NCBI GenBank assembly: GCA_033442325.1
Contig: JAWQFM010000010.1
Coordinates: 1,065,727 to 1,129,726, forward strand
DNA length: 64,000 bases
Reading direction: 5' to 3'
Source of the DNA: Salpingoeca rosetta
Lineage: Eukaryota; Protista; Choanoflagellata
This document shows positions 1 to 64,000 of this stretch, piece after piece; within the stretch, counting starts at the first letter, position 1, and each line of letters starts with the position of its first letter. The notes below the pieces were generated by a model. It saw only the letters and a list, made by a program, of their open reading frames with translations, had not been told where the DNA came from and searched no databases. The translations under genes were made by a program, and so were the position numbers.

Positions 1-2295
<2,295 letters not shown>

Positions 2296-3154
2296 CGTCG
2301 TTGTCGTCGTCGTTGTTGCGCACTTTGTTGCGCACGCTGTCCGTGTGTTGCTGTCCGCAAATCTGCTCCTGCGAACTGCTGCCTGCTATCTAGCTGCTAT
2401 GTGACTGCTGTGTGACTGCTGCCGTCAAGCTGCCCGACTGCTGCTGTCTGTCTGTTTGGCTGCTGTCTGGTTGTTGGTGATTGGTGGGAGGTATGTCCGT
2501 TTCCGCGTGAATGATGCTGGGACACGTGGTGGGTGCTGCCTGGCGATTGCTGTAGCAGCGAGATTGGAACCACCCACGCGACCAAGTCGACGTGAGCAAG
2601 TTGAGCGAGGCAGACGGGACACCCAGGTGCTGGCGAAAAAGGCATAAAGATATACACCAATCGTCGCTGTGTGTGCTTTGCTTTGCTTTGCTTTTTGCTG
2701 TGCTGTGCTTTGCTTGGCTCAGCGGTTTTGGTTTGCCACAAGTGTGGTGGTTTGGCTTGTGCACTGGTTGGTTCGGCTAAAGTGGAAGGCGGATAACAGC
2801 GAGAGAGAGAGAGAGAGACGGAGAGAGAGAGACGGAGAGACGGAGAGACGGAAGGGGGGGGGCAAACGCAATGCAAGGAGAAGGCGTGGAAGGAAAAGGG
2901 GCTACGTTGAACACGACCACAACTGGTGGCACAACTCACACACCGCACCAATCAGTCGCATCATGTCACACAACAACAGCAACAACACACCGCAAGAGCT
3001 CGAGCTCATTGCTTGTTTGAAAGAAAATGGGAGCAGAGGAAGAGAGGAAGAAGAAATGAGACGGAAACGGGGGCGCAAAGCCATGCGTGGCGTGGCGTGG
3101 CGTGGCGTGGCGTGGCTGCGGCGAAGAGGGAGGGGGAGAGGGGATGCAAGCGGC

Positions 3155-4472
3155 TCAGTTCTTGACGTCGATGGTCTTGCTGAGGGTGGTGCAGCTCTCG
3201 CAGCAGTAGTGGGGCACGGCGCAGTAGCCAACAGTCACCGTGTACGTGCCTGGGGCTTGGTCTGCAGCATGTGTATGTGCGTGTGCGTGTATGTATGTGT
3301 GTGTGCGTGTATGTATGTGTGTGTGCGTGTATGTGTGTGTGTGTGTGTGTGTACGTGTGTTTGGGTGGCGGAAAGGGTGGAAAGGGTAGAAAGGGAGGAA
3401 GGTGGGAACCGTGGGAAGCGTGGATGGACGGAAGAGCCAGATGTGAGCATTCGACATGGGTGAGGGTGAGACGGCGCATGGGACAGTGGCAAAAGGAGGA
3501 AGTAAGTAAGCCCAGCACCAAGCAAAAGTGTGCAAGATCGTGAACAGTGCACAACCAAGGGACGAGGACACAGGGCAAGTGCTGAAGACATGCGACATGT
3601 ATCAAGTTGAAGCTGTGCAGACACACACACGACACACACGATACACATACAACATACACACGACACACGACACACGACACACACGACACACATACAACAT
3701 ACACACGACACACGACACACGACACACACACACCACACGCACAAAATGCAGCATAAGACAAGTGAGCAGGACGTACAAGTGTGCTGGGCCTGCTCGGGAG
3801 AGATGTGGGAGATGTTCTTCATGGAGCGGACGCCATCGCCCCAGGACACCTGCCACTCGTAGCCGGTGTACGTGACGGAGCAGTTGCCGTAGTCGGCGAT
3901 AATCTCGACGGTGGCGCGCAGGCCGGGCACAGCCTCAATCACGGTGTGGTTGTCTGTCGTGTCATTTGCATTTTCGGAAGAGGAACAGTGGGGTTGGGGT
4001 GCGTGGGTGTTGGTGTGCATGAGAGTGAGCGTATGAGAGTGAGGATGTAGACAGACACACGGACACACGGACACGGACAGACACTGGGAGGCATACGAGC
4101 AGTGCGGACAAAATCACTCAACGCAGCCATCCATCAACAACAGGCAACGCAAGAACAACCTCTTTGTTTGCCCTCTTTCCCTTCCCTTCCCCCCCCCTCA
4201 AATGCACACACGCAGCGTGCATCTGTCCATAACCCAAAACCATGCACACCCTTACAACACAAACAACACAAAACACACAAACACACACACCATCATCTCA
4301 ACCCAAACAAAACACCACCAAAACACCACCAAACAAACAATAGTCAGTCAAGCCAACACGCACCAATCTGAGGGGTGCATGGGTTGCATGGAGGAAGGCA
4401 GTAGCCGTTCTGGGAGAGAACCACGCCAGCAAGCACTGCCATGATGGCAGCACCAAGGAAGCCCTTGTTCAT
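3155..4472 (-). CDS. Small secreted single-PKD-domain, Cys-rich protein (130 aa, 3 exons)
   Basis: Exons 4472-4364, 3953-3777 and 3261-3155 are joined by phase-1 GT-AG introns (393 nt total). Product: MNKGFLGAAIMAVLAGVVLSQ (signal-peptide-like) NGYCLPPCNPCTPQIDNHTVIEAVPGLRATVEIIADYGNCSVTYTGYEWQVSWGDG...QHTYQAPGTYTVTVGYCAVPHYCCESCTTLSKTIDVKN*. It carries the PKD signatures WGDG and HTY..PGTYTVTV. Confidence 0.8.
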
Positions 4473-4958
4473 CTCTGCGGTGGTTTGAAAGTTGGAGGAG
4501 ACTCGACGACAACACGCGACGCGGTGCGATGTGACAGTGGTGTGTGGCTGGGTGTTGGGTGGGAAAATGCGCACAACACTCACGTCAAGGTGTCCACCAC
4601 TGCCGCTGTTCCGCTTGGTTTGTGTGGCAGGAAACTTGACCGGTATCTTTCGTTATATTTCGCCACTCACAAAAAACAGCCGACACAAAGCAAGAAGAGA
4701 GCGAGAGTGAGAGGAAACGGAACGACAAAGCGACAAGCAAGCAAGCCAGCAAGAGCGAGCAAGCGAACACGCAAGAGGAGGAAGACAGGCGCGGGTTGGT
4801 GAAGGCAGAGCAGACTGACCTGATCGACAAGAGCAGGACCCAGACACACACGCATACATAAAAGGGCTTTCTTTTGTGTACACGAACAGGCAACGCAGTA
4901 CGCACGCACACGGTTTCTCCTTCGCTTCCATCGACACACAACACCAACACCAACAACC

Positions 4959-5022
4959 ATGGTGAGATGACAACCCCACGCATGGCTTTGCTTTGTTTCC
5001 CATGCCTGGTTGTTCTGTAATG

Positions 5023-5066
<44 letters not shown>

Positions 5067-7667
5067 CACACACACACACAAACACACACAAACAAACACA
5101 CACACACTTGCTGTCACACACCACACACAAACACACTTGCTCACTCGCTTGTTCACAATTTGCGCAGTTCCGCAACCAATACGACAACGATGTTGTCACC
5201 TGGAGTCCACAGGTTCGATGCCCTCCGCGTGCCAACTACCCTGTTGCCATTCTTGCATGCATCCTGAGAGCCCGTGTTTGTTTGCATGCCTTTGTGCGCC
5301 TGCACTCGTTTGCATGTGTGTCGTTAACCATTGCGATTGTACACGGCATGCGTGATCGTTTTCACGTTGCAGGGTCGCATCTACCAGATTGAGTACGCCA
5401 TGGAGGCTGTGAAGCAGGTGTGTGCGCCGTCACTCGGGCGGCGTGCATCTTGTCTGAATGAGTACAGTTCGCTTGCCTTGTTTGTTCTCACTCGCTCACA
5501 CAAACTGCTAATACGAACACGAACGTACACCCATTCACACACTCTCCCTCTGACCCGCTAACATACACATACACAACTCACACACACACACACCCGCTCT
5601 TTCCTTTCGTCTTTGTCACGTTGCCCCTTGTTTACCAACAGGGATCTGCAACAGTCGGTGTCAAGAACAAAACACATGCCGTGCTTGTCGCTGTCAAGGT
5701 ACACAAACACGCGGCCCACGGCCCATGGCTGATGCCTTTTTCTCCCTCTGCTCAAGAAGCACACCCGCGTCCCACTCCCACTGCACTGCAAACATTCATG
5801 CGATCACGGATGCGACTCACCTTCAACCCCGTTCATTCCCCCTCCCGCTTTCTCAACTGCAGCGTAAGCCTTCGGAGCTTTCATCACATCGCCGCAAGGT
5901 GTTTGACATTGACACGCACGTGTGCATGTCCATCTCTGGCCTGACATCCGACGCCCGCTCTCTCGCGTAAGTGTGCATGCTTGCATGTGTGTATGTGTGT
6001 GTGCATGCTTGCATGTGTGTACGTAGATGTATGCATGCTCGAATGCACACTTGATGTTTTCCTGCCTGATTCCTTTGCATACACGCTCCCACGCACACCC
6101 ACACACCCACACACACTCACTTCTCACACACTCACACACACACACTCGCACTCACTCACTCCCACTCACACACTTCTCACACACTCACACACACACACAC
6201 TCACTTCTCACCCAACAACAACAACAACAACAACAACAACTGCCGCGCATGGATATGTGCAGGCGGTTCCTGCGTTCCGAGTGCACGAGCTCCAAGTGGG
6301 CCTTTGACGAGCCCCTCCCCGTCGGCAGACTTGTCAGCGCCCTCGGCGAAAGTGCGTTGTCCCATTCCAGGCCACACACTTGTGCACCCACATCAGCCCA
6401 TGATTTGTCCTTGTGTGCGCTGTTACTGCTGCCCCAACTGATGCTGGCGTTCGTCGCCCGTGTGATCTTGGCCTCCCTAAGCGATCTTGGCCCACGCCTT
6501 GCATTGCGGCTCAGTGTACTCACAATTACGCGTGCGCATGTGCGTGTGTGTATGTGTAAATGCTCGTGTGTGCAGAGCTGCAGCGGTGCACGCAGTTCTG
6601 GAGCCGCCGCCCCTTTGGCGTTGGACTTCTCCTGGCCGGCTATGATGTGAGTCCAACACACACACACACACACACACCTCAACTTTATTGCTGCTCATCA
6701 ATCAACATGTACTCACCCACATCCACATCCACATGCATCCATATCCACTTACACACACACACACACACATACCCATGTGCTTCACGTGACTTGTATCTAT
6801 CTGTACACTCACCTCGTGTCGACCCGTGTGCTTGCGACCTGCACATGCTCCCCCCCCCCCAAAAAAAAAAAAAAAAACAAACAATTGTGACCGCTTGCGC
6901 AGGCATCTGGCCCGCACATTTACGAGGTGCAGCCGTCGGCCAACTACTTTGACTGCAAGAGCATGGCCATTGGTGCCCGTTCCCAGTCTGCCCGCACATA
7001 CCTGGAGCGCCAGATGACCGCCATCGCAGACTCGGGTGAGACCATGGTGTGTGTGTGTGTGTGTGTGTGTGTTTGCAGTCTGTCCCAGCGCACATGCACG
7101 GCGTCTTCATCTATAATGTTTCGCTCGGTTTGCTCCACCATCCCCCAAGCTGACACACATGCACACAACAACACATGCAACTCATGCACGCACACACGCA
7201 CACAAAAACACGTGCATGCACACACGCGCACACACACACGTGCACACACACACACACACACTGTCTCTCACGCTAGACCGCGCTGGGCTGATCCGGCACG
7301 CGCTGCTTGCGTTGCGGGAGTGCCTGCCAAGCGAGGCTGAACTGACCAGCGAGAACGTGACGGTTGCCATTGTAGGCAAGGACGAGCCGTGCAACATCCT
7401 CCGCGATGAGGCCGTCCAGCCGTACCTCGACACCCTTGAGAACGTGCGCGCCCTCTCGCTCGCATGTGCCATGTGCTGTGTGTCTGCATGTGTGCCGTGC
7501 TTTGTGTGTTTGTGTGTGTGCGTGTGTGTTGTATCATCCGCTTCTTTCGTGCTGCCTCACTCTTTGTGCCTCTACTCCCCCCCCCCCACCAACACCCACA
7601 CACACACACACTCACACACTCTCTCTCTATCACGCCTATTGCTTAGGACATGGACACGGACGCATGA
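4959..7667 (+). CDS. PSMA1: 20S proteasome subunit alpha type-1 (alpha6)
   Basis: ATG-only first coding exon (4959-4961), then [15 protein letters not shown] / [15 protein letters not shown] / [19 protein letters not shown] / ...[12 protein letters not shown] / RFLRSEC... / [14 protein letters not shown] / ...[15 protein letters not shown] / ...[10 protein letters not shown] / DMDTDA*. The introns traced are GT-AG. Confidence 0.95.
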
Positions 7668-8166
7668 ACGGGGCCACGAATCTGGCCAGCGCCCCTGTTG
7701 CTTGCCGCTGCAATGCATCCCTCATGCAGCAAGCCGCCTGATCTTTCACGTTTGTTTGCGTGGTTTTGTCCACTCATGTTTGTGCTCCTCTCTTGTTGTT
7801 CTCCTGTTGTCCTTGGTGTGTTTGGTGTGCGTTGTTCCTTTGCCTTGGGCACGTCCACGTTCCACAGCGCAGTACATGCCCGGCACATGCAGACACACTG
7901 ACAGAGACACTCAAGAAGTCGAACCAACCCAACACAGCACAACACACACACACACACACACACACAGTGCCAACACACTATCCACCGCAAGTGTAAATTG
8001 TGTGCGAAACATACACAATGCGCACTTCTCTTGTCACTGTCGAACAAGACAAAAGAGAACGCTGGGTGCTGCATCCACTCGAACACGACTCAAGCAGCGG
8101 CTGTTTGACGCGCGAACGCACGCTCACGCTCAGGCTCAGGCTCAGGCTCACACACACTCTCTCTAA

Positions 8167-8241
<75 letters not shown>

Positions 8242-8244
8242 GAG

Positions 8245-8810
8245 ATGGGGCGCAAGAAGAAAAAGGTGACCAAGAAGCCCGAGTACTGGTGCTACTACTG
8301 CGAGCGGGAGTTTGACGAGGAGACAGTGCTCATCCAGCACCAGAAGGCCAAGCACTTCAAATGCCACATCTGCAACAAGCGCTTGTACACGGCGCCTGGG
8401 ATGGTCATCCACTGTCACCAGGTGCACAAGGTAGACGTGAAGGAGGTGCCCAACGCTCTGCCAGGGCGCGAGGACCCGGGCATTGAAATCTTTGGCATGG
8501 CCGGTATCCCCGAGGACCTGCTGGACGACAGTGAGTTGTGTATTTGGGAGAGCTATGTGTGTCTGTGTGTGTGTGTGTGTGTGTCTGTGTCTGTGTCTGT
8601 GTCTGTGTGTGTGTGTGTGTGTGTCTGTGTGTGTGTGCAGCTGTGTGCTTGTGTGTTTATGCATCTATATATCTGTCCATCTCTGTGTCTGCGTATCTGT
8701 CTGTCTGTGCGTCTCTTGCATCCCTGCGTGAATGCTTCTTGCACGGCTCGTCGTTGTACTCTGCTTCTCCCTTGTTCTCATCAAACCTATGCAACCCTGC
8801 CCCCCCCCAA

Positions 8811-8899
<89 letters not shown>

Positions 8900-10249
8900 C
8901 ACTTCTTCACAGACACGGCAAAGAAGAGCAAGGTGGAGCCTGAGCCTGCAGCGCCTGCTGTACCACCGCCAGGCGGCCCAGCCCCACCGCCAGGGCCTTA
9001 TGGAGCACCAGCACCCGGATACCCAGCGCCACCTCCCGGCCCTTACGGCCCTTATGGCGGCTACCCAGGCGGCCCCCCGCCACCGCCGGGTGGGCCGCCG
9101 GGCTTCCCACCTCCACCCCCGCACCACTTTGGAGGACCCCCACCCCCTCCTTACGGGCACCCCCACCACGGGCCACCGCCACCCGGAATGCCGCCATATG
9201 GGGGTCCCCCACGCCCTCCACCGCCAGGCATGCCGCCACGACCACCACCGCCGGGTGTGCCGCCTTCCGGCCCGCCAGGTGGCCCGCCTTTCCCGCCACC
9301 ACCGCCACCACCACAAGGGCCGCGCGGTCCGCCCCCAGGTCTTCCCCCACACGCGTACGCTCAGCAACAACAGTACCAGCATCAACCACACCAACCCGCG
9401 CCGTCGTCGGCAACGTCCGCGGCCTACCAGCAGCCACGGCCACAGCAGCCACCTGTTCCTCCTCCACCAGCTTCATCGGCGCTGGCGCCGCCAACAGCAC
9501 CCATGACAAGCAACGCAAGTGCCGGGGCGAGCAACCCAGAAAAGCCGCCACTGTTGCCCGCGCCACCACCAGCGTCTGCGCCCACCACAACACCAAGCAC
9601 AAGTGCGCCCCCTCCTCCGCCTGTGCCTCCTCCACCGGCGCAGGCAGCAACTGCGCAACCAGCCAACGGCAGTACACAACCCGAACAACAGCAGCAACAG
9701 CAGCAGCCACCAGCACCACCGCCCGGCGTTCCTGCTGTTCCTGGCGTACCACCGCCTGGTGTTCCAGGAGTTCCAGGAGTTCCTCCCCCAGGCGTGCCAG
9801 CACCAACTAAGGTTCGGGCGTGTGTTTGTGTGTGTGTGTGTGTCTGTGTCTGTGTGTGTGTGTCTGTGCCTGTGCCTGTGTCTGTGTCTGTGTCTGTGCC
9901 TGTGTCTGTGCGTGTAAGATTGTCTGTGTCCTTGTTTTTGTTTGTGTCTGTCTGTCCCATTTTAACTGCGACATGGGGTCACTCTGCTACGCGCAACGCT
10001 GGCATGCACCTGCCTTCTACCCTCTTCCTTCACAACAGACCTCTGGCCCACCAGGCACCGGGCCGTACCTCGTGCACCCAGACCCCAGCTTATCCCTGGT
10101 AAGCTAGCTGCCCACAACGAGGTCTTCTCAATGCTTGTGTTCGCAACGCACTGTCTTGCACTGTCTCACTCGACACAAAACACATGCACTGCGTGCAGGA
10201 GGAGTACAGGGCTTCACTGACACGATACAAACAGGCCGATGCAGCATGA
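8245..10249 (+). CDS. ZNF207: BUB3-interacting zinc-finger protein (ZNF207/BuGZ-like)
   Basis: MGRKKKK...[48 protein letters not shown]...[10 protein letters not shown], then a Pro-rich exon (8913-~9811) and a GLEBS-like end [20 protein letters not shown] (10199-10249). Confidence 0.92.
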
Positions 10250-10524
10250 ACATTCCAGGATCGACCATCTCATGTCACACAAAAACACACGCTCCCCGCA
10301 CTCTGCTCATGGCTGTATGTGCTGCTCTCTGTGTCCCTTCGTGTCTGTTGTGTCTCCATCTCCCGCTTTTGCTGTTGCTATAAACGCGTAAATGCAAACT
10401 AAGGCGTGCCACATCGCAACTTCATTGCCGTGCCATGTCTGTATGTAGGAAGTGCGCCATTTACTGCGAGAGTCACACCACCACAATGGGGAAGAACAAC
10501 ATGAACACATGCACGGAGTGACGC

Positions 10525-11816
10525 TTAGACGCGGGAGGGGTACAGCATCTGCATAAGCAAACAGAGCAACACAAAAATCAAGCCAGACAGCGACAGCAGC
10601 ATGGGTTAGTGATGGCTGACGCAAGCAATATTAATCAACGCGAGATGGACCACACGAGTCAACACTGAACAATTTACACTAACATACAAAAATACAACAC
10701 AACACGACAGCCCTTCCTCGCTTGATCTCATGTCATTGTCGTACGCGCTCGCCAATCACGTTGGTACCAACACCCATTTTCTCACACCAATTCAACAACA
10801 ATGCACACAAGGGGAAGGCAACAACAACCACAACCATACACTCTCGCGTTCCCGTTCCGTTCACCTCTCATCCGGTTGTCCACTTAAAAAAGAGTACAGA
10901 CAAATTAGCACACACATCACATGACAAACGTACCACGCGAACGCGAGCGCCCATGGCCTTGGGGGGAAGGGGGTTGCGGAATCGCGCGCGGACGACACCA
11001 GAGTTACCGTGGGGCCTTGTGACCTTACCCCAGATGACGCGGGTCTACCGGTCGTGATGCGGGATGATGGTGTTGGGTGAGCATGACAAGAGCACCATCA
11101 ATGTGTGCGTGTTGCGTGAAGTTGACATGAGTGAGGAGAACCATGAGAACCATGAGAACACAGCACAGATGACACGAACAACCTGCAACACACACACACA
11201 CCATGTTGCAATTCACACAACACCGCAACATCAGAACCACTCAGTCACGAAAGAAAGCAGGCACGCGTGTGTCAAATCAAATCATCAAAGGAAGCAGTCG
11301 CACACACCTTTGAGTCGTTGATCTTGCGGGCGGCCTTGTACACGTACGCAACACGCTTGCCGAGGTAGAACTGCGCAAACACATCAAAAGAGCGACCGAT
11401 GAGCGAACACGCCATGGAAGGGGTAACAAAACAACATGCCGTGCGTGTGCGTATGTGAACCCTCGCATGAATGACACTGCATGCCTTGACAGATCCACGC
11501 GCACTCACGCACGTCGGGCCTCTCTTCCACCACACACACACACACAACACACACTCTCTTGCGCGACGAGACGTTGAGAGACCACAGTAACAACACGTGG
11601 CCAACAGGTGGGCCCGCCCGTCGTCCCCACGCAACCACTCTGCGCACCCTCACAAGCACGAAAGTCCTCAAGCACAAAGAATAAGAGACGCACGTCTGTG
11701 TCAGCCTTGGAGTCAACACCCTCGATCCTGATGAGGGAGGTGTTGGTCTGCTGGTTGTGCTTGCCACGGCGGTAGCCGAGGAAGACGGCCTTGGAGTACA
11801 GACGGGTCTTGGTCAT
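10525..11816 (-). CDS. RPL35A: 60S ribosomal protein L35a (eL33), 106 aa, 4 coding exons
   Basis: Exons 11816-11694, 11370-11308, 11044-10934 and 10548-10525: [22 protein letters not shown]...[13 protein letters not shown]...[44 protein letters not shown]. Confidence 0.97.
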
Positions 11817-12414
11817 CCTGAAGGATTAGCCAAAGCAACGAGGCAAGGTGGTTGTTGTTGGCGCCTGCACAACAAAAGAGAGAGAGAGAATCAAAAAGAA
11901 AGAACACAGGCAAGAGAAGGGGAGAAAAGCGAGCTGGAAGTCAGAGATGGGCGACAACCTATGCATGAAACAAAAGAACACACGTGCACAAAGTGGTGTG
12001 ACAACTGCTGCTGCTGCTGCGGCCGCTGCTTTATCTTTCGTCAGTGCATGCACAGCATGCGCGTGTGCGTATTGTTGAGTGTTGGTGTGCGCTGCGGTTG
12101 TTCTTGCTTGTTGTTGGTTCACGTGCCATTCGCGAGTACACTCCGAACCACGCCGCACACTGCACGCTTGCTGTAGCTTCCGCTGTTTCTGTGTTGGGAG
12201 GCGAGCACGCGCGCGGATACACCACAGCAACGACTGCTGCTGCGGTTGCAGTTGGCGGCACCACACCTCTACACGTCACACACATACACACACAACCATG
12301 GCCGATGTCGTCGATCATCACCACCGCATGCATGCAGCCATCGTCCAACCAAGCCACCCAGCAGCTCATATCAGCTCTCTCTCTCTCTCTTGCTCATCTC
12401 GTGCACACGCTCAC

Positions 12415-12433
12415 CTTGGGTGGGAGAAAAAGG
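12415..12433 (-). promoter_or_regulatory. Candidate 5'TOP-type non-coding first exon of RPL35A
   Basis: The minus strand reads CCTTTTTCTCCCACCCAAG|GTGAGC, a pyrimidine run followed by a strong donor at 12414. Acceptors are available at ~11864 and ~11817, just before the ATG. Confidence 0.45.
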
Positions 12434-12786
12434 CACGTTGGCTCAATTGCGGGTTTGCCTTCATTTGAGAAAGTCCAAATAGTTTTTCGTGGTGCAGGCT
12501 TGGTTTGTTTGCCGCACATGAACATCGGCGGAAGTTATCAACAAACTATCCACGAAACCTTCCTCACAGTCAAAGGCAAACTTGCCTTTTAAAGTCACCA
12601 ATGCTGACTTTTCTGTTGGCCAAGAAAACTGCTGTCAGCAATCAGCCTGCTGCTTGCAGGGCTTGCCGCAAAACCTCGCAGTGCGCACTCGACATACGAT
12701 CGTTGGTGTGATCTCCACGTTCCAGTTGTTGGCAAGCAAGCAACAAGGCAAAACAAAACAGCACGAAGCAACCAAGCGACTTTGAG

Positions 12787-12788
<2 letters not shown>

Positions 12789-12867
<79 letters not shown>
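12789..12867. repeat. (TG)n microsatellite in the RPL35A-STAT intergenic region
   Basis: Long perfect TG run. A complementary (CA)n run lies at ~13071-13135. Confidence 0.9.
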
Positions 12868-12868
<1 letters not shown>

Positions 12869-13068
12869 TTTGATGTTGTGACGGGAGCGCTGTCAGCCAT
12901 CTTCAAATTGAGCCGCATCAACTGCTGCTGACGGCTACACGCACCTCTTCAAATCAATGTTCCGCTTTTTGCATTGCGTCTTGCTTGCTTCCTTCCTTAC
13001 TGGTGAGCCTGCTGGAAAACCGCTTCCTTATTTCCTCCGTTGTGGGCACCCTGTCACACCCACATGCG

Positions 13069-13133
<65 letters not shown>

Positions 13134-13236
13134 ATAAACGTTCCCGCATTCACAACCATTCACACAAGTCCAACATCACTCGCTTGGTTTGCTGCTGCAC
13201 ATCACTTAAGGTGCCACACCAAGCCAGCAAACCCAT

Positions 13237-13372
13237 TTCGTGGAATCAAAGCTGGGCAGGTAGGCGAGCGCATGTGTGCATGCGCGTTCATTCACATGTG
13301 TGTGCATTATTTTGTGTGCGTGCGCCGTCCCTGCCAAACACGGCCGCCATCATTGCCGTTGTTTTCCCCGAA
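13237..13372. promoter_or_regulatory. Two GAS-type palindromes (TTC-N3-GAA) upstream of the STAT gene
   Basis: TTCGTGGAA at 13237-13245 and TTCCCCGAA at 13364-13372, about 230 and 100 bp before the STAT ATG. Confidence 0.4.
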
Positions 13373-13469
13373 CGCCGGCCCCTTCCTCAACCTTCCCTCA
13401 CAAGCAAGCGATTGCTTTGTTGGCCTGTGTAGATTAGTGGAAGTAAGGAGAGATAACAGAGATTAGGAG

Positions 13470-20212
<6,743 letters not shown>

Positions 20213-20980
20213 TTGCTGACATGTTGGATGAGGTTTGCTCGTCGGTGCTGACCAGGTGCCATGGGGGTGTGAGTGCTTTCGTAGCTAATGTTTCACTTGG
20301 GTTCGTGTTCTTCGCTCTGCTGTTTCCCCCTTCTCTCTGTTCCCCTCATCTTTCTCTCCCAAGTTTCCTACCATTGCCACTCATCTCGTGCATGTAGCTT
20401 GTTCCCCTCGCCCCATCTTCGCCCTTTCTTGCATGTGATTCTGGCATCATCGGTGTCTTGCCCTCTGCTGACAAACGTGCGTTTGGGCTAATATCGCACA
20501 GATCGAATGGTGTGTACATGTATGTGCTCACGTGTCCGTGACGTTTTACTATTGTTTAGTCGTGACGAATTGACTCTCATGTTGACGTTGATAGCTGTGC
20601 CCAAAACGCAACGCCAAAAGACGAACACGACAAAGTACACGCTCGCACTGACTAAGACTCAGACTCAACAATCAATCAAACTCAATGCGGAACAGCGAGC
20701 AGCGCTTTTCAACAACACAGCCAGCAAACAGGCAATGATTCAGATTCACCCAACAACTCAACTCGTCCATCAGTCATCAAGAAGCAAGCACAATTGTGTC
20801 ATCCCGCTTCCTCTCTGCACACACACACACTGCCGTCATTGTCGCGTTCTGTGCGTCTTACCACTCCTCACTTACGCTCTCAATCAAAGTTGTCTTGTCT
20901 TCTCTCGCCTTCCCACCTATTTCGTCTTCTCTCGCGTAACAACACCAGCAAAAAAGGCACCACTAGGCCGAAATGCGTGC

Positions 20981-33156
<12,176 letters not shown>

Positions 33157-34189
33157 CGCGCTTGATGGGACAGGCCGCTTCCTTGTTTGCTTTGTTTGCT
33201 TTGTTTGCTTGGGCGTGGGTGCTGTTGCGTGTGTCCGTCTGTGTGGCTTGCGCTGGCGTGGTCGGGCGATGCGTCCACTGGCACAACGGCGAAAGGGGGA
33301 AGATGCGCCGGTCGTGCCTTTGCTTCGGCCCCGTGTGCTCCGGCGAGCACTGTTGCTGCTGCGTTGTGGGAGGAAGGCAAGCGCTCTTGCTCTCCTCGCT
33401 TGCTCGAACCTCGCTCACTCGCTCACAACACGCGCACAAGAAACGCTTGCGCCCACTGCAAGGCACGCACAACAACAAGAAAACAAGCAGAAGTGCATGC
33501 GGTGAATGCGCCAGCGCCTGCGAAAGCGAACCAGCAGCAACAACTTTTTTTCGCCGCGGATATGGGGACGTGTGTTTTTTTTTTTTTTGCTTGTTGTGCT
33601 GTTGTGGCGGTCGGTTGCAGAATACTTTTTTTTTCTTCCCTTTCTCGCGCTCGCGTGTTGTTGTCTATTGAGCGCTTGTGGCTTTGCTGTGCTCTTGTGT
33701 TGCTGTGGACTCTTCTTGAGTGGTGCACGGATGTGAGGCAGATCTGCAGGTGGTAGCTGCCACGCTGTGGGCCTGCTGGGCTGAGTGCACGTTACAATCA
33801 CATTCATACTTTCACAATGCTAATGCTTGACTGAGGTGGGTTCTTGTGCTCTTGTGCTGCAACACCCTTAGACCCTTGATGCGCTCCCTCCCTCCCTCAG
33901 GGACAGTTGGTTTCCTTCTCGGATGCACGGGTGCACGTGGCATTCATGATGTTGACTGAGGTGGGAACAACTAACCAACACCCGCAGTTTGGCGTTGTCG
34001 TCTTTCTTGTATTGGGAGAGATATGGTGAAGTAACATTTGCGAATTGAAATTGATTGAAGATCGATTAGAGAGAGAGAGAGAGAGAGATCCAACAAGAAG
34101 CACAAACTGCAGAGCTAGAGCACTCAACCATCTGATACACACACACACACACACGCGCGCGCGCGCACGCACACAAACACACACGCACA

Positions 34190-37782
<3,593 letters not shown>

Positions 37783-38279
37783 CACAACAACACACTTCCG
37801 TCTGTGCTCGACCCTTGCTCCCTTGTCCTTTATCGTCTGGCTGCACCGTCCGCCTGCACCGGTCCTCCCCCTTTGTCGTAAACGCTATCTTCTTGCCAGC
37901 AAGCACAAAGGATTAGTGCGCGTGTCTGTGTCTGTATGTGCGTATGATGGTGTTGAAGGCGAAGGTGATGGTGTGGGGAAGGGATGCGTGTCGCTGTGGT
38001 CTTGCTCGCTTGGGTGTCAGCAGCGTTGGTAGTCTGCCGATAACTGGTGAAAGATGCCCATAAATTTCCAAACTCACAGCGCCCAAGCGCCGCAACAACA
38101 ACATCATCAAGCCTTCCCACTCTCCCACTTGCTCCTTCCCCCCTCTTTTTTGTTTGTGTTGTGTTGTGTTGTTGTGGTGGCGGTGTTTGCGCACCCTTGC
38201 GTGCCTCCTTCTCCCTCTGTCACTTTTTATCGCTTTGGCTGTTGTTGAACGCGAATCGCCCACGTGACACTGCTTCATC

Positions 38280-39309
38280 ATGGGAACCTTGGAACGAGCA
38301 CTGGACATGGCGACGCAGCCAGACTCGTCCAACACGTCTGTGTATTCGTTTTGTCAGGCGGTCATGAGCGAGCCAGACGGGCCGCGCGACGCAGTGTACA
38401 TGCTGCTGGACAAGGTGCGCAGCCCGCGGGAGCCCGTTGCTCTTCGCACACTGGAGGTACTTGACAAGGCCGTGTACGAGTGCGGGCCCCCGTTCCAGGC
38501 CGTTGTGGGCAAGTTCAAGTTCCTCAATGAGGTCATCAAGATGGTGTCGCCAAAGTACCATGAGAACAGGACTGAGGCCGTGATTGCCATGCTGTGCCGG
38601 CTGCTGCAGAAGTGGGCGCTGACCATCCCTACCCAGCCCAAGATTAAAGAGGTGTACAAGATGCTCAAGCAGCAGGGCATCACCTTTCCCGAGGTGGATG
38701 AAGAGACGAAGCGCCTCGCTGCGGAAAACACGCCCAAGACGCCCGAGCGGTTCTCGGACCGGCCGTCGCCGCTGGAGCAGGAGGACGAGCGCAAGGCCAA
38801 GCTGCTCGCACGCCTTCTCAAGAGCACAGACCCAAATGACCTAACAAAGGCAAACAAGCTCATCAAGAAGATGGTGGCCCAGGTTCGTTTGTGCATGCTT
38901 GTTTGTGTGTTTGTGTGCATGCTTGTTTGTGTGCGTGAATGCTTTGTGAATGCTTTGTGAATGCTTTGTGAATGCTTTGCGCTATTGTGTGCGTGTATGT
39001 GTGTGAATGCGTGCTGGTACTATTGTGCGTGTGTGGATTCACTGCGCGGGTGAAGTTCCCGAATGCTTCAGATTGAGTGCTTATGTGTGTAAACATGTGT
39101 CTATGTGTCCATTGATTGTGCGGGGTTGTGCGCTGCACGTCAATGCAGGATGCCAAGCGACAGGAGCGAATGGCAAGGACACAGCGTGAACTTCACACCA
39201 TGCAAGAGAACGTGCAGGTGTGCATTTGCTGCAGACTGGCAGTGATTGGACGTATCATTTGAATTCGCGCGCGCGCATGTGTGTGTGTGTGCGTGTGCGT
39301 GTGCGCATG

Positions 39310-39342
<33 letters not shown>

Positions 39343-39622
39343 GTGCGTGTGCGTGTGCGTGTGCGTGCGTGTGCGTGTGTGATGTCCCTGAATGGCCTCA
39401 CGCCAGCATATTTGCTGCTCGTGCTCCCACTGTCCTCCAATGCCACTAGCTGTTGTCCGAGATGCTTGCCAACTTTGATTCAACACAAGGCAGCGTCGCC
39501 CAAGATGAAGTCATTCAGGTCAGTCTGCTGCGTGTGCGTGTGTGGCGACAGAGGAACGGTGCCACGCTCGTGCGCTGTCCCTGCTTCTTGGTCGTACGAG
39601 TCACATCTCCCGTCATGTCTCA

Positions 39623-39689
<67 letters not shown>

Positions 39690-39943
39690 GACGCAGGAGC
39701 TGCTCACGACGTGCAAGGACATGCGGCCAAAGCTCATGAAGATGGCCGGTGAAGTCTCGGAGAAAGACAACCTCCTTGGTGCGGTACCTCGCACCCGTTT
39801 TGTTTGGTTTGGTTTGGTTTGGTTTGGTTTGGTTTGGTTTGGTTTGTTTGGTTTGTTTGTTTGGTTTGTTTGGTTTGTTTGTTTGTTTTGTTTGTTTGTT
39901 TGTTTTGTTTGTTTGTTTGTTTTGTTTGTTTTGTTTGCTTGTG

Positions 39944-39975
<32 letters not shown>

Positions 39976-42079
39976 CGTGTGTGCTTGCACATAATGTTGT
40001 CGGTGTTGTTTTATGCTTGTGTTTTTACTGTTGGACTGTTGGACTGCTGGCGCTTCGTGCTGTCGTACACGCTCCCTCACAACCTCGCGAAACATTTGCG
40101 TGTGTCTTCCACCGCAGGGGAGGTGCTGGCGCTGAACGACGACGTCGGGCGGGCGCTTGACCAGTACAACGCCATGCTCTCCTCCTCCACGCAGGCTGCA
40201 CCGCCATCTACGTCGCACCAGCAGCAGCAGCTACAGCTACAGCAACAGCAACCGCAACAGCAGTCCGATGACCTTGCTGACCTGTTTGGCAACACACCAC
40301 AGCAACAGCAGCAGCAACAGCAGCAAGCAGCTCAGCCGCCGCAGACGCAACAGCAAGCGGGCATGCCATCGCTCTTCCCAGCAACACACGCCTCCCCCAT
40401 GTTCGGGTCACCCGCGCCCCAATTCCAACAACACCAGCCACAGCAGCAGCAACAGCAAGCATTCATGTCGGCCCAGACCACGGCCAGCAGTGACATGTTC
40501 CCTGTGCAGTTCCCCGCACAGCCGGCGCCAGCACCACAGCAGCCGCTGTTTGGCATGCCGCCCGTGTCAGCACCAGCACCAGCAGCCACCACGGCCGCAC
40601 CACCGCCACCCCAGCAGTCCCACCAGCACACCACCACCACCACCACCAACAGCAGCAGCCATGCCGATGACGATGATGATGACATCTTTGGGCTTGGGTC
40701 CCTCGGTCTGTCACCAACCACCACCACGACTGCAACAACGACAGCAGCAGCGCACGAGCCGAGCCTGTCCACGTCCTCTGACGTGGCGCCGCTGGACCTG
40801 CTGGGCGACACGATGTCGCAGCCATCGCCCCCACCACAGCAGCAACAGCACCAGCAACAGCAAGAGCAGCAAGAGTTGTCTGTACCGCAGGACGACAACA
40901 CGCCGCCACCGGATATTGCGTCGCTCTCCTTTGATGCACTGCAGGTGCAGCCGCAGGCAGGCGCTCCGCAAAGCATCTACCAACGCGACAAATTCACGGT
41001 GCGATGTAGCTTGTGTGATGTAATTCGTGTGTGTTGTGTGTGTGTGTGTTGTGTGTGTTGTGTGTGTTGTGTGTGTTGTGTGAGAGAGTGTGTGTATGTG
41101 TGTGTGTGTATGTGACTGCGTCCCCTAGAGTTTGTACAGGTATGTTTGATGTAATTCCATATGCGTTTCATGTGTGCATGTGCTCATTCTCCAATGCATT
41201 TTGCGTTGTGCATCCTCGTTGTCGTGCCACACACAGGTGGAAGTTTGTCGGGTACGGGACACGACGCACTCGTCTGTGCATGTGATGCTGGTGACGTTCA
41301 ACAACCTGGACGCTTCCACTCCCATCACCAACATCAACTTCCAGGCGGCCGTGCCCAAGGTGTGCATGTGTGTGTATGTGTGTATGTGTGTATGTGTGTA
41401 TGTGTGTGTATGTGTGTATGTGTGTGTATGCGTGTGTATGTGTGTGTATGTGTGTGTATGTGTGTGTATGTGTGTGCATGTGTGTCGATATGCGTGGGCA
41501 TGTGTGTGAGTGTGTGAGTGTGCGTGCTTGTTGCAAATGCGTTCTGGCTGTCATTTTGTCTTGTGCTCATGCCCCTCCTCCTGCATGCATTGTTTCAAAC
41601 CATCCCCCTCTCAACACACACACACACACACACACACTGCCTTGCTTGCAGACGCAACAAATCAAGCTTCAGGCCCCGACGTCCACCACTTGTGAGCCTG
41701 CTGGCTTGGATGGAACACCAGGCAAGGCCCACCAAGTCTTTATCATCTCCAACCCACAGAAGGTGTGTTGCGGTTGGTGTTGCGATGAATGTTCGTCCAA
41801 CATGTGAACACTGATTTTGTAGTGTAGTGTGGGGGCGTGTTACCTGTGACAGCTTTGCTGCTACTTGTTTGCATGTACAGTGTGTGCATGAACAGTTGCT
41901 CGTTAGTTTCTCACACACCCGCGTTATCTGCCTGCCCTGTTGTGTTGTGTTGTGTTGTGTTGTGTTTTGCCATCACGCACAAGACGGCGCTCAAGCTTCG
42001 CTTCAAGCTGACCTTCAACGTGGGTGAGCAGGCCATCTCCGACACGCGGGACGTCGCCTCCCTGCCATCACAAGCGTGA
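38280..42079 (+). CDS. GGA: GGA clathrin adaptor (VHS-GAT-hinge-GAE)
   Basis: VHS LERALDMAT..VGKFKFLNEVIKMVSPKY; GAT KAKLLARLLKSTDPNDLTKANKLIKKMV..LNDD; Q/P-rich hinge; GAE FQAAVPK/TQQIKLQAP..ISNPQK/..LKLRFKLTFN ending at TGA 42079. Confidence 0.93.
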
Positions 42080-42268
42080 CGGTCGTGACCGCAACCATCA
42101 ACCACACGCCAAACCAATGGCACACCAAGCGACCAGAACACGAAGCAAACAGAACACGAAGCGAATGGCACTCCAATGCCAATGAGCATCACACAGTCAC
42201 ACACAGACACACACACACACAGACACCCACACCCACACCCACACACACAGACACACACACACACACAG

Positions 42269-42301
<33 letters not shown>

Positions 42302-42995
42302 GACACACACACACAGACACACACACACAGACAGATACACACACCCCCACACACACAACACACCCACTTGCTTGCTTGCGCTTGTTTGTTGGCACCATTA
42401 CAAAAATTCGACGGCTGTGCTGTGTTTTCCGATGGAGAAAGCGTTGGAAAACAGTGTTTTCCGGCCCATCAGCATTTGCCCAGACGAGAAGAGGAAGAAG
42501 AAGCGGTGACTGACGAAAGTGAGTGCGGTCGATGGGCTTGCTGCTCTGCTCTCATGGTGCCACTGGTGCTGAGGCACAGTGGGGTGATGGTCGTTGTTGT
42601 GATAGCGGTGGTTCGTTGCTCGACGCCTGTGTGTGAAGGACAGTGTGTGGCGAGATTTAGTTGTGGGAATGGTTTCCTTTGCTTTGGTGCGTGTCATGGC
42701 GTCGTCCACGACTGCATCCTCGACATGTTTGTGTTGTCACAAGGAGACGATCAAGCAATACATCAAGTCAATCACGACTCGCACTGCCGTTCTCGCATGC
42801 TCGGCTTGCTCACCTGCTGACACGCGCGTTGTCTCACCTGCTGTTTGTCTCGCTCATGCTGACGTTGCTCCATCTCCGGTGTTTTCGATTCCTTTCCGCG
42901 CATCTACCTTTGTGCGCGTGCTACTTGTCCCTCTCCTCCCCCCCTTCTCCCCCCCGCTTCCGGCGTTGCACAGAAACCACTCATCAAACGCAACC

Positions 42996-43844
42996 ATGGC
43001 CGACAACTTCTACACCGGTGTCAAGAAGATTGAGCGCAGCGACATCAAGACGGCTGCCTTCGATGCCCGCTTCCCCAACACAGATCAGACCAAGAACTGC
43101 TGGCAGAACTACGTCGACTTCCACAAATGCATCAAATTGAAAGTGCGATGATAAGACGTGGCTTGTATTGAGTGTAGCGTGTGTCTTGTGTTGTGTTGGT
43201 TGTTGGGTGCTGTGTTGGTTGTTGTTGTGTGTGTAAGCGTGTACGCGAGTGTTGTATGTGTACACGAAAATGTGTTCGTGTGCGAAAGCCTGTAGCACGT
43301 GTATGTGCGGCTGCGGCGGCGATATGGTGACACCCGCTCAACGCATCGTCTTGGCTGTCCTTGTTCCCCCCTGGCTGTCTTTGGTCTCTCTGTCCTCCCT
43401 CCCTCCCTCCCTCCCTTCTTTCCCCCTTTCGCTCTCGCTCTGTGCACAGGGTGAGGACTACAAGCCCTGCGGCCAGTTCTTCCGCACCTTCATGAGCCTG
43501 TGCCCCACGGAATGGGTACGTTTCTGCGCTTGCTCGCATGCGCATGTGGTTCGGTATTCACATCAAGTCTGTGCCCTTAGACGACCACGCGGGTCGTTTG
43601 TTTGTTTGTTTGTTTGCTTGCTTGCTTGCTTGCTTGTTTGCTTGCCTGTTTTTGCGTGACCTTGTCACCCTCTACGCGTCCGCTCACCTCCACCACTTGC
43701 CATCCCCCTGTTCCTCCTGAACCCTTTCTTGAACCTGAACCCTTTCTTGAACCCCCGTCTCCCAACACTCACGTTCCGCAGGTTGAGCAGTGGGACGAGC
43801 AGCGCGAGAAGAACGCCTTCCCTCACCGCGACTTCTCATCGTAA
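42996..43844 (+). CDS. COX6B: Cytochrome c oxidase subunit 6B (91 aa, 3 exons)
   Basis: Exons 42996-43142, 43450-43515 and 43782-43844: [61 protein letters not shown] (CX9C-CX10C motif). Confidence 0.95.
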
Positions 43845-44643
43845 ACGAGGAAAGAAGAGGACCTATGAGCCAGCGTCGTCGTCATTTGTAACTTGTCAAC
43901 ATCAGCCCCCACCTTCCTTGTTTTTCGTGTGTGTGTGTGTCATGCGTCTTGGTTGCTGTGTGCGTACATGGCCTCTCTCATGCTCCACGCGTTGGGAGCT
44001 GGTTCTGTGCTTTGCCAGTGCCAGTGATGCTGACAGTGACCTTTAAGTGCAACGTGCATGTCTTGCTTGCTTGTGTTTGTGTGTGTGTTCGTGTTTGTGT
44101 GTGAGAGTGCTTTTGTCACTCGTTTGTTATTTCCCTCCTTCTCCCTTCTCTCTCTCTCTGCCTTTCTCCCTCCATCTCCTCTCTTTGTCTCTGTATGTGC
44201 CCTTGCAAGTAAACACAGCAGCATGCGTTTCAATGATATGAGGACAATGCCAAAAGGGTGAACAGCCAAAGCAACACTCTTCTCTTCTCCAGCTCTCTCT
44301 CTCACGCAGTGGCGATAATTCATGAGAGATTTGCTTTGTTTTTCGGCCAACCCGCCTGTTCGTTGCGCTTCAACGTCCAACGCACACCACGCACACACAA
44401 CCCGCGCATTCTCTCTTATCTCGGCGACAGACCAGCACAGCGAACGCACACATCAGCAGACACAGGGTACCCCGCCTTCCAGCTTCGCCCCTTTTTCTGC
44501 TTCCACACAGCGTGGTGTCGACTCCCTCCACAGCCCGTGACAACACCTGCCGTCTCTGCGCGTCTTTCCTGTTTTCTTGTCTCCTTCCTTTTTTTTTTCT
44601 TTTGTCTTGATTGGCCGTTGTCCTCAAATCCACCAACAGCAGC

Positions 44644-47234
44644 ATGTCTCGCAAGGACGTTGATCGCTGGCTTGAGACCCTCAAGCAATGCAAGACCATC
44701 CCAGAGTCCGATGTCTTTGCGCTCTGCGACATGGTACATCGCGTTGTATGCAGCATATGCACTTGCGATTGTTTTTTCTTGCTTGTGGCGTGTTGTGTGA
44801 TGATGATAGAAGCGCGCCCTCAATGGATTGTGTTTTGTTTCGGTTGGCTTCTGAACACACCTTGCTTGCATCCTCCCGCGCTCACACGCACGCACACACG
44901 CACGCCACACACAACACACGCACACACGCACGCCACACACAACACACACACACACGCACGCACACACACACACATGAACACACACGCACGCACACGTGTG
45001 CACACACACACACACACACAACACACACCCGCACACGTGCACGTTGTTTCGTGCCATTGTTCTGATGCTGCGTGGCTTGTCGTTTTCCCGCGTGCGCTCA
45101 TGTGCATGCAGGCCGCGGAGATTCTGAGCAAAGAGTCCAACGTGCAACCGATGAGCTGCCCTGTGACGGTGTGCGGCGATGTCCACGGCCAGTTCCATGA
45201 TCTCATCGAGCTCTTCCGCATCGGCGGCGACCTGCCAGATACAAACTACCTCTTCATGGGCGACTACGTCGACAGAGGCTACTACAGTGTGGAGACAGTC
45301 ACCTACCTCGTGGCCCTCAAAGTCCGATTCCCAGAGAGAATAACCATCCTCCGTGGCAACCACGAGAGCCGACAGATCACACAGGTGCGCATGTGTGTGT
45401 GTATGTCGCTGTGTGTGTGTGTGTGTGTCGCTGCGTGCGGAGTTGCCACAAGTTGGTTCTCACACCAACATGCGTTAACGTCAATACCCATGCGTTCACG
45501 TCAACCCCCCCCATGCCTTGCACATCACTCGATCCTTTTTCTGGCACTGTAGGTGTATGGTTTCTATGACGAGTGCCTGAGAAAGTATGGCACGGCAGAC
45601 GTTTGGACCAAGTTCACCACCCTTTTCGACTACTTCCCGCTCACCGCCCTCGTGGAGAACAAGGTGCTGCAAGCAATGATGCAGATGCCTGAAGTGCTCG
45701 CGTCAACTCCCCATGTCCCGCTGCCGCTTGCTCATGCCATTTATCAACACGTTCGTTGTTTGTTCTCCTTTGTCTTTGCTCGCTCCATATTCACATCACG
45801 GGCCTCCGTTGTCTGTCTGCCACCATCGGCTCGTGTCGTTGGATGTGCCTTCAGATCTTCTGCCTGCACGGTGGTCTGTCTCCCAACGTCGACACACTCG
45901 ACAACATCCGTGTCCTTGACCGCCACCAAGAGGTGAGAAGTTGTGATCATGCCTGCATGCCTGCAGCAGCGTCCCATCGGGCGAGTTTTGTGCGGCACGA
46001 TTCAAGTGGCAAGCATTAGCCTTCGCCAGCGCTCTTTCCTCACACACTCACACACACATTCAAATATATCATGCCTGACACACGTACGCACACACATATG
46101 CACTCATACACGCATACACGCACACACTCATACACACTCTCTCACACCACACTCACACACGCACGCACACTGACGCACGCACACTCATGCACACTCATGC
46201 ACACTCACACACCACTCATAATCTACGAACACCCGCCAGGTGCCACACGAGGGCCCGATGTGCGATCTGCTGTGGTCTGACCCGGATGACCGCGTTGGCT
46301 GGGGCATCTCCCCGCGCGGCGCCGGGTACACGTTTGGAAAAGACATCTCAGAGGCATTCAACCAGAAGAACGACCTGCAGCTCATCGCACGCGCACACCA
46401 GCTTGTCGTCGAGGTGCGGTCTCGTGCATGTGTGTGTCGTGTGTATAGTGCATGTGTGTGTCGTGTGTATAGTGCATGTGTGTGTGTTTGCATTGCTCTT
46501 CTTGTGCAAACGCCATTGTAAAAACAAGTTAACCCCCCCCCCTCCATTTGCTTATCAATCGCGTCTTGTTGTGTCACAATAATTTATCTCGGTATCTTGC
46601 TCAACACCCACCCGATACATTCATCCCCCTCCCCACGCCGCTCTCAAATGCAACCGCTACAGGGCTTCAACTGGAGCCACGACAAGAACGTGGTGACCAT
46701 CTTCAGCGCACCAAACTACTGCTACCGCTGCGGCAACCAGGCCGCCATCATGGAGCTTGACGACAACCTCAACTACGTCTTGTGAGTCGACTCCACCCAC
46801 GCGCGCGTGTGCTGTGTGTGCTACATGTACTGCGTGTGCTACGTGTGCTGCCTGCGCTGCGTGTTTTGCATGTGCATAGTAGCGTTTGGGCGTGACACTC
46901 CTCTCGTTGTGTCAATTGCCGCCTCACCGTTGCTCGCGTCCACTTGCTTGGACAGCCTTCAATTTGAGCCCGCGCCAAGGAGGGGAGAGCTGCAGGTCAC
47001 CCGCAAGACGCCAGGTGTGTGTGTGTGTGTGTGTGCTGTGGTTGTTTATTGGTTGGTTGCGTTGATGTGTTGTTTGCGCTGACGTGGAGTTTTTCTGGCT
47101 TTGAGTGCAAGTTTTGTGCCGTGTGTTTGTCCACAATCGTCTGTGTTGCGTCCCACGTTTGCATTGACCTCACACGTGTCGACGCTGCTCCAACTCGCAT
47201 CCTTTTCATACACACATCAGACTACTTCCTGTGA
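44644..47234 (+). CDS. PPP2CA: Serine/threonine protein phosphatase 2A catalytic subunit
   Basis: [48 protein letters not shown] and the PP2A-type C-terminus [18 protein letters not shown]. Confidence 0.96.
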
Positions 47235-48168
47235 TGTGCCCGCGTTACACCTCGCCCCGCTGCCAGTGGCCACTGCACTCTTCACCCCTTCTTCGTTGCC
47301 CTTGTGCTCCCTTGTTGTGTGCTTTGCTTTTTTCGTCTGCTTGTATCGTTCCAGCATGTTTGAACTATTGCACACACATGCATACACATTCTTCCTGCCT
47401 GATGCTTGTTTCCTGGAGTGAGTGAGTGCTGTTGGTGGTGTCTTTCTTCGATGATGTAATTGTGTCCGCATTAAGTCGGTGTTTGTTCTCTTTTGCTGCT
47501 GGTGTTGTCGTAATGGCTGTTTGCGTTTGTTGTGATCATATAGAGATGAGGCAAATGATTGATGAACACGGCTGGTGAATGGCGAATGGCAAATGGGCGA
47601 GCGCTTGCCCGCTGTTGGCACGCTGCGTTTTTGTGTGCTTCCCTATCACAAACTGTGGTTCTCTCTGTGTACAGGAGCGAACAAGCAAGAAGCAAACGGC
47701 AAGAGGATGCATGCGGCTTGCTTCAGGTAGCATCAACACGTGACAAGCATGAGCAGCAAAAAAAAAAAAGAAAAAGAAACAAGGACACAGACAACAGAAG
47801 CAACTTCGCATGTGCATAACACAAGATGCGGAGGCAGACAAAGGGAGCAAGTCAGCAACAAGTCATCAGGTGAAACAACGGGGATGCCAGACGACAGCAC
47901 GACAACATGGAAGAGCAGCAAAAACCAGTGAACAACGAGGAGGCGATTTCAAGTACAACTGCAACGCGGGGAATCACTCAAGTGTATAATCTAGCGACAG
48001 TCACAACAAGTACAACCACACACACACACACACACAGACACACAGACACACAGACAGACAGACACACACACACACACATAAAACTTGGGTTGTACAAAGT
48101 AGGATGAAGCATGGGTTCAAGCAGCTAAACGAATGATAGTGAACAACAGGGTCCGCCAATGGAAAACA

Positions 48169-48895
48169 TCACTTGTGTGGGGTGGAACGCGCACTGTCGC
48201 TTGCTCGACTCGCTCGCGCTTTGCGAAGACGATTGCGTGGTGAGCGCTGGGGAACCTGTGGATGACGTGTGCATGCATACGTGAACGTGAATGTGCGTGC
48301 GCGCGCGCGTGAGGATATGTGTGTGGTGGTGATACACGCCGTGTGTGTGTGTGTGTTGTCACAAATGTGGGTGATGAGACATATGGTGACGAACAAGGCT
48401 GATGACACACACTTCAAAGAGGCAACAGGTTCTGTAGTTAGAAACACCCACCGCAACCAACAACAAGGTACAGCCAACAACAGATGCGCTCGCAATCCCA
48501 GGCCATCACCCCCACCTTGGTGCGCGTGCTGCAGAGGCCTGGGCCGCCAGTGGACTTGAGAATGTCCTGCACAGTCGCCTGGGCCTGTTCACCGTAGTCC
48601 TTCCTGGCGTTGGAGCGTTCCGCATGCTTCACAAGATACTCCTCAAGGTCCATCCAGCCGCCACCAACGCGCACCATCACCTTGTCCCGCAGCACACGCA
48701 TCAGCAGCAGCCGCTTCTCGTTGCCAAGCTGATACTTGCCCTTGGACACGCTGCATTGGGGAGGGGAAGAGGAGTGTGAGCCATGATACATGTGCTACAG
48801 CAGAAGGAGCGACGGACACACACCCAGAAACACACAGGGGAATTCACGCATGCACACACACACACACACACACACACAAGAATTCACGCATGCAC

Positions 48896-48926
<31 letters not shown>

Positions 48927-51900
48927 CACACACACACACACGTACCGCTTCAGCTTTGATTTCATTTGCGGAACAAAGTTGAGGACCTCTGCCACGCGTT
49001 CGTCGACATCATCGCCCTGAACATGTGTGTACGATCCAGACTCCTGCATGGCGGGGAGTGGTGTGAGACGACAAGAGGGGAAGGCGATGGTGAGCAGCAG
49101 TGTGCAAGCAAAAAGGGCACAACACACACGCACACACACACACACAGGTACGCACACGTGCACGAATACACACACATACGCGCGCACACACACACACATG
49201 CACACACATATACACAAACACACACACCACACGCACACAAGCACACGCGCACAAACACACACGCAAGCAACAACGTACGCTTGGGAGGCGGATTGGCTCT
49301 GCTGTTGCGCGGTGGTCTTCGACCTCGTGCGGAAGCGGCAGACCACGAACGCGATACGCAACATCCATGATGCCCGTGACAACTTGGCGATGGTCCTCAT
49401 CGTGCACCAGATCCTCCTCCTCAAACACGGACGGGTATTTGATGCCAAGGCACTGCGCCCACTCGATAAATGCGCGGATGTTGCTGAGGGCAGCCTCGTT
49501 CCCTGGCTCGGCTTCCTCCAGGTACTGCACCTCAAGCAAATCGCGTTCACGGATGAACGACGTGATGTCCTGGCACTCGCGTGTAATGACGACCTCGTCG
49601 CTTGGGCCCTGCTCCGCTTCAAGCTCTCGCAGCTTCTCCTCCACCTCATCAACGATGTTGGCCAGCTGGCACAGCAGCTTCCCGTCGCGCAGCTCGTCAA
49701 TCAGCGTGTCTGCCGTCAGATCCGTCTCCAGCAGCAGGTTCACCCACTCCGCCACGCTCTCAAACAGCTTGCGCTCCTTGCTCGTAGTCGCTGCCTCGCC
49801 GTGGTGTGCACCGCCATCGTGACCATCACCGCCACGCGCCCGCTCGTCCAGCTGTGCGCGCAGCTCATCCACAAGCGACTGCAAGTCCTGCAAGCGGCGC
49901 TGGTCAGCTGCCCGCTGGTCAGACAGCTCCTTGATTTTGCTGCTGTGCTCCAGCCGCAACGCCATAATCTGGTCGGCCGCCGCGTCCTCCGCCGACCGGC
50001 GCGATGAGTTGAGCTCGCGGTCCAGCCGCGCAATCTCCAGCTGCGCGTCTGCGTGTGCGCGCAGCAGCATCTCCTCGCGTGCTGCGCTGCCGCTGTCGGC
50101 ACCAAAGGCCTCCCCAGCCTCTTGCTCTTTCGCCTCCTCCTCCTCCCGCAGGCGTCGCAGTGCGCGCTCCGCAGCAGAGTGGAACGCAATCTCCGCCTGC
50201 TGCAACCGCCCCTGCGCCTGCTGCTGCCGCACGCGTGCGTCCTCCACAGCCTGGCGCGTGCCGGGAGTCTGGTGCTCTGCGTCTTCCTTTCGCGCTGCCT
50301 CCAGCTGGCCCTCTGCTTCCTCCAGCTCCATGCGCGCCTGTAGCCGCCGCTTGTTTGCTGCTCGCGCCTCTTCGTCCTGCACACAGATGAGATCCACGTC
50401 CTCCGGGCGCAGGTTCGACAGCGACATCTCCCTGAACCGCCGCAGCAGCGACGCATTTGCAACCGCGCGATCACGGGCCTCCGTCTCCGCCTCAGACACG
50501 CGCCGCTGCAGGTCCTCCACCTTGAGGCGGTGCGCGCTCGTCTTGGTGTCGAGCTCGGCCTCAAGCTCCTCCTTGCGCGCCTGCAGTGCAGCCATCTTCT
50601 GCGACAGCATGTCCCGCTCCAGGCGTGCTGAGCTCTCCTTACGCTCGGCCTCCATGCACCGCAGCCGCAGCAGCTTCACCTCGTTGTCGTAGCGCTCCTT
50701 GCGCGAGGCCGCCAGCGTCTCCACGCTCTCCAACTTGCGCTGCGCGTCCTCAAGCTTGCTTGCCGTCTCCTCCTCCACCTGCGCGCGTGTGGTTGCGGCG
50801 GCCGTGCGAGCCTCCTCCAGCTGCTCACGCAAGCGGGCCACCTCCGTGTCGTAGTGGCTGCGCTCGGTCTCCAGCGTGGACCGCAGGTGCGTTTCCGCCG
50901 TCTCCAGCTTCTCTTGCGCTGCGTGCTCCTGATCCAGCAGCTGCTGCTCCAAGTCCCGCACGCGCGCTTCCAGGCTCGACTTGGTCTGCTCGGCCTGCTC
51001 CGCGCCCTCCCGCTGCTGCAACTCCAACAAGTCGAGTTTGCTCCTGGCGCTCTGCAGGTCGTGTTGCGCCGCTGCCAGCTGCTCCTCCACCTCCTGGGTC
51101 TCCTTCTGCGCAGCGAGCACGCGCTTCCTCTCCTCCTCACCGGCAGCCTTTGCCTCCTCCAGCTCTGCCGCCAGCGCCCCGGCCCGCTTGTCCGCGTCGT
51201 CAGCGAGCGCAGCGCGCAGCTTGGCCAGCTCCTCCTCGTGTGCTGCTTTGCTCGTCTCCAGCTCCTGGTCTCGCGCTTCCACAGTGGCGGCGGCGGTGGC
51301 CTTGGCCAGCTCGGCCTCGCGTGCCCGCTCCTCTGCCTCGGCGAGTTTGCCTGCAAGCACCTCGCCAGCCTCGCGCTGCTTGCGAGCCTCCTCTGTCGCT
51401 TCCTCCGCCTGCGTGCGCGCCGCTGCGAGTGCGCCGCGCTGTTCCTTCAGCTCGCGCTCGCGGTCGGCCAGCGCAGCCTGCAGCGTCTCTGCCTGCGTGT
51501 TTGCCTGGGCCACCTTCGCCTCAAGCTGCTGCTTCTCCTGTGTGAGCGCGTCCACCTGGGCGCCCATGTCCCGCCTGTCGTTTTCTGCGGCAGTCACGGC
51601 TTCCGAGAGCTTGTTTGCCTCTGCGTCCCTTGTCTCCAGCTGCGCGTTGACGGCTGCCAGGGCGTCCTCGTGCTTCGCCTGCGCAGCTGCCATCGCTGCG
51701 GCTGCTTCTTCCTTGGCCTTTGCTACCTCCTCCTTGCGTGTGCGTTCTGCTTCGTCGCGGGCAGTGGCAAGGGCCTGTGCATGGTCGGCCTGTGCTTGCT
51801 GCAGCTGCTGTGCAGCCTCCTCCTTGACGCGGGCGAGTTCTTGCGCATGCCGCTGCTTCAAGGCCTCCAGCTGCTCGCGAAGCTCTTGCAATTCGTCCTC

Positions 51901-54278
51901 GAGCGACTGCTTGGCCGCGCGCTCTGCGTTGAGCTCCTGCCGGACTGTATCGCCCCCAGCAGCATGCTCCTCTGCTTGCTTCTTCGCTGTCTCCGCCTCC
52001 TTCTCAGCAGCAGAGAGCGCCTGGCTGAGGCGATCGCGCTCAGCGCGGTGCTCGCTCAACACCCGCTGCTGTTCGTCCTGCTGCTCATGCAGGTGTGCCT
52101 CCAGCACGCTCTTCTCTTTCTCGTGTTTGGCGTTTTGCTCTTCCAAGAGGGCGTCTGTGCTTGCCTGCATCTCCGCACGCGCGGCTGCGACCGCCTCCTC
52201 CATTTGCTTCCGCAGCTGTGCCAGCTCCTCCTCCAGATCACCCACCTCCTTCTCGTGCTCTTGCTCCAGCTCCTGCGTGTACGCGTCTGCGCTCGCTGTG
52301 GCCTCCTTCAGCTTCGCCTCGTACACGTCGCGCACTTTCTGCACCTCGTCCTGATGGGCATCTGCCGCTTGCTGTTGTGTGTGTGTGTTGTTTGTTGTGG
52401 TTGTGCAAGATTGGGGTGGGTGAGAAAATGGCGCGGTTTGCGCGCACACACAAACAGACAAGCGATCAAATATGCTTTATCCACACACATGTACGCATAC
52501 GCACATACGCACGCACGCACAGACACACGCGCACAAACACAGAGACAGAGACAGACACACGCGCACAAACAGTCACGCAGTTTCTTTTTGCACCTGAGCG
52601 AGGGCAAGCTGCTCGCGAAGACTGTCCATCTCCTTCTCCAGCTCCTTCATGCGTTTGGTGGCGGCCGTGCCAGCCTGCGCCACCCGCGAGTTGAGTTCGC
52701 GTTCGTGGCGCTCAGAGAGATGCTTCACCTCCAGCCGCAGCCGTTCCATCTCGCCCTTGAAGTAATCTGATGCCTGCACTGCATCCGACATGTCTGACAC
52801 CTTCTTCTTCAGGTCGTTGTTCATGTCTCGCAGCGTGTGCAGTTCGCGTTGGAGCGAGGCCTGATCGCCCTGGCTAGCTGCCGCCTCCTGCAGCTCAGCC
52901 TCAAGTTCGCTCGTTCGCGCCTTCTCTTCGTCGTACATCTTCTGCAGTTTCGTTCGCTCGTCCACCAGGGCCTTGACCTCTGTCGTGGTGCGTGCCAATG
53001 CCTCCTCCAGCTCAGCCAGGCGCTTGCGCAGTGCATTCAGGTCGTTGGCATCCTCGCTCAGCTCCTCAATCGAGTTGTGCTTGGACAACCGGCGCATGGG
53101 CGTGGGGGCATCGGATACAGACCCCTGTCTGCTGTGTCGCCGCGCAAGCGCCGCCGCAATGCTCAGTTCACGCTCCTTGTCCTCCACCACGTCCATCACC
53201 TGGCTGTTTCTGCGACGAACACGCGATGTCGGGGTTGGGTCGTACACGTACAACACGTGCTCCAGCGTATCCCACGTGTTTGGCAGGCGAACCATGACGT
53301 GGCGGCGCAGCTTGGCCACCTTGAAGGGGCCAATGTGCCCAAACCTGTACTCGCCAGGCCCAACGCGCTGCGGTACCAGGTACTCCTTCTTCGTCTTCTT
53401 CAGGATCATGGCGATGTCGTGCTCAAGCCCAAGCTCTTCCTCTGCCAGGTTGTGTGTGTGTGAGTGTGTGTGTGAGTGTGTGTGAGTGAGCGTGTGCATG
53501 TTGTGAGTGAGCGTGTGTGTGTGTGCATGTGTGTGTGTGCATGTGTGTGTGCATATGTGTATGTGAGTACGTTCGTATGCGAGCAACTGGACTAGGCATG
53601 TTCCGTACCGTCGGTGAGCTTGAAGTTGCTTCCCATCCTGTCAATGTTCCGTTCAATCTCAACAAGCTGAATTGTGTGCATGTCCGTGCACGAGGACATG
53701 AGGAAATGGGCATGCTGTACATATCTGTGTACGTATGTGTGCATCATGTGTGTACATGTGCATGTGTGTGCATGCGCGCGCGTGTGTGTGCTTTTCTGCG
53801 TTTGCGTGTGTGTGTGTGCATTTGTGCGCTGCTCACCATGGGCGGGGCGACGGCTTTCTGAATTCGCGCCAACTCCATCAGACTGTGGTGTTTGTGTTGG
53901 TTTGTGGAGAGAGGAAGGGGCATGAATGAGGCATGTTCGTTGCGACATGTAAGATGTGTCTGGTATCGCGATACTGAACACCACCACTGTCACTCCTCAC
54001 AACACACACACGCACACACACACCTGTAGAGGACGTTTTTGTCGTTCTTGTGGTCGACGAGATCGGATGCTTCAAAGAGGACAGAGTCCGCAACGCCAAC
54101 ACCCTTGAGCCATTCAATGAACCGGCACACGTTGTCGCGTGCTTGAAACGACCCTGGTGGTGGTGATGATGATGATGGTGGTGGTGATTGTGACAGGTGT
54201 TGGCTACAGTGGATGCGAGTCGAAGGCAAAGGAAGAGAGAAGAGAAAGGGCTGCACGAGGAGCAGAGATACAGTCATA

Positions 54279-54339
<61 letters not shown>

Positions 54340-55844
54340 CAGGCAGACACACACGCACAGAGGCAGGCAGGCAGACACGCACACATACACACAGAGGCAG
54401 GCAGACACGCACACACACACAGCACACACACATACACACACACACACACTGGCGTACCAGACGCAGCGCGGCGCATGTATGTTGTTGGCGCTGGTGTGTA
54501 GGATGGCTTCCCCATGTTATCGCGAACAACGCTGCTGTTGACGATGGAGGAGCCTTCTTTTTCTCCCTTTTCAATCAGCCCCGCCAACTGACACAGCACC
54601 GTGCCGTTGTCTGCACAGCACGGACACAGGTGCAATGTGAGCGCGCTAGTGTGGCTTTGCATTGTTTTAAGCGTTGGAAGTGGGAGGGTGTGTGTTTGTG
54701 TGTGCGTGCACTTGTGTGTGCGTGCACTTGTGTGTGCGTGCACTTGCGTGTGTGTGTGTGTGTGCGTGTAATCACGCAGGCGACATGCAAGTCTCGAGCA
54801 ACAGGCAGTGCTCTGCGCTTGTGTGCATACCAAGGTCCGTCATGATTGTGTCAGAGGTAATGTTCATGTGGAACAGCCCTGAAGAATACCATTGTCACAG
54901 GCAGACAGCTTATGGAATGAGAAGGGGCTTGTGGAAGCGCGCGCGCACACACTCATGTGCAAGTGCGATTGTGCATAGGGTTCGTTTCCAACACAAACAC
55001 ACGCACACACGCGCGCGCGTGCACACACAAACACAGACGGACATTGCAGCGCACCTGCGAGCCACTCGGCAAGGTCTTCACGGTATGCTGCAAGGCGTTC
55101 CTGCTGCAGCGTGTCGCGCTGCTGCTCCGGCAGGTAGCTGCTGGCAAGACACGGCACAGGTTGGTGAATGACACACAAGCAGGGGGAAGGAAATACAGCC
55201 GTGCAGTTGTCGCAAGAGGCGCAAGCATGTCACCAAAGATACAACAACGTACGTGTCCGCCATAGAAAGACGCTTGGGGCCTGTACAACGGTGTATATGT
55301 GCATGCGTGTGTGTGAGAGAGAGAGTGTGTGTGCGTGTGTGCGTGTGTGTATGTGTGTGTGTGTGTCAGTGTGTCAGGGTGCAGAACAGTGTGTGTGTGT
55401 GTGTGCTCGACGTGGGAATGTGTGTGTGTGTGTGCGTAGCACACAGCATGTACACAAGAATTGCTCGTTTACACGCAAGGGCAAGCGCGCTGCGAACTCA
55501 CGCAGTCGAACGCTGCTGCCATCGTCAGCGGAGAACGCAGCTCCGTCACCGTCGTTGTCTGTTATGCATGCGCGAGTGGCACATCAAGAAGATGTGAGTC
55601 CACAGACAGACAGACAGGCAGTCAGACACACAGACAGGCAGTCAGACACACACACACACAATCACAACACCGAAACCAACAAGCACCAAACAGGGCATGA
55701 ACAACGAACAAGTACCAAGGTGTCACGCATGCATCACATCACGTTGCACACGAGTGTCACATGAGACAACAACAGCAACCAACCACAGCAACCAACCACA
55801 CCAACCAACAACCACACCATTCCAAGCCAGCACCTACCGGTCAT
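48169..55844 (-). CDS. Double-headed GAS2-like protein: CH-GAR, ~1000-aa coiled coil, second CH-GAR
   Basis: CH1 [54 protein letters not shown]; GAR1 [30 protein letters not shown]; E/A/K/Q heptad exons (~53100-49850); CH2 [35 protein letters not shown]; GAR2 [34 protein letters not shown]. The first (7-nt) and last exons are less certain; an unspliced end at 48438 is also possible. Confidence 0.85.
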
Positions 55845-56219
55845 GGTGACTGTGAATCCTTCCTTTGGCCAAGTCTCTCACTGTTCACGCGTGTGCACTT
55901 CCTTCCCCCTCTTGTTAACGACAGCCTAGGTCCACAGCACGGGCAAAGCCGTGCACGTCCGGGCAGGTGAGCACAACAAACACACAAGTGCACAGGCAAA
56001 CACACAGGCAACACGAGACAAGCAAGCAAGCAAGCAAGGTTGGTGTTGTGTGTTGTGTTGTGCCCACCAACAACAATGCTGCCTCTTCTTCGTCTTTCGC
56101 GGCCCGCGCTTCTTTGAATTTTTTTTGGTTTCGCCCATTTATTGTTGTCAGACGTGTTTTGCACAAGCAAGCACGATTCCAAAGAGGAAGAGGAAGGTTT
56201 CGCGCCAAACAAACACACG

Positions 56220-56274
<55 letters not shown>

Positions 56275-56344
56275 CACACACACACACACACACACACATA
56301 CACACACACACACGCGCGCGCGCGCAGATGCAGATGCAGATGCC

Positions 56345-64000
<7,656 letters not shown>

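What the first reader, a model, noticed from the sequence alone, without database searches (positions are those of the whole stretch)
48169..55844. Bipolar CH-GAR...CH-GAR protein: a possible long-range actin-microtubule spacer
Seen in sequence: two complete GAS2-type CH+GAR modules (~55140-53235 and ~49770-48615) in one spliced frame, separated by roughly 1000 residues of heptad-rich sequence. Established: animal GAS2/GAS2L proteins have one CH-GAR pair, and spectraplakins put the actin-binding domain at one end and GAR at the other. I know of no described family with both activities at both ends of a coiled-coil rod. Inference: at ~0.15 nm per residue the rod could reach ~140 nm and cross-link actin and microtubules at each end, for example between collar microvillar rootlets and basal-body microtubules in a choanoflagellate.
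Basis: partly seen in the sequence, partly recalled or inferred. Interest (0 to 1): 0.75.

Follow-up and report, generated by a model that had tools for sequence, protein, structure and literature searches.

The report
Two-headed GAS2-like choanoflagellate cytolinker
This is a real, already annotated but unstudied Salpingoeca rosetta gene for a long coiled-coil protein with a CH+GAR (actin/microtubule-binding) module at each end; it is conserved in other choanoflagellates, and its residues suggest one end holds actin and the other microtubules.

Summary
The stretch is the annotated Salpingoeca rosetta gene PTSG_04078 ("hypothetical protein", 1656 aa). It lies on the minus strand, CDS 55844-48169, with 14 exons and 13 GT-AG introns. 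It encodes CH-GAR, a heptad rod of about 1,060 residues, then CH-GAR. All four domains score.

Eleven proteins share this layout. Nine are named choanoflagellate records: eight species, with two paralogues in S. rosetta. One is an unnamed transcriptome ORF and one an environmental contig. Most are complete transcriptome ORFs, so a two-gene artefact is very unlikely. No other protein with two GARs appeared in the listed best 150 of 464 hits among 1.84 billion representatives, and no paper describes the layout.

The symmetric reading, with both activities at both ends, is only partly supported. Compared with the mouse GAS2 cryo-EM and mutagenesis work:
- CH1 keeps the actin-pocket aromatic residue (11/11); CH2 has lost it (0/11).
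- GAR2 keeps the tubulin-contact arginine and Gly-hairpin (11/11); GAR1 has lost both (0/11).

A rod fragment is modelled as a parallel, in-register dimer. My best reading is a polar linker of up to about 150 nm, actin at the N end and microtubules at the C end: spectraplakin logic built from GAS2 parts. The degenerate domains probably act as regulators.

This is a new variant of a known kind. The scan noted the same stretch once before, in an overlapping window, and not on other DNA.

The parts
48169..55844 (-). Whole CDS of PTSG_04078 (1656 aa). The 14 exons are 55844-55838, 55558-55502, 55280-55253, 55137-55055, 54878-54831, 54610-54458, 54153-54024, 53882-53837, 53666-53609, 53441-52594, 52371-49279, 49043-48946, 48750-48516 and 48255-48169 (the last includes the stop codon).
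   Evidence: 100% identity to P0001. The exon map has a unique GT..AG solution at all 13 junctions and translates to exactly P0001.
53643..55118 (-). CH1 (residues 38-192, split over exons 4-9). This is the animal-like GAS2-type CH domain. It keeps the G-S-F-x-A-R-D-N motif at 54458-54131.
   Evidence: Pfam CH on P0001, best stretch 50-176. Animal GAS2L CH domains match CH1 at E 1e-18 to 1e-32, against 1e-3 to 1e-7 for CH2. The aromatic residue at the GAS2 F108 position is present in CH1 of 11/11 members.
53197..53633 (-). GAR1 (residues 196-285). A divergent GAR in which the Gly-hairpin is replaced (M-V-R-L-P-N-T-W at 53295-53272) and the R242-equivalent is Ala.
   Evidence: Pfam GAS2 31.7 bits, cut-off 21.3. 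PDB matches to MACF1 GAR 5ve9/5x57 at E 0.002 and to GAS2 1v5r. Residue tables.
53083..53214 (-). Cluster of three R-R-x-S motifs (residues 280, 304, 320) directly after GAR1. These are candidate basophilic-kinase sites.
   Evidence: Motif scan: a cluster of two or three R-R-x-S motifs just after GAR1 in 6 of 7 group-A members, and a single R-R-K-S there in the seventh, the environmental contig. The alignment shows the conserved R-R-R-N-S.
49792..53196 (-). Linker plus coiled-coil rod (residues 286-1346). It is crossed by intron 52593-52372, which joins the two halves of the protein.
   Evidence: Proline-poor, with a heptad lag signature. Mean identity to orthologues is 24%, yet inter-module length is 916-1151 aa in 10 of 11 members. 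Orthologues align without a gap across the exon junction in 5 of 6.
51130..51912 (-). Rod fragment (residues 640-900) modelled as a homodimer.
   Evidence: score 0.40, best of 3 controls 0.00. The mark was reached by 21 of 30 proteins solved as pairs of one chain and 0 of 23 solved as single chains (on eukaryotes 17 of 29 and 0 of 30). Runs agree in at least 94% of contacts and partner pLDDT is at least 84. Lowest-error contacts are residue i with residue i, which means parallel and in register.
50305..50454 (-). Conserved island inside the rod (about residues 1126-1175). It holds 1 of the rod's 4 prolines (P1142; P1189 lies just beyond it) and interrupts the heptads.
   Evidence: Sliding identity rises to 0.33-0.39 here and to 0.39-0.47 at about 1026-1075, against about 0.2 elsewhere in the rod. 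Proline positions.
49303..49791 (-). CH2 (residues 1347-1509, inside exon 11). A GAS2-type CH3 domain with an acidic insertion; the actin-pocket aromatic residue is replaced (P-G-N-E-A-A-L-S-N at 49506-49480).
   Evidence: Pfam CH 31.5 bits, cut-off 26. The best solved match is the GAS2 CH3 domain 9kbx_A, E 1.1e-8. Aromatic at the F108 position in 0/11 members. Mean identity to orthologues is 54%.
48576..49040 (-). GAR2 (residues 1519-1608, exons 12-13). A canonical microtubule-contact surface (M-V-R-V-G-G-G-W at 48677-48654; L-L-M-R-V-L-R at 48707-48687).
   Evidence: Pfam GAS2 63.2 bits on the core exon. PDB match to MACF1 GAR at E 1e-10. R242, R252, GGG and W257 equivalents are kept in 11/11 members.
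48172..48575 (-). Basic Ser/Thr/Pro-rich tail (residues 1609-1656) carrying the conserved motif [12 protein letters not shown] (48545-48250, across the last intron).
   Evidence: The motif is conserved in six of the seven group-A members, with looser forms in the seventh and in group B. T-K-L-P fits the S/T-x-I/L-P EB-binding signal in 3 of 7; S. rosetta has T-K-V-P (motif definition from PMC4058111).

Best explanation
PTSG_04078 encodes a long, GAS2-derived cytoskeletal cross-linker.

Shown:
- It is one gene, with CH-GAR at the N terminus, a heptad-patterned rod of about 1,000 residues, and CH-GAR plus a basic tail at the C terminus.
- The layout is conserved in craspedid choanoflagellates in two paralogous groups.

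Inferred, with the step marked:
- The rod forms a parallel, in-register homodimer (model only). The two N modules would then sit at one end and the two C modules at the other, up to about 150 nm apart.
- The ends are not equivalent (residue comparison only). CH1 keeps the actin-contact residues of GAS2 and GAR2 keeps its tubulin-contact residues. GAR1 and CH2 have lost theirs but are still strongly conserved.
- The most likely working mode is therefore polar: F-actin is held at the N end by CH1. Microtubules are held at the C end by GAR2, helped by the basic tail and perhaps by EB proteins through the T-K-[L/V/M]-P motif. This is the logic of a spectraplakin, built from a coiled coil instead of spectrin repeats.
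- GAR1 and CH2 most likely serve as intramodule partners that gate their active neighbour, as the CH and GAR domains of GAS2L1 inhibit each other. The R-R-x-S cluster behind GAR1 is a candidate phospho-switch.

The cellular site, for example collar actin against the basal-body microtubule array, is a guess.
For: Gene and domains:
- The window's exons translate exactly to P0001.
- P0001 has two CH and two GAS2 stretches, and the single exons score by reference.

Family:
- Eleven proteins of 1469-1702 aa all have CH-GAR...CH-GAR.
- Members come from Hartaetosiga balthica and H. gracilis, Choanoeca flexa and C. perplexa, Salpingoeca infusionum, Mylnosiga fluctuans, Barroeca monosierra and S. rosetta (x2), plus one unnamed transcriptome ORF and one environmental contig.
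- N modules, C modules and the single (presumably animal) modules each form one side of a branch (SH-aLRT 98, 99, 96). The N and C subtrees mirror each other.

Rod:
- Heptad lag signature in four members.
- 24% identity but conserved length.
- Dimer model score 0.40 against a best control of 0.00. The mark was reached by 21 of 30 solved one-chain pairs and 0 of 23 solved single chains. Runs agree in at least 94% of contacts, pLDDT is at least 84, and contacts are i-to-i.

Polarity:
- In mouse GAS2, the mutations F108D, E133R, R144E and Y22D lower F-actin binding. R242E, R252E, W257E, G255A/E and K266E lower microtubule binding (PMC12084551).
- The F108-equivalent is aromatic in CH1 11/11 and CH2 0/11. 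E133 is kept in CH1 11/11.
- The R242-equivalent and the GGG hairpin are kept in GAR2 11/11 and GAR1 0/11.
- The degenerate domains are not decaying: CH2 is 54% and GAR1 48% identical across orthologues, against 24% for the rod.

Tail: a conserved MtLS-like motif.
Against: - No experiment exists on any family member.
- Binding competence is read from a handful of positions transferred from mouse GAS2 over a large evolutionary distance. R252 and W257 are still present in GAR1, so weak or altered microtubule binding is possible. CH2 keeps an R144-equivalent and, in S. rosetta, E133.
- All 22 GAR domains of the family lack the C-x-C...D-P-C zinc ligands said to be pivotal for the fold in animals. 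Even GAR2 may therefore behave differently.
- The dimer result is a model score; coiled coils are easy passes, and the hairpin alternative was not tested.
- In S. rosetta itself the tail motif has Val where the EB signal needs Ile or Leu.
- The tree is unrooted, so the order of events is unknown.
Confidence: 0.5

Rival explanations
1. Symmetric bipolar spacer. Each end binds both F-actin and microtubules, so the protein bridges two mixed actin-microtubule assemblies about 140-150 nm apart.
For: All four domains pass Pfam and all four are under purifying selection at 46-59% identity. GAR1 keeps R252 (10/11) and W257 (11/11), the two positions whose mutation weakened GAS2 binding most. Rod length is conserved.
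Against: GAR1 lacks the Gly-hairpin and R242 in 11/11 members. CH2 lacks the F108 aromatic in 11/11, and E133 is variable. Single mutations at these positions cut GAS2 binding several-fold to tens-fold. The losses are reciprocal and family-wide, which suggests division of labour.
Confidence: 0.2
2. A structural or scaffold coiled-coil protein, for example a basal-body or rootlet-associated fibre. Its CH-GAR modules would mainly mediate protein-protein or self-assembly contacts, not direct filament cross-linking.
For: All family GARs lack the zinc ligands. A conserved non-heptad island lies inside the rod, which could be a partner site. Animal GAS2L1 and GAS2L2 act at centrioles and basal bodies (PMC7199859; PMC9556235).
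Against: CH1 and GAR2 keep exactly the filament-contact residues, which is hard to explain without filament binding. Other GARs without zinc ligands also keep the G-G-G-W core.
Confidence: 0.15
3. Folded-back or antiparallel arrangement. The rod forms an intramolecular hairpin or an antiparallel dimer, so N and C modules sit together and CH1 and GAR2 act side by side like one GAS2 module on a long stalk.
For: The active CH is in one module and the active GAR in the other. A heptad break with prolines lies in the rod.
Against: The break at about 1130-1190 is far from the rod's midpoint at about 815, so hairpin arms would be unequal. The dimer model is parallel and in register over about 230 residues, with score 0.40 against a best control of 0.00 (counts as). 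The model could not test a hairpin.
Confidence: 0.1
4. Gene-model artefact: two neighbouring genes (CH-GAR-short coil, and coil-CH-GAR) wrongly fused across 52593-52372.
For: If the intron is not removed, the frame stops six codons into it (TGA at 52575-52573). That would give a 492-aa single-module product resembling animal GAS2-like proteins. No S. rosetta transcript data were available here.
Against: Ten other proteins carry both modules, eight of them transcriptome ORFs marked complete. The N and C module trees are congruent. The intron is GT..AG, phase 0, and as TG-rich as the other introns. Orthologues align without a gap across the junction in 5 of 6. No in-frame ATG occurs until about 60 codons into exon 11, inside the coiled coil.
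Confidence: 0.03

Closest known systems
Animal GAS2 family (GAS2, GAS2L1, GAS2L2, GAS2L3; Drosophila Pigs)
   Same: - A single type-3 CH domain is followed directly by a GAR domain.
- CH1 and GAR2 keep the actin- and tubulin-contact residues defined for mouse GAS2.
- CH2's best solved match is the GAS2 CH3 domain.
- There is a basic tail with an MtLS-like motif.
- GAS2 works as a dimer carrying two CH and two GAR domains.
   Different: - Two CH-GAR modules per chain instead of one, separated by a ~1,000-residue coiled coil.
- One domain of each module has lost its binding residues.
- No C-x-C...D-P-C zinc ligands in either GAR.
- Dimerisation is predicted through the rod rather than a short C-terminal tail. 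The spacing would be ~150 nm, against 12-22 nm between GAS2-bundled microtubules.
- In the tree the family's modules form clades apart from the sampled single modules.
Spectraplakins (MACF1/ACF7, dystonin, Shot, VAB-10)
   Same: - Overall logic: actin binding at the N terminus, a long rod, then GAR plus a basic tail with an EB-type motif at the C terminus.
- GAR2 matches the MACF1 GAR structures at E 1e-10.
   Different: - A single CH3-type CH domain rather than a tandem CH1-CH2 actin-binding domain.
- The rod is a heptad coiled coil, not plakin plus spectrin repeats (Pfam Spectrin only 14.7 bits against a cut-off of 29.9).
- No EF-hands before the GAR.
- An extra degenerate GAR and CH.
- No zinc ligands.
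Single-module CH...GAR proteins of other protists (e.g. Helgoeca nana P0020; unnamed environmental P0019, P0021)
   Same: GAS2-type CH and a GAR that lacks the zinc ligands but keeps the G-G-G-W core.
   Different: One CH and one GAR, separated by about 450-500 residues. There is no second module.

Membership tests
GAS2 family (GAS2/GAS2-like) | GAS2-type (type 3) calponin-homology domain | tested here: met
   Pfam CH 62.3 bits in 2 stretches on P0001. CH1 matches animal GAS2L CH domains at E 1e-18 to 1e-32. CH2's best PDB hit is the GAS2 CH3 domain 9kbx, E 1.1e-8.
GAS2 family (GAS2/GAS2-like) | GAR (PF02187) domain immediately C-terminal to the CH domain | tested here: met
   GAS2 94.5 bits in 2 stretches. 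Each GAR starts within about 10 residues of the end of its CH domain.
GAS2 family (GAS2/GAS2-like) | One CH-GAR module per polypeptide, followed by a tail | tested here: not met
   Two modules, separated by about 1,060 residues, in all 11 family members.
GAS2 family (GAS2/GAS2-like) | Zinc-binding ligands of the GAR fold (C-x-C ... D-P-C) | tested here: not met
   Absent from all 22 GARs of the family. Present in the 7 GAS2L-like rows of the alignment (4 of them named animal records), and in 108 of 119 other GARs sampled. The role of the zinc site is taken from PMC12084551.
GAS2 family (GAS2/GAS2-like) | Tubulin-contact residues of the GAR (R242, R252, G254-256, W257 of mouse GAS2) | tested here: inconclusive
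   Met in GAR2 (11/11). Not met in GAR1, where R242 is kept in 0/11 and the GGG hairpin in 0/11, while R252 is kept in 10/11 and W257 in 11/11.
GAS2 family (GAS2/GAS2-like) | Actin-contact residues of the CH3 domain (F108, E133 of mouse GAS2) | tested here: inconclusive
   Met in CH1: aromatic residue 11/11 and E 11/11. Not met in CH2: aromatic residue 0/11, and E in about 4 of 11.
GAS2 family (GAS2/GAS2-like) | Direct binding to F-actin and microtubules | not testable with these tools
   This needs co-sedimentation or imaging. Only residue-level inference was possible here.
Spectraplakins | Tandem CH1-CH2 actin-binding domain at the N terminus | tested here: not met
   There is a single CH domain before GAR1.
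Spectraplakins | Plakin domain and spectrin-repeat rod, with EF-hands before the GAR | tested here: not met
   No Pfam plakin, spectrin or EF-hand hit reaches its cut-off; Spectrin scores 14.7 bits against 29.9. The rod shows a heptad signature.
Spectraplakins | C-terminal GAR followed by a basic region with an S-x-I-P signal | tested here: inconclusive
   GAR2 plus a basic tail is present. The motif is T-K-V-P in S. rosetta and T-K-L-P in 3 of 7 orthologues.

The most novel reading that the evidence does not exclude
The family is a choanoflagellate-specific molecular ruler. It would be a parallel coiled-coil dimer of about 150 nm that sets a fixed distance between an actin structure (collar microvillar bases) and the microtubules radiating from the flagellar basal body. 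All four domain types would be active in some form. GAR1 and CH2 would have acquired new partners or act as phospho-regulated gates. It would then be an independent, coiled-coil-based invention of the spectraplakin principle in the closest relatives of animals.
Probability: 0.2. Interest if true: 0.7.

Novelty: new variant of a known kind. Interest (0 to 1): 0.5.

Why it matters
Choanoflagellates are the sister group of animals, and their collar-and-flagellum apparatus depends on coordinated actin and microtubule arrays. This family shows that GAS2-type modules were used there to build a long-range linker with spectraplakin-like polarity from quite different parts.

The reciprocal loss of binding residues gives a natural separation-of-function pair. 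CH1 and GAR2 look active, while GAR1 and CH2 look inactive yet are conserved. That pair could show what CH-GAR contacts do beyond filament binding, such as autoinhibition.

The zinc-free GARs also test whether the zinc site, which is mutated in human MACF1 lissencephaly, is needed for the fold or for microtubule binding.

S. rosetta is genetically tractable, so all of this can be tested.

Tried and rejected
- tblastn of P0001 on the window found only 3 of the exons. I replaced it with exact-match mapping and a GT..AG junction search.
I replaced them with local phmmer/hmmsearch using domains cut from P0001.
- Lane et al. 2017 (ACF7 GAR structure) is not held. The zinc-site statements therefore rest on PMC12084551's account of it, and on my memory of the MACF1 Cys/Asp variants for which residues are the ligands.
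- The supplement of PMC9145010 holds no S. rosetta identifiers. I could not tell whether its Figure 4A draws this protein.
- Rooting the module tree failed. The candidate outgroup proteins are unnamed environmental sequences. Whether the N/C duplication predates the animal-choanoflagellate split is left open.
- Spectrin-repeat reading of the rod: rejected (14.7 bits against a cut-off of 29.9).
- Two-gene reading: rejected (see rivals).
- A strict S-x-I-P motif is not conserved across the family.
- Structure prediction of the modules was not run. The modules are spliced, the database protein exceeds the 1,200-aa limit, and a model would not show whether a zinc-free GAR folds.
Searches used single exons by reference or the database record P0001. 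A local script concatenated the exons only to check that they translate to P0001.

Full report
**What is there.** The window is Salpingoeca rosetta DNA. The longest minus-strand ORF of the region (49012-52461) is 100% identical over its coding part to NCBI's "hypothetical protein PTSG_04078", 1656 aa (P0001). Exact-match mapping and a junction search place the CDS at 55844-48169 on the minus strand. It has 14 exons and 13 introns. Each junction has a single GT..AG solution, and the translation is identical to P0001. I sent no joined exon sequence to any search: searches used single exons by reference or the database record. Only a local script concatenated the exons, to check identity with P0001.

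**Do the domains score?**
- On single exons by reference: GAR1 31.7 bits and the GAR2 core 63.2 bits (cut-off 21.3); CH2 31.5 bits (cut-off 26).
- CH1 is cut by five introns, so its best single exon reaches only 14.7 bits.
- On P0001: Pfam reports CH at 62.3 bits in two stretches and GAS2 at 94.5 bits in two stretches.
- Against solved structures: GAR1 and GAR2 hit the MACF1 and GAS2 GAR domains (E 0.002 and 1e-10). CH2's best hit is the GAS2 CH3 domain 9kbx (E 1.1e-8).

**One gene or two?** The halves are joined across intron 52593-52372 (222 nt, GT..AG, phase 0). If it were left unspliced, the frame would stop six codons into the intron. Independent evidence for one protein comes from relatives:
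- A word search with the N module found ten further proteins of 1469-1702 aa, and every one carries CH-GAR...CH-GAR.
- They come from Hartaetosiga balthica, H. gracilis, Choanoeca flexa, C. perplexa, Salpingoeca infusionum, Mylnosiga fluctuans and Barroeca monosierra. There is also a second S. rosetta gene (PTSG_06248, on another scaffold), one unnamed transcriptome ORF and one environmental contig.
- Eight are transcriptome ORFs marked complete.
- Five of the six orthologues align without a gap across the S. rosetta exon junction.

I put the two-gene artefact at about 3%.

**History of the two modules.** I built a tree of 22 family modules plus 27 single CH-GAR modules, of which five are named animal proteins and the rest unnamed. 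N modules, C modules and single modules each fall on one side of a branch (SH-aLRT 98, 99, 96). The N and C subtrees repeat the same species groupings. The double layout therefore predates both the split into the two paralogous groups and the divergence of these craspedid species. The tree is unrooted, and I found no named outgroup, so whether the duplication is older than the animal-choanoflagellate split stays open.

**Is the layout found elsewhere?** I ran a phmmer search with the GAR2 core against 1.84 billion representative proteins. It gave 464 hits at E <= 0.001. Among the 150 best, only family members show two full GAR stretches; the one other two-stretch row is a 116-aa fragment with a single GAR. 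A protein with two canonical GARs would rank in that list, because domain scores add. A local HMM scan of all 167 proteins collected gave 11 with two GARs (10 CH-GAR-CH-GAR, plus PTSG_06248, whose CH2 is split by an insertion), 59 CH-GAR, 1 CH-CH-GAR and 96 GAR-only fragments or other layouts. All 11 two-GAR proteins belong to this family. A word search with the C module added no new members. Helgoeca nana (an acanthoecid) has only a single CH...GAR protein in these data. Literature searches found no paper on PTSG_04078 or on a protein with two GAS2-type GARs. PMC9145010 notes CH-GAS2 proteins in choanoflagellates, fungi and amoebozoans but likens them to human G2L1/2.

**The rod.**
- Between GAR1 and CH2 lie 1,061 residues in S. 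rosetta and 916-1151 in ten of eleven members.
- The rod is 76% E/K/R/Q/A/L/D and has four prolines.
- Hydrophobic residues recur at lags 3, 4, 7, 11 and 14 (z up to 5.8) and are depleted at other lags, in four members tested.
- Mean identity to orthologues is 24% in the rod, against 46-59% in the four domains. Length is conserved far better than sequence.
- Two copies of residues 640-900 were modelled as a complex with score 0.40 and best of three controls 0.00. The mark was reached by 21 of 30 proteins solved as pairs of one chain and 0 of 23 solved as single chains (on eukaryotes 17 of 29 and 0 of 30). Runs agree in at least 94% of contacts and partner pLDDT is at least 84.
- The lowest-error contacts pair residue i with residue i, with a 3-4 spacing over about 230 residues. 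That is a parallel, in-register coiled coil.

The model supports a dimer but does not show one. At 0.15 nm per residue the rod could span up to about 150 nm. It would be shorter if the conserved, proline-containing, non-heptad island at about 1126-1190 is a hinge.

**The ends are not equivalent.** The cryo-EM and mutagenesis study of mouse GAS2 (PMC12084551) defines the contacts:
- For F-actin: F108/F109 insert into a hydrophobic pocket, with E133 and R144 as electrostatic contacts. F108D, E133R and R144E lower affinity.
- For microtubules: R242, R252, the G254-G256 hairpin, W257 and K266. Mutations raise Kd from 0.69 uM to 2.7-47 uM.

In alignments of all family domains:
- The F108 position is F or Y in CH1 of 11/11 members and in 7/7 GAS2L-like CH domains. 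In CH2 it is E, K, P, A or T in 11/11.
- E133 is kept in CH1 11/11 and in CH2 only about 4/11.
- The R242-equivalent and the GGG hairpin are intact in GAR2 11/11 and absent in GAR1 11/11. GAR1 still has R252 (10/11) and W257 (11/11).

Each module thus keeps one competent-looking domain (CH1 at the N end, GAR2 at the C end) and one degenerate but well-conserved partner. The C-terminal tail is basic and carries a conserved G-L-[C/H]-[S/T]-T-R motif followed, in six of the seven group-A members, by T-K-[L/V/M]-P. T-K-L-P fits the S/T-x-I/L-P EB-binding signal of GAS2L and spectraplakin tails (PMC4058111). S. rosetta itself has T-K-V-P.

**Mechanism proposed (inferred).** A parallel dimer holds F-actin through CH1 at one end. 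At the other end it holds microtubules through GAR2 plus the tail. The rod acts as a spacer. GAR1 and CH2 probably act as intramodule regulators. [quoted passage not shown] Here a cluster of R-R-x-S motifs sits directly behind GAR1: two or three in six of the seven group-A members and one in the seventh. Animal relatives work at centrioles and basal bodies (GAS2L1; GAS2L2, PMC9556235).

**A further difference from animal GARs.** All 22 GARs of the family lack the C-x-C...D-P-C ligands of the zinc site. PMC12084551, citing Lane et al. 2017, describes that site as pivotal for the fold. Of 119 other GARs sampled with both flanks present, 108 have both motifs. The exceptions include Helgoeca nana, Codosiga hollandica and unnamed environmental proteins.

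**Verdict.**
- The gene is public but unstudied.
- It is best filed as a new variant of the GAS2-like cytolinker kind that works like a spectraplakin. It is a member of neither family by their defining layouts.
- Interest is moderate (0.5). It is a neat, testable case for cytoskeletal evolution and CH-GAR regulation in a tractable organism, not a new principle.
- The same stretch was noted once before by this scan in an overlapping window, and not on other DNA.

Noticed in passing
window 48576-49040 and 53197-53633; P0002-P0011, P0019-P0022, P0099: All 22 GAR domains of the choanoflagellate family lack the C-x-C...D-P-C zinc ligands, as do several other non-animal or unnamed GARs (Helgoeca nana, Codosiga hollandica, environmental). 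Of 119 other GARs sampled, 108 have them. The zinc site may be an animal-lineage feature or may have been lost in choanoflagellates.
   Followed up: partly
window 53083-53214 (residues 280-323): Two or three R-R-x-S motifs sit directly behind GAR1 in six of the seven group-A orthologues (one in the seventh), including a conserved R-R-R-N-S. A coral GAS2-like protein (P0012) has R-R-N-S at the same place. These are candidate basophilic-kinase sites.
   Followed up: partly
window 50305-50454 and about 50605-50754 (residues ~1126-1175 and ~1026-1075): Two islands inside the poorly conserved rod reach 0.33-0.47 mean identity. The downstream one is non-heptad and holds one of the rod's four prolines (P1142; P1189 lies just beyond it). 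They may be a hinge or a partner-binding site.
   Followed up: no
window 52372-52593: If this intron is retained, the frame stops six codons into it (TGA at 52575-52573). That predicts a 492-aa CH-GAR-short-coil product resembling animal single-module GAS2-like proteins. It is a possible isoform, with no transcript evidence here.
   Followed up: no
other S. rosetta scaffold (P0010 = PTSG_06248): S. rosetta has a second gene with the same CH-GAR...CH-GAR layout (1587 aa). It belongs to a second paralogous group with Barroeca monosierra and Mylnosiga fluctuans. Its CH2 is split by an insertion of about 75 residues.
   Followed up: partly
window 48017-56313 (introns and flanks of the gene): Most introns of the gene are filled with degenerate (CA)n/(TG)n microsatellite-like tracts, for example 49118-49262, 53451-53568, 54280-54449 and 56209-56313.
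   Followed up: no
window 55967-58459 (+): The divergently oriented neighbouring ORF (831 aa in one frame) carries a HIRAN domain (27.1 bits, cut-off 24.7). The two genes share an intergenic region of a few hundred bases.
   Followed up: partly
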